From: Entomortierella parvispora E1425
Lineage: Eukaryota > Fungi > Mortierellomycota
Assembly (NCBI GenBank): GCA_020891255.1
Contig: BQFW01000002.1
Location: forward strand, 2,232,001 to 2,296,000
Direction of reading: 5' to 3'
Length of the DNA: 64,000 bases
The notes beneath the pieces were generated by a model. The model ran no database searches. It had not been told where the DNA came from and worked only from the letters and a program-made list of their open reading frames with translations. Both the position numbers and the translations under genes were made by a program. Positions 1 to 64,000 of the stretch are shown piece by piece; the stretch's first letter is position 1, and each line of letters starts with the position of its first letter.

Positions 1-191
1 GGGGGACGACCACTATGGCGGCCAGAATGTGTACATCTGTCGAGTGCAGAGGTGCCTGCATGACGTCCAAAATGCGTGGAATGGACTCGACTATCGCGCG
101 TTTGGCCAGCATGGTGATTCAAGACGCCACCATCCAAGCCATCGACCTGGTGAGCTTGACCTTGTTGTTTGTTGAAAGTGATCTCAGACAT
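1..191 (-). CDS. Possible 5' part of a gene running off the left edge, product unknown
   Basis: The purine-rich plus-strand tract at ~195-275 reads as a CT-rich 5' UTR on the minus strand. Two frames are open to the edge: ATG at 191 (MSEITFNKQQ...) or CACC-ATG at 112 (MLAKRAIVESIPRILDVMQAP...). I cannot decide between them. Confidence 0.3.
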   Translation of the reverse strand, partial: MSEITFNKQQGQAHQVDGLDGGVLNHHAGQTRDSRVHSTHFGRHAGTSALDRCTHSGRHSGRP

Positions 192-530
192 CCTTGGGGG
201 AAGAGAGGACAGTGCAGTTGGGAAGAGAGAAAGCAGGGGAGCGGGGCTTCAAGAAAAAAAAAAAAAAAAAAAAGGTGTTTGCCCCCAAGGGTCGGGTCGC
301 ACCTGCTGGTCCCCATGAATACAGTAAACCCTTTCAAAAAACCAGACAATCGCAATCGCCATCCTTCCAAGACCCAAGATAAAAATGACAGGGAGATCGT
401 GCAGGCAAAAAAAACCCGAGACGACAGCAACCAATGGCAAATTCACATCGCTAGTTTCTTTTTTCCGACAGGACAATGGGGCCTCAATATGGAATTCATC
501 TCGCTAATCCTCCAGGGACCGGTCACGTGA

Positions 531-580
531 TGGACACCCGTGGACACCATCGGACATGGTCGGACGTGAGCCTGGACACG
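531..580. repeat. Degenerate ~10-bp periodic array of (T/C)GGAC(A/G) units
   Basis: Units: tggacacccg, tggacaccat, cggacatggt, cggacgtgag, cctggacacg. They directly follow a GTCACGTGA element. Confidence 0.6.
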
Positions 581-831
581 GCTAAAATTTGAACTCGTAG
601 TCTATATTGTATATGTAAAGTGACAAAAAGGTAACAGACTTTGATAGAGAAAGAAAGAGATACTACAGTGGCCCAGCTCATAGCTCTGATCATAAAAAAT
701 TAAAATAGTCAAGAATAATAAAAATATCACATGACTTTTTTTATTAGGCGTTGATTGGACGCTCTGACCATCCGTCCCCCAGGAACACAAACAGAACATG
801 GCACGCGGCGGTATGTCTTTCGAAGGCAAAC

Positions 832-1386
832 TCAACACTGCTTTTTGATTGAGGTAGACTTTACAAAAAATCCCGATTCACTCTTCCTGTGCTTTTCGTT
901 TGGCGATTGGATACACGCGAGATTAACGGATAAGAGAGCATCAATGACACGATTTGTGTACTTCGCTTGGGTTGACGAAGCAAGGCCATCGATGACAAGC
1001 TCGGTGAAGGGAGAAGAACCGCCCCAGGGTCTGCTAAGCTTGATCAGGGCGATCGTAACTTGCCAAGCTGGATCGAGGGTTTTGCGGACCGAGTATTCTC
1101 TGAAGAGGTCATTTTTCTCAAGCATCTCCACAAGAGCTTGAAATGCAGTCTTGGTTGTTTGAAACGTGTTCTTGAATTCCTGCTCGGTCAAGTTTCCAAA
1201 TTTTAGAATGAAGAAATGATCGTCCTCCTCTCTGGGAACCGGATCATTCATATAACGGGAGAAGACAGTAAGCAAGAATTTCTCTGACAATTCCTCTACT
1301 CTGTCCACGCAGTCGTCTTCTTCAGCTAGAAGGATGTCGGTTTGAAGCTGACAGAGCCGTCCTTTGCGGGCAGTATCGAAGACCAT
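832..1386 (-). pseudogene. Truncated Harbinger (DDE_Tnp_4-like) transposase paralog, N-terminal/HTH part only, 184 aa
   Basis: SRY..., EFKNTFQTTKTAFQALVEML, WQVTIALIKL and KYTNRVIDALLS parallel SSRY, FLRMTRKSFLKL, VQIAILLDRL and NYTERAMVAILS of the intact copy at 5093-6470. It stops before a complete DDE core. Confidence 0.75.
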
Positions 1387-1628
1387 CGTCCAGGGGATGT
1401 TTGTGGTGAAAGAAGGGATCAGGGCTGTATGTCTCTTTAAGAATTGGTTTTTGGGGGTTCAGGGCGTGGGATTTCACTGCAGGAACGAAAAGAGATTTCT
1501 CTTTCTTTCATGCTGTGGTTTGTGCAAGGACATGGCAAAGTATGGCACCTTGGAAAAACAATTGCATGGATCCCTCCTGTGTCCAAGGGGCAATCTTTGC
1601 CAAAAGCCGCATTTCTTTTCTCACCCGC

Positions 1629-2667
1629 TGTGATGTTGTCTAAAGTAAGTATAGTCTAACGTCAGCAAAGGCTGGAGATGAAAATGATAACGAAAAGAAT
1701 AATAACGAACAAAGCTCGCTGCTTACATATGATAGGGACTTTGCTCTCTGTACCACAAGGATCAAGCACAGCACTGCTATATGATCAGATACAATCTCGA
1801 GAGAATGAACTGGATAGACAGGAGGAGGAGAATGAGCAACAGGATCACGATATAAGCAGGAACGAAACTGAAAGGAGACTAATAAGGACATACCAATGAG
1901 CTAAGCACGTCCTAATGGTAACCAAACAGGAGAATAAACAACTACGGAGGCGAACACTAGGTACTATACTAACTAATAACAACAACAAGGGAGGATTGAA
2001 GGGATCTAATCAGTAAGAGCAAGGCTAGAAGTATTCTATCCAGGGAAAGGGGACAAGGCCGCCTAACTGAGGGTTCAGGAGGGACTCGAGGGAAGGCGAC
2101 GAGAAGATAAGGGAGGTTCCCAAGCACCAGTTAAGGTCTCAGGGTGCCCAAGCGCCAGTTAAGGCCTCAGGGTGGGATGCCAAGATCGTACAAGTCCACT
2201 CAAAAGAGACAAGACATTGTTGGTACCTCGTAAGTGAGCAAGGACACGGAGAACTGGTTGGCCGAGGTTCTTGACGGGACTTGTCGAGGACGGGGAAGAT
2301 CGTAACTTGTGAGTGTACAAGGTCGATCAACAGAACGCAATAGGTCTGTGATATCCAAAGGTAGGGGGGGGAGGAGGTTTAGACTAGCTACTAATAGTCT
2401 CAGCAATCGGAATTAAGGCGTCGAGCTTGCTGCTGCTGCAAAGGGGATATCGGGCAGGAAGGGGGGGATGTGTGTTTGTGTTCTGAAGGGTTCAACAAAA
2501 GTGTACTGGCAGGAATCGTAAAGGAAAAAGGCAACCAGGAGCAAAATGGATTTTGCTCCCTTCTTTATAGAAAAAAAAACTGAAACTAAACAAAATAATA
2601 AATGCTACTGAAAATGTATATCTACTCCGATTGATGTGGATCGGGACTCCACATCTACTACACCACA
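1629..2667. mobile_element. Solo LTR-like insertion, 1039 bp
   Basis: Begins TGTGATGTTG and ends CTACACCACA (TG...CA, 8/10 inverted match). Flanked by a CCGC direct repeat (1625-1628 and 2668-2671). No long ORF. TATA-like CTATAAAG on the minus strand near 2570. Confidence 0.75.
2119..2174. repeat. 28-bp tandem duplication inside the LTR-like element
   Basis: cccaagcaccagttaaggtctcagggtg followed by cccaagcgccagttaaggcctcagggtg, 2 mismatches. Confidence 0.9.
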
Positions 2668-2753
2668 CCGCTACGGCGTTAAATAAATGTACTGCACTGG
2701 TTGGTTCTGAAGATTTTCCCTCTTTCTATTCATCTGTCCCCAATTTGCTCATC

Positions 2754-4290
2754 ATGCCTCCGAAAAAAGTAACTCCATCTGGCCCAACTCTCACAGAAGG
2801 AGGTTCTGCTGACGTATCCAAAAAGAGTCGTTTGTCTGATATTCAACGAAGTGTCCTCGTTTCCTTCATCGAGATTCCGGATAACTACAAGCTCCTGTAC
2901 GATCATGGCTCTACAAAGGGCGTTACCAATGCCTTCGCATACAAAAAAATGGCCGATTTTTTTTTAAAGCAGATGCAGAAGAATCCACAACATGTCGGCA
3001 ACCTTGACCTGAACGCCGTCGATGCAGCTTTTGTCGAAAGCCGGTTTGGTCTAATTATGGCTGGATACACTCGTCAATCGAATAAGAAGACTGGCAATGG
3101 GGTCCATGGTGGCTCGAAGATATTAAAACAAAGCCCCTTCAAGGATAGGCTTGACGCGCTGTTTCTTAGAAATCCGAAATACGATCCAATTGAAATCCGC
3201 GATATTGGTTCTCTGGAGGACGATTCGGCAGACCTTGGAGAGAGTCATCCTGCAGTGTCATCTCTGGTCACCAAAAGGTGAAGTGAAGGTCTGTAAGAGT
3301 ATGTTTATTTTCTTAAAGCATCTCTAATGACTTTTCGGACTTATATTTGATAGGCCACTGTCGGACACTTCCACGGCAACTGCTATCAAGAAACTTCGGC
3401 CTCCTTTTGTCAATCCAGCTCTCCCAGAGCACCTAATTCGCGATAGGAATGATCTGCGCGAAGATGAGGACCTCTCCGAATATGGTGATTATGAAGAGGA
3501 AAGTCCAAGCGAGCGCGTACCCAAAAGTAAGCTGTCAGCCTATCTGGAAGACGCGATAGTCCTCGAGGACGAGGAGCCAACTTCTTCCGCAGCCTGGCCG
3601 GATCCCAAAAAGCTTGTGGAGGAAATGTGGCGTGATGGGCAGCTGGATGCAGATATGAGTGCAGCTGTTACCGAGCTCGATAGGACTGGCTCATTCAGTG
3701 ATCTCACAGCCACGTTGCTGCTTGACAAGATATATGGTCCAACAGGTGTTCCCCTGGCCGGAGAAGTCGAACTGACAAAGATTGATGCTGTCTTCAATCT
3801 TGTCAAAGAAGATACTCCTGAGAATGAGTCCCTCTCCTCCTCATCGTTTGGCCCAGCGACTACTAAAAAGGGCCCATCTTCAAGTGCTTGCAGTAGCAAG
3901 CGCATCCTGTCCTCCTCAAGTCGTCAGATCAAAGGCAAAGATGACCCTCCTCGCACTCCACTGCCTGCTGCTTTACCAAGGCATGGAAGTAATGCTGATG
4001 AGACCATGGTCACCACCAGCCAGAAGTCTCAGACATCGGTTCAGGCTGCTGCAAACACTATGATGCTTGAAAGGAAAGCTCAGAACAGGGAGTTTCTCGA
4101 CATGCATCAACAGGAGCTGCAACTAAAGCGCGAAGAGATGAAGATGACTCGCGAAAAGATAGAAAGTGAGAACGCTCTTCGCAAGGGCGACCAAGATAAT
4201 ATGGCCATGTTGCTCCGAATGGTCATGAACAGCAACGAGAGGATCAGCTCTGTGTTGGAAAACATGTTGTCCAAGAAAAAGGAAGAATAA
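2754..4290 (+). CDS. Myb/SANT-like DNA-binding protein (Harbinger ORF2 type), 2 exons (2754-3277, 3354-4290), ~486 aa
   Basis: The N-terminal helical domain ends in KTGNG...PFKDRLDALF..NP, followed by a low-complexity middle and a C-terminal coiled coil. A GT-AG intron at 3278-3353 joins ORFs 2631..3281 and 3616..4290 in frame. Confidence 0.75.
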
Positions 4291-4462
4291 ACGTAGTGCT
4301 TTTTTTTTTGTATTACCTTTTTCTCTTTCTCCCATTACGCATTGTGTGTTATTCATCCCATTTCATCCTCCTCCTCCCCCCCCCCTCCCTCCCTCCATTT
4401 CCAGTCGTGTCGACAATCATTTATTTTATCGAAACTCCCATTTCCCTCTCATCATCTCGAGC

Positions 4463-5001
4463 ATGTCTAGGGAGACAGCCCACTCACTTGCTTCGAAAAA
4501 GTTGTTGTCCTCAAGCGACAACAGCACGCACGAAAAAGTGGTAAGCCAAACAGGTAATGGGCCAATTCACCAGAAATTTAGAAGAATGTGAAAATGACTT
4601 TTACACCTGTTTTCGCTTAGGACAATGCAGATAACTCAACGGAAGAAGTAACTCACATGGACATCCCAGAATGTCTGGAGTTTCTTGTTATGGACCATGA
4701 ACGCGAGGAAAGTGCTGACGTTTTTGAGCTAGCTCATCAGTTTGTTGGCGCATCTCGAGAGCTAATACGAGTTGGAAAAAGGAAGCTTGTGGCTGTCGAC
4801 GACAGCATCGAGACAGACTCTCAGCCGCGAGGAGATCACAGGCACTGGCGAAAACTCATCCACCCAGAAAACCTATCCCGTGCCGAAGCACTGATTCGAG
4901 AAACCAGACTTCTAGTTGAGGCGCGGAATGATCATATTAGACTCCTCGCTACTAACAGCATGATTGCAGATCAGCGTGCAACAAACGCAAGGGGGATTTG
5001 A
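4463..5001 (+). CDS. Small orphan protein, 2 exons (4463-4540, 4621-5001), ~152 aa
   Basis: ATG at 4463 after a CT-rich leader. A GTAAGC...TTAG intron at 4541-4620 splices in frame to ORF 4657..5001. No recognisable domain. Confidence 0.6.
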
Positions 5002-5092
5002 GTGGACGGTCTGGACAGTCGCTGTGGCCTCGACGTTCGCCACTGCCAAGTACAAAAAGGAAAAATGGAAAATAAAGGATTGATATTCGAAT

Positions 5093-6470
5093 TTAATTGT
5101 TGGTATGATAGTGAACAATTCCACCTGGTGCCCTGGCAGCCCGAAGAACTCCTCGGATGACGTAGCGGCGAAAGGCTTCACTATCCTCTACGTCTGCATC
5201 ATAGGGAGTCCTTTCCAGATCGACGTCGCCACCAAATGGGCGAGTGCCCCGAAAAGGAGTGCAAATATCCTTGTGAAGGATCTCTCTCTCTAGCACCAAG
5301 AAGTTGTGAAGAATGGCACATGCGGTAATCCAATCCAAGACGCGCGAAATATCCTTTTCTTCGGAGCGCGCATGGATTCGGAGAGGAAGACTAGTCAACG
5401 AGCGCCAACGGCTCTTTAGCATGCCGATACAGTGTTCATTAACTGCTCGCAAATTTGCGGCCGCCGTGTTGAAGTCCAGTCCATCTTGAGTCAAGCTTTC
5501 AGGCCCTTTGAGTACTGGTACACTGACCGTAGAAATAGGGTAAGCAGAGTCCGCCAGCAAGTATTGACCCTCGTCGAAGTACAGATGCTGTTGAGTCCAA
5601 AGAGCCATCTGACAAAAGACGAAATAATCATGACATCGGCCTATGGGAATGATGAAGACAACATTAGCCTAGGTCAATTACTGTCTTACAATTTTGCAGA
5701 TAAAACGAAGGTTCACCTGAGTAACCCAAGGAAAGAAAGATAATGCGTTTGTCCACATCGCAAACCACCTGTGCATTCATTGAGTATTGATCATGTCGAT
5801 CCCTGTAAAAGTCCCCTTTGACCTCTGGTCTTTGTTCAAATGGAATGGTGGTGCCATCTACAAACCCGACGCAACCAACGAATCCTTTCCCAGCGACTTT
5901 GCCACAGGTTGCGTGGGCCACTCGTTCTTCCGATTTTGGCCAAAAAAGAAAACGTTTCTGTAGGGAGAGAATGGCGACCATGGCTCGCTCCGTGTAGTTA
6001 TATATAGACCCCTCGCTTCTGTGCCAGGTCTCTGCCAACCTCGCCGTTGACATGCCAGACCCATCGTGGCCAAGACGGTCAAGTAATATTGCGATTTGAA
6101 CGGCAGCCTGTTCCTGTTTGTTGTAGCCTGGACTTTGAAAGACTTCGTGCTCAAAGAGCATCCATGTGAGTTTGAGAAAGCTTTTTCGAGTCATGCGTAG
6201 GAAGATACGGCACTTCTTATCCTGGAAGCCTTCCAGACGGTCAAGAACGTTATAGTCGCGGTTGTTACGGGCATACATGATGGGTCGGTCAAGGTAACGA
6301 GAGCTGTTCACAAGAGCAAGTTCCATAAACAATTCGTCGAAAGGATCCTCGATAAGGAGCGGATTCACTCCTCTTGCTCTTGCCAGATCATTTTCGCCTG
6401 CAGTTTGTTCGGCTTCAAGAAGCGCCAAGAAGCGAACTCTCCACTCCTGAAAGTAAAAGCTTCGTGCCAT
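5093..6470 (-). CDS. PIF/Harbinger transposase (DDE_Tnp_4), 2 exons (6470-5717, 5640-5093), ~433 aa
   Basis: Motifs FWP..EER, GFVDGT, YSMNAQVVCD, HD, YLLADSAYP and NEHCIGMLKSRW, so the D-D-E triad is present. A 76-nt GT-AG intron joins the two ORFs in frame. Confidence 0.92.
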
Positions 6471-6551
6471 GAGTTTGCGCAGGCAAGGAAAGGAGGGAGG
6501 AATAGAACGAAGAAGCACCCTGACTGAAAAAAAGTCTCACACTTTCACACC

Positions 6552-6628
6552 GACACGCACACGGACGCTTGAGGTGCATGTCTGTTTGCAAGGACACGCA
6601 CACGGACGCTTCAGGGGCATGTTTGTTT
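6552..6628. repeat. 36-bp direct repeat (period 41) upstream of the transposase
   Basis: gacacgcacacggacgcttgaggtgcatgtctgttt (6552-6587) versus gacacgcacacggacgcttcaggggcatgtttgttt (6593-6628), 33/36 identical. Confidence 0.9.
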
Positions 6629-6878
6629 TTCTTTGTGCGACGGCAAAGCAAGTAAACAAACACCAAAATTATTTTATATTTTTACATCTTTTGTCATGGT
6701 TCAGCATTGAGTAGGGCCAGTATAGACCTAAAGAGGCCCTTCCGGATCGTAAGGACTCGGCAAGACAGGGTGAATTGCTACAGTATTTGCACCGCCAGGT
6801 CAAACGAAGGCTCTTCACGCATCAGCTGCTCTTATGGCCCGAGCATGACATCGGCGCTCTTGGTATTCGGTTTATTGT

Positions 6879-8896
6879 TTATTTGCTACTTATACCGATC
6901 TTTTGCCGAAGCAGTTGGTTTACAACCACTGGGTTGGCACGACCTTTACTGTCTTTCATAATCTGTCCTACAAAAAAGCCAAGGACTCCAATGTTGCCCT
7001 TCTTGATTGCCTCCACTTTCTTGGGATAGCGATCAATAATGCTTGCACACCATTGTTCCATTTGCATCTGGTCATCTATTTGTCTCCATCCCATTTCGTT
7101 CACAATGTCCATAGCAAGTCGACAATCACCATCCACCATGATATCCAGTACTGACTTTCCAACTTTGGCGGAAATTATCTTCTTGTCCACACAGTCAATG
7201 AGCGATCCTAGCTGAGAGAATGTCACAATCTGAGAGCCGAATTGCAGGTTTCGCGAATGCAGTCTGCCCAACAGCTCGTGTATAGTCCTGAAAAGAGTTA
7301 AGAATGTCAGAAACATGAATTACTAAGGCATTCATTAGGTCGCACGTTATGTTTTACATACCAGCTGACAACACTCTTTACATTGCGATTAGAGTCATCT
7401 CTTAAAACTTGTTCAAAGTATTCCACCATGCCTTCTTCTCCCATCAACGTCCTGGTTTCGATGATACCAACATCATATTCTTCCATTATCCTCAGTCTTC
7501 GAATGTCTGGTAGTTCTGGAAGTGACTCTTTCAAGGCATGGATAGTATGTTGTGAAAGTACCAAACGTGGCAAGTCTGGCTCAGGCATGTATCTATAGTC
7601 AGGCGCAGTTTCCTTGCTTCGTATGCGATAAGTTTGGCCTGTAGAGGCGTCGAATCCCCGTGTCTCCTGGTCCACAGGGATGTTGGATTCGTTCAATTGA
7701 ATCTGGCGCTCAATTTCAGCATCTATCCACCAAAAGTGTGACAAACTCATTAAAATACATAGAAGACACGAATCCTTTTTTTTTTTTTTTTTTTATCTCA
7801 CGACTCATACCAATGGCATCCACCACAGCCTTAACGCTATTGAGGTTCTTTAGCTCACACCGCTGACCGAACGGCTTTCCAATCTCGTGCACTGACACAT
7901 TTACATCACAGCGCATAGAACCCTTGGTAGACAGATAACAATAATGTTACAAGATATTTTCAAAAACCGCGTCGGCGCTTATCGTCTCATTGCAATGGTA
8001 TTACCTCTTCCATATTTCCATCTGAACTGTCAACTGCCCTTAGTAACTGCTGAAGTTTTTTTACCATGATGCCGGCTTCTTTGGAGGAGCGCATATCGGG
8101 TTTCGTTACTATCTCCATAAGGCCTGTACCTGCTCTGTTTAGATCCAGAAGAGTTTCGCCAGGATACACGTCGTGAAGCGATTTTCCGGTGTCTTGCTCT
8201 AGCTGCAATTGCTCGATTCCAATGGTGAGAGAGTAATCTAAACCATCCAAGGACGACAGCTCTACTTTTCCATTCTGTGCCAGTGGTTCTGTAAGCGGAG
8301 AATCTGTTAATGAGCAATGTTTGCGCCTGAAACAGGTCAAGAACTCTAGAGGTATATTCTGCAAGTAGACTTGCCATAGTGTTGGGTGATTTGGTATCCT
8401 TGAGGTAAGTCGGGGTAAAAGTAATGTTTGCGATCGAATGAAGAAACGGGATAGATGTGAGCATCCAAAGCCAACGCGGTCTTGATCGCGAGGTCTACAC
8501 ACTCTTGGCTTAGTTGCTAATAAACGTCCACAGACAAGTTAATTAATGTAATTGGCCTCACCTGCTGCATTAGAAAAACATACGCTCTCTTACAGGCAGT
8601 GTTCCAGGGTATGCTGCGTCAATAAGCGTGACATTTGTGTTTGTAGGGGCATTGAATATAGTTCGGGCCTCAGAGAACAGCTTTGTTGCCGATTTTATCT
8701 GTGCATGAATCTCGAGTCCAATAATGGGCTCCCATCGGCCTTTCACAAGATTTCGTGGCACTGATGCAGGATGGTTGACGGTGGTAGAAAGCGTCCTTAG
8801 AAGTGACCGTGAAGGGAGCTGAAAAAAATACCTCCGTGCAATGTTGGCTCCATCCCGCGCAAGCGCAAGATTGATCGCTCCTTTGTGTTGCAGCAT
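6879..8896 (-). CDS. PET112/gatB: Mitochondrial Glu-tRNA(Gln) amidotransferase subunit B, multi-exon
   Basis: Motifs [73 protein letters not shown] and [16 protein letters not shown]. Arg-rich presequence. Confidence 0.96.
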
Positions 8897-9029
8897 GATC
8901 CGTTGTGGAAGAAGGTTCGCCTTAGGATCGGGATGATGGTCAATATATACTGTACTGCACAAATGTTGGCGTCACGTGCAGTGTGTTGGCTGGCTGGACA
9001 GCTCGCGTTGTCTCACCAGTTTTTCGAAG

Positions 9030-10629
9030 ATGATGAACGTCGCACCACACACACCTCTTCCCCTCACTGTCTCTCCCTCACTGTCTCTAATGTCAACCTC
9101 AACCTCGAATAGCAATTTGATCATTTCAACGAGCCCTGCTGATGATGACGACGGCACACAGGCGATGCCTCTTTCGCCTGCCTCTGTGAAGGGTTATCAA
9201 CGCAATAAAGCTCTCAAGTCCAACAAGACCAGTTCTGGACAGGAGAGACCATTTTCTGAAGAAGAATCCGAGGATGATGATGATGCCGAAGAGGAATCAT
9301 ACGATAGTGACAGGAAGTCGATCGATGAAGATGATGAAGACGACGATTTTGACCCTACTCATTTGGATCCCCGGTTCGAAGCCATGGATGGAACCACTAA
9401 GCTCAAAACGGCTGCAGAAAAGAAGCAAGAAGAAGACGACGAAGAAGAGGAGCTGGACGGCTCCAATGAGGAGGATGACTCGAATGATGTCCTTGCTTTG
9501 CGTGGTGCGGTCTCAAACTTATCCCTTGATGGCCAGGCTACAAAGGGAGCCAGCTCTACACAGGTTCAGTCGTCTTTATCATCCAAGATTTTGTCTGGTG
9601 GGGAGTTTTACCAAGATCCATCCAGCCCAGGAGCGGCGACTCAAAGTAACCTGAACCAAGAGGAACGTCTGCAAGAGCCTGTAAAGCCACATATTGCGCT
9701 GCCGTGTTTAGTTGAAACTGCCAACAACCCTGCTCGAACACGTATCACCCTGAAGTACTCTGGAAACGACCACACATCGGCCTTACATCCTGCAGATGAG
9801 CTTGATCAAAAAGCGTCCACCAGAGGCAGGAAAAACTATATGGTGGCAACGGATCTCTCTGGAGAGAGTTGGCATGCCACGGAGTGGGCGATATCCACTA
9901 TTCTTCGTAATGGTGATGAATTGAATGTAGTGACCATCGTGGAGGATGAAAAGAGTGGTAAGCTTTTATGTCGTTGTTTACTGCTAGTCTGATCTGATAT
10001 TCTTACGATTACTAATTATTCTGGGAATTCGGGTTTGCATATAGACAACAGCAAAGGGATCAAAAAGGGTGTTCAAACGGAAATGCGAGAAGATGCTGAA
10101 AAGCTTACAAAAAACATCCACGAGCAGTTGGAGCACACTTGTTTAAAGGACATTACAGTGGTGATTCATATCATTGCAGCTACGAAGTCGATGGGCGCTA
10201 AGGAACTTTTGATTGAGATGGTAGGGGCATCTTTATTGCATGGGTTTCTGTGGCGGTCGGGTTGGATTGGTATTAACAACCAACTTTCTCCACCGTTGGA
10301 TGTAGATTGACGACCTGGATGACCTATCCACCGTTATTGTGGGGTCACGGGGACGAGGTGCTATTAAAGGGTGAGCTTGTAGACCATGTTTATATTTATC
10401 ATCCAGTTCAATGCCTCAGATGTTAACTGATATTTCTGTGCCTAGATTATTGCTAGGATCGATCAGTAATTTTCTTGTGCACAACTCATCCGTCCCAGTA
10501 ATGGTGGTTCGAGCTCCAAAGAAGTCCAAAAACAAGAAAAAAGCAAGGCGCGGTCGCGCTTTGGAGCAGACTAGGAGTGTTCGCGAGGCAAATCTCAAAT
10601 ATGAGCAGGCTTTCGCGAACGATGATTGA
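9030..10629 (+). CDS. Universal stress protein (Usp) domain protein with acidic N-terminal extension, 4 exons
   Basis: Motifs YMVATDLSGES..A.EWA, VIVGSRGRGAIKG-LLLGSISNFLVHNSSVPVMVVR. Exons join in frame through GT-AG introns. Confidence 0.9.
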
Positions 10630-10691
10630 GATTGTACAAGCTCAGTAATAAAAAAATCTTGAATTAGATGTTGGCTCACTGGATATGTTCC

Positions 10692-12452
10692 TTAGTTCTC
10701 TCTCTTGGAGTCGCAAACGAATTGATGCGGCACATCCCGCTTTAGTTTCGCTCGTCGATTTTGAAACCAAACCTGAACTGTTTTCCTATCCAGATTCAAG
10801 CACTTGGCAAACATATCACGTTCCTGGCCTGTGGGCCGATCGTTCAATCGAAACTGTGCCATCAAATATTCGCTCTCTTTTGGCGTCAGTCGTCGCCTTC
10901 GCTTATGAGAGATAATAACGGAGGGAGTGAGCATCTCGCTCATGTATCTCCGGGAATGTGATATCGAGGAGGTTTCATGGCCTCTACGTTGAATACCGGA
11001 AACTGGGTAGGAGCAAAAATGTCCATGGGTATAGCAGTGTAAACGTCTCTGTTGGACATCCACCCTGTGTGTGCAGTTGACCGAGGGATTGGAAGCGCTG
11101 GTGGGAGCTGAGCCCTCTCCTTGTGACAACGCACAGAGGGGAAGTGATGAATGAAATAAGGCCCCTGCCGCTGTTGCACAATCAAATTGAGCCGGCATTC
11201 CTTGGATGGGCTGTGAGCTGAAGTTCCAGATACCTGGGACGATTGTTTGTGTCGGGTGTCCTATATCCGATGGTGAATTCTCGGTGCTGTCCAGTCTATC
11301 CAACTCGCCTATACAGAGCCCTGTTTCAGAAAGACAGGGAGCTGGTATCTCGGCGAGCCACTGAAAGTCGTCGACGTCGACTATTGTTTGAAAAAATGGG
11401 TTAAGACCTGGAAAAAGTGACAAGGGTGACTGTTTTCATATTTTTGAAGCTACTGTAATTGTGACAGATAGTGAATCCGTACCCTCAGCCTGTCCTTGAC
11501 CGATTTCAGGGTCCACCGACAAAGGTCCTGAGTCGAAATTGAGGCTACTCAGATCAATGCTATGGCCTAGAATGGCCGATGATGCAGTCCATAACGGTGA
11601 ACCGACAAAGTGCCCGAAGGGGAGACTCACAAAGTCTTCAGCTCTGTCAAAGAGAGATGGCGAGCTCTCCAAAGTGAACACTTGCAACATGTCAGAGTCG
11701 CACTCTAGCTGAAGAGGCACCTCTGAGGTGGGTGATCGCTGACACTTAGTTGCTTGAGATTAAAGGAAGGCTCATCAAGAGACCGCTACTTGCAGTGATT
11801 CTTACCAAAATATGAAGAATTTACTCGAGCATTTAGCGAGGTTTTTAACAGCAAAGGAGGTTCTTGAATGTAAGACGGGTCGACCACAGTGCCTTCATAA
11901 GAAAGACCAGTTGATGTTCCTGGAATGCTGCTGGCTCAGACGACAATAGAGCAGAAAAACAGAGTTCGGTGAGCTTCAAACGCATGCGGTATTCGCCTCG
12001 CCTTCAGCTTGTGTCAGTGATGTGATCCTCCAAGATTGACGGATAACATGGACACGAGGTACTCCTGATCCTCGAAAGGAACCTGAGAACGAGTATCGAC
12101 CGCTCAACAATTTCGAACTCAGAGATTCACGTCGCCCTTACCACTCCGCTAGGCTAAACTGATCATAGTCAAGCAGACTTTCTTCACAGTGTTTCTCATG
12201 GTCTTGGGTTGAGTGGAGCTTGTCAAAGTCGGCCACACCTGTTGTGTTGGCCGTAGTCGTGCTCCATGTTGTGTTGACAGGATGGTCGGATATCGTGTCC
12301 GCGGTATTCAATTGTAATAGCTCTGACAATGGTTGAAATGTATGGTCAACCAGGGGGATTGTAGGCTCTCCAGCTCCGAAGTCATTCACATAGGCTGTCG
12401 TGTCAATCATCCAGCTCAAATCTGAGTGAAGCTGGTGGTTATATTGTCCCAT
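10692..12452 (-). CDS. Homeodomain transcription factor with C-terminal homeodomain; 5' exon structure uncertain
   Basis: KRRRRLTPKESEYL...F...RP...ER...A..L.LDRKTVQVWFQNRRAKLKR in ORF 10692..11423. A 75-nt GTACGG...CCAG intron (11408-11482) links ORF 11436..11720. Linkage to 12138..12452 is plausible but less sure. Confidence 0.8.
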
Positions 12453-12691
12453 GAAAAGGTAGTGTTGCCTTTAGAGCTGGCACGTTGTCAAATGATTGTT
12501 GTATATTAAGGGATAGGAGTAAATGTAAAAAAAAGAAAAAAAAAAAACTTCGCTCGTTCATGAAATCGTCGCCAAGACCATCTGGACTTGGTCAAAATTG
12601 CATACTGTGATTGATGTGATCTAGGTCTTGATGAAGATTCCCATTGCACCCCTGGTGTGGCTGCCACGTAAGTAAGTGATATTTTAGGCAG

Positions 12692-14335
12692 CTAAGACTG
12701 CTTTATCCCTGCAGACACTGTTGATCTTTCCAAATCGTTCAGTCGACGTTCAGCACTGTCCACTCCTTTGGCACAGGCTAGGTGGTACCATTTCATGGCC
12801 TCGATCGCATCCCTTTCAACGCCAAGACCATACTCCAGAAAGAATCCCGTAATATACTCAGCCTTAGGCACACCTCTTTGAGCAGCAGCTCTGACAAACC
12901 GGAATGCTTCCTCATCACTCTGAATAGCCGCACGACCCGCACTCCCATCTAAAAAAAATCCTGCAAGAGCGAGAAGGGCTTCCACATGACCGTTATCGGC
13001 CCCTTGACTATACCAGTGAACAGCTTGAACAGGATCTTGTGGACATCCCAGAATCCCGAATTCGTAACAGGCCCCAAGTTTATATTGTGCAGGAGCATAA
13101 TTGGCATGGGCAGAAGCCACGTAAAGCTCAAATGCGGCATCTTCGTCTGGGACAAGGCCATATTCCTGCAGCTCATGAAATTGGGCTAGCTGATGGACCA
13201 TGTATGGGTTGGTTCCATTCTCCGCCAGCAAAGCATCCTTGAGGTGAGCGTAGTCCACCTCTAGTCCCACATGGCCCACTAGAAGCCTCAAAAGAGCCCT
13301 CTCATTTCCCCGCGCAGCAGCCTTAATATACCATTGCTTTGCAATAGCGAGATCTTGAGGAACGCCTATTCCAACCTCATGATAATGGCCTAGGGTGTAC
13401 TCGGCTTTCGACCACCCTCGAAGAGCTGCTTTTGACGCCCACTCATAAGCAAGCGGTTCTGACTGAACCAGTCCTTGAGGGTGTCCCGTTAAATACCAGC
13501 CTGAGACAGCCAACTCAGCATCCGCATGGCCTTGCAACGCAGCTCGCTTATACCACGCAAAGGATTTGGATGGATCCATTGGGAAGTGAGTCAGGCCGAG
13601 CTCATAGCATATCCCCAGTTTGAACTGTGCGAGAGCGTATCCTAATCCTGCGGCGCGGACAAAGAGGTCTTTGCTGTAAATCTGGTGTTCTATTCTAGGA
13701 CTTGTCTCCAATTGCAATGCAAGGTGATAAAAGTGTTCCGGGCCCGCGACCAAAACAATTCGATGTAGTGAGTCATCCTGACCAACAGATACAGGGTCAT
13801 AATATGGAAGAAGGTCAACGAGGTCTTCGATGTCTTCCTGATTTTCTCCTGTATACACTATGCGTAGGTTGTCTTGAGGGTGATTGGAGTGGGGGATAAA
13901 AGAAGTGTGGCGTCGAGGTGGTTTTCTTTCTATGACCTGACGACTGGAAAAAGGACGTTTAACGAGGAGGACCTGGAAGGATGTGCCTTTCTTGGAGAAT
14001 GGCGAGAGCAGCTTTAGCTTGTGCAGAGTCCTCTGTGTCCAAGATTCACGCAGTTCCAGTGACTGTGATTGCTGTGGCTGCCCGTCATTTGGTTCCTGCT
14101 CAACTGACCGGGGGACAGACTGAGCAGGTGGTAGCTGCGAGGAGTCTGGATGAGAAGAAGGCAGGTGGTGCTCTGTTTGTTCTGTTGATGGAGGCGATAC
14201 TATTGCAGATATTGGGTGACGGTCGACTTGAGGGGGGCTTCCTTGTCTGCGCAAATTATCTGGATAATGGGCTGACTTCCTGCGCCGAGACCAACGCCAC
14301 TTCATGATGGTGGTAAGCTTGATAACTTGGGCCAT
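12692..14335 (-). CDS. Sel1-like repeat protein (Chs4/Skt5 chitin-synthase-activator-like), single exon
   Basis: Multiple Sel1 repeats, e.g. AQFKLGICYELG, AEYTLGHYHEVGIGVPQDLAIAKQWYIKAA, AQYKLGACYEFG. Confidence 0.88.
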   Translation of the reverse strand: MAQVIKLTTIMKWRWSRRRKSAHYPDNLRRQGSPPQVDRHPISAIVSPPSTEQTEHHLPSSHPDSSQLPPAQSVPRSVEQEPNDGQPQQSQSLELRESWTQRTLHKLKLLSPFSKKGTSFQVLLVKRPFSSRQVIERKPPRRHTSFIPHSNHPQDNLRIVYTGENQEDIEDLVDLLPYYDPVSVGQDDSLHRIVLVAGPEHFYHLALQLETSPRIEHQIYSKDLFVRAAGLGYALAQFKLGICYELGLTHFPMDPSKSFAWYKRAALQGHADAELAVSGWYLTGHPQGLVQSEPLAYEWASKAALRGWSKAEYTLGHYHEVGIGVPQDLAIAKQWYIKAAARGNERALLRLLVGHVGLEVDYAHLKDALLAENGTNPYMVHQLAQFHELQEYGLVPDEDAAFELYVASAHANYAPAQYKLGACYEFGILGCPQDPVQAVHWYSQGADNGHVEALLALAGFFLDGSAGRAAIQSDEEAFRFVRAAAQRGVPKAEYITGFFLEYGLGVERDAIEAMKWYHLACAKGVDSAERRLNDLERSTVSAGIKQS

Positions 14336-14656
14336 TGGAGTAAGTGTATGGCGGACGGCAAGAGATTTCTTGAGAGGAAGCAGCGATCAAAAGAAGTGAT
14401 ATACCCACGATGCTCATTTGCAGAAACGAAAAGGGACACGGGTTCCTTGAAAACAAGGAGCGAGCACTCAAAAATCAGGAGGTATCTTTTGTCTTTTTTT
14501 TGTAGTGCGTCCATTCTTCATTCAGGGGACTACGTGCACAATCATAGCAAGGCCGAAAAAAAAAGATTTTTCATTGTTCAACAACGACAGTAAAAATACA
14601 ATAGAGCTAAGGGCTAGGAGCCACAGGCAAGTTTAGAATGAGACGAGCACGTCAAC

Positions 14657-15136
14657 TTAACGATCCTCTGCCCACTCGTTCTCCTTCTTGATCTGGGCTT
14701 CCTCCTCAGGGGTGAAGTCGTTGACAATGTTGAAGGCCTTTCGGATCTCCTCCGGTGTCTTTCCCTTAATGATGTTGGCGACGGTCTTGCATCCTACATC
14801 CAAGAGGGGCTTGATATCGAGGTAGTTGGCGGCGAGGATGATCTCGAAAAGCATCTCCTGGTCAACCTGCATAAACTTCATGTCCCACTCCTCGATATCG
14901 TTCGAGCGCTTGCGAGGGTCATCCGTCTCGTCCTGGACCTGGACAGGATCATTGCGATGGTGCTCACAGTACTCAATAACCTTGGTCAAGACAGCCGCGG
15001 ACACGTTGGGCAGAGGAATGGGAGCATCAGACTCACCGACGTCCTCAATCATGTTCTTGATGAGAATCGAGCGTTCGGCGACCTCCTTGTCGACTTTGAA
15101 TTCTTGGTTGTCAAGCGAAGTAAGAGTGACGGGCAT
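14657..15136 (-). CDS. SKP1: SCF core subunit Skp1, intronless, 159 aa
   Basis: Motifs [55 protein letters not shown] and [19 protein letters not shown]. Confidence 0.98.
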
Positions 15137-15253
15137 TGTGGAGGCTCAGTGGGTTGAGGAGAAGATCAGGAAGAAAACAATAGGGATGCAGAGGAGGAGG
15201 TGATGGAGAAGAGGAAAAGGAATGCGCGTCGCCGCCTTTTTATCTCGGCTGGC

Positions 15254-15430
15254 TTTGCCACCGTGAACATGGACAGGGCGCAGTCACTAAGCCACCCCTG
15301 CGGCGCGCCTTGACAGGGGTTGCTCATGGCCCACCACGAAACCAGAGAAAGTGCTCACACGTTTGTTCGTTTGCCACCATCCGGTTCAGGTGGAATCAAC
15401 TGGGGGCGCAGGGTGCCCACGATTGCCACC
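15254..15430 (-). promoter_or_regulatory. Cluster of PACE-like GGTGGCAAA motifs upstream of SKP1
   Basis: TTTGCCACC at 15254-15262 and 15370-15378, and ATTGCCACC at 15422-15430. Confidence 0.55.
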
Positions 15431-15607
15431 ATGACGACACGGGTACCATCAGATCTTTTTTATTAATAAGATCCACGTAAAAAAAAGGGGGGGGGGGGGA
15501 AGGGGGGTTTACAACGTGTTGCAGGAAGATAGTTGGCATCGCGCTTCGTTGGCGTCATGGAGGGGACTGGTCTGGTATTCCAACATCTTTATTTCCGGTC
15601 CATAGCT

Positions 15608-18600
15608 CTACAAAAGATTGGGTGAGTCAAGCCCGCCCATGATGCTCACATACATCTGCAAGGCACGGAGGATGTAGCTTGGGTCCGTGTCAATCGCGCG
15701 ACCAAGGGACTCAAACACCTCCACAAAGTGACCAGACTTGGCCATGTACAATTGAGAGAAGCAATTCTAAATCAGGAGCATACCATATCAGTCAGTACGG
15801 GTGATGGAGCAGTTCATCATCGAAGCAATGATTAGGGCTGTAGTTATGACAGAAAGAAGATACGCTCTTGCTCTTACCTCTATGCGACTGATCATATTAT
15901 CTGCAATACGTGCGAGATCCTCCTGGTCTGCATTATCCTTGATGGGCAATGATAGTAGCATCAGGTTCTGGTCTGGTGCTCGGCCCAGCTGTGCTGTCGT
16001 GCCAGACGCTAACCTCTCCAGGCGCAAACATATCAATTGGAGTGCACGAACGGAAGCTGGATCAAGGGCAACAGTATTTTCCACCAACTTCGACGCGTTT
16101 GAAGAAATATTATCCAGTTAGTAAGGTCGGCAAAATCAAATACACTGCGGTAGCTCTGAGACCAATATCCGTATAACTTACCGATTCAAGAACTGGGGTG
16201 CCTGGGATGACCTTCAACGGATTCATAGTCAAGCGGCCAGCCAAAAGACTAGGGTAAATAAGGTGCAGGTTGTCTGGTGTTTCCAGACCCTTCAGCTTCT
16301 TTTCTCCAAGCTCAATGACGCCAAACCCTTGCTTTTTAAGCTCACGCACATGCTCCGCATGTGGCGAGTCGGTTCGTTCAATATCTGGGTCCGACAGAAG
16401 GTGATGCATTTCACTATAGGCGTCACTGCTCATAAAAATTTCACCGCCGTCCGCAGAGTCACAAATACGGGCTGCGCGGTTCACCATGGGGCCGTAGTAG
16501 TCCATGCGACGCGTGACAGCGTCACGTTCACTGACAGGTCTACCCCAATGGATTCCCATGCGAACAGACAGTCCTCGATACATGGGCTGACTTGGATCTG
16601 ACTCTGCGTAGATTGCCCTACATTCCATGGAGTCCAGGATATCCTGTGGCCAGTCTGCAATCACAAGAAGTTCCTGAACCTTGAAACACCACAGCATAGC
16701 AGCTGGGACACTAGAGAATGAAGCCATTAGTGCGTCACCTTCGTTCTTGACCTCGTATCCACCAATCAGTCGTAATTGTCGACGCATAATGTTGAAATGC
16801 TCCTTAATAGCCAATGCCATTCCAGTTTGGTGATTCTCCCAGAGCTTGGTCGAATTTTTGATATCTGTGAACACCATTGCAACATCACCCTGAGGCGGCT
16901 CAATTTCAGGCTTAAGATATCTCAGCTATCAAGCGCATACAAACAATGGGTCATAAGTTAGATAATGCGCTAGACTTTAAAGTCAAAAAAACAACAAAAA
17001 CAAAGCCTAGATTGGCACTTCATGTTCTTACCGCATCTACAGGTCCTTCGGGCGCTTTTGGTCTCTTGAAGTTCTGCTGGTGGTACTCTGAGTTCTCTGA
17101 ACTCTCTTCCTTCTTTGTGAAGAGATCGCCAACCCCGATGAGCATGACTACCATATGTCCTTTGGCGCCATAGGATATCGCAATGTCTCGTAATTTATGA
17201 GAGGCAAACATGAGATCCTGGTTGTAATCTCTCTTGGCGGATTTGGCGATGTCCACGGCTGTATTGTAGGACATAACATCCCAGAACGCGCTCGACGCCA
17301 TGATCAAAAAGTCGTCATCTTCTGACAATGTCGTCGTGTCAATATATGGGTTCGAGTTAACCACAGGTACCAGATTGTACTGTCCAAAGGAACGTGAGAT
17401 GTCCTGTTCACCGTTTAAGAGACCCTTCTCACTCACAAAGCCACCCGAGCGCTTGATCCGGGAAGCTTCGGTGGGATTCCACGGAATATGTTTTTGTGAG
17501 ATCACAGAGTAGCTGTCCGATTTCTTGACGAGAACTGCAATTGCATCACCCACATTGGCAGAGTAGAGTGTTGTACCCTTGACGTAGACAACCAAAGCCG
17601 AGGCTCCACCTCTGCCGTCGTCTTCTTGCGCCAGAGACCAAAGTTCGCGGTCCAGTCCCAAGAAAGTCCTGCGAAGAGCACTAACGACTGTATCTGCGCC
17701 TTCAAGTTTCTCAAGTTCGATTTTAAGGCAGGATCCGAACCGGTCTTTGAGGTGGCTAGTCATATTAGAACTAGCTCGGTATCGGTCACTCCGACCATCA
17801 AATAGACCAAACAGACTCTCGTCCTCTTTTGTCTGGAACTTTGGATGAACAAGATCCCAAATACAGAGGTTTTCCCCGACGCCGAGCGTATCAGCCATGC
17901 CGTATGACATGTTGTGGAGGGTTGACATAGATGTTCGCACACGCCGATCCACGGAGTCCTCTGGCACATTGTCCGTGATGGTTACATCCATCAATCCAAG
18001 GATTCGGAGGCGAGTGAGATTACCAAATTCAGACAGGTTGCCGGGTCGGGAGGCTGATGCTGGGACGGCGTCCCCTGTCTGGCGCTTAATCTGTAGTCGT
18101 TTGTTACCAGACATATTGAGGTACTTGAGTTCCAAATTCCAATTCCTATCAACGCAATAGAGATGTCAATATCCTGCAATGTCAGGGATCATAAAATAAC
18201 CAGGGGGAATACTGTTCTTACCAGTTCCAGTCATAGGGCCAATTCGAAATATTGTACTTCAAAGTATTGCAGCCAACATCTAATACGCCAAGTCGGTTGA
18301 TCTTTCCAAGCTCCGCTGGGAGGGTCGTGAGTTTGTTACCGTTGACATGAAGTACCCGCAAATTGCGTAGGCGCTCAATATCCTCTGCGGGTAAGCTGGT
18401 GAGCTGATTTCCACTGAGATACAACTCCACGATATGTCCTGGGTTCGGAATCTTTCCTCGAGGTATTTCGGTGATGTAGTTATGACTGAGGTTCAATACC
18501 CTTAGATTCTTGAAGGATGAAAGCGGGTACAGAACCTCATCTGGGAGCCGATTATCTCCCAGAAAGAGATTAAGAAGAGAAAGACCCAGAGGGGGGGTGA

Positions 18601-21600
18601 ATGGCATACGACTCGAGGGAAAGCTTTGCAAGGGGGCCGGAGGTGGTGGCAAAGGCTTGGATCTTGAAGGCGAAGGCGTTATGCCGGCTGCAGGTAAGCC
18701 TTGACTGTTGTCGAATTCGCAGAGGGTTGCAGCCGATGATGACGTAGAAAGAGGACTATCACTGGGTCCAGACGGCCAAATCTTGGGTGGATCTGGGAAT
18801 GCATCCAGAAGATTTGACGAGACATTCAAGGAGACCAATGAGCATTTCCAGATTGCAACAGGAAGCTCATTCAAGCTGTTGCTGTGAATGTCTAGTTCGA
18901 TGAGGGCATCCATCAGGCCTATCTCTTCTGGTAATGTCGACAGCAGGTTGTTGGCAATGGACAAGTATCTCAGCCGCTTTAGCTGACCAATTGTGGCGGG
19001 TATTGAGCTAATACTATTGTTGTCAAGTTTGAGAGTGTCCAAGTTCCGGAGATGGTCAAACAAAGTTGAGGGTAAATTGGATAGCTTGTTGGAAGAGACA
19101 TCCAGGTATGAGAGGCTGTCACCGGTTGATCGCAGGTTAATGTCCGCCATGCTGCATTTCAGGAATGACAGTCGAACAAGCGATTTGAACGAATTGTTGA
19201 GGATCACGTTTGTGTTGTAGTCCACGAGAAGCTCTTCCAGTGACGGCAAGTCGTTCACAGAGTCCAAGTTGAGAATTCCGTTCTGACGAATATCCAGCAC
19301 ACGAAGGCGAACAAGCTTTTCCATCGAGGTTGGCAAGTATGGACCTATTCTATTGCCGAACAGCGAAAGCTTTTGGAGTCGCACAAGTTGACCGATCTCG
19401 TCCGGAACCTCGGTGATCTCATTAAAGCTCAGGTCTAGCTCCTCAAGTGGCAAAATTCGGAACAAAGTCATCGGAACCTTCGCAAGGTTGTTGCTTGATA
19501 GGTTTAGAATTCGGAGGTGCTCAAAGCTTTGAAAGGATTCTGGAATAGATTCCAGCAGATTGCTCTGCAAAAACAAAGTACCGAGTTCCCTTGCGTCCTC
19601 GAGACAGGCCTTCTCCAGATCCTTGATACGATTTCCTCTAAGGTCCAGCACCTGAAGGTGGACAATGGACCGCACATTACTCGGTACACGGTCCAAGTCG
19701 TTGTAGGCCATCCGAAGCTCCCGCAGCGCGCTGCAATTCTGAACAAAATCCAATGGTAGATCCATCCGTTGATTGTGAGAGATATTCAGGCGAACAATGT
19801 CCTTTGCTCGGGAGTACAGGAAGATTGGAACCGTGGGGAGACATCGTTTCTGAAGGTTAACCTCGGCATAGTTGGTATATTCCGGAAAGTCAGCCTCCTA
19901 TCAAGTGAGCCACAGGAGCAAAAAGAGATTTTTGGTTAGTTCTGTACTTACAGCAGCTATTCACCTGCCTTTGCTGGTTACTCCCTACCGTAGTTAACGG
20001 TGCACCATTCTCCGCAAATGTAAATCTACAAAGGAAGCTATTGTCTTTCCCGGATAGTTCCTCCAATTTATCCTGATCTGTGTATCCGAATTGAAGCAGA
20101 TATTTCGTCAAAATTTTCAGAGGTCTCTCCCGTGGACCAAGTTGGCGGACTAAAAGTAACATGAAAAAGCGAGGTCAGTTAAGCAAGAACACTCCTACAG
20201 CAGCGAGGTATCGAGTTGTTCCTACCAATATTGTTTCGAAGCATATAGAGGTGGTATTTGGAAGGATCAGGCTTGAATGTCTTTTTGCTAAGGATTGCAT
20301 TCAGATCGCTTGCTGTGATGTTCGGGACGCAATTGACCGTAGTATAGGTAGTATCTGCCCGGAATATCCTGATTGTCGACACTTTTTTCTTTCCATAGTC
20401 CCAATTTTCGTAGTCACTCTGGTCCATTTCCTCAGATGTTACATCCTCAGGAGTCATTGCCAATGATCGAGGCAATCCTGGGGCAACCGCGGCTGGGGGT
20501 TGGACTCCCCAACTCTCAGGGGCTAGCCAGGTCTCGGAGCCCCCTCCGGCAGGGGAGAGTGGTAACCAGTGACTTTGTTTCGGATCATCTTTGATACCTG
20601 TCATATCCCCAAGATCCACTGTCAATACCATTTTTAGAAGACAAAGCATAAAAGTAGTTAGTAATTACATTCTATTTTCTGCTGCAGGGTTTTCTGGATC
20701 AATGGACTATTAGCTTACCAACAAACGGGGGGATAAGTGCATCCTATTAATGTACACATGGCGTTAGTCCACCTTACTTTGAAGAAAACGACATACACAC
20801 GTGCAGTCCTTCTCCATGCGTTGAGAGCACTTACCGCAGGCGAGTCTTTTCTAGAGTTCTTTTTGCCTCCCGCAATGTACTGCAATGTCCGCTGTGTCTC
20901 GCCTCCATCGCTCCCTTGCCGCCTGTCATAGCCACCATGATACGGGGACAGGGTGTCATGATCTGGGAAGAGAGTCATTGAGAACTGATGCTGATAGGAT
21001 GTAGGCTGCGGTGGCGATACAGGATACTGGTCATCAGCGGAGCACTTGCGTGAGCCTAATGGTAATATATATATATATAAATTAGTTATTTCCATTGTCA
21101 GTTATTTTCGAAAATACCCGAGATAGTATGAAGTAAAGATGATATAACGTGTCCTTACGGTCAGCATTCGTTTGATATTGCTGCTGAAGAAAGTGCTGCT
21201 GTTGTTGCAGTAATAGCTGCTGCTGTTGTTGCTGCAGCAATTGTTGCTGTTGTTGAGAAGGGTGAGAGGAGCCGTGGTGGGTTTTCTTTTTGAAAAGATT
21301 TAAAATTGACATTTTGGGTTGCTTGGCCGGGCTAGTGACATGGCTTGGGGGTTCAGGGTCCCCTCCACGATGTTTGCCGTACATGTCACCAAAGTCTGTG
21401 GACTTTGTTCTTCGATGTTGTGCCTCCATGGCGCTCTTGATCGAGTCTGTCCTCTGGTGCGGCCGGTTTTGTTGAGGCGGAGGTGTGGTAGGGAGCGGCC
21501 GTCTTGTACCCTGCTGCGGCTGTTGTCGTGGCAGCTGCTGTAGCTCTGCTTGCCTGTCTGGCGATGGGGTTCTCGAGTATGTTTCCACAGACCGACGACG

Positions 21601-22311
21601 CCCTTGATCCAGCGAGGAGACGTATGATCCATTGTGGGGTTGCTGCTGCTGACTGGTCGAGTTGTAGCTGAGCGCAGGGCTGCTGTTACCGCCAACGTGC
21701 GTACCTAACGATCCGGCTGCTGTGATGGCAGGACCATTCCTGGAGCCGTGGTTGTTGCTACTGCTGTGGGGAGGACCATGACCGGAAAAGGAGGTCTTGC
21801 GCGTATGGCTGTTACTGTAGAAGGTATCGAGCAGGTCCGGCGACGGCGGTCGCGAAGACGAGCGAAAGAAGGACAGTAGACCGGATTCGTTACTCTCCTT
21901 TGGATGCTTACGGCGAGAGTTGCCAGAATGGGATGACGAGAGGGAGGCCGCTGGCGCGTCAAAGGGATGGCTACGGATAGAGCTGGCGTTGCTGCCATTG
22001 TTCCCGTTGTTATTATTGTTATTATTGCTGTTGCCATAGCCGTTACCATTCGTATAGAAAGGGCGCTGCTGACGTTCGAGATCCTCCTGAAGATGACCAG
22101 GAGATCGGACAACTGAGGGTGACGAGGCGCTGAGGCTGCTTTCACTGATGGTGCGACCAAAGTAGGACCCAGCCGAGGGTCTCCTGTCATCATTGGATGA
22201 CCCCGGTGTAGAAGAGTCAGCATAGGGAGGATGGTCGTTGGTCTGGGGCATCCTTGACGAATAGGACGCGGACGACCCCGACCCCAGGGAGGCTGGCTGG
22301 GACGGAGACAT
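15608..22311 (-). CDS. CYR1: Fungal adenylate cyclase (Q/N/S-rich N-terminus, Ras-association domain, LRRs, PP2C-like domain, class III cyclase), multi-exon
   Basis: RA-like TIRIFRADTTYTTV, long LRR array, NWPYDWNW, PP2C ANVGD..AVL, and cyclase VFTDIKNST..WE, YEVKNEGDALM, VRMGIHWG, DYYGPMVNRAARI. The last exon (RIENCFSQLYM...) ends at the TAG at 15608. Confidence 0.97.
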
Positions 22312-22761
22312 AATTATAAGTGTTTACAGATAGATGATGGATGGATGAAAGAATAGGGCGATGACGATGGACGACGGGAAGGAGAGGAGGATGCGTGTTA
22401 CGGGAATGAGGGGGGGGGGAGAACTACTGTTAAATAGCGGTGGTGGTGGTACGGGTGGTGGTTGGTGGGGAGAGGCACGGCGGATGTGGTGTCGCGCTCG
22501 GGGGATGAGTGGCACGCAGTGGCGATCGTCACAATAAGATGAGAAGAAACAAGGAGGGAAGAAGGAAGGACGGATGGATGGGGAGAGGAGGGAGGGATGT
22601 GGACGAACGATGAGATGATGAAGAATGAATGATGAGATGATGATGATGATGAGGGCGTGTGGCCGATCTAGGATAAGTTTTGCTCGAATAATAAACCTCC
22701 ATAAAAATGCATAAAATCCCAGTTTTTTTCCTCTTGTTCTCTTCGCCTCTTCGCACTCAGG

Positions 22762-24466
22762 ATGGACACTCCAGCCCCAGACGCAAAGGTGGCCCCATGT
22801 ATTTGTGGTTCTGATGACGACATTGGGTTCATGGTAAGGAACTATTAAGCTCCTGCACCGCTCAAGGTCGCACCACTTTGTAACTTTGGACACTCACCAT
22901 CATTTTCACCTAGATCTGCTGCGATGGTTGTGAGTCATGGATGCATGGACCTTGCGTACAGATCACAAGAAAGTTTTCAACTGGGATTGATACGTATTTC
23001 TGCCCGCGCTGTAAGCCCTCCTCCAAAAGTCAAGCAACCATCCGAAACGTTGTCCAGCATTCAAAGCTATTGGATATGAGCGACGAGATCTTGCTCTGGA
23101 TCTTGTCCTTCGTCCGCTGTCAAAGGTCGATCGGTAGAGTATCCAGTACCTGCAGAAAACTTTGGCGCATTGCACAGGATCCGTATTTGGTAAGATATTG
23201 TATTCATTGACAGTTTATCCCACTGTATCAATACACTATTGCTGACTAATGCTGATGTACTAGTGGAAACATGTTACCCTCCTCCACGATGCGTCCCTCC
23301 GGCGACATTGGGCAGCCCTTCAGCCGAGACTCCTTACCTCCAACATTTACTCCTTGAATCTCCAAGGGGAAATAGCGCCGCCAGTCATGATCGATGGTCT
23401 CTCTCTTGAGCGATTTTCAGGCTTGCGAGTTCTCCAACTTCAGGATATTCAGACGTATACTGTGTATCGTCTGGCAAGCAAGTTGCCATGGCTACACGTC
23501 TTTGAAGCACGAAAAATCAAAGGCGGCGGCGAAATTTGGGATTGGAGACCCTTTAAGCGAATGACAAAGCTAGAGGAGCTGCTTCTATGGAGAAATGAAA
23601 CCTTGAATCAGGCCTTCAGTCTGACCATGGACGACGAGTCCTTGATTGAGATTCCAGATGACATCTACCCTGCAGGCGATCAGGGAGGAGGAGGATTCGT
23701 TCAACTTTCAAGCCCCTCCATTACAGATTTGGATGAGGATCTAAACTCTCACGAGGGTCTCTTGGAGGATGATATTCCAGCGACCATGGGCACTCTACCA
23801 CTGCAGGCGCCGTATATATCAGGCTCAGGTTTTCTGCCCAACCTTCGGCGACTAGCCCTCGTCAACATTGTGAGCGCATCAATGGATCGAGGAACAGATT
23901 CAGTCATGAGGATATTGATGCGACGGGTTGAAGCTTTTGTGTACTGGAATAGCTTCAATATCCTTTTCCCGGTCGTGCGGACATCATTCAAGCAGTTGCA
24001 GGATCTGACACTGGTCGAGCCTAGTGAAGCCGCCTGGCGTGACGGCACATGGCAGCAGCATGCAGCAGCCTTTGAGGGAATGAAACAACTCCGAACCATT
24101 ACGATGATCAACAGTCATATATCGAAACGATTTCTTGCACCAATTCTCGACGCGCTCATTTCCCTGAGAAGCTTGAAGGTCATAAGGCTAATATCGACAG
24201 AGGACGATGTGGAGAATGTAGAGGCCATCTTCAGTCATGTCATTCAATCCAGTTGGTCCGGGACACTCGATATCACTATCCAAGACGATCCAAGGGATGG
24301 CTGGGCGGTCTGGTGCGCCGAGGCTAAAAGACGTGCAGATGGAGCGGCAAGTAGGCTAGAGTTGAAGACCAGGTTATTTCAAGCAGAACGAGACGAAGTT
24401 GCAGGTCTAAAAAGGCTCTGTTTGAAGGCATGGCAAGACGTCAAAAGACCGCCCTTTATTGAATAG
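22762..24466 (+). CDS. PHD finger + F-box + LRR-like protein, 3 exons (22762-22833, 22914-23189, 23264-24466), ~516 aa
   Basis: C4HC3 PHD: CICG...FMICCDGCESWMHGPC...YFCPRC. F-box: LLDMSDEILLWILSFV...VSSTCRKLWRIAQDPYLW. LxxLxL repeats follow. Both introns are GT-AG, phase 0. Confidence 0.88.
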
Positions 24467-24660
24467 AAAGAATTCAATGCCACATAGTCTTCGCACTCGC
24501 ACTCGCGCTGAACTCGTTGTGGAGAAATGATATCGCATCAACATGTTGCGTCGTCTAGGAGACGAAGGAGGGAGGGAAGGGGAAGGCCATGACATGGCCC
24601 GAGGACATCCGAGGCCGGTGGATACCGAATGCCGGACTTCACGTGGGGTCACACGGCCCT

Positions 24661-27600
24661 CTAATACTGCGTAAAGCCTTGGGATTGGAAGCCTACGTTG
24701 GGGGTGAATGAGTCCTGACTGAGGTAGTCGTCCTGCTGTGACTTGTAATCATCCAAGTATCCCATACTCTCCTGACTCATCATGGAGCTCATGCTGTGGC
24801 CCTGCTGCTGTGGAGGAAGGTGCTGATGGTGAATACGATCTGACTGCGAGATGCCAATGGATGCCTGGGATGAATACGTGTTCTGCGTCAGGGGCCGAGA
24901 GCTGACACCAGCATAGTGTCCACTACCAGAAGCCCTGCCTTTTCCACGGCTGTTGCCAGCATAGGAGGCCTGAGACAAATCCTGAGTGAAAGGTGCCTGT
25001 GACCCTAACCCAAGCTGGGAGCTGCTGTTGCTATTGTAGCGCGAGGAACTAGTTGAATATTCCTGAGTGAATTGATTGTTGACACGGCGTGCTATAGAGG
25101 AGAGTGATACAATCTCCAGTTAGTTAAAGAAATGGATACGAAAAAAGAGACAAATCTCTAATAACGGACGCATACCAGAACCCGCCAAGGGAGGCCGAGC
25201 AAACATCTCACGGGCGTCAACAGCGTGAGCCTGTCCGTTCAAAAACTTTTCATCTGGGTTATATGCTTTTCTGGGTTTGCTAAACTGGATCATGGATATC
25301 TTGAGATTGTTCAAAGGACCCTCTACAAGGCAGTCATGTTCCTTGTAGTGGACAAGAAGATGATGCCACAGAGGATGCTTTTGGGTAAAAAAAAGAAAAC
25401 AAAAGAAATAAAACAGAAGGGCAAAGTTAGGAGCCGCAGAAACCTTGTGGTGGGTAAAGTATCAGTGCAACCTACCTTGCTCAAAACCTTGGGATTGCCA
25501 AGAATAACCAATCCGTACTTGGCACGCGTCAGTGCAACGTTCAATCTGCGCGGATCGTTCAAGAAACCAATGCCTTGATGCTCGTTACTTCGCACGCAGC
25601 TGACAATGATGTAGTCTTTCTCGCGCCCCTGGAAGGCATCGACACTGGCTACCTCAATCTCTTTGTAGAGCTCTTTGCGCATCGATCCGTTAAAGCCCAT
25701 GTAGTTGACCAAGTACGATCGTTGACCCTCATAAGGCGTAATGATACCAATCTGGGAGGGTAAAATGCCAGATTTCAAGAACTTTGTCACCACCTTTTCA
25801 CAGTTCGACGCCTCTGTGCGGTTCAAGTAAGATGTACCAGAAGTCGAGATTTCTTCTTGGCCCAAGCACGAGTAAAAGAACATGGGGGTTTCAGCAACAG
25901 GCCAAGGAAAGTCCACGTGTTTCCTGAGTCGCTCTGCAGTTGTAACACCATTCTGGAGAGAACCCTCGTAAAACATGTTGCTGGGATACTCGGAAAGGCA
26001 AGGATGCATACGGTACTGGACTTGCAGACGAATGGGATGTAATCCAAGAATAATCAGACGCTCAAAGAGTGATTGGCAAAGACCAGCTCTCGCAGCCTTT
26101 TTGTTCATAATCACAGGGCCAAGCTGTTGGTGATCACCGACGAGAACGGCTTGTTTGGCGCCCAATACCAAGGGAATCATGCACTCTGGCTCGGTGGCTT
26201 GAGTAGCCTCATCGATCAGCACAGTTCTGAACTTCAGTTTCGAGAGGCGAGGGTCTCCAGCACCAACACAAGTACACAGAATGACATCTGCGTTCTAAGT
26301 TTGTTAAAATGAGAGCGCCGATCAATATCGTTGAAATTACATAGAGGATGGGTGCCCTGAACTTCCGTGTGTCACTTACGGTCAAAATCTCGCGTTCGCA
26401 CTGTTTTTTCAACGACTTGTACTTTTTTTCATCCTGGCTACTCAGTTCGCCCTGCTCATTCTTCAGCTGAATGAGCTTTTGCAGTTCCGGATTAGTGTCA
26501 TTGTTGATGACCTGCTCGTGAAGTGTAAGTGCCTTGACGGGGGAATCCAATGCCTCCCTGGATTTCGCCGTCATTCGTACAACCTTGAGCCGAGTGGCGT
26601 TGATTTTCTCTGTCAACTGGTCGACCGCAACATTACTTGGCGCACAAACCAAGACTTGGCCCATGTTCATCTTGGCAAGGTGGTACACCAAGGAAGCCGA
26701 AGTCACTGTCTTTCCTGTTCCGGGAGGACCCTGAATCAAACTCAGTGGTTTCTGGAGCACGCTCTTAACAGCAAAGACTTGCGAATGGTTGAGCTCAGGC
26801 AAGTTGGGAGCCGAGAATCGCTTGGGCATCTGAGTCTTCAAAATCTGAGATTCGATCTCGTGTCCGAGTAAACGATGGTAAATATAGCCGCTCACTGAAG
26901 ACTCGTCCACGGCAAAGGTTTTCATCGCCAGCTGCATCCGGTCAAAACTGGTTGATTTCCAAACAAAGTCAATTGAAAAGTTGTGATTGATTTCGACGGG
27001 GGTGTCATCGCTTCTTCGCAATTCCAATCCAACGTCATCGCTAACATCTAATCGCAGGACGGATAGTCAGTTCCAGCATTGCCTTATCCAAAAACAAGTA
27101 CCGATGATCTATCACTTACTGTTGGGCAGTTTGATGACATGGCCTGTGCATTCCCAAGGTTTGCGCAGCTCGCCGTTGTATCGAATGCGAAGCTCGTCTC
27201 CAACGGCCAAACGCAGCTCCTCAAGTTTTGCAAACGCAAACCAAGCAACGCGTTTCTGATTCAGACCCATGTCCCACGTCACACTGATGCCATCCTGAGT
27301 CTGGGATTCCTTAAGACGTTTATCATAGTCGGCCTCCATCTTCACAAGCGGCCCAAAGATATTTTGATACTGATAGGCATCCTCGTATCTAAAAGTTGAG
27401 GCAGGGGTCAGTTGCACGAACACTAGTCTCATTAGAAAGACCTTACATGCCATACCTAGTCAAAACAGACTGAGGCTCATCGTCTGCGCCTGGTCTCTCA
27501 AGATCTTCCAAAGTAGCATTGGCATTCTCTCTCCACAAATCCTCTAGCTTAGTGATTTGCATAGCTGTGATCTGTCGCGCACGAAGCTGCTCCTGCTCTG

Positions 27601-28532
27601 GGGGTATTTTTACCAGCCATGGGAGGAAGCAGCGATCGTCAATCAGTGGAAGCCATTGCGAGGTGTCCCAATTCATATCCTTGCTACTGGGCATAGAGGC
27701 ACAGGGTTGACTAGAGAGTCCAAGAGAAAGCATTTAGATGAGTGGGCCTTGAAGGATACTAACAGACAGACCAAGAAGAAGGTGACGTACCGACAAAGGA
27801 GTACCACAACAGTGTCACTTTTTGCAGGGATGAATCCAAGTAGAAACACGTTTTTGCATCCGCAGTTGTAACATTCGAGCGTAGTCTCGCCCAGAGGAGA
27901 GAGTGCGTGCAAGACAACCTCCTTGTGCTTTGCACGGACAAGATGGTTGATGATGTGTGATCCCGAGGTGTTGCCTCTAGAGTTGCAAAACCACTTCTTG
28001 CATGTCTCGCACTTGACAACCGAGGCTGGCGAGTGAATACCACAGTACCTGGACAAAGAGCAAAGGATCAAAACATTAGCAGGGTGTCGTTCAAAGAGGA
28101 GCCAAGGCAGCAGAAGGGTACAACACATGCCAAGGAAGAAGTCAGGGTGACATACTTGCAGGCATGGGCAGGCAGTTCTGTCAATGCTAGGGGCTGATCA
28201 TTCAGATCCTGCTCATCGGCATCTTCAAAGCCGCGCTGGTCTCCATTGCTATTGCCAGAGGAATGCTTGTGATGCTGATGTTGTTGCTGGTTGTACGGAT
28301 CCACGTCAGATTGCGAATGGGGCTCACCCATCGAGTCGGGATTATGCAGGGACAGGTCCATAAAGTTCAGATCGTCGACCTGGCCGCCCAGATGCTGGCT
28401 CCCTTGCTGGGAGGAGAAGTCGTTGTAGTCGTACTGGGAGTGCTGAGTGCCGGGCTCGAACTCGAGATAGCCAAAGTCGGCGCCATCGTCGTCGTCGCCG
28501 CCCTGCGACATGGCATAGTCAGGGTAGGCCAT
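24661..28532 (-). CDS. UPF1: Nonsense-mediated decay helicase Upf1, multi-exon
   Basis: CH domain ([26 protein letters not shown]), Walker [42 protein letters not shown] and [10 protein letters not shown]. Confidence 0.98.
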
Positions 28533-28743
28533 GATGAGGGGTGATGAATGGGTGCGGGGTGTCGTTGTTCGAGGGTGGGGCATGGACAAAGAAGCAAAGC
28601 AAGGGACTTTCTGTAGGAAAGATGGAGGCTCTGTGACTGCGCCTTGGTGCCAAAGTGCCTGCGGATCACACCCTTCTCATTCATTGGGTCGAATCTCGTC
28701 TTGCTTGACTCATTCCTTGCTGCTGCGATCACCGTCGTCCGTA

Positions 28744-30863
28744 ATGTTCAAGAAGCCCCTCGCCTCCCTCAAGTCGTTCTCGCCCCTGCGGTCGAGCGAC
28801 AAGCGTCGTTTGCGCGACGAGATCCTCGCCAGCTTCCCAGCCCTCAAGGACATGGAAAACGTGGTGCCTGAAAACACCACTGTCAGCGCTATCATCGCCC
28901 CAGATGGCCTCCAGTCTGCCCGCTTTACCTCCTACATCGAAGAGCCAGGGACCCTTTATACTGATGCCGAGGGCACACCCCTCTGGTTCAAAATCAGCCA
29001 TAGCAAGAAAGACTCTTTGATTGTGCCATCAATTTACATGCTCTGGAAGTTTCCGACCTTGATCCCAACCCTTACCACCTGGAACCCCGTTGTGGACAAG
29101 CTCCGGAATGGCGCGGACCTCATGATCCCAGGAGTCATTACCTCCTCCGGAACGTCAATCCCTGATTTGGAAGAAGGGTCTTTGGTGGCTATCTGCGCAC
29201 GAGGCAACCAGTATGCCCTAGCAATCGGAACAATGGCAGTATCTGGGAAGGTGATAGAGTCATCAAGAGGCAGCATGCCACCCAAGGGCAAGGCCGTTCA
29301 TCTGCTACACGTTCATCTGGATCAGCTTTGGGCCATGGGCTCTAAGATTGATTTCCCCTCGGATTGGGCTCAGGGTCAAGATGGCGCCCATTCAACTCTG
29401 GATGACTATGAAACATCAGATGATGACTCGGATGACGAAATTCTGGAGAAGGCGATCCCAGACACACTCAGAGAGGACTCTGAGATGTCTAAGAACCTGA
29501 AAGGAATCTCCCTTGCGGACTCTTCAGACGACCAACAGTCAGCGCGGAAGGTTCGTTTTGAGTCAACTCTTGAGTCCACAGAGTCGACAGAGGCCGGGAC
29601 CACCGTGGAGTTAACTACCGAGGAAGTAGATCAGTTTCTTCATGAAGCCCTGCTCCAGGTTTTAAAACACAAAATCTCGGAGGGGAATGCGAAGGAGCTG
29701 CTTCCTATGAACGCTTCCACCCTGTACTCGTCGTATGTGCTACCAAACCGAGCTCGAGGTCGCGCCGCCGAAGCTGACATCAAAAAGTCAAGCTGGAAGA
29801 AGCTTGCAAAGTGGCTAAAGGCATCGGAGAAGCAGGGCTTGATCAAATGCAAAGAGATCAAGGGAGAGCTCTTTTTACTGAGCATTAGCTGGAATCATCC
29901 GCAGTAAGTCCGTGTTACAAACTGCTTCACCTCTTTCTCAGTTGATTGAATTTGCAGCTCTGACTTACATCTATAATTCTAACCTTGTAGATTGAAAGCA
30001 TTTGGCGGACACAAAACCGTAGAGCAGCTGGCGGCGCAACAGGCAAAACTTGAAGCTCAAACATCCCGGGCCAATTCCGATGCCACGGAGCTGGAAGTAC
30101 TTGAAGTCTTTAGGCCCAGCAGCACATCTGGAGACTTTTTTGAAATCATTGGGCAATCGAAAGATGGGTACTACACGCGATCTGAAGTTAGATCGCTTCT
30201 CACCACTTATATCAAGGACAACCAGCTCTCCGACCCAAAAAATCAAAGAATGATCCGAGTGAATGAGGTTCTTCAACTCGCACTCTTCAAGAAAGGAGAG
30301 TCGTTAGATCGCGTCCCAAGGGACGGGATTAGCGACAGGTAATGTCATTCCTCCTGATTAATACACCTAATGACTCTTGTTGAATTTATTATTCAAATCC
30401 TATTATTGACGAGTGTTTTATTTTTCTTATACATAGACTTATGAGCAACATGGTTCTCTATCATCACATTGGGTACAAGGGCCAGGAGCCTCGGTATCTC
30501 AAGGGTGGCGTGAGGCCTATCCTTGTTACTCAGGAGATCAGAACTGGGCGCAAGACTGTTACGAAAGTTTCAGGACTGGAGTCATTTTTAATTGACGTGG
30601 ATGCATTTGCACAGGAAATTCAAGTACTCTGTGCCAGCAGTGTAGCCGGTGGGTGTTTGCACTTTTCTGCCTTATGGTTATAACCTTTCCTGTGTTCTAA
30701 ATTCGTGTTTCTAGTCACACCGCTTGTAGGTGCGTCTCCCAAGCTCAACCTTAGAGAAGTCATGGCTCAAGGCCCTCAATTCAAAAACATCTCGGCCGTG
30801 CTCCAAGAAAAAGGTGTCCCCAAGAAATATATCGAGTTTTTTGACAAGACCAAGAAGAAGTAG
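28744..30863 (+). CDS. EIF2D/TMA64: Translation initiation/recycling factor eIF2D (ligatin/Tma64), 4 exons
   Basis: MFKKP....S...LRSSDKRRL, PUA domain GADLMIPG, SWIB-like domain, and C-terminal SUI1 GRKTVTKVSGLE.F.ID...VMAQG. Confidence 0.93.
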
Positions 30864-30957
30864 ATGGATGGCAAATAAATTATGCGTTGTATACTTTGTA
30901 CATAATCCTGTTGAAACTTGATCTATGCGAGCCATGGCGCGACTTTTTAATGATGCT

Positions 30958-31514
30958 CTATGCAGTTTCGGACAAGTGGATAAGGACCTTTTCCAAATCA
31001 AAGTCGGGGCTCTCAGGATCAGTGACAACGCCTAAAACACCAATAAAGCAAAGGTAAGTAATAATGATCCATTTAGCCAGAATAGTAAAAGCGGCCCTTG
31101 TAAGCATCGATTTGGACGCGACATCAGTCATTTTGTTACCTCCGGTTGGGGTATTCATCCTGACCCACTCGGCCTTGGCCTGAGAAATCAGACGATCACG
31201 GTTTTCGATCTTGACTTTCTCGACCTTGTTGTGCTCCAAGGCAGTCAAAGTGTTATGGTGGACATAGCCGTAGACGAGGCCAGTTGCCAAAGCAGACCAG
31301 CGAGCAACCTACAATCGACCAGAAGAAAATGGAGTTAAGATCTTTCTCACATGCTTTCTTTGTGTGAATAAACCAGGTTCAGTAGTGACCAAAGTTAGGG
31401 GGGGAGGGGGGAGGGACATAACAAAGAGGATCGGCCAGCCACCAATCACCACTTGCTTTTTGTCAGTGCTCGACTTCCGAACTCAAACATATCGCGACGC
31501 ACAGGGGATGGCAT
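30958..31514 (-). CDS. ATP21/TIM11: Mitochondrial ATP synthase subunit e; first exon uncertain
   Basis: VARWSALATGLVYGY (GxxxG), LISQAKAEW and C-terminal VVTDPESPDFDLEKVL. Intron at 31032-31139. A tiny first exon MPSP at 31514 is only a best guess. Confidence 0.85.
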
Positions 31515-31946
31515 ATAATTTTGCAATGAGCTTCAATTGTTCAATACAATTCACTAATCGTCGACATCCATGGCGTGTTGCGATAGAAAGAGATACTAGG
31601 GGAGACTCTCTACATACGTTTCTGATCGGGCTGATGACAGGGGTCGACATTTTCTTTTTTTTTGGGAAAGGGTTGCAACACATGCGAATGCAACGATGCG
31701 GGTTCAAGTTGCAAGTAAGGTGGCTTAGCCGTCACGTGTAGACGCGATGCGCTCCAGCCTCCAGGAAAAAAAAAGACACTTCTGTTCGCAACAAGCCCGT
31801 CTGGCGAGCATCCATCCATTCATCCCCGCATCCCACATGGCCGCCATCTCGTCTGTCTGTCCTCTACTCCTACCGCATTTCTAAAAAAAAAGAAAAAAAA
31901 ACGGCCGAAAAGAAATTTATTTAATTCTTTCGTATCTAACGCATTC

Positions 31947-34900
31947 ATGGCAGAGACTCCATTTCGACCCCTCAATGTCATTGCTGGGGCCGATCCCACA
32001 CTCCCGTTGACAGCTGTTAATTTCGATCCGCATCAGGAGCTTCTCTGGACTGCAAATGATAGTGTAATGCCCTTGTCCATTTGTCTAAACGCGTTCTGAT
32101 CTCCACAGCAAGATATGACCTCCTAAAAAAACAAGCGCTGTTTTCATTTATAGGGCTACATTTCATCCTACTATGGTGCGGGACTCCAGCGATACTCGAG
32201 CTACAAAGCCCACAAGGGCCCTGTTCGCCAAATGATGGTACTTGACCGTGGAATTGTATCGATCGCCAAGGACAGCATCCATCTGTCCCATCGACGGGGT
32301 CTTGCCAGCTGGCATCTCACGTAAGTGTTGGGAACAAATATTTACAGTTCAATTCGACAAGAGTGCATTCAAAAGCTTCAAACTAATACCAATCGTCCAT
32401 ATCCCATATTTCAGTGATGACAGTGCTCAAGATCTTCATTCAATGGCCCTAATGGGCAATGCCGAGGTTGTTGTTGCAGGACAGCAGGACAAGATACTTT
32501 CCATCAACATCATTCGTGGCTCAGTCATGAAAAAGGTATTAGTGAATCACTGGTTTATGCATTAAACAGGCCGATCCTACATGTTACTAACCGTACAGGA
32601 TATTGTTCTGGATCGGTCGAAATTTGCTAGGTGGATACAGATGCCGAGATTGTAGTCATGAAGAAATCACGTCTCCTTGTCTGTGGGTCAACTCGAGGAG
32701 ACCTGATCTTGCATGATCCTCGAACCTTGGTAGTGGAGCATCGCATTCAAGCACACACAGGAACCATCTCGGACTTGGACGTCTCTGGAAACCTCATTGT
32801 TACATGTGGATTCTCTGAAAGGCAAGGCAGCTTGATCATCGACCCCTTGGTGAAGGTTTACGATATGCGCACGATGCGCTCACTAGCACCGATCCCTTTC
32901 CCAAACGGCCCATCATTCCTCAAAATGCATCCAAAGCTCTCGACGACTGTTTGTATCGCCTCACAGACTGGACAATTTCAGATGTGCGATGTTGGAAATC
33001 TCACCAGCGGAATTCAGTTTTATCAGGTATTTGGACACCCCTGGTGGTTTCAAAAATCTTTCTCTGTGCATCATGGAAATTCTTCTTAACCTATCACACG
33101 TAAACATAACTAGATCAATACCTCAAGCTACTTGAACTGTTTTGATGTCTCTTTCAGTGGCGAGATGGTGGCATTGGGCGATGCAAGTAATGTCGTCCAT
33201 GTTTGGGGCGACAAACAGGAGCCTCAGATGAACCACTTCTCGAACCCAATCGATGCTCCTACTATGCCAATGCCGCCTACAGTTGTGGTGGGTGACAGTG
33301 ATCCGCTTTCGTCCATCGGCATGCCCTATTACAGCGAACAATTGCTCTCATCGTGGCCTGCCAAAACAATCTTCCCGGTGGGACGCAAACCTCAAGCTAT
33401 CCCACCTGTTATTCTTGACAATATGAAGATGATTGACTTTGTCGGCTATGCCCCTAATCCTGGACTGCGCCTTCGCAATCAAGCCCCATCTCTTCCAAGA
33501 GTCAACCTTCGCGATACCCCAAAATTCCGAAGCGAGCAGCAAAAGGAACTTTATTTTGGCAAGAGGAAAGGGTCAACAGCTGTGACATTTGATCAAGATA
33601 ATGAGCCAGAAGTCGATTTAGCGACGGGTGAATTGCCCAAGTATTACAAACGCGTGGAAATCAAGTACAGCAAGTTTGGAGTCGAAGACTTTGATTTTGG
33701 GTAAGTGGTGTACTGCGGCAGACGATGCGCTTTGATGGTCATGATGACTGTTGGTAGGGCCAAGATTTAACGACATGATATCGCTCTAATATAGGTTTTA
33801 CAACAAAACTCAATTTGGAGGTCTGGAGACACATATCGCCAATTCGTACTGCAATTCTCTTCTTCAGGTCTTGTTCTTTACCCCTCTTCTCAGAACTCTT
33901 GCGAAGGCTCATATTGGACAGGCATGCCCGCGAGAAAACTGCCTGACTTGTGAGCTTGGATTTTTATTCCGAATGTTGGAAGATGCAAATGGACAAAATT
34001 GCCAAGCAAGGAATTTCCTGCGAGCGTTCAGTACAATTCCACAGGGTATGCAGATCTGGCCATGTTGATTTGACTATTGACTATTATTCCCAGAATCGAT
34101 ATTTCTGACAAATCTGCTTGCTGACTGTCTAGCCTCCGCGTTGGGTCTTTTCGAGCCAGACGAACCAGACGCGAAAACCATGTACACTTCCTTGATACAA
34201 AACTTCAATCGGTTTGTACTTGAGCAGCTACACCAGGAATGCAGTATGGACAAGATGCCGGCGACTCCCACGAGTATCGGTCTGAACACCCCTTCCAGTA
34301 CACCCTCTCCTATCCAGCAGATATTTGGCATGAAAACGGCCAGCACCAATATCTGTGGACACTGTGGAATGGAGGAAGAGAGGATCACCTATCCTTTTGT
34401 ACTGGACCTACAGTGGCCCAAACCAACCACAACTGCAAATGCGCACCAGTCCTCGAAGAATCATCACCACTCTCATGCAAAAAGTCAACAACAGCCTTTG
34501 TCCTTTGCTGAAATTTTGCAGACCTCAGTTAGTCGAGAATCACACAACAGAGTTTGGTGCACCCAATGTCAGCAGTATCAGCCTACTACAAGTCGGAAGA
34601 CCCTGCAGGATCTCCCGCTGGTGCTCAGTATTAATACTGCGGTGAGCTCAAAAGACGTGAACACTCCAGCCATGTCGGGCATGTTCTTGGATGATAGTGG
34701 AAAAGGCTCCGATTGGCTTCCACTCCGGTAAGAAACGTGACAAACTTACACCATTCATCAGACATAACTATATTTACATGTTCCGATGCTTTACGTTTTT
34801 CTCTAGTTTCACTCTTGGCGTTGATGACAAGCATGTTCAGGTGCTGGAGGGAGGACGCGCTTCCAATCCGGCCTTCGCGCTTAGCGCTGATTATGAACTG

Positions 34901-37186
34901 ACAGTAAGGGCTTTTAAAAACCAGTGTTCCCTTAGGTAACTTCATGCTATACAAGAACTGATCTGATTGAAACAACAATTTCGTTTTAACCATGTAGGCG
35001 GTTGTCAGCCAAGTGCAAATGGCGGGTGAAGTGGCCCACCTGGTCTCCCATATCAAAGGTACTTTTTTGTGATCGTTCGCTCACTCGAAATGTTACTTGG
35101 CATTCATACTTTTTTTTATTTATGACCGGATAGTCATTTCGGATAATGATCCAGAGATTTCAGAGCAGTCTCCATGGTACATTTTCAACGACTTTTTAGT
35201 CAAGAATGTGCAAGAGGGAGAAGTCTCCCAATTCCCTAGCAGCTGGAAGGTAATGACACCTCTCTACTGATCAGATTTAAGGGAAGATTTTCCTCCCTTT
35301 TTTTGTTTTAGGCCGACACTTACGATGAATAATCTCTACAAATCTAGCTACCCTCCATTCTTTACTACACGAAGATCAACCATGGACCCCCTCCAATGAT
35401 TACTCAACCTCCAGTTAACTCCGACACGAGTATTCTTCATGTTGACCTGTCAATCTCAAAGTACGTAGCATAACTTGACCTATGATTTTCCACTGCCGAA
35501 ACTGAGCTTTAATCGTATGAATACGTCACTAGATATCGGGATCCTAAGTATGTATTTTACCAGCTTTTGCGGCCTGAAGAAATCAAACAGGACGAAAAAA
35601 TGTTGATCGCTATCGATACGGAGTTTGTCGCGCTCAGTAGGGTAAGTATCGACAACGACAAAGTAGCACACTCTTAAAATCTATGGCACCTGGATTGTTT
35701 GAGTGATTTACATATATCTTTGCCTTGTGATTTATAGGAGGAAACCGAGATCAGAAGCGATGGAACAAGGTCACTCCTGCGTCCTTCAAGAATGAGTCTT
35801 GCCCGTGTGTCGGTTCTGCGAGGCAATGAAGGTCCATTGGAATACGTTCCTTTCATTGACGACTACATTGCCACTTCTGAGCCTGTGGTGGACTACCTAA
35901 CAGAATTTTCAGGAATTCAACGTAAGGTTATCAACAGCAGAGCCTTTGGGAAAAAAACAAACATTGATACATGTAATTAACATCTTGACTTGTATAACAT
36001 GATAGCTGGAGATCTAGACCCTGGCCTATCCAAGCATACGCTTGTGCCTCTCAAGGTCGCATACAAGCGCCTCCGTGTTTTGGTTGATATGGGGTGCATC
36101 TTTGTCGGCCATGGCCTTCGCCAAGACTTCCGAATTATCAGTATGATCACGTTGTTAATTACAGAATTGCTGTGAGACTTTGAGTACTGCCCAATGCTCA
36201 TGCCTAATTTTATTACGCACTTCTTTGTAGACATTTTGGTTCCGCCAGAGCAAGTCAAAGATACGGTCGACATTTTCCATATCAAGAACCGCCAGAGGTA
36301 AACCAATGAAATAACATTGACCATGCAATATCACGGCAATAGTCTAAACTCGTACATTTTTTTCCTATTGAACTATAGAAAAATTTCTCTTCGGTTCTTG
36401 GTTTGGTATCTTCTGCACCAGGATATTCAATCGGAGACACACAATTCGATCGAGGATGCTCGAACAGCGCTAGCATTGTACAAAAAATATCTGGAATTAA
36501 GTGCCATCGGGATATTCCAGGAAGTGCTCGAAGATATCTACAACGAAGGTCGAAAGAACAACTGGAAGCCAGTCCCTGGCCAGTTCCCTTTACCATGGCC
36601 TAGAAATGCGCCCGTCGGTCAAAGCACTGGAGCAAAGGCAGGGACTGGGACTCCAGTTGGAGGCTTATCCTCTAGTCAGGCAATGTTTCAAGACCAGTCT
36701 CGGCCTGCGACACCCTCAACTCCAGGAACTCCACTGAGCAATACTGGGGCATCACGCGATGCAACAGCTCCTGGAGCTTCTGAGGTGTCAGTGTTGAATG
36801 CCGCTGCTGCAGTGAATGCAGTATCTGGATCCACTCAGCTTGGGCTGAATTCGTTATCTCAGCAACAGCAACAGCAACAACAGCAGCAGCAGCAGCAGCA
36901 GTTACATCTTCAACACCAGCACCTTCAGTTCCAACAGCAACAACATCAAATGCTTCAGCAGCAACATTTGCACCATCAGCAACAGCAGCAGCTCTATCTT
37001 CAACATCAACAGCAACAAGCGCCACCTGGTCATGGTTTTACGTTTCCATTGAATAATCAGCCTGCCCACCCTCATTTCTACCCACCACCACATATCCTTC
37101 AGCAGCAACAGCAGGCACAACAACAACAACAACAGCAGCAGCAGCAGCAACAACAACATCACCATCGTCCCTATCCCCCACAGTGA
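31947..37186 (+). CDS. PAN2: Poly(A) nuclease catalytic subunit Pan2 (WD40 + inactive UCH + DEDD nuclease) with poly-Q tail, ~16 exons
   Basis: [87 protein letters not shown] and [12 protein letters not shown]. All junctions reconstruct in frame. Confidence 0.97.
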
Positions 37187-37234
37187 AACGGATAGAACGA
37201 TCATGAAAAAATAGACAATAAACCTTTATTCACG

Positions 37235-39802
37235 TTAATGTCCTTCAATCCTAAAAATGAGGTCAGGTCGGAGATCCTTAACTATGGCTATGGTCGTGTC
37301 TCCCTCACCCCCCTTCCAGTCTCTGGCACCAAGTCGCTCAATGATCAGGGAGTTTAGGCGTCCTAGGTTCTCATTACGGGCAAGTCGTGCTGCTTGGTCC
37401 GACATTTTGCCTGACGAGAGTGGGAGAGGTATAGGCGATCCTAGATCCAAACTAAGACCTTCCAGGCAATCGACAACGTCTTGAAGGCTTCCAACGGAGC
37501 GTGCCATTTGTTCGACTGAACTTTCGTCCTTACTTGCAAGCATAGCCGTTGTGTAGCGGGCAGTCGGTGGGAGGCACCTCTGCGGATTGACTCTGTTGCT
37601 GAGAGTCGGGCTCGGATCTTGCATTTGGACTTTCCGTTTGAGCTGCGCTATCCAAGGCAAGCGTTTTAAGCGAGCACCATCCGCCGATATTGACCGTGGC
37701 CCACGCCAGCTTCCGCTGACAGAAGTCAAGACTTCGGAGGATGATGACATCAGCCATACCAAATCGCGCTCTTCCAGCGCAACTGGCGCTGCAGCCTCAT
37801 AGACAACACATGCCCGCTCTAGCTTTGACATTCGACGCAAGATGCAAAGTCCTCCTTCAAGTTTAAGGTCTGATGCCATGGACGGAAGAAGGAGGCAGAG
37901 TTCCCTGCAGTTGGGTAGAGCGCGAGCTAGATATGAAAATATACAGCGACTGTTCCAGCTCATTAAACTCCTAAGCTTCCTATTCGCAAAGGTATTGATC
38001 GCAGAAAATGGAGTCGACATGTAGAATGAGCTTTCGCTACCGTTAGACTGAATTTTCAAGTAGAGAGTCTCGAGCAATCGACAGGTCCAGATCTTGTGTT
38101 GGTCAAACAAGTACGGGTTGAAATAACTGTGGCCGTAGGGGATCCCGCCATCTCTGGGTTGACCAAGTCCTCGATCTAGGTGGTGGCTAAGTCGATGGAT
38201 AAACGACGCTGGGGGGGTTGTCAGCTTGAGCTGTTTTAAAGCTCTGGCAGCGGGCGATACTAGAAACGCGTGGACAGACCGCACCAAATCGTGTGACGGG
38301 GGAAAATCTTGGCCAGACGAGATGATCTCCAATGATGTAAGTAAATATGGAGACTCTGCTCCAGGTAACAAGCCCTTCATGACTCCAGGAAGACCCCGGA
38401 GATGACTTGTAGTTTCTGATGGGTCTTCTGCTACCTTGTGTGCCATCAGCGACTCGAAATTATCTCCCAATTCCCTGGCTTCAAAGGACCAAGACTCTAG
38501 ACCTCCAAACGTTTCTGCGAACCCTTGGACTTCCTCAGGGGTGGCAGGCAAGCCAGAATCTAACGAAATGTGGATATGCCGCAGTAAAAGACACTTTTCG
38601 GTGACAATATGGAAAACGGTCATTCGATTCAAGAATGACGAAGTCTCTGGACTTTGGTGGTGATGCATTGCCACTCCATCAAAACCAGAGTGTTCGTCGG
38701 GTATCAGCGGGTTAGGCAAAAGATGGATGTTGATCAACTCGAAGGAAACGAGGGAGGGACAGCTTTGTACCAGGGCTTCCACAGTCTCGCGCAACATCTT
38801 CATTTTCCTGATTGTCAGGTATTTCAACTTTAGAGAATGACCCCATTTCGACCGTGCTGTGATAGCGCTGACCTTCGGGAGGCAGAGTTGCACTGGAAGG
38901 AAATCGCTCGCGTACCGTTTAGTTGCAGACTCGATTAAGAGTCGGAGAAGATTTGGGCAGGATACCAAGATACTATCAATGGACATGATGGGTTCTGACA
39001 TGGCTTCCAGGATCTGGATCTCTGTCAGGAATACTGCCAAGCCGCCTTTTATGCCGATATCTGGGTGGGTTGCGATATGCCAGTAAGGAGGAAGACTGTC
39101 GTTACCGAGTTTAAAGCTAGAGGATAGCTCAAAGCTCTTTGTCAATAATGGCGCTACGCGAGTCAGCACTGGGATGTCTCCATGAACGACCAAGGTTGAG
39201 AATTTTGCTCTGGATATCAAGGATTCGGATCCAGGGCGGATTCCGTGTGTAATATCGATCAATTGAGTCAAGAACCAGGTCCACGCCTGCTCCCTCTCTT
39301 CTGCCGTGCTCATGACTCCATGACCGCCGTAGTCATACCACTTTCTGTACGAATCAGCCTGTAGTAACAACGTCTTACAAGGCCACCAGCGGTAGCCAAT
39401 ATCGATATATTCTTCGCTCGCCTCATCCCGCATTTTCACTGCCACGCGTTTGGGGTCATCAGCCCTACGACCGTGTGCCAAAGTATGTAGCAACAACTGT
39501 AATTCGCCTTTGAGCAAAGCAGGGTTCCAGATGGCGACAGTCTTCATTGATATCGCAGATAGCCTAGGCTCCGCCAAGATAGAGGCAACGAGATACCACT
39601 GACGAGTGACGAGACGAGCGCGATGGAGAATGTCATGGGTGGAGAGGAAAGAGAGGATGAGGGAAAATATTTCAGGGATGAGGAAGATGCGGTGGGGTGA
39701 AGGACTGCAGATCGGATTCAAGACAGAAGCGCAAGATGGGGAGGACGGAGCAAGGACGCCCTCTGGATCCTTGGGGCCAAAGAGGCGCGCGAATGCATGC
39801 AT
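37235..39802 (-). CDS. F-box-like/LRR-like protein of the type expanded in Mortierellaceae, single exon
   Basis: IFLIPEIFSLILSFLS...RLVTRQWY near the N-terminus, LxxL repeats, and WTCRLLETL and L.LEGGLCILRRMSKLE near the C-terminus. Probable ATG at 39802. Confidence 0.8.
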   Translation of the reverse strand: MHAFARLFGPKDPEGVLAPSSPSCASVLNPICSPSPHRIFLIPEIFSLILSFLSTHDILHRARLVTRQWYLVASILAEPRLSAISMKTVAIWNPALLKGELQLLLHTLAHGRRADDPKRVAVKMRDEASEEYIDIGYRWWPCKTLLLQADSYRKWYDYGGHGVMSTAEEREQAWTWFLTQLIDITHGIRPGSESLISRAKFSTLVVHGDIPVLTRVAPLLTKSFELSSSFKLGNDSLPPYWHIATHPDIGIKGGLAVFLTEIQILEAMSEPIMSIDSILVSCPNLLRLLIESATKRYASDFLPVQLCLPKVSAITARSKWGHSLKLKYLTIRKMKMLRETVEALVQSCPSLVSFELINIHLLPNPLIPDEHSGFDGVAMHHHQSPETSSFLNRMTVFHIVTEKCLLLRHIHISLDSGLPATPEEVQGFAETFGGLESWSFEARELGDNFESLMAHKVAEDPSETTSHLRGLPGVMKGLLPGAESPYLLTSLEIISSGQDFPPSHDLVRSVHAFLVSPAARALKQLKLTTPPASFIHRLSHHLDRGLGQPRDGGIPYGHSYFNPYLFDQHKIWTCRLLETLYLKIQSNGSESSFYMSTPFSAINTFANRKLRSLMSWNSRCIFSYLARALPNCRELCLLLPSMASDLKLEGGLCILRRMSKLERACVVYEAAAPVALEERDLVWLMSSSSEVLTSVSGSWRGPRSISADGARLKRLPWIAQLKRKVQMQDPSPTLSNRVNPQRCLPPTARYTTAMLASKDESSVEQMARSVGSLQDVVDCLEGLSLDLGSPIPLPLSSGKMSDQAARLARNENLGRLNSLIIERLGARDWKGGEGDTTIAIVKDLRPDLIFRIEGH

Positions 39803-40033
39803 GTGCTTGAAAAGGAGAAGACGAGTGGGAACCTTTGAGAGAACTCTCTTCTCTCTGGGACCGCCTGAGTGTGAAAATTGCGCGAGGCGGACGCGAGCGG
39901 CGTTGCTGCATATGCGACCCCGTCTGATCGGTGACGGCGATGGAAGGGCAGCCCTTAAGCGATCGGCCTTCTTTGCTGCTTGCATGCGTGCATGGATGAA
40001 TGCGAAACATCTTACTCTTATATAATCGCTAAA

Positions 40034-41349
40034 ATGGGAGACAATTTTGGTAGACAGAAGCGCACCGGCTCCTATTCTCGGTCTCGTTCCCCTTCGACTG
40101 GTCGCCAACGTAGTTCGAGACGCCACTCTAGGTCTAGATCTCCGATTCCAAGGAACAGCGGTCGTAGAGGGTCACACTCTCGCTCTCGCTCCCCATACCG
40201 TACTGGATCAGCACGGGGCGGCCGTCGATCAGCATCCAGATCTAGATCGCCGCGCAGGGGTCGATATGCTTCACCGCCCTCTCGATCGTACTCCAGAGGC
40301 GATAGATCAAATCGGCCGCCTTCGCCTTCTAGAACACAAGGACGTCGTCAGTCACCGTCGCGTTCACGCTCCCGCTCCCCAGGAAGATTCAGAGGAGATA
40401 ACGACCAAAACAGAGGAAGCATTGGAGGGCGAGGTGGACGTGGCGATTTTGGACCAGGAGGCCGCTTTAATCGGGAGGAGGGTAGCAGAGGCGACTATAG
40501 AGGCGGCCGAGGAGGAAGGGGCGGTCGAGGACGAGGTAGGGGCGGAGACGGCCCAAGGGTCGAATCGACATTTGTGAGTGGAGCACATGGTGGAAATGGG
40601 GGTCCCAAGAAGCCCGACGTCTGGGGTGCAACTATGGTGGCAGCCGAGGAAGAGGAAAAACATAAAAAACCCGTCATTGCAGAGGAGGATAAAGAAAAAC
40701 CCAACTTTGGACTTTCCGGATCATTAGCAGCAGAGACCAATACGACGGCGAATGGAACCTTGCTGAAATACAACGAACCTCCAGAGGCGAAAAAACCTGT
40801 GCAGAAATGGAGACTTTATGTTTTCAAGGGCGACAAAGAAATAGGTGAGTGGGTGGCCTTGTCCACAAGGGCATGGATGAGTTTTTATTTGTTTTAAGAA
40901 ACCAACCTTTCTTTGCCCTGCTTTTGAATTAGATCTGCTACATATTCATCGACAGAGTGCATTCTTGTTTGGAAGAGATCGAAATGTAGTGGATGTGCCT
41001 ATAGACCATCCGTCATGTTCAAAACAACACGCAGTGCTTCAGTTCCGCCAAATAGCAGACACGGATGCTCTCGGCCAAACAAAACGAACCACAAAGTAAG
41101 TCTTTTGTTGCTCATTTGCCGTGCTATCTATCTGTCAAGGACTGACCATACAGATCGCTGACTAATCTATATCCCCGTACTCTACTTAGACCCTTTATTA
41201 TTGACTTAGAATCCGCGAATGGTACCTTTGTAAACGGCACACAGATTCCTCCATCACGGTATTTTGAGCTCAAGATTTCAGATGTACTCAAATTCGGCGC
41301 CAGTACTAGAGAATTCGTTCTCTTGCACGAAAGTGCGGACTCTACATAA
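40034..41349 (+). CDS. SNIP1/PML1: RES-complex FHA protein (SNIP1/Pml1) with RS/RGG N-terminus, 3 exons
   Basis: PNFGLSGSLAAETN, LKYNEPPEA.KP...WRLYVFKG, HPSCSKQHAVLQFR, PFIIDLESANGT and LKFGASTREFVLLH. Confidence 0.95.
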
Positions 41350-41413
41350 TATAGACTACAAACACTTTACTATTGTTATCAAAATGTCTAAAATATTACG
41401 TGTACAAATATTC

Positions 41414-42532
41414 CTAAAGGACAACAGCTTGATCGGGCATAGCAGGGAAGGGCACCCTCTTGTAGGACGTGACATAGGTTCCGAACCAGAAAAGCATTCC
41501 AAAGAACAAGCCTGTAAGCTTCTCTGTCAGATGGTGGTAGTACACACTGGTCATCAGCAACATCCACCACCACAGTCCACAGAGTGTGATAACCGAGATG
41601 ACAGCATATCGAGCGCCCGGTCTGTTATCCAGAGCCGACCATGACTCGGGCACATTCAAGAAGACTGACAGCTCCTCCATCAAAAAGAGCCACGCATGGG
41701 TCAATAAGAACATATGACCCGAGATGTCGACTCCTCCTGTCCAGTTTCCGCCTTGACGCCGACAGTGGTGTTGAGACCAGTGACCGTCTACGGAGCAACG
41801 ACCACCCGTCATTACAAAGACGCGGTCAAAGAGACCTGGTCCAAAGAACCATTGAGAAATAAGCCACCAGTATAGTGTCGCCAGAGCCCATCGGACCAAC
41901 GCCCTCATAATGACGTCTGAAAGGACCCGAGCGCTTGCCCGTGTGCCCCGTTCTGGCAAGTTGGTGCCCACCATCGATGGTACTGATGGATCCTGCTCCT
42001 CTGGATGTGATCTAGTTTGTGTCCTTGTAGATGTCGTTGAAAGGTTACCGTCCTCTTGAGGTCGCTGCACGTTAAGTTCTACTCCGTTTCGCTGCTGTTC
42101 CGGCTGCTGCTTAACTAAGGCCTTGCCAAATACAACAGCAAGGTACATCAGGAAGACGATTGAGGTCCAACCCCAACCATTTTTGACAAAGAGCATGTTT
42201 AAAATGTTTCTCTTGTTTGAGAAATAGCTGGGGCGGTCTCCACCAACGAATCCAAAGATCGATCCGAGCAAAAGTGTCACTGGAAAGATAAAGCAGAGAA
42301 ACTGGTGTGGAAGCAACAGGGACGATAGAATTGGAGACCAGGGCCCCGGAGTGGTCGAGGCTGGTGTCTGAGCGAGCTCTTGAAGGGTTGCATGGGGGAA
42401 GACTGGAGAGTCGGGAGCACGGTCCCGAGACCTTGTAGACGAGTTGAGGGATGACGTGAATTGGGAGTCAGAGTCACCATCTAAAGAAGAGGACACCGGC
42501 TGGTGTCCCCGCCGGTGTATCGTCGGCTCCAT
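41414..42532 (-). CDS. FIT2/SCS3: Fat-storage-inducing transmembrane protein / acyl-CoA diphosphatase (FIT/Scs3)
   Basis: YFSNKRNILNMLFVKNGWGWT, QWFFGPGLFDRVF..TGG.C, G.DISGHMFLL and TSVYYH...EKL.G. Confidence 0.93.
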   Translation of the reverse strand: MEPTIHRRGHQPVSSSLDGDSDSQFTSSLNSSTRSRDRAPDSPVFPHATLQELAQTPASTTPGPWSPILSSLLLPHQFLCFIFPVTLLLGSIFGFVGGDRPSYFSNKRNILNMLFVKNGWGWTSIVFLMYLAVVFGKALVKQQPEQQRNGVELNVQRPQEDGNLSTTSTRTQTRSHPEEQDPSVPSMVGTNLPERGTRASARVLSDVIMRALVRWALATLYWWLISQWFFGPGLFDRVFVMTGGRCSVDGHWSQHHCRRQGGNWTGGVDISGHMFLLTHAWLFLMEELSVFLNVPESWSALDNRPGARYAVISVITLCGLWWWMLLMTSVYYHHLTEKLTGLFFGMLFWFGTYVTSYKRVPFPAMPDQAVVL

Positions 42533-43480
42533 GATGTGCGAGATATAGGGGACTAGGGAATGAGTAGATGAGAAAGATAGAGGTGAGGCAGAGATGCGGA
42601 TAAAAAGGAGAAAGTGACTGCTTTTGCACATGCCAAGGAACTGAACCAAAGGATTTTAAAGTAAAAAACGTGGCCCGCTGCTCTTTGATTCAGACGTTTG
42701 CAAGCCCCCTGTGCCATGCTGGCATTGGATATTCATTCCCGCATGGCACCTCCGGAACTCCTGTGTGGAAGCGGAAAGGACGCGTCACATGTTTAGTAGG
42801 TGTGGACTGACGATGTGCAGCTGCATTCATTGCTATTGACTCCAATATCAGTCCAAGTATGTAACCCTACCTTTGTCTGGCATGCCTCTGCTTCTCCCTG
42901 GCAATCATGTCATAGTGGAGGCAGTTCCCCTTGACATGCATAGCGTGGCTTCCTGGGCTTATATTCCGTGTTCAATGTAATAGCCGTTCTGCCTTCCAGC
43001 TTATCAATTCAAAGGATCAATGAAGTGATTTTCTTGGCCTGGAAGAAAGGAAGCAAGCTAATATCAAACCTCCCGTCGCCCGGCCTTCCCATGCCTCTTG
43101 TCGTTCCTGCTCATCTCTCCATTGAGGTTGGTATAGCTATCGAATTAGTTTTGTCGCCTCCACACCCATGGCCAAACGTGTCTGGGATGTCTCCAAGTAC
43201 CACAGCTTCAGAGCTGACAGTTGAAACCTCATGTGACACTAATGGCACCCGTAGGTTCGCCATGGGTCCTCATTGAACTGCTATTTCAGACATTTGCCCC
43301 TCTTGAAGTTTTCCTGTGTCGTTGCGGCTCTACTTCGAGTCTCGCTCGACAGCGGCACGAGAACACTCCTGAAAAGTGTCTCCAAAGGATCGATGAGCTT
43401 GAAGAGGCCCACTTTAACTACAGTCTCAAAGATGGTAACCTCGAGGCTGGAAAAAAAGTTTTTATTCATAGGAGTAGCTG

Positions 43481-45758
43481 CTATCCGAGTCGGCCGGTCA
43501 GATACTCTTGAGAATCAAACAGAGAGGCCTGAATGGTCTTACCGTCAAAATGTCTCCCGTTTAGCTGTGCAGCTGCTGACCTTGCATCTATTCATTTCCA
43601 TAGAAATATATTAGATTTCGTCAAAAAAAAAAAAAAAAAAAAAAAAGGTGGGAATATCTCCACAACCAAAATCATAGCCACGATGCACAATATCAAAACA
43701 TAAACTTACCAACAGGAGAGGAGAACTGGATAAAGATCCGCAATAACCCTTCTGCTGCGCTCAAAGGCATCAGCTGTACTCTAAGAACTGGTCCGTATTT
43801 GCTACACTCCTCCTTAAATTCCTCCTCCAGCTGATCATCCACATCGGCAGGCGTAGCCTCATATTGTAACCGTACGACATTCGATTCCACAGCTCCAGAA
43901 GACTGCATAGTCGCCGGTGAAGGGGGTAGAATGCCACCACTTCGAGCAAGACTCTGCATTACCATATAACGTTGATTTCCACTGATGCTCATATTTTCCT
44001 CCGACGCCACGGACTCACGGTCTCCATTGCCAGCACTGCTGTTTTGTCCGAGGGCTACAAGTCGCTGCGCTGTGGAAGCAGCCGTGGCTGTAGCTCTTGC
44101 TAGCACTGATGAGTCGAAGAATACAGGGTCAATTGCGCTGGAAAATGCTGCTGACCTAACGCGGACGAAAATAAAACAGCCTCACTTACATGCGGGATTT
44201 ACGGGTGCTGCTCCGGGCATGGATACCATTCCTGCTCTTGAAGGATGGATTCCAGCCGCGGTTGCAGCCGTCGATTGAGCTGTTGGTGCTACCATCGGCA
44301 TATTATCCAGAGCTTTCATACCTTCTGGAAGTGGTCCTCCTACCATAGCCTTGCACACACCGAGGGCTTGATCCAGGACTTTGAATCCCTTCATAGCTTC
44401 AACCAAGGCATCAATATCAGTCGCAGTCTTGTACTGCACATAGCTAAAAGGCAAAGGCTTCGTTAGCTTCACCCAGTTTGTAAATTAGTTTTGAGATGCT
44501 CAGGCTGCTGTTGAGGTATCAGCTTTGATGACTATTGCCGCTTACCCAAATCCTCTGTGTTGACGCGTAACTGGGTCAGGCTATATAAATTAAGGCAACT
44601 GTTAGACGCAAAGCTCTGACTGCGTTAGAGTGTCACGACATCACAAAGCACTCTTACCAAAAGTACGCATTGTTCTACTGTCCCGAATGATTCAAAAATC
44701 TCTTTAAGGGCAGTCTCCGAGATAGGTGCTCCAACATTAGCCACGTAGATCCGGTTCTCTGGGGGAGGAGGCATATCTATACAAATAGTTACGAGAAGGA
44801 TTAGCGTTTAGATCGAAGTAAAACTTGGCTTCATATTCAGACATGGTCATCTCCTTTTACCATTGATGGCACTAGCATCATAGTTTTTAGGTCTACCAAT
44901 CTTCAAATGTCGTCCAACTACCTCCACAGAGTCAGAGGCTTGAACAGCCAAAATCGCGGCCTCGGGTAACTCATATTCAACAAAGCAGAATCCTCTATGC
45001 TTTGAAGTGCCTGGGTCAGACTTTAGGACAAGCTCTTTGATAGCACCAAATCGTCCCAGCTTCTGTCGGACGTCGTCCTCTGTGGCTTCAAAAGATATTG
45101 AGCCCACATAAACCCTGCACAATGACTTCCTTTGCTCCGATACATTAGCGACAGCCAACGAGGGCTCAGGCTCGGTCGCTGATGCGAGAACTCCTGCTTT
45201 GAATAGCTGGAACATGATGAAAAAAAGGTGAGAATGGAGGCGCTTAAACTGCTTCATCTCATAGTAGAACCTAGACGACTCTCCAACCATACCTCTTCTT
45301 GAATTTCTCTTGCATATTGCTTGGCGCGCTCCAGAGCCTTTGATTGCGATGCAGTTAATCCTGTAATTGGGTCCTTTGGTTCCTCCTCCCGCTCCTTCTT
45401 CTCGTCTGGCAATAAAGAGGGGTAATTTAGCAACTAGTGCCCTCGAAAGGAGAGTTTATCAGCTTGTCCCCAAGAGAGGCAGATGGATGGTCTTACCTTG
45501 ATCTTGAGTCATTGTAACATCTGATGACTCTGTTCCATTAGCAGCAGAGTCGCTGACTGGCATGCTCTCATCATTCTGATCCTGATCCACACGTGCTTTC
45601 TTTGCTGTTGGAGTTGTACTTGAATCAACCTCAGTGGTGCTTTGTGGGGTTGAAAATGGGCTGCTCACTGCCGAATCCTCCAAGTGCTCGCTGTTCGGGT
45701 CATTGGGTCTCTTGAGTGCGTTTGGCGCAGCCGTTGCTGTTGGTGATCCTTCGTCCAT
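43481..45758 (-). CDS. PUF60: Poly(U)-binding splicing factor PUF60-like (RRM1, RRM2, C-terminal UHM), multi-exon
   Basis: LTASQSKALERAKQYA, CRVYVGSISFE, KHRGFCFVEYELPEAA.LA, RIYVANV, and UHM VVRLQ....DVDDQLEEEFKEECSKYG...LNGRHFDGKTIQA. Confidence 0.9.
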
Positions 45759-45910
45759 GGTTTCTAGGATGTCGTTAACGGGGGGGCGAGGAGGATGTGA
45801 ACAAAAAGGATGGCGCATGTGACGTGCAATCAGATCAGTTTGAGCGTCTTCATCCGATCAGTTTGATCTGATCCGATCTAATTGCTCCTTTGCTTTCTCC
45901 CTCAGTCACC

Positions 45911-47009
45911 ATGCTTCGCCACTCCAAGAACATCTTCGCCACTCTCTCTAGGCCTTGCAGCAGCCGCTCGCCTCTTACTCCTCATGTAAGGGCGGGCAAT
46001 TGCAATCTCGACGCGCGATTTGGCCTTACAGACAACTGACGGCGTGCCTTGCAACCTACCGATAGTTTCCAGCTGCAACGCTCAGAACCGCCTTGCCATT
46101 CACAGTGCAAGACCGTGGCTTCAAGACAAATGTATTGCAGATCCGCAAGGGATATGTTGTAGAAATCAACAACACTCTATCCGTTGTCCTCAAACGCGAG
46201 ACCTCAGTGGTACGGCGACTTTGTAATTCTTGTGTGTGGTGTAGGGGACCTTCACTGACGTATACAGATGCATACTATTTAATAACAATAGATGGGCCGC
46301 GGAACATCCACAGTCAAGGTATATTTGGACTTTATAGTGAAAGAACGGGCCTAGAAAGCCGAGCTGACAGAGTGTCATTGATGAAATCTGGGATAGCTTG
46401 AAGTTCAGGATCTTCTTACGGGCACAAAGCACACTGAGAGATACCGATCCGGCGATATGGTTGAAGTGACAGAGCTGGATGATCACAAGTGCCAGTTCTT
46501 GTACAAGAACGACGGTCAGCTGCATCTGATGGACCCTGAAACCTTTGAGATGTATGAAGTACCGGAATCGATCATGGAAGGTGAGCAATTGCAAGAAGAC
46601 TACCTACCCCAATCCCTGGTCCTTCTTTCTCTGGAGAAGTATTGAAGACCTTCTAGGCTGCTATTCACTCACTACCATTACTGCCACCGTCACCACTCCT
46701 GCTGCTGCTGTTCAATATCATGGTTTAGACAAGCAAGCGCAGTTTCTGTTGCCAGACATGCACGTCAGTCTGTCCGTGTACCGACCCGACCCTGACACCC
46801 CTGGAACGCCAATCTCTATCAAACTGCCACCCCAAGCCATCTTTGAGGTCAAGGAGACACACGCATCTGCGGCCCAGTCCAACAAGGGCACCGTGTACAA
46901 AAATGCCGATCTGGATAACGGCATCAGGGTGCAAGTGCCCGATTTCGTTAACGCGGGTGACAAGGTTGTGGTCGATACCGAGACTGGCAAGTACGTGAAG
47001 CGCGCGTAG
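45911..47009 (+). CDS. efp: Bacterial-type elongation factor P with N-terminal mitochondrial-type presequence, 5 exons (45911-45985, 46066-46209, 46292-46318, 46397-46580, 46729-47009), ~236 aa
   Basis: QIRKGYVVEIN, loop SVMGRG, LEVQDLLTG, QFLYK.DG..HLMDPETFE, PISIKLP and KNADLDNGIRVQVPDFVNAGDKVVVDTETGKYVKRA. All four GT-AG introns splice in frame. Confidence 0.93.
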
Positions 47010-47288
47010 GTGAGCTCTTCGAGAGCCCCCGGTACTTCCACAGATAGATACATGTCAATAGAAATGAAGCGCAAAAGCGCATATGTGACTGTCCTGCACC
47101 ACGCCGTCAATGGCGCCATAGATTTCCGACTCGCGTTTGCAAGTTTGCAAAGAGAGCCTTTGAATTTTTTATTTTTTTCCGTTTTTGTTCCTGTGTGCCT
47201 TCCCTCCTTCCTTCCTTTCCTCCTCTCTTCATTCTTCATTGCCCGTGTGCATTCCTGCTTTTCACCTCCCTCATTCGCCTTTACATAC

Positions 47289-48688
47289 ATGTCCACTACT
47301 ATTGCTGAAACTGAGATCCGCCGCGAGATCGTGCCCTGGCATGACTTTGTTGCGGGAAGGTAAGACGCCGATGCATGGACCCGTTCCGCTTGCCACCAAA
47401 ATAAAGACTGCATGCACAGTGCATGCAGTCCGCCCGCTCATGGACAACAACTAAACAGCCTTCTATTCGTATTTTTGAACCTTTTATAGCCTTGGTGGAA
47501 TGGTACTACCTCTGACAAGCAGTCAATTCGATTCAGGTGTCAACTTTTGTCAAATTTTTAACGGTCGATAATCAATCCCCTTGTAGGCTCAAGTCACAGT
47601 AGGACAGCCCATGGACACAATCAAGACTAGACTTCAGATCGAAGGCCCTTCAGGGCGCTTTAGTGGTCCAATGGACTGTTTCCGCAAAACTATTAAGAAT
47701 GAGGGCTTCCTTGGCTTGTACAAAGGTCAGTGAGACTTTGTATATTGTATATTATATTTGGACAATTGTTCCTCAACGTATTTGCTGTTACTGCTTTTTT
47801 TAGGCATGGCTAGTCCCTTGGTTGGAGTTGCTGCTGTGAATGCACTCTTGTTTGCCGCATACTCGAACTTTAAGAAACTTCAGGAGCCTTTCCCGGGTGG
47901 ACCTTTGACACTTGACCAAATTGCCATCGCAGGAGCGGGAGCTGGTAAAGTCTTGCGGAAGTTCAATGCGTCAGAAACAAGCAAAGTAAACAGGACGCTA
48001 ACCACATTTAACCCTCTGGGATGTGCTCCATTCCCGCCTATAACGTTAGGTGTCGTCAATGCCGTGCTTGCTTCTCCTGTGGAGCTGCTAAAGATTAAGA
48101 TGCAGGCTCAATACGGACCAGGATCAAAAACACATTACTCTGGACCTGTCGACTGTGCACGTCAATTGATCAAGGAGCATGGATTCCGTCATGGATTGAT
48201 GCGCGGCTATTGGATTTCGGTTGTAAGGGAAATTCCCGGTTACGCTGGTTTCTATGCAGGATTCGAAGGCATGAAACGCTATCTGACCCCAGCAGGAGAG
48301 GACCCTGCTACCTATGCCCACGGAATGTTGTCCCTGATGGCCTCTGGAGCTACTGGTGGAGTCTCTTATTGGTTTGCATGCTACCCCTTGGACATGTTGA
48401 AGTCAATGGTAAAAAATCAATTCCTCGATCTTCAATCCGAGACCCCTAGGCGGACGATCACAAGACAGCCCCTGACTTGTCAATCTCTTTTTTTTTCCCT
48501 AGATTCAAAACCAGCCCAACCCTCCCAAAGGCGCATTTTATATTCTGGATGCTGCGAAGCAAGTGTACAAAGAGGGCGGAATCAAGCCCTTTTTCCGAGG
48601 ATTTTCGCCAACAATCATCCGTGCTGTTCCTGCAGCTGCCGCCACGTTTACAACATATGAACTAGTCATGCGTGCACTCTCTACCTAA
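47289..48688 (+). CDS. Mitochondrial carrier (SLC25; carnitine/ornithine/Ymc1-like), multi-exon with a 13-nt microexon
   Basis: DFVAGSLGGMAQVTVGQPMDTIKTRLQ, GLYKGMASPLVG, SPVELLKIKMQ, YPLDMLKS and FFRGFSPTIIRAVPA. Three PxD/ExxK signatures. Confidence 0.93.
47406..47430. repeat. Perfect 12-bp inverted repeat with 1-nt spacer in carrier intron 1
   Basis: GACTGCATGCAC-A-GTGCATGCAGTC. Confidence 0.95.
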
Positions 48689-48790
48689 TCCATTTGCATT
48701 TTCCAACAAACCATATACAATCATTCTGACATCCTACAAAGTAAATCATCCGCTTCCTCACTCAATGCATGTCGCTTGTAGGCATATGTA

Positions 48791-51700
48791 TTAGCTGTTC
48801 CTCTTCCTGAACTGACTAGCATACGCCCAGAGACTGAGTGACGGCGATGGTGGGGGGGATCGGTGACCACGCCGCTCCTCGTCATCATCACCAAACGAAG
48901 GGCTATTTGGGCGATCCAATTTATCGCGCGATAACCTCGAAGGTGTCCGCCGAGTGGGTGTCCTGGGTTGACGAGAATTGGATTCCGGCATGCCATGGAG
49001 TTCGTCTGTTGTCAATCCATACTCGTAGTATAAAACTCGGCCTTGGTTTGCAACTGGTGTCTCTGGGATAACGCCAGCGTCAGAACCTCGAGCTGGTCCT
49101 GCGAAAGTCATAAAATTGGTCGAGGGGGATTTCCAGCCTGCTTCACTGCTGATCGAACCACGATTTCGACGTGTGGGAGTTCCAGGGAAGAGAGTGTGTT
49201 CACGCATACTGCCTGAGGTGGCAGCTTGCTTTCGAGGGCTCATCAACATGTCTAGACCACTGCGCTGTGAAATAGAGGCACGCCTCTTCTTGGGTGACTT
49301 TAGCAGGCTGCTGATATCCCGAGGTCGTTTGTAAATTTCGTTGGTAGCAGTACGTTGAGGCGTGGGCGCAGCTGGCGAAAGAGGAACTAGGGATGAATCA
49401 GCAGCTTTCGGCAACGATAGGTTGGATGGTGCCTTCAGTGGTAAGAGGTGGGCCAAGTCTCCCATGTGTGAGTAATCCTGGGCAGTTTGAACAACCGGAG
49501 CTCTTTTTCGGATCCTTGCGAATCGTGGGACTTCTTCCACCTCATCTACTTGCCAGAAAAAAAAAAAAAAAAAAAAAAAGTGGAGAAAATTAGACATCTG
49601 ACCAAAGAAACACAAAACTTGAAGAGCGCGACAGGACAGTGGATCACATACCTTCAGGGACAACTGTGCTTGATGATACCGATCGCTCAAGTCCACGCGA
49701 ATTAGCCGATATGTACTGGTTCGTATCCGATTTGACCAATTTCTTCTTGCGTGATGAGGATACGACGCCTTTGATAACTCCTGCAGGCATGGTCACTTCT
49801 CGATTCCGGAAGACTGAGCTCTTGAGAATTTTCAGTATGGGATTCTTTTTGATTTCCTCCGCCTCGGCCATGTCCTTTTCAGCCTTTACAGCAACGAGGT
49901 CGATCTTTCTGGGCTTTGTCATTCGGTCAAAGAGGGAAGCATTTGGCCTACGGATCGGTCGGGGTGATCTCATGAACCGATCGTCCAACCCACAAGCTCG
50001 TGCAAGATGGCGACAGAGCTTAGGCAAAGATGGTGCATAGAAACGCTCGATAGTATTCTTGTGGAACCGCTTGGCCGAGTTCATGTCCATGGTGTCATGG
50101 GACCGTGGACTCTGGAATGGTGTCGGCAGATCATCTTCCTCGCCCAATGCTTTGATGCCAAGAGTTTCCATCAACGACCTCGCGGACTCGAGAGCCCCTG
50201 GGTCGTTCTTAAACGGCTTGTTTTCAAGAAGACCGTACTTTTCCACGAGCATCAGGATATGAAGGTTCTGTACAATTTGAATTTGGGTACTGCAAACCCC
50301 ATCGTCATTAGTATCTCTTTTTTCGAGTGGTTTAAAACCTGAGAAAACAAAAAAGAAAAACATTATTCATCTTGTCGCTATCACCTACTCTTTCTTTTCC
50401 AATCTGTCCCGATGACGCTTAATGTCGGTGTCTTTAATGCATTTCTTGACCATGTTCATCCACGTGTCCAATTCGCTTCGCTCGTCCTGCTGAACAACGT
50501 ATCGGTCTGGGAAGGTCAGTCGATAGCGGATCTCAATACCAATGTCCTTGCTCAACTGGTAATATTTAGCCTCCAGCATGTCTGGCCAGATCCTAACAAA
50601 CTCGATAATGAACGAGACGAGTTGTTGCTACAAGTAATGAACAAAGAGTTTTATGTGAGGACTGGGAGCCACGTACATCTTGATCACAATAAGACATCAT
50701 CACGTCTAGCACGTGTTGCAACTCTCATACCATCGCATCTTTTAGGGGGATCGATTCCTTGGCCGCCAATGCTGTGATTTTCTTGCAAGCTGCATTCAAA
50801 CGATGTACGTAATCAAGAACTGAGTACTGTTGCGATAAAAAGAGCAGAACAATAAGCTGGATGTTAACCTGTGCATTTTTGTTTAAGCCTCTAATCATCA
50901 AAACTCAGTGGGACCTGCAAGTTTACCTCTTCGTTGTAGAGGTGATCAAGATAAGCCTTTCGGAACCCCATGCAAACCCCATCTATCGTTTCGGGGAGCT
51001 CTTGTGAACTGAAATGAAACTGCGCGTCCACCTTTCCTCCAGGCACTGTCCTCGCGGAAGAAGTTCTGCATTGTCAATGAGAAAATAAAAGAAAGGTTAG
51101 CCATGGGCACATACCTATTATCCAAGGGAGAAGTGGTACACCAATACATACTGTTGGCCATCATCGTCTCCATCGACGTTCTCAATTTCGTCTTGATCAT
51201 CTTCCGACTCATAATCATCAGTTCCATCGTTGTCGTCTTGCTCCCATGGAGCAGTCATATCCTTTACCTCGGCAGCAAACTCCTCTAAAACACATAGGTC
51301 TTTGATTGACCTTGAAACGCCGTCGTTCTTCTCCTGGGCTGGCTCGACAAATACATCCAAGTCGACAAATGCTGGATCCAACATAGACACACAGAAGTCT
51401 CGCGCTTGATGAAAGTTGCCTTTCAGATGAGACTGCAAATCCGCGGTGGAAAGATACATTGGAATGGTCGCGTGATTGGTAGCCCTGATAGATGACAGCG
51501 CAGGATTGCTTGTATCGTTGCGATCCTGACTAGAGTTTGAGATAGCGCTCTTTCCGTGATCCGAGGGGTATGGAGGGATGTCACTGCTCCGCATCCTGCC
51601 GAGGAGTTGAGCAGAGTTGGTCCTTTTCAGAGGGTCAACAGTTGGTGTCTGAGTAGTCGTAACCTTCAAGGCGCGTGGAAATATTGGCACTAGTGACTCT

Positions 51701-53491
51701 TTGGCTCGACGCAAAGGCTTTGTATCACGAAAGTTCAGCTGAGTCTTTAGTACCTGCACTACTCCAAGTCCCAGAGAGGCGCCATATAAGATAGCTTGCA
51801 GAGTACGCGGAGCGGTCGCGCGACCATCTCCTGTAACGATATTCATATTCCTCGTTAACGTCTCCAGCGCTCCATCCCCTGATATAAGATCTGGCGTGTC
51901 TCGTTGGACTGAATCACCACTGAAAGAAATCCGAAGTTCGAGAACTTGACCTCTCATAACTAACGAGTCCAGCAAAGCCCTCGCGCTAGATCCTGCCTCA
52001 TCTTCGATATTAATCCGAGATTTTTCTTCCTTGCAGCTGACTTCCGCATTGGGGACACAAAACAAATACCCAGCGGTCTGTAATGATGAAACTCTAGCGG
52101 CAACTCGTCTCCGAGAGAATCGCTGGACAAGTTCGATCGAATCAATGGTGCCAAGTGTGGACATAAATTCGTCCGCCATGTCAAATCCTGCTTCATCGTT
52201 CCCGTCGACTTCTCGCTCCCTGCTCTCGTCTGACTCGGACTTTGCATTGCGGCTTGAGCGGCCCAAAAAATCCATGCGACATATAACTATTAATTTTTGA
52301 TATTTTGAGTTAGACCATGCCTTTATACACCTTCCCTACAGCTACAGATGTTGTACCTTTGGATGAGTCGTTTGCAGCTCGAAGATTCCCAGACCAATGG
52401 AGCACGAGATTTTGTGCGCCGCTTCGATCAGGTACCATGGATATGGCATACTCATAGCCAGGTCTCCAACCCGAGTTGCATAAAGATATTCCAAGACCAG
52501 GATTGATCTCAATGGACCGATAGGTGTCGAACAGAGTAGAAAACGAGAACACGTCTTTGTAAGCCAGTGGTCTGGATACAAGACCTTGGGGTATAATATG
52601 ACCGCCATAAGCAGCCACAATGTTCTCCATGACAACTCTATTCATGCCGGGGTATGTACCGCGTCCTTTCTATATATCCATCAGAAAAAAAGCGGCATCA
52701 GATATAGTTTGCCATCTTCAACGCCCACATCTATAACCAGTGTCAAGAAAAGTAAAACGTACCGGAAACTCTACAAGGGGGTCTGGGTTAGTGTCGATCC
52801 AGTTCCAGCTTAGGCAATGGTCGACAAATCCATCCCACAGGCCTTTGGAAAAGAAGGCCTCCCTCACAGGATTAAGCACATCCATGACCTGAACATCGTT
52901 AAAGAAATAATCTCCTCGATTGCTCGGGGATCCACACTGGAACTCTACCATCTCACTCCAAGAATGAGGCATGGGTGATACCATGTAGAGGTAGTTCTTT
53001 ATGGGCACAGGTGCAAAGTGACTCTGGAGCCACGTATATCTCGGCCCTTTTTTCCGATTCATGCCTGCATAGTTGGTCAACCCGAAGTCGGCCAAGGTGT
53101 TCATAAGCTCCCGCTGGGTATTGTACAATGGCGATCCGTACTTTTGTCGGGAATGTGGACTAGTGAGATACCCCGTGAGGATGCATTGATACTCTTCCAC
53201 ACAGCTCATAATGGAGTCGTGGCTCAGGGGCTGCAGCTTCCTTCGACTAGGAAGAGAGCTACCGCGTGTGCACGAGTCATAAAACGAGTAGGCCCACTCG
53301 AAACGGCTATTGACACAGACTTGGAAGTAAAGAAGGATCTGAGAGAGCGACCCATGGAGCCTTCCCGCCGCGTCCGAGGCTAGCGTAAGCGTGAGATCAG
53401 GTGGAGGCCGGGTGTCGATAAGAAAGAGCACGTTCAAGGGACCCTTGGCCTGGGAGCTGGCCGAAGGTGCCTCAGAAGGAACAGAAGACAT
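48791..53491 (-). CDS. TICRR/SLD3: Treslin/TICRR (Sld3)-like replication origin firing factor, multi-exon
   Basis: N-terminal NVLFLIDT...ILLYF...FEWAYSFYDS resembles the Treslin N-terminus. Core: LDHLYNEE, KDTQIQIV...L, IERFYAPSLP. The tail carries many S/T-P-x-K/R CDK sites and VIPETP. Confidence 0.8.
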
Positions 53492-54152
53492 GAAGGGGCC
53501 AGGTCGAAATGGGTCGACTTGGTGTCGCCGCGAGAATGCCGGGTGCTGGATGGATGCGTCGGCGAGGGCGACGAGTGCAATGGATGGATGAATGGATGGC
53601 GCCGAGACTGAGCTGTCGAGAGGGAGAGCATGCCACCACTTTGCGCGTACTGAAATAAAACAGTGACTGTGTGTATCACGTGCAAATAGTCCAGCCATGC
53701 TTCGCCCATCGGCGTTTCGGAGGGACAAAGGAAGGGCAAGGGCAAAGGCAGCAGAGCGCCAAGGCGTGGGCATTGGTCCACCAAACATCGCAGACAGACG
53801 GATGGACAGACAGAGATAAAAAGAAAGAGCGAGCACAAAAACGTGCTCTGTGCCTCCTTGCTTGCATGCCTGCCCTGCCCCCCCCCCTGTCGGCCTTCTG
53901 TCTGCGTGCATGTCCGCTCTGTGCCGTCTGTTCGTCTGTCACGAGGACCTGCCTGTCCGCGCACAGGGACGGACTGATTCAAGTGTTCATCTCAGCTTCA
54001 TTCATCTTCCTCATCTCCTCATTCGCCTCGTCGCAACTGGTTGCCTCCTTTGCCTTGTCCTTGCCCGCGCCCTCCTCGCCCTCCTCGCCCTCCTCGCCCT
54101 ACTCCTTTCCGCTATCTCCTTCTCTTCACATCTCGCTCTTGCTGTTCCTGGC

Positions 54153-56475
54153 ATGGCCTCTCCGCCAATCCAACGTCGCTCAGCTGTCGTTCGTCTGTTC
54201 GAAATCCCGGAACTCGCGGATGCAGTTGCACTCTATCTCCGTCCTACCCATCTCAATGCCCTCCGCTCTGTGTCAACCTGTCTCTATGCTGCCTATAGAC
54301 CGCATCTACGTCTCCATTTTGATCGGAACTCGACAAGTTCATGGACCCTTTTCCCTCCACTTCGTCACTTGGCACCTACTCCGGATACAAGCAACACAAG
54401 AATGTGCGAAGATGAAGATGGATTAAATAACGAACCAGGCCAAAAGGAGCGGAAGGAGCCGTGGATGACTGCCCTGGCTCCTCCGAAACTCACCCCTGGG
54501 GCAACAGAAACCATCTTGGCCACCCAGGCCGTACGAGGTCATCTCGTGAGGACCATCACAGCTGACACCATTGACAATCTTGACCAGCTTATTCCCATCC
54601 TCAAGAACTGCCCTAACCTCCACACACTCTCCGTCAGTCGGTGGAGGCGAGACCATGAGATCTTTCGGGACCTTTGTACACTAGCACCAAAGCTCGAGGT
54701 CCTTCGTGTGTCCTTTTTCCTGACTGTTGACATGAATTCGTTTTTTCAGAATGTCTCCGGTGCTCTTGCTACGTCCTTATCTGACCTCTCGACGGGCACT
54801 CTGAGCTCTGATGGCACCTTTCAGGCGACGTTCCAAGAACCCATGTTCCGGAGACTGAAGACACTCAACATTAAACACCACGTCCCCGATACCAACACAG
54901 TGAGATGGAACGTCCTCAAGGCAGCCCTGGATCGACTTCCAGCACTTCAAAGCCTGTTCTTGACTGGATTTGGATTCAGGCGTAGCAGAGATCACCAAGG
55001 TGGTCTTATATTCGAGCAGGATGTGGATGAGCATCTATTGGACAATGGGCATCAGAGAATGGAGAGAGAATGGCTGAGGTCACACCGATCCTACCCTCAG
55101 ATGAGAACATTGTCCCTGTTTAAAGGCCAATGCTCTAAAATGAACATGCTGGATCTGGACAGGATATTTCCAATGTTGACCTCACTCGAAGTCAGACATT
55201 GTGAACTTGATTGGATCGAAGCTTTGGAACCATTGGACGAGGATACTCCACCAGACCTGACCCCATCCGTGTCATCCTTGCCCATCTCTGTGCCGTCTTC
55301 ATCGTCGTCATTAGTATCTTCCTTATCTGCACCATTACCATCCACCCAGCCACTAATGGACTTGTCAGAAACCAATAAGGTCACCTGGACTGGAGCTCGA
55401 CGGGTGCCATTCTTTGACCTCCAACAACTTACAATTATGGCGCTAGAAGAGTCTGGATCTCGAGATTTAATACCAGACCTTATAAAGTCTCGGCCTCGGC
55501 TTACCTGCATTAATACCCGCCTAATTACGCTAAGTGTGGATAAACTGATGGATATGGAATCAGCTTGCACAAGAGAAGGTCGCTTTTTGGAAAGCTGTGG
55601 CATCCAGCCACCTTGGCTGGACTCAAATAGGATATCACCTTTAGAGAAATGGTATCAGGCACCTTTCCTGTCCAAGCTGCGGCACCTCTACATTCAGCAG
55701 GTAATGACTCTCGAGAGAGGAAAGGAAAAATCAAAGACGTATTGGTATTAATCTACGCGCCTTGCTGATGCTGATATCCGTCGTACTCTCGTTCTCATTT
55801 GACGTAACGTCTCATGAATAGGATATAAGCAGTACTGTTACATTCGGCTCCACTCTTTCAAGCCTACATATTGGTCAAGGATATCAACACGACTGCACCT
55901 TCGAAAATGATGTCGTCCCCTATTGGAACTCAATTTTGCGCGCACTGCCCAATCTCCAAATTTTGAAGCTGGATCGATACCTTCGTAACTTCTTGCTCTT
56001 TGAGGGTCTTGGCCGCGCCCCGCCCAAACTTCACAAGACATCAGCATCATCGCTTTCTAGTGAGAGCAGCCATCGCTGTAGTGAAAGCGATAAAGAGTGG
56101 CACATTGGAGATGATGAAACGAAAAGTGAAGTCCACGACTGTAATCTTGAACGACCCTTTTTAATGGAAATATCAATTGCCCTCCGACTTTCACCTCCAG
56201 AATCAACCTTGCCGTCACCGGCACCAGCTTCTCTATCAGCTACCCCTCCATCTCCACCAATGTCCCCCATGCCATCAGGAACACCGACGCGGTCACAGCC
56301 ACTTGGGGTTGAGACAGCAGATCTGGATCGGGATTTAATCGGCCGCTTCAGGTTCTTGGAGAAATTACACATTCAATATGTTAGGCGTCCCGAAAACTTT
56401 GAAGCATGGAAACGCACGTGGAGACCTGGCCTGGAAGTTATGTTCAGGGAGCGCCCATTTGGTCAGTATGTTTGA
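54153..56475 (+). CDS. F-box-like/LRR-like protein, 2 exons (54153-55700, 55822-56475)
   Basis: LFEIPELADAVALYL...L..LRSVSTCLY, then LKNCPNLHTL, LPALQSL and LPNLQILKL repeats. An in-frame GT-AG intron joins the exons. Confidence 0.82.
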
Positions 56476-56586
56476 TTTCTGACCCAGGAGAGGACTCCTA
56501 ATAAACAGCAGCGTTCGACTAGCATGCAGGTTGTATTTTTATTTGTTTTGTCCGGCAAGGAGTGTAACCTCCTTCAAAGGGCACCA

Positions 56587-57919
56587 TCACATCTTCAGCA
56601 GCTCAACACATCTTTGCAGTATGGATGCACAGTACATTTTGGCCTTTTCCCCGCCAGCACTGCCTCCATTATGCTCCGCCTTCAGAATCTCCCAGACCTC
56701 CAATGCCCACTGATAGCACTCCATAATCTCTGGGAAGAACTCGCTCAGTAGCAAGGCATCTGGTAATGTCTCGGTTGAAGGTGGAGTCAACAAAATTAAC
56801 AGCCCAAAGAGGAGACTCTCCGCCAATTCGGCATTGTAAGGCACAGAGGCACCTGCGGAGGAAAATGATCCCGTTTTGGAAGAGTGATCACCGGGCATTT
56901 TAAGTGTTGTCAGCGTCGGCGTTGTTGTTGATGCAATGGATGAAGCTGTCATCATAGCAGCCAAAGTCTCTTCAGTTGACAGTGAGCTTTTTAGACGGGA
57001 ATTGGCATTTGCGGAGAAGGATAGCGGCATCGGTGCCGCTTCCGGTGGAGAGTGGTATCGGAGGGAAAGTAAGAAGCGTAGTAACTCCCTCGTCATGCTC
57101 AGCAAATGAGGCGAGTTGCCTAAGGAAACGTAGAGGGGGCGGAGGTTAGAGTCAGGCAACAACATATGAATTATATTCCAAGGACAAATTGATGACTGCC
57201 TACCTGAATAGTAAACAATGATGCCCAGAGACATGATGAACTTCTTCAAGACCATTGCTGGTGCTCTTTGCATTGCATCATAACCACGCTCGTTGCCTGC
57301 ACCACGATTGCCTCCCCAGCGACCCAACAGGCCCCCAAGGAATACTGGAGCGAGACTAGCAAAAGGGTTTGCTTTGGGGGTCGGACGCCGCGCCTCAATA
57401 TCTGATTTTTGAGAGAACCGCCGTGTACGCGCAAGGGATATGGATGATGTGATTGACCCAAAGGTTGCGGGCGATTGCTCACTAGAGTCTCGATTAGCTG
57501 GCATTGAAGAAGGTCGGGGTGTTCTACCTCCATTGCTTTTAGTGGAAGCCGCGCTTTGAAGAGCGAGGGTCCTCTGGTTATCGAGTGTATCAGGAATTGA
57601 AAGGCGGTCGAATCCTGACAGCTCACGCGCTGCAAGGGAAATGGCCGTCAATATGTTAAGTCGCTGTCCGATTGAGTTGGTTTTCTTATAGAACTCGTCT
57701 GTCAAGACTCTACAGCGCCATACAGATAGAGTCGAACTGTTAGTTCATTTTCAAGCGAATTTGTTTTAACCGGTGCAGATGGTATACTCTACCCTGCCAC
57801 AACTTTCGGTGCAGAGACCACTAGAGCGACAAGAGCCTCCTCCTTTTTTTTATAGAAGTTGTCCATTTCAAAAGTGTCCTGCAGTTGAATGAGTGCTCTC
57901 GCCAGAGACTCCGCAAATT

Positions 57920-57950
<31 letters not shown>

Positions 57951-60297
57951 GTTAAGCATCTTTGGCAAAGGACTCTCTCTCTTTGTCCAGATGGGAAAGA
58001 ATCTCAATCTCACCAATCTCAAGGCTGTTGCCTTTGCGTCTAATGAGTTCTGCCGCCACACTTAGTCCGACTTCGGCCTTTTTCCTGTCTTCGCTGGCGC
58101 GGATATAAGCCAGTAAATCGCGCAGAAACAGTGGAACCGCGACTTTGGGTTTCTTCACTGTGTCCATGTCTTCGTCAGTGTCGGAGTCACCTTCCATATC
58201 GTATGGCTGAAGATCACTATCACTATCATCAGCGCTATTCAATCCTCCAGTTTTGAGATTTCGACTCGAATAAGAGTCGACGATTGCGTCTGGATCCTCC
58301 TCGTCTGATTCCTGTAATGGCTCTGGCTCTAGCTCTGGTTCGGCTGTACTGATAACCGTAGATTTGCCTGCTCCCTTTCCTGTGGGTTGAAACGGCCTCT
58401 GACCGTCTCTGAAGTTGACGAGAGAACGGGCAATTATCACATCAGGATTAGATCCTGGTAAACCAAAGTCGGCGGCCGCACCAGGGGAATCAACTCGCTT
58501 TGAGAACTCTTCTGCGACAATCTAGTACCGTGAATTGACAACAGAATCGTTCAGTATGCAAGTCAGTCATAACTTTCTAGACAAAATGTATGCACTGTTT
58601 ACGTTTTTACGTTACCAGTCCAATCGTCTTTCTCTTGAAGTCTTCGAGGTCTAGCCACTTTGCCATCCCAGCATGAAGCAGGGCGGTCGCATCCAAACCT
58701 TTGATCAATGCCCCATCGAGGTAGCCAAGGATGAGCAGTAGTTGGTAGGATATATCTGTTTTGGTTAAATACAAATGTCAGTGCAAAGCAAAAGCAAATG
58801 ATCTCAGTATACGAGCAAACCAGTACTCTTACATCTTTGATACTCAGCAGAGGACCGCTTCACAAACATTGGGTCGGACCAAACAGTGAGAGTTTTGACG
58901 AATGTACGAGCCAAGACCGAGTCTGTGGGTAGATTAGACGAAGAGAGCAACGAGTTAGTACTCCTGTAACAAACCCGGCCACTTTGAAATTTCACATTTG
59001 CCACCTACCTCCGTGGACGGGTCTATTGCTCGGCCAACCGCTCTGAACACAGATCAGCACGCGCAGTACGTCAATGTTGAACACCCGGCCTTGAAATAAG
59101 ATGTCCTCTATGGAGGAGTTATTTCTATCATCCACAGCAAACCCAAGACTGACCAGCACATTTGCAGACTGGTGCACGGCAAACAAACGATCTTCATCTG
59201 TATCCAGAGGCGAATGAGCATCAGCTAACTTGGATCTTTGCAAATACTCCACCACCGCGGATAAAAATGATCTAGTGACACCTGAGGGCACCAACTCTAA
59301 AGTTCCTTTCCATCCTGGGGCTTGAGCTTTTGATGTAGTATTCCATATTTTTGAGAATATGGCCTCCACGAGAATTCCTGGTACACAAGGAATGTGTTAG
59401 CAGTGAGGTCGTCAGAACTAGTTACCATACCGATCTTATACAGCACTTACTGCCATAACCCATGCGCATCAGTTTTCCTATAGTTTCTGCAAGAATCTTG
59501 CGATAAACAGCAGTCTCATGGCTTGATCCTGTGGCGGACTCTTCAAGGCACTGAATGAGTTGAATCGACTGCTCCTCAAAGAAGACTGATTCTTGAAAGC
59601 AAGGGCTTATATCCTGGAAGTGCTCTCTGGATATTCCAAAGGCATTCGAAACCGCCGTTGGTATGGAGAGTAGCTTGGAAATAAATAGATTCCAATAGGA
59701 GACAACATCAGCCTTATTTAGATCTCTGCCATGAACAACATCGAGATGACCAGAGACTGAAGATGCTCGATAGAAGTCCCCAAGAGTGAAAGATTTCAAG
59801 ATTCGCTGCAGCAGCCGGAGAATTGTTTCGTTCAGGAAGGTGTGGTTTTCATGGAAACGCGAGTTTAGTCTTCCTACAAGGGTATGAAGCGAAACCATGG
59901 CGACGCTTGTGTTGAACGGCTTTGATCCCAACGCCATGCCAGTTTCGACGATCTTGTGAGATTCAGAAGGGACAAAGTACGAATCAAAGAGGACGGTCTG
60001 AAGGGTTGAAGGTAATGCGCTTAGCCAGTCGACTGTGATGTGGTCGAGGATAAAATCAAGATGGCTGCCCAAAAGACGTTGGACAAAATATTGTCTCCTG
60101 GCAGGTGTTGATTCGACTGCTCCTGTCCATGGTGCAATATCACTGGAAGGGTCCTCGACGACAAGGCCTAGGAACGACAATGGCTCGGCAAGGACGAGAG
60201 TGATATCAGTAAGAGTCGGTGCAGGGACAAGAACCAGACTCTGGAGGTCCGTGAGATGGACAGATATTGCCTCCGACTGAATGCTGCTGCTTTGCAT
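56587..60297 (-). CDS. TEL2: Telomere length regulation protein Tel2 (TTT co-chaperone complex), multi-exon
   Basis: W.DPMFVK......Q.YISYQLL, AGMAKWLD, acidic DDSDSDLQPYD motif, PLFLRDLLAYI, AELIRRK and FKEEFAESLARALIQLQD.F.M..F. Confidence 0.9.
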
Positions 60298-60368
60298 TGG
60301 ACGCGGGATTGCTGAATGAAATGAATGCAAAATGAGATTGAAAGAACACTTCAAAATTGGTGGCAACA

Positions 60369-60417
60369 CACGTGATTTTAACATGATCACGTGAATACGG
60401 TGCACCCGAGGCACGTG
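60369..60417. promoter_or_regulatory. Three CACGTG E-boxes in the TEL2/FYVE-ARM divergent promoter
   Basis: CACGTG at 60369-60374, 60388-60393 and 60412-60417. Confidence 0.55.
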
Positions 60418-60702
60418 CATCAGTCGTGACCACATTCCGTTAAGGGTGCATTGCACACCACACGGACTTTGCATGCATGCAACCAGACATCTGGTTCTCT
60501 TTTCTTCAAGCACATCTCTCTTACTTTTACAAAACACCAATCAACACTTGCGCCCTTGCCCTGAAGCTACCTTAACCTTTTTCTTCTTACTTCCCTCCCT
60601 CGTCCCCTCTCCCGTTGTTCGCGAACCCGCACCATCGACAACGAACCTCACTCTCTACCTGCCTTGAGTGACCCTTCCCTTCGTTCTCCTGCCTGACCCT
60701 CC

Positions 60703-61105
60703 ATGCCAACTCCCCGTCCTCGCCTTCCTCACCAAGACCAGAACCGACCTGACAACGCCAACTCCACCGCCAATTCCACTACCATTTCCACCTCAACTGG
60801 ACAACCGCTCTATTCCACTCCGATTGAAACCACCGCCTCCGACGCTCGACCACACCAGCACTCCGCCGTCGCCAGTCCCCTGAACAGCCCCGATACCTCT
60901 TCCGTCGACCGCTTTACTGCCTCGGAAAACCAACGCGACCATGTTACTGATAGCAATCCACAAACCAATGCCCTCCAATCGAATGCACCTCTCGGACTCT
61001 ACAGGAATGTAGGTGACGATGCTGCAGGATCGCTCTCGACCTCTCAGAGTCAAGCTCACAAGATCGCTCTTGTTCAGGCCAGACTCTTTTCGCAGCAGCT
61101 GATGA

Positions 61106-61141
<36 letters not shown>

Positions 61142-64000
61142 GCTACCAACGTTATCCAACACAGCAACAGCCACCGATAGGAACACGCGCTATCTTTTCA
61201 GGAGGACTACGAGGAGTCGGCATTGGAGAATCCGACTTTGGAGAAGGAGAGCGACCTGCAGTTGGCTCCGTGGTGAGTGGCCGTCCTGGGAGCATATCTG
61301 CTAGCTCGCATGGAGGGTCGAGCCCAGTCCTGGGAAGCGTCGCAGTGGAAGGCCGCACGGAGCAAACTCTTCTCCTGGTGCGGCCACTTTGGGTTCAGGA
61401 CCAAGACGCATCTACTTGCCATATCTGTGCCAGGACCTTCAATGCTATGCGGCGAAAGGTATGTTTATGTTTTGTGTTCAAGTTTGTTCTTGGTGTTTGT
61501 TGTTTGCTTTTACCCACGATTGCTTTGCTTTTGTGAGTGTAATCAACGCCTCCCTCTGTGTCAGCATGGGCGACCAGTCTATTCCGAACGCGTCTGAAAT
61601 TGGCAGACGCGAACAGGGAGGGCCTGGGCTTATCGACGGAGAATGAACAATGAGCAAAGCAATACGCCATCACATCGCGCCTGTGGTTGTTGTTGTGTGC
61701 GCACGTGTAATGCGACATTTTGACCCGAACTAACCTTGTGTCATCAACCTCCGTGCTCCCCGCTTCTGATATCTTCTGATTTTCATGGCATCATCCACAG
61801 CACCATTGTCGCCAATGGTAAAGCAACGCCTTCCAATGACACCACACCTTTCACCGCAGTCTTCAACACCCCCTCCCTCGCATTGGAACATTTGATCACA
61901 CTCACTGACTTTGAGCTCGCTCTATCTCTCTTCTTTCTATGACGACTATCTCTACAGTGGCAACGTTCTCTGTCACGACTGCAGCGCCCAAAGCATTGCC
62001 TTGCCGCAGCTGGGATACACAAAGGCCGTGCGAGTGTGCAGCAACTGCTTCGAGGTGGCGTACCTCGTCGCATACTGCCTTTCTGATGATCTGGGGCCAT
62101 CTACACAGGTGAAGCATTTACCAAGTGCCGCAGTACTACTCATCGCAAAAAAAAAAACAGTGTAAGAATTTTTTTTGACAAACGCCTGGTTCGAAAATGA
62201 CGGGTTGACTTTCATATAGATACATGGAGCTCGTGGTCTGTATGAACTGGTAGAGTCCAACAAAGGTATACCCCGAAAGTGTATGCTCGGAAAAAAAGTC
62301 GTCGTCTTGGTATGGAGTGTCTCGTTTAACCAGCCTCGCTTTGTTGTAGTCTCGACTTTAGAGAACGTGGTGGACCATGGAGGAGTGGATGCCTTGATAT
62401 ATCTTTGCAACAAGATTCATGGGTTCGAACTGCATGCCCTAGCAACATCCTCTTTGGCTATTTTGGCAGAGCATGGTAAGGCTGCTCCTTATATGCAGCG
62501 CAAGTGAATTTGATTCTAAGGGTCACTTTACTAACTTGACTCTACCTCAGAATCCACTCAAGGTGTTCTCATCGCAAAAGGAGCGATGCCTACTCTCTTT
62601 AATCTTGTAGGAATCTATGCTCTCCAGGCGATGACTGCGGCCAGACCTCCATCACCTCCTCCCATGTCGCTGCTGCGCATGGCTTCTACCATGTCCCTGC
62701 ACTCCAAGAACGCTAGGCGCGTTGAAACCGTGGTGGTTGTTCTTATGAACATCACTCACATCGTGTATCATCTGGTGTACCACCGTAAGTCGCTTCCTTT
62801 GTTTTTAAACTTGGGTGTTTCATTGGAAACAGGACTTTTAGCTCATTCAGTATCGGACCTTTGGGTATATAGAGGAACTTGCGAAGCAGTTGGTACGTGA
62901 TGGAGCTCTGGATAGCCTCATGAGTCTCTCCGTTTACTTTCCAGCTGAAGTTCGTACGCGCGCCACGGAGCGAGCAATTCGCTCAATGGCCTTGGCCAAG
63001 GAAAGCGATGGGCTGGAAAACAGGACTGTAAACGACAGTGACGAGGAATTGTCTGGGACACCCTCCTCGATAACTCCACCAATTGATGAAGGTGAAGAAC
63101 ATTCGGTCTTGGCGATGGACGAAGTGTTCCACGTTCGTTTGGAAAACATGCAAGGAATCGCAGCAAAGTGCATTTCTGTCTTGGCTTCCAACGTGTCTAG
63201 TCAAACTTTTCTTGTCGATGATCCAGAGAGAATCGACCGCTTGGTTCAGCTCCTGTACTCCACCAATCCAGAAGTGGTCAAGTATGCCTCCAAGACCATG
63301 GCTTACCTGTCACTGAGGAACGATCGATTTAAGCCCAACCTCGTGAGAGGCTCTGGCGCTGCTGCCTTGCTTTCCGTGATTTGGTCTGGAGCCGGAGCAT
63401 CCCTGGACGATGACTCGCCCTCTGCTGGAAAGGCGCTATCGGAGGCGGTGTCCCACTCCTGCTGCGCCCTCGCTAATTTGGCGACCAATACGGAATCACA
63501 AGAAATCCTCATGACGCATTTGGACCTCCTGAATGCGGCGTGCTCTGTTGTTGGTCGCTTCCCGCATCAACAGGAAATTGAGCGTCATGTCGCTCGACTA
63601 ATTGCCAACCTGGCATTGTATGGTAAGAGAGCACTCTAGTGCAACATCTACAATTTTTGTGTTTATTCATCTAACATTTCTTTTGTTTTTCTTTCGTGAA
63701 TAGAGCAAAACAAACTATCGCTGTTGACTGGAAGCGGATCTCCTTCAGATAATATCCATTTTGAGCAAGGCCAAAGCCCACGACCACAGACAGCCGCCTT
63801 TCCACTCCGCCATTCCTCCCCCTTGCCTCGCCGTGCAAAGGGAAATGTTATTCCTACCCTCCTCTATATTGGAGCCCTTACCCTGGAGAGGGCCGATGGA
63901 GTCAATCTTGATATGAACAGCGATTCTTCTCAACCCCTTCGTGATCAGGATAGCTTGGACTTCATGAACGATGACAGGAATACGACTGAATACTCTGATG
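60703..64000 (+). CDS. FYVE zinc finger + armadillo-repeat protein, 3' end beyond the window
   Basis: WVQD...CHIC...F...RRK|HHCRQC|GNVLCHDCS...VRVCSNC is assembled across a 17-nt microexon (61801-61817). ARM-like repeats follow: GGVDALIYL, GALDSLMSL, LVQLLYS.NPEVVKYA..MAYL, ALANLA, VARLIANLALY. Confidence 0.88.

Follow-up and report, generated by a model that had tools for sequence, protein, structure and literature searches.

The genome of Entomortierella parvispora E1425 carries a spliced nuclear gene for a bacterial-type elongation factor P (EF-P), which in our assessment is very probably a mitochondrial EF-P (mtEF-P) gene of alphaproteobacterial descent, with a product that would be imported and act on the mitoribosome. 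The gene lies within the window, the stretch of 64,000 nucleotides from contig BQFW01000002.1 that was analysed here. In papers and reviews on TACO1 from 2024–2026, EF-P is described as missing from mitochondria, with TACO1 doing its job in humans, a view of the literature that the first-pass annotation of this DNA had rendered correctly, and the TACO1 story is built on this supposed EF-P gap in mitochondria.

Results

Gene structure and conservation in Mortierellaceae

The EF-P gene occupies positions 45911–47009 (+) of the window and consists of five exons and four introns, with the ATG at 45911 and the TAG ending at 47009 (Table 1). The spliced product of 236 residues is identical to the public entry 'elongation factor P [Entomortierella parvispora]' (P0001; NCBI/UniRef). 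All four introns are of the GT..AG type, and a CTGAC branch-site motif is found in three of them. The start codon is the first in-frame ATG, and an in-frame stop is present upstream, just before 45890. Reading through intron 1 leads to a stop, while retention of intron 2 shifts the frame, so that EF-P cannot be encoded by the unspliced RNA. The first-pass annotation had described a spliced nuclear gene with four spliceosomal introns, and the exact model, matching the public protein, agrees with it.

The five-exon structure is common to four Mortierellaceae, and a divergent RRM gene lies upstream of EF-P both in the window and at the loci examined from the three other Mortierellaceae. Between Mortierellaceae species, identity amounts to 73–80% in the mature part and to 22–49% in the presequence, and the mature part has pN values of 0.11–0.15 against pS values of 0.77–0.89, which shows that mature EF-P is under strong purifying selection over its whole length. 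A possible synteny between the window and Rhizopus, in which EF-P is followed by a Mito_carr gene, was considered and dropped; identity between the carriers is only 23% (E = 0.001), and this synteny is therefore not claimed.

Table 1 Features of the EF-P gene (positions in the window)
Feature	Position	Strand	Description
Exon 1, codons 1–25	45911..45985	+	First part of the presequence, MLRHSKNIFATLSRPCSSRSPLTPH; product identical to P0001
Intron 1	45986..46065	+	80 nt, phase 0, GTAAGG..AG, CTGAC branch motif; within the presequence; same position in four Mortierellaceae
Exon 2, codons 26–73	46066..46209	+	End of the presequence, then EF-P domain I from K45
Presequence codons 26–44	46066–46122	+	Last residues R42-G43-F44 (46114–46122), candidate R-3 processing motif
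Intron 2	46210..46291	+	82 nt, phase 0; Mortierellaceae only among sampled genes
Exon 3, 27-nt microexon	46292..46318	+	Encodes MGRGTSTVK, domain-I loop tip; equal size in four Mortierellaceae
Arg76 codon CGC	46298–46300	+	Position equivalent to E. coli Lys34
Intron 3	46319..46396	+	78 nt, phase 0; ancient position
Exon 4, codons 83–143 plus 1 nt	46397..46580	+	Remainder of KOW-like domain I, then most of OB domain II; Pfam EFP OB residues 113–161
Intron 4	46581..46728	+	148 nt, phase 1
Exon 5, codons 144–236 plus TAG	46729..47009	+	End of domain II and whole domain III including Y232 and R235; Pfam Elong-fact-P_C residues 182–235, 61.9 bits

Family membership, fold and conserved residues

The protein matches the three EF-P domains of Pfam above their gathering scores (EFP_N, 45.4 bits with a cutoff of 23; EFP, 52.8 with a cutoff of 27; Elong-fact-P_C, 61.9 with a cutoff of 25), as expected from the first-pass reading of a complete three-domain EF-P behind a presequence-like extension. 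In NCBIfam it exceeds the cutoff of the EF-P subfamily model NF001810 (168.6 vs 161) and falls below that of the efp equivalog TIGR00038 (164.4 vs 185.8), both of which are passed by the liverwort relative. The scores against the EfpL/YeiP equivalogs are far under the cutoffs (94.8 vs 216 and 87.4 vs 264), and eIF5A-type models give weak matches of 24–27 bits. The AlphaFold model, with a mean pLDDT of 88.5, has three beta domains from residue 44, and its confidence is low at residues 1–40 and high from 44 onwards. The top 17 Foldseek matches are all EF-P structures (E from 1e-17 to 1e-14), the best being 3oyy (TM 0.84) and 6s8z (0.81); matches to a/eIF5A covered two domains only, about 135 residues. 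The Entomortierella protein is a bacterial-type EF-P that has diverged from the bacterial members.

R76, at the domain-I loop tip, occupies the position of the Lys in the bacterial P-G-K-G motif and is invariant in an alignment of 18 eukaryotes. The C-terminal residues Y232 and R235 are also conserved, R235 being invariant in alignment A2 and Y232 in alignment A3; we take them to be the counterparts of E. coli Y183 and R186, with a role in contacting the small subunit and the tRNA. The K-G-D/Q-T motif of the domain-III loop of bacterial EF-P, which contacts the E-site codon and uS7, is absent in the Mortierellaceae protein. This loop reads Q-S-N-K-G-T in Mortierellaceae and is similar in other fungi, and reads K-G-Q-T-A in plants and alphaproteobacteria. 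With the loop diverged in this way, the small-subunit contacts of the Mortierellaceae protein may differ.

Presequence and probable localisation

Relative to the bacterial start, the protein has an N-terminal extension of 44 residues that includes 6 R/K, 1 D/E and 10 S/T, in line with the Arg/Ser-rich presequence nearly free of acidic residues that had been noted on first inspection. M1 is followed by no further in-frame Met until M74, so the extension is carried by every full-length product. In the AlphaFold model the extension is disordered. We judged the presequence by its composition, its hydrophobic moment and the conservation of its motifs. Across Mortierellaceae the extensions measure 38–51 residues, with 5–8 R/K and 1–3 D/E, and in 23 of 27 Mortierellaceae sequences the residue that aligns with bacterial K2 directly follows the motif R-x-[F/Y/A/V], a junction that is also found in most other fungi, in plants, in Cyanophora and in a haptophyte. 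An Arg at −2 or −3 of the processing site is a motif of the MPP/Icp55 type. Fungi have no plastid, and mitochondria are the only fungal compartment with bacterial-type ribosomes.

Data from other eukaryotes point to the same compartment. Peptides of the Arabidopsis relative AT4G26310 have been identified by MS/MS in Percoll-purified mitochondria, which means presence in the mitochondrial preparation and not exclusive localisation, and their context agrees with the plant sequences that fall in one clade with the window protein. The predicted mitochondrial proteome of Andalucia godoyi includes an EF-P, and Plasmodium PF3D7_0913400, an EF-P homologue that lacks the C-terminal domain, is a mitochondrial candidate. 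From the presequence features, the junction motif and the plant mass spectrometry we infer a mitochondrial localisation of the Entomortierella EF-P.

Distribution, phylogeny and shared introns

Relatives with an N-terminal extension were found in other fungi (Rhizopus, Mucor, Umbelopsis, Bifiguratus, Basidiobolus, Coemansia, Allomyces and three chytrids), with Mucorales, Zoopagomycota, Blastocladiomycota and chytrids among the groups represented, and the homologues span five fungal phyla. Outside the fungi they occur in Cyanophora, Chlorokybus, Chara, liverworts, angiosperms, Bryopsis, Diphylleia and a picoalga, and the groups represented include land plants, green algae, a glaucophyte, a CRuMs protist and a haptophyte. 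Among the named hits, no Dikarya or animal copy appeared under such names. Judged from these sequences, the EF-P family is eukaryote-wide and not special to Mortierellaceae, a point that had escaped the first-pass annotation. Nearly all eukaryotic relatives have an Arg at the loop tip ('GRG'), where bacteria have PGKG, and the haptophyte Chrysotila keeps the Lys.

In the phylogenetic tree the fungi are monophyletic (support 100/93), with a branching that broadly mirrors fungal relationships. The eukaryotes fall within the alphaproteobacterial clade with a support of 94/90, a moderately supported placement in a tree without cyanobacteria and several other phyla. The AU test did not reject a single clade of all the eukaryotic sequences (p-AU 0.53), and the tree constrained in this way was 1.5 lnL better. 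The closest sequence relatives are alphaproteobacterial EF-Ps, with 33–39% identity. Named alphaproteobacterial sequences were obtained by a search for related loci based on an alignment of five sequences, the best 80 matches of which were almost purely alphaproteobacterial; since the search patterns came from alpha-like sequences the list is biased, and it was used only as a source of named sequences.

The exon-intron structure provides a further line of evidence on the age of the gene. Fungi and the liverwort Calypogeia have three intron positions, with identical phase, in common. Each of the three introns of Rhizopus matches one of the roughly eight core introns of Calypogeia, a coincidence with an estimated chance of about 2e-6, and intron 3 of the window gene falls in the same alignment column and phase in Rhizopus, Bifiguratus and Calypogeia. 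Intron 4 lies 8 alignment columns away from an ancient phase-1 intron of other fungi and the liverwort, and was not counted as shared. The intron comparison covered genes with a canonical splice model, which leaves Basidiobolus P0037 outside it. The three shared positions indicate that the gene was nuclear before the divergence of fungi and plants.

Alternative origins and roles

The EF-P family is otherwise bacterial, which might suggest an origin of the frame from a bacterial contig or insert, by contamination or assembly artefact; we give this practically no probability and regard it as refuted. The frame is restored only through four canonical spliceosomal introns, the contig measures 3.99 Mb, the genes on both sides of EF-P are eukaryotic (FIT, RRM_1 and Mito_carr), the GC content is even throughout the region, and three other Mortierellaceae genomes have the same exon structure and upstream neighbour. 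The first-pass annotation had dismissed contamination on account of the introns, and the setting of the gene bears this out. It had left two origins side by side, retention from the mitochondrial ancestor and acquisition from endobacteria, and these fare very differently. Mortierellaceae host Burkholderiaceae endobacteria, and a recent horizontal transfer from bacteria of the Mycoavidus or Mycetohabitans type, followed by gain of introns and a presequence, would also fit the loop tips of beta-proteobacteria, which likewise have Arg (SGRNAA in Ralstonia, GGRSSA in Neisseria). However, a clade of Mortierellaceae with Ralstonia and Neisseria is rejected by the AU test (delta lnL 93, p-AU 3.3e-5), and the beta/gamma Arg-type EF-Ps form a separate clade (100/99), with the beta Arg-type clade lying far from the eukaryotes in both trees. 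A recent transfer is also at odds with homologues in five fungal phyla whose tree is broadly like fungal relationships, and with an intron position of the window gene that recurs in Rhizopus, Bifiguratus and a liverwort. The endobacterial origin is therefore refuted, and its probability is exceedingly small, while retention gains from the alphaproteobacterial affinity, the eukaryote monophyly that was not rejected and the introns shared with the liverwort. A variant that keeps the alphaproteobacterial descent invokes one or more ancient transfers from a free-living alphaproteobacterium into early eukaryotes instead of inheritance from the endosymbiont. The patchy eukaryotic distribution could be taken in its favour, as could the relations between eukaryotes and alphaproteobacterial subclades, which are open forks in the careful tree; losses, however, explain the patchiness equally well, the tree constrained to eukaryote monophyly is slightly better, and three intron positions are common to fungi and the liverwort. 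We consider such a donor improbable, and note that these data do not separate it from endosymbiotic gene transfer and that the functional reading is the same either way.

The remaining question is whether an ancient nuclear gene has kept the ancestral task. The protein may have become a gene-specific activator of mitochondrial translation, a factor for the first peptide bond or one with a non-mitochondrial role, leaving the relief of polyproline stalling to a TACO1/DPC29 homologue. Such a change of job would be consistent with the diverged domain-III loop of the fungal proteins and the score under the EF-P equivalog cutoff, and with a Lys-to-Arg exchange at the loop tip for which no modifier is known here. 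In addition, human TACO1 suffices alone, the yeast homologue is nearly dispensable, and yeast mtDNA-encoded proteins contain few Pro-Pro motifs. On the other hand, the protein has conserved its three-domain build, its fold, a basic residue at the loop tip and Y232/R235, the mature part is under strong purifying selection throughout, the presequence cannot be bypassed and a plant relative is found in mitochondria; moreover, EF-P and YebC coexist in bacteria and act independently. We regard a changed role as unlikely, although it deserves somewhat more weight than an ancient free-living donor, and prefer an mtEF-P that would still act on the mitoribosome in the manner of its bacterial family.

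Discussion

The preferred reading can be set out as a sequence of steps. The efp gene of the alphaproteobacterial mitochondrial ancestor, or of an equally old alphaproteobacterial donor, would have moved to the nucleus and gained introns before the fungi-plant split, and would then have persisted in the early-diverging fungi, in plants and algae and in several lineages of protists. The precursor, with its basic presequence of 44 residues, would probably be taken up into the matrix and cut near R42-G43-F44|K45, which would yield a mature protein that starts at the bacterial EF-P start. If it works as EF-P does in bacteria, the mature protein would sit on the mitoribosome between the P and E sites, with domain III on the small subunit, and would accelerate the formation of peptide bonds where mtDNA-encoded proteins contain Pro-Pro or other slow motifs.

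The nearest clade is that of the Lys-type EF-P of alphaproteobacteria (loop K-P-G-K-G), which has the same three-domain architecture and fold and the C-terminal Tyr and Arg; the fungal protein differs from it in being nuclear and intron-bearing, in its 44-residue presequence, in the Arg tip (G-R-G) and in the diverged domain-III loop. EF-P of the EarP type (Pseudomonas, Neisseria, Ralstonia) is rhamnosylated on Arg32, and in one well-studied lineage of the Arg type the bacterial Arg tip requires this rhamnosylation by EarP. To our knowledge, EarP is not known in these eukaryotes. The EarP-type proteins likewise have a domain-I loop tipped by Arg, and the Pseudomonas structure 3oyy is the best structural match, but they form a separate clade and their loop reads S-G-R-N-A-A, compared with M-G-R-G-T-S in the fungal protein, which together indicate that the eukaryotic Arg is independent in origin.

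EfpL/YeiP, an E. coli EF-P paralogue with an unmodified Arg33, is a precedent for a working factor with an unmodified Arg tip (PMC11611912). EfpL shares the three domains and the Arg tip with the fungal protein, but its equivalog scores are far below the cutoff, it is a weaker structural match, and the E. coli sequence is the most distant one in the trees. The predicted Andalucia mtEF-P, Plasmodium PF3D7_0913400 and AT4G26310 are likewise nuclear EF-P homologues assigned to or detected in mitochondria; the fungal protein is complete, in contrast to that of Plasmodium. TACO1, DPC29 and YebC have the same proposed task, the passage of the (mito)ribosome through polyproline, and are functional analogues rather than relatives, with an unrelated fold and binding at the A-site/EF-Tu side, whereas EF-P binds at the E-site side. 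In eIF5A and aIF5A, domains I and II are homologous and the general mechanism is the same, but these proteins have only two domains and a hypusinated Lys, and are cytosolic.

The family is already annotated in databases and has received brief mention in work on Andalucia and Plasmodium. The Andalucia, Plasmodium and Arabidopsis papers hold no analysis of the family, of its Arg loop, of its introns or of its presence in fungi, and we found no dedicated work in the literature on mitochondrial EF-P, on fungal EF-P or on EF-P in LECA. The claim that mitochondria do without EF-P probably holds for animals and Dikarya alone. We lean, with some reserve, towards an mtEF-P subfamily as old as LECA, in which nearly all members would have exchanged Lys for Arg independently of the EarP type, the Arg being either unmodified or carrying a eukaryotic modification, and which would have undergone repeated losses, among others in Dikarya and in animals, where TACO1 would be the sole polyproline factor. 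If this is true, the absence of EF-P from mitochondria is valid for model organisms only.

The natural series of losses raises the question of what permitted EF-P to be lost, and the eukaryotic proteins constitute a new lineage of Arg-tipped EF-P. Tractable systems such as Mucor, Rhizopus, Mortierella alpina, Arabidopsis and Marchantia offer EF-P and presumably TACO1 jointly on one mitoribosome. The shared introns, in turn, make this an unusually clean case of an endosymbiont-derived gene that would have been nuclear before fungi and plants diverged.

Structure of the EF-P gene

Manual splicing of the EF-P gene in the window yields a 236-aa product, which is P0001, 'elongation factor P [Entomortierella parvispora]', a protein already annotated as EF-P in public databases; the gene lies on a 3.99-Mb contig. 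The coordinates and description given in the first-pass annotation, with four introns and three EF-P domains, proved correct. The introns (80, 82, 78 and 148 nt; phases 0, 0, 0 and 1) are all GT..AG, and three of the four contain CTGAC branch motifs. At full length P0001 has all three Pfam EF-P domains above thresholds, while scanning single exons returned a split, weak EF-P N domain. Reading through intron 1 leads to a stop codon and through intron 2 to a frame shift, so that unspliced RNA cannot encode EF-P. The first in-frame start is the ATG at 45911 and the next Met is M74, within the functional loop; every full-length product thus carries the N-terminal extension.

Features of the EF-P locus in the window
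Feature	Position	Strand	Remarks
EF-P exon 1	45911-45985	+	region 45500-47500 read, spliced by hand
EF-P exon 2	46066-46209	+	manual splicing
EF-P exon 3	46292-46318	+	manual splicing; 27-nt microexon, encodes loop tip
EF-P exon 4	46397-46580	+	manual splicing
EF-P exon 5	46729-47009	+	manual splicing
FIT gene (fat storage-inducing transmembrane protein family)	ORF 41417-42649	-	strong match, 4.5e-49
RRM_1-domain gene	44850-45758; ORFs 44850-45290 and 45462-45818	-	divergent from EF-P
Mitochondrial carrier gene	47291-48660	+	Mito_carr, 1e-22; directly downstream of EF-P

These neighbours are ordinary eukaryotic genes, and base composition is even across the EF-P region. Conserved synteny of EF-P and the carrier gene with Rhizopus microsporus (locus L096, 2540-3655, carrier downstream) was considered and rejected, as the two carriers are 23% identical and the arrangement looks like coincidence.

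Family membership and predicted mechanism

Architecture and fold place the window protein solidly in the EF-P family. The best Foldseek matches to its model are crystal and ribosome-bound structures of EF-P (TM up to 0.84); EfpL ranks lower, and the a/eIF5A match covers two domains only. In NCBIfam the protein falls within the EF-P subfamily (168.6 against a cutoff of 161) and far from EfpL; its score on the strict efp equivalog model, 164.4, does not reach the cutoff of 185.8. The basic residue at the loop tip, R76, does not vary across 18 eukaryote sequences, and Y232 and R235 at the C-terminal end are conserved. The domain-III loop, K-G-D/Q-T-A in bacterial and plant EF-P, is changed in the fungal proteins, which suggests altered small-subunit contacts.

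By analogy with bacterial EF-P, the mature factor would move into the empty E-site region of a mitoribosome that has stalled, where its Arg-tipped loop would stabilise the P-site peptidyl-tRNA and so accelerate peptide bonds involving proline. Bacterial precedents for a loop-tip Arg are the EarP type, in which it is rhamnosylated, and EfpL, in which it is unmodified.

Distribution in eukaryotes

The protein is not confined to Mortierellaceae. HMMER, run exhaustively over 1.84 billion cluster representatives, yielded 855 matches at E <= 1e-10, and many of the best combine an N-terminal extension with a G-R-G loop in place of the bacterial P-G-K-G. Name look-ups and two profile searches assigned relatives to Mucoromycota (Rhizopus, Mucor, many other Mucorales, Umbelopsis, Bifiguratus), Zoopagomycota (Basidiobolus, Coemansia), Blastocladiomycota (Allomyces), chytrids (Globomyces, Phlyctochytrium, Caulochytrium) and Archaeplastida (the glaucophyte Cyanophora, Chlorokybus, Chara, Bryopsis, liverworts, many angiosperms), as well as to the CRuMs protist Diphylleia and the haptophyte Chrysotila, which keeps Lys at the loop tip. 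No Dikarya or animal names occurred among the named matches from these searches, which suggests, but does not prove, loss in both groups.

The eukaryotic clade also includes a single-exon EF-P (L094, 6001-6576) on a compact 54-kb contig, between FAM192A, GUN4, S1-domain, IFT and dynein-regulatory genes; the IFT, GUN4 and dynein-regulatory neighbours indicate a green picoalga. Its branch is very long (1.86), and in the free careful tree it lies outside the other eukaryotes.

Phylogeny, introns and origin

The trees included named alphaproteobacterial EF-Ps and further bacterial references (Ralstonia, Neisseria, Paraburkholderia, E. coli EF-P and EfpL, Xanthomonas, Acinetobacter, Listeria, Fusobacterium, Leptospira, Phocaeicola, Neochlamydia, Acetoanaerobium) taken from mislabelled chromosomes in a plasmid collection; cyanobacteria and several other phyla are absent from this sampling. 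In a quick tree of 179 rows all eukaryote-type EF-Ps form one 58-row clade (SH-aLRT 88) adjoining alphaproteobacterial EF-Ps. In the careful tree (77 rows, LG+C20 PMSF) the eukaryotic sequences all lie within the alphaproteobacterial clade (94/90), and the fungal ones are monophyletic (100/93), with chytrids and Allomyces on one branch and Mortierellaceae and other zygomycetes on the other. A constraint joining all 26 eukaryote rows was not rejected by the AU test (p = 0.53), and the tree under it gains 1.5 lnL over the free one. The alphaproteobacterial position is moderately supported.

When six EF-P genes were splice-mapped exactly onto one alignment, three intron positions proved identical in column and phase across kingdoms: at column 126, phase 0, just past the loop strand (Entomortierella, Rhizopus, Bifiguratus and the liverwort Calypogeia); at column 150, phase 1 (Rhizopus, Allomyces, Globomyces, Bifiguratus, Calypogeia); and at column 200, phase 1 (Rhizopus, Allomyces, Bifiguratus, Calypogeia). 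Each of the three introns of Rhizopus falls on one of the ~8 core introns of Calypogeia, three of which are thereby matched; we estimate the chance of this at ~2e-6 under random placement over ~570 sites. This indicates that the gene was nuclear and intron-bearing before fungi and plants split. In the window gene intron 3 occupies an ancient shared position, and introns 1, 2 and 4 are lineage-specific. Since the intron downstream of the microexon is ancient (also in Rhizopus, Bifiguratus and the liverwort) and the upstream one was seen in Mortierellaceae only, the microexon owes its origin to the later gain of the upstream intron, nine codons away from the ancient one.

The first-pass annotation had proposed descent either from the mitochondrial ancestor or from Mortierellaceae endobacteria. 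The loop-tip Arg is shared with beta-proteobacterial Arg-type EF-Ps (Ralstonia and Neisseria, with Fusobacterium), which form a distant clade in the careful tree (100/99), and uniting them with Mortierellaceae is rejected by the AU test (delta lnL 93, p = 3.3e-5). The Arg is thus an independent change in an alpha-type, Lys-tipped lineage and, on these comparisons, no link to the endobacteria. Given the shared introns and the alphaproteobacterial affinity, transfer from the mitochondrial ancestor is the simplest explanation; a transfer of the same age from a different alphaproteobacterium is indistinguishable from it. We file the eukaryotic clade as a putative mitochondrial, Arg-tipped EF-P subfamily of alphaproteobacterial descent, and the window gene as an ordinary example of it.

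Brief mentions of a mitochondrial EF-P exist for two protists: the predicted mitochondrial proteome of Andalucia godoyi includes EF-P (PMC7050145), and a two-domain homologue is a high-ranking mitochondrial candidate in Plasmodium (PMC8550323). Our literature search found no paper on a clade of this breadth in eukaryotes, on its Arg loop, on the introns its members share or on its fungal representatives. The clade contrasts with the statement, made in the TACO1 papers and two 2026 publications, that mitochondria lack EF-P.

Targeting and localisation

Counted against the bacterial EF-P start, the N-terminal extension of the window protein is 44 aa long (6 R/K, 1 D/E, 10 S/T). It measures 38-51 aa in other Mortierellaceae, with the same compositional bias, 8-32 aa in other fungi and 45-93 aa in plants and algae. 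Immediately ahead of the position that aligns with bacterial Lys2 stands R-x-[F/Y], or R-G-A/V/T in plants (DRGF|K in the window protein, RYY|K in Rhizopus, RGY|K in Allomyces, RGA|K in Rhynchospora, RYV|S in Cyanophora). This sequence resembles the matrix processing peptidase motif R-3/R-2, and cleavage at that point would produce a mature protein starting where bacterial EF-P starts. In the AlphaFold model residues 1-40 have low confidence, and the structure is confident from residue 44. As fungi have no plastid, the mitoribosome is the only bacterial-type ribosome on offer.

For the plant branch, a mitochondrial location has experimental support: MS/MS of Arabidopsis cell-culture mitochondria, purified on Percoll gradients, detected AT4G26310 peptides (searched part of the PMC11142381 supplement). 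The flanking sequence given in this source shares ~70% identity with angiosperm members of the eukaryotic clade and is unlike bacterial sequence; the plastid-type AT3G08740 does not occur in that part.

Four metagenome Rhizobiales-type EF-Ps (P0043, P0045, P0048, P0088; loop H-P-G-K-G-T) carry N-terminal 'extensions' of 58-93 aa that near-identical proteins lack; the extra residues probably reflect mis-called starts rather than targeting peptides, so extension length by itself is unfit for calling eukaryotic origin.

Conservation in Mortierellaceae

Full-length Mortierellaceae homologues are mostly 224-252 aa long. The exact exon structures recovered for E. beljakovae, Linnemannia elongata and Lobosporangium transversale all share the five-exon layout of the window gene, including the 184- and 278-nt exons and the microexon, identical in size in all four. 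Synonymous differences in the mature part are saturated (0.77-0.89 per site) and non-synonymous ones amount to 0.11-0.15 per site; identity is 22-49% over the first ~44 residues and 73-80% over the remainder. The gene is stable and subject to selection, and such a contrast in identity is typical of a conserved enzyme that follows a rapidly evolving targeting peptide.

The divergent RRM gene also lies upstream of EF-P in all three relatives (L102-L104), and in the window its probable start is ~150 bp from the EF-P start codon; this head-to-head arrangement suggests a conserved shared promoter region.

Other EF-P variants

Unextended EF-Ps of ~186-190 aa with a G-R-G loop tip, a sizeable set (P0058, P0074, P0095, P0097, P0105, P0117, P0145, P0152, P0175 and others), are placed at a distance from the eukaryotic clade, close to a Patescibacteria-labelled locus, which indicates that the Arg tip evolved several times. 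Among four loci from genome contigs (L055, L040, L027, L048), those labelled Patescibacteria and Caldilineales group with free-living bacterial 'GRG'-loop EF-Ps. In the trees EF-Ps from MAGs labelled Janthinobacterium lividum group tightly with Acetobacteraceae, and those from Flavobacteriaceae-labelled MAGs with a Rhizobiales-type group; the contigs were probably mis-binned.

In another bacterial group (P0084, P0122, P0128, P0144, P0149, P0155, P0164) the loop reads P-G-N-L-R for P-G-K-G, displacing the basic residue by two positions. The conjugative 1.2-Mb Paraburkholderia hospita plasmid pmHSR1_P (L083) encodes a divergent EF-P-like paralogue with an A-G-G-G-K-type loop, which forms a small, well-supported clade (100) with P0158 and P0178.
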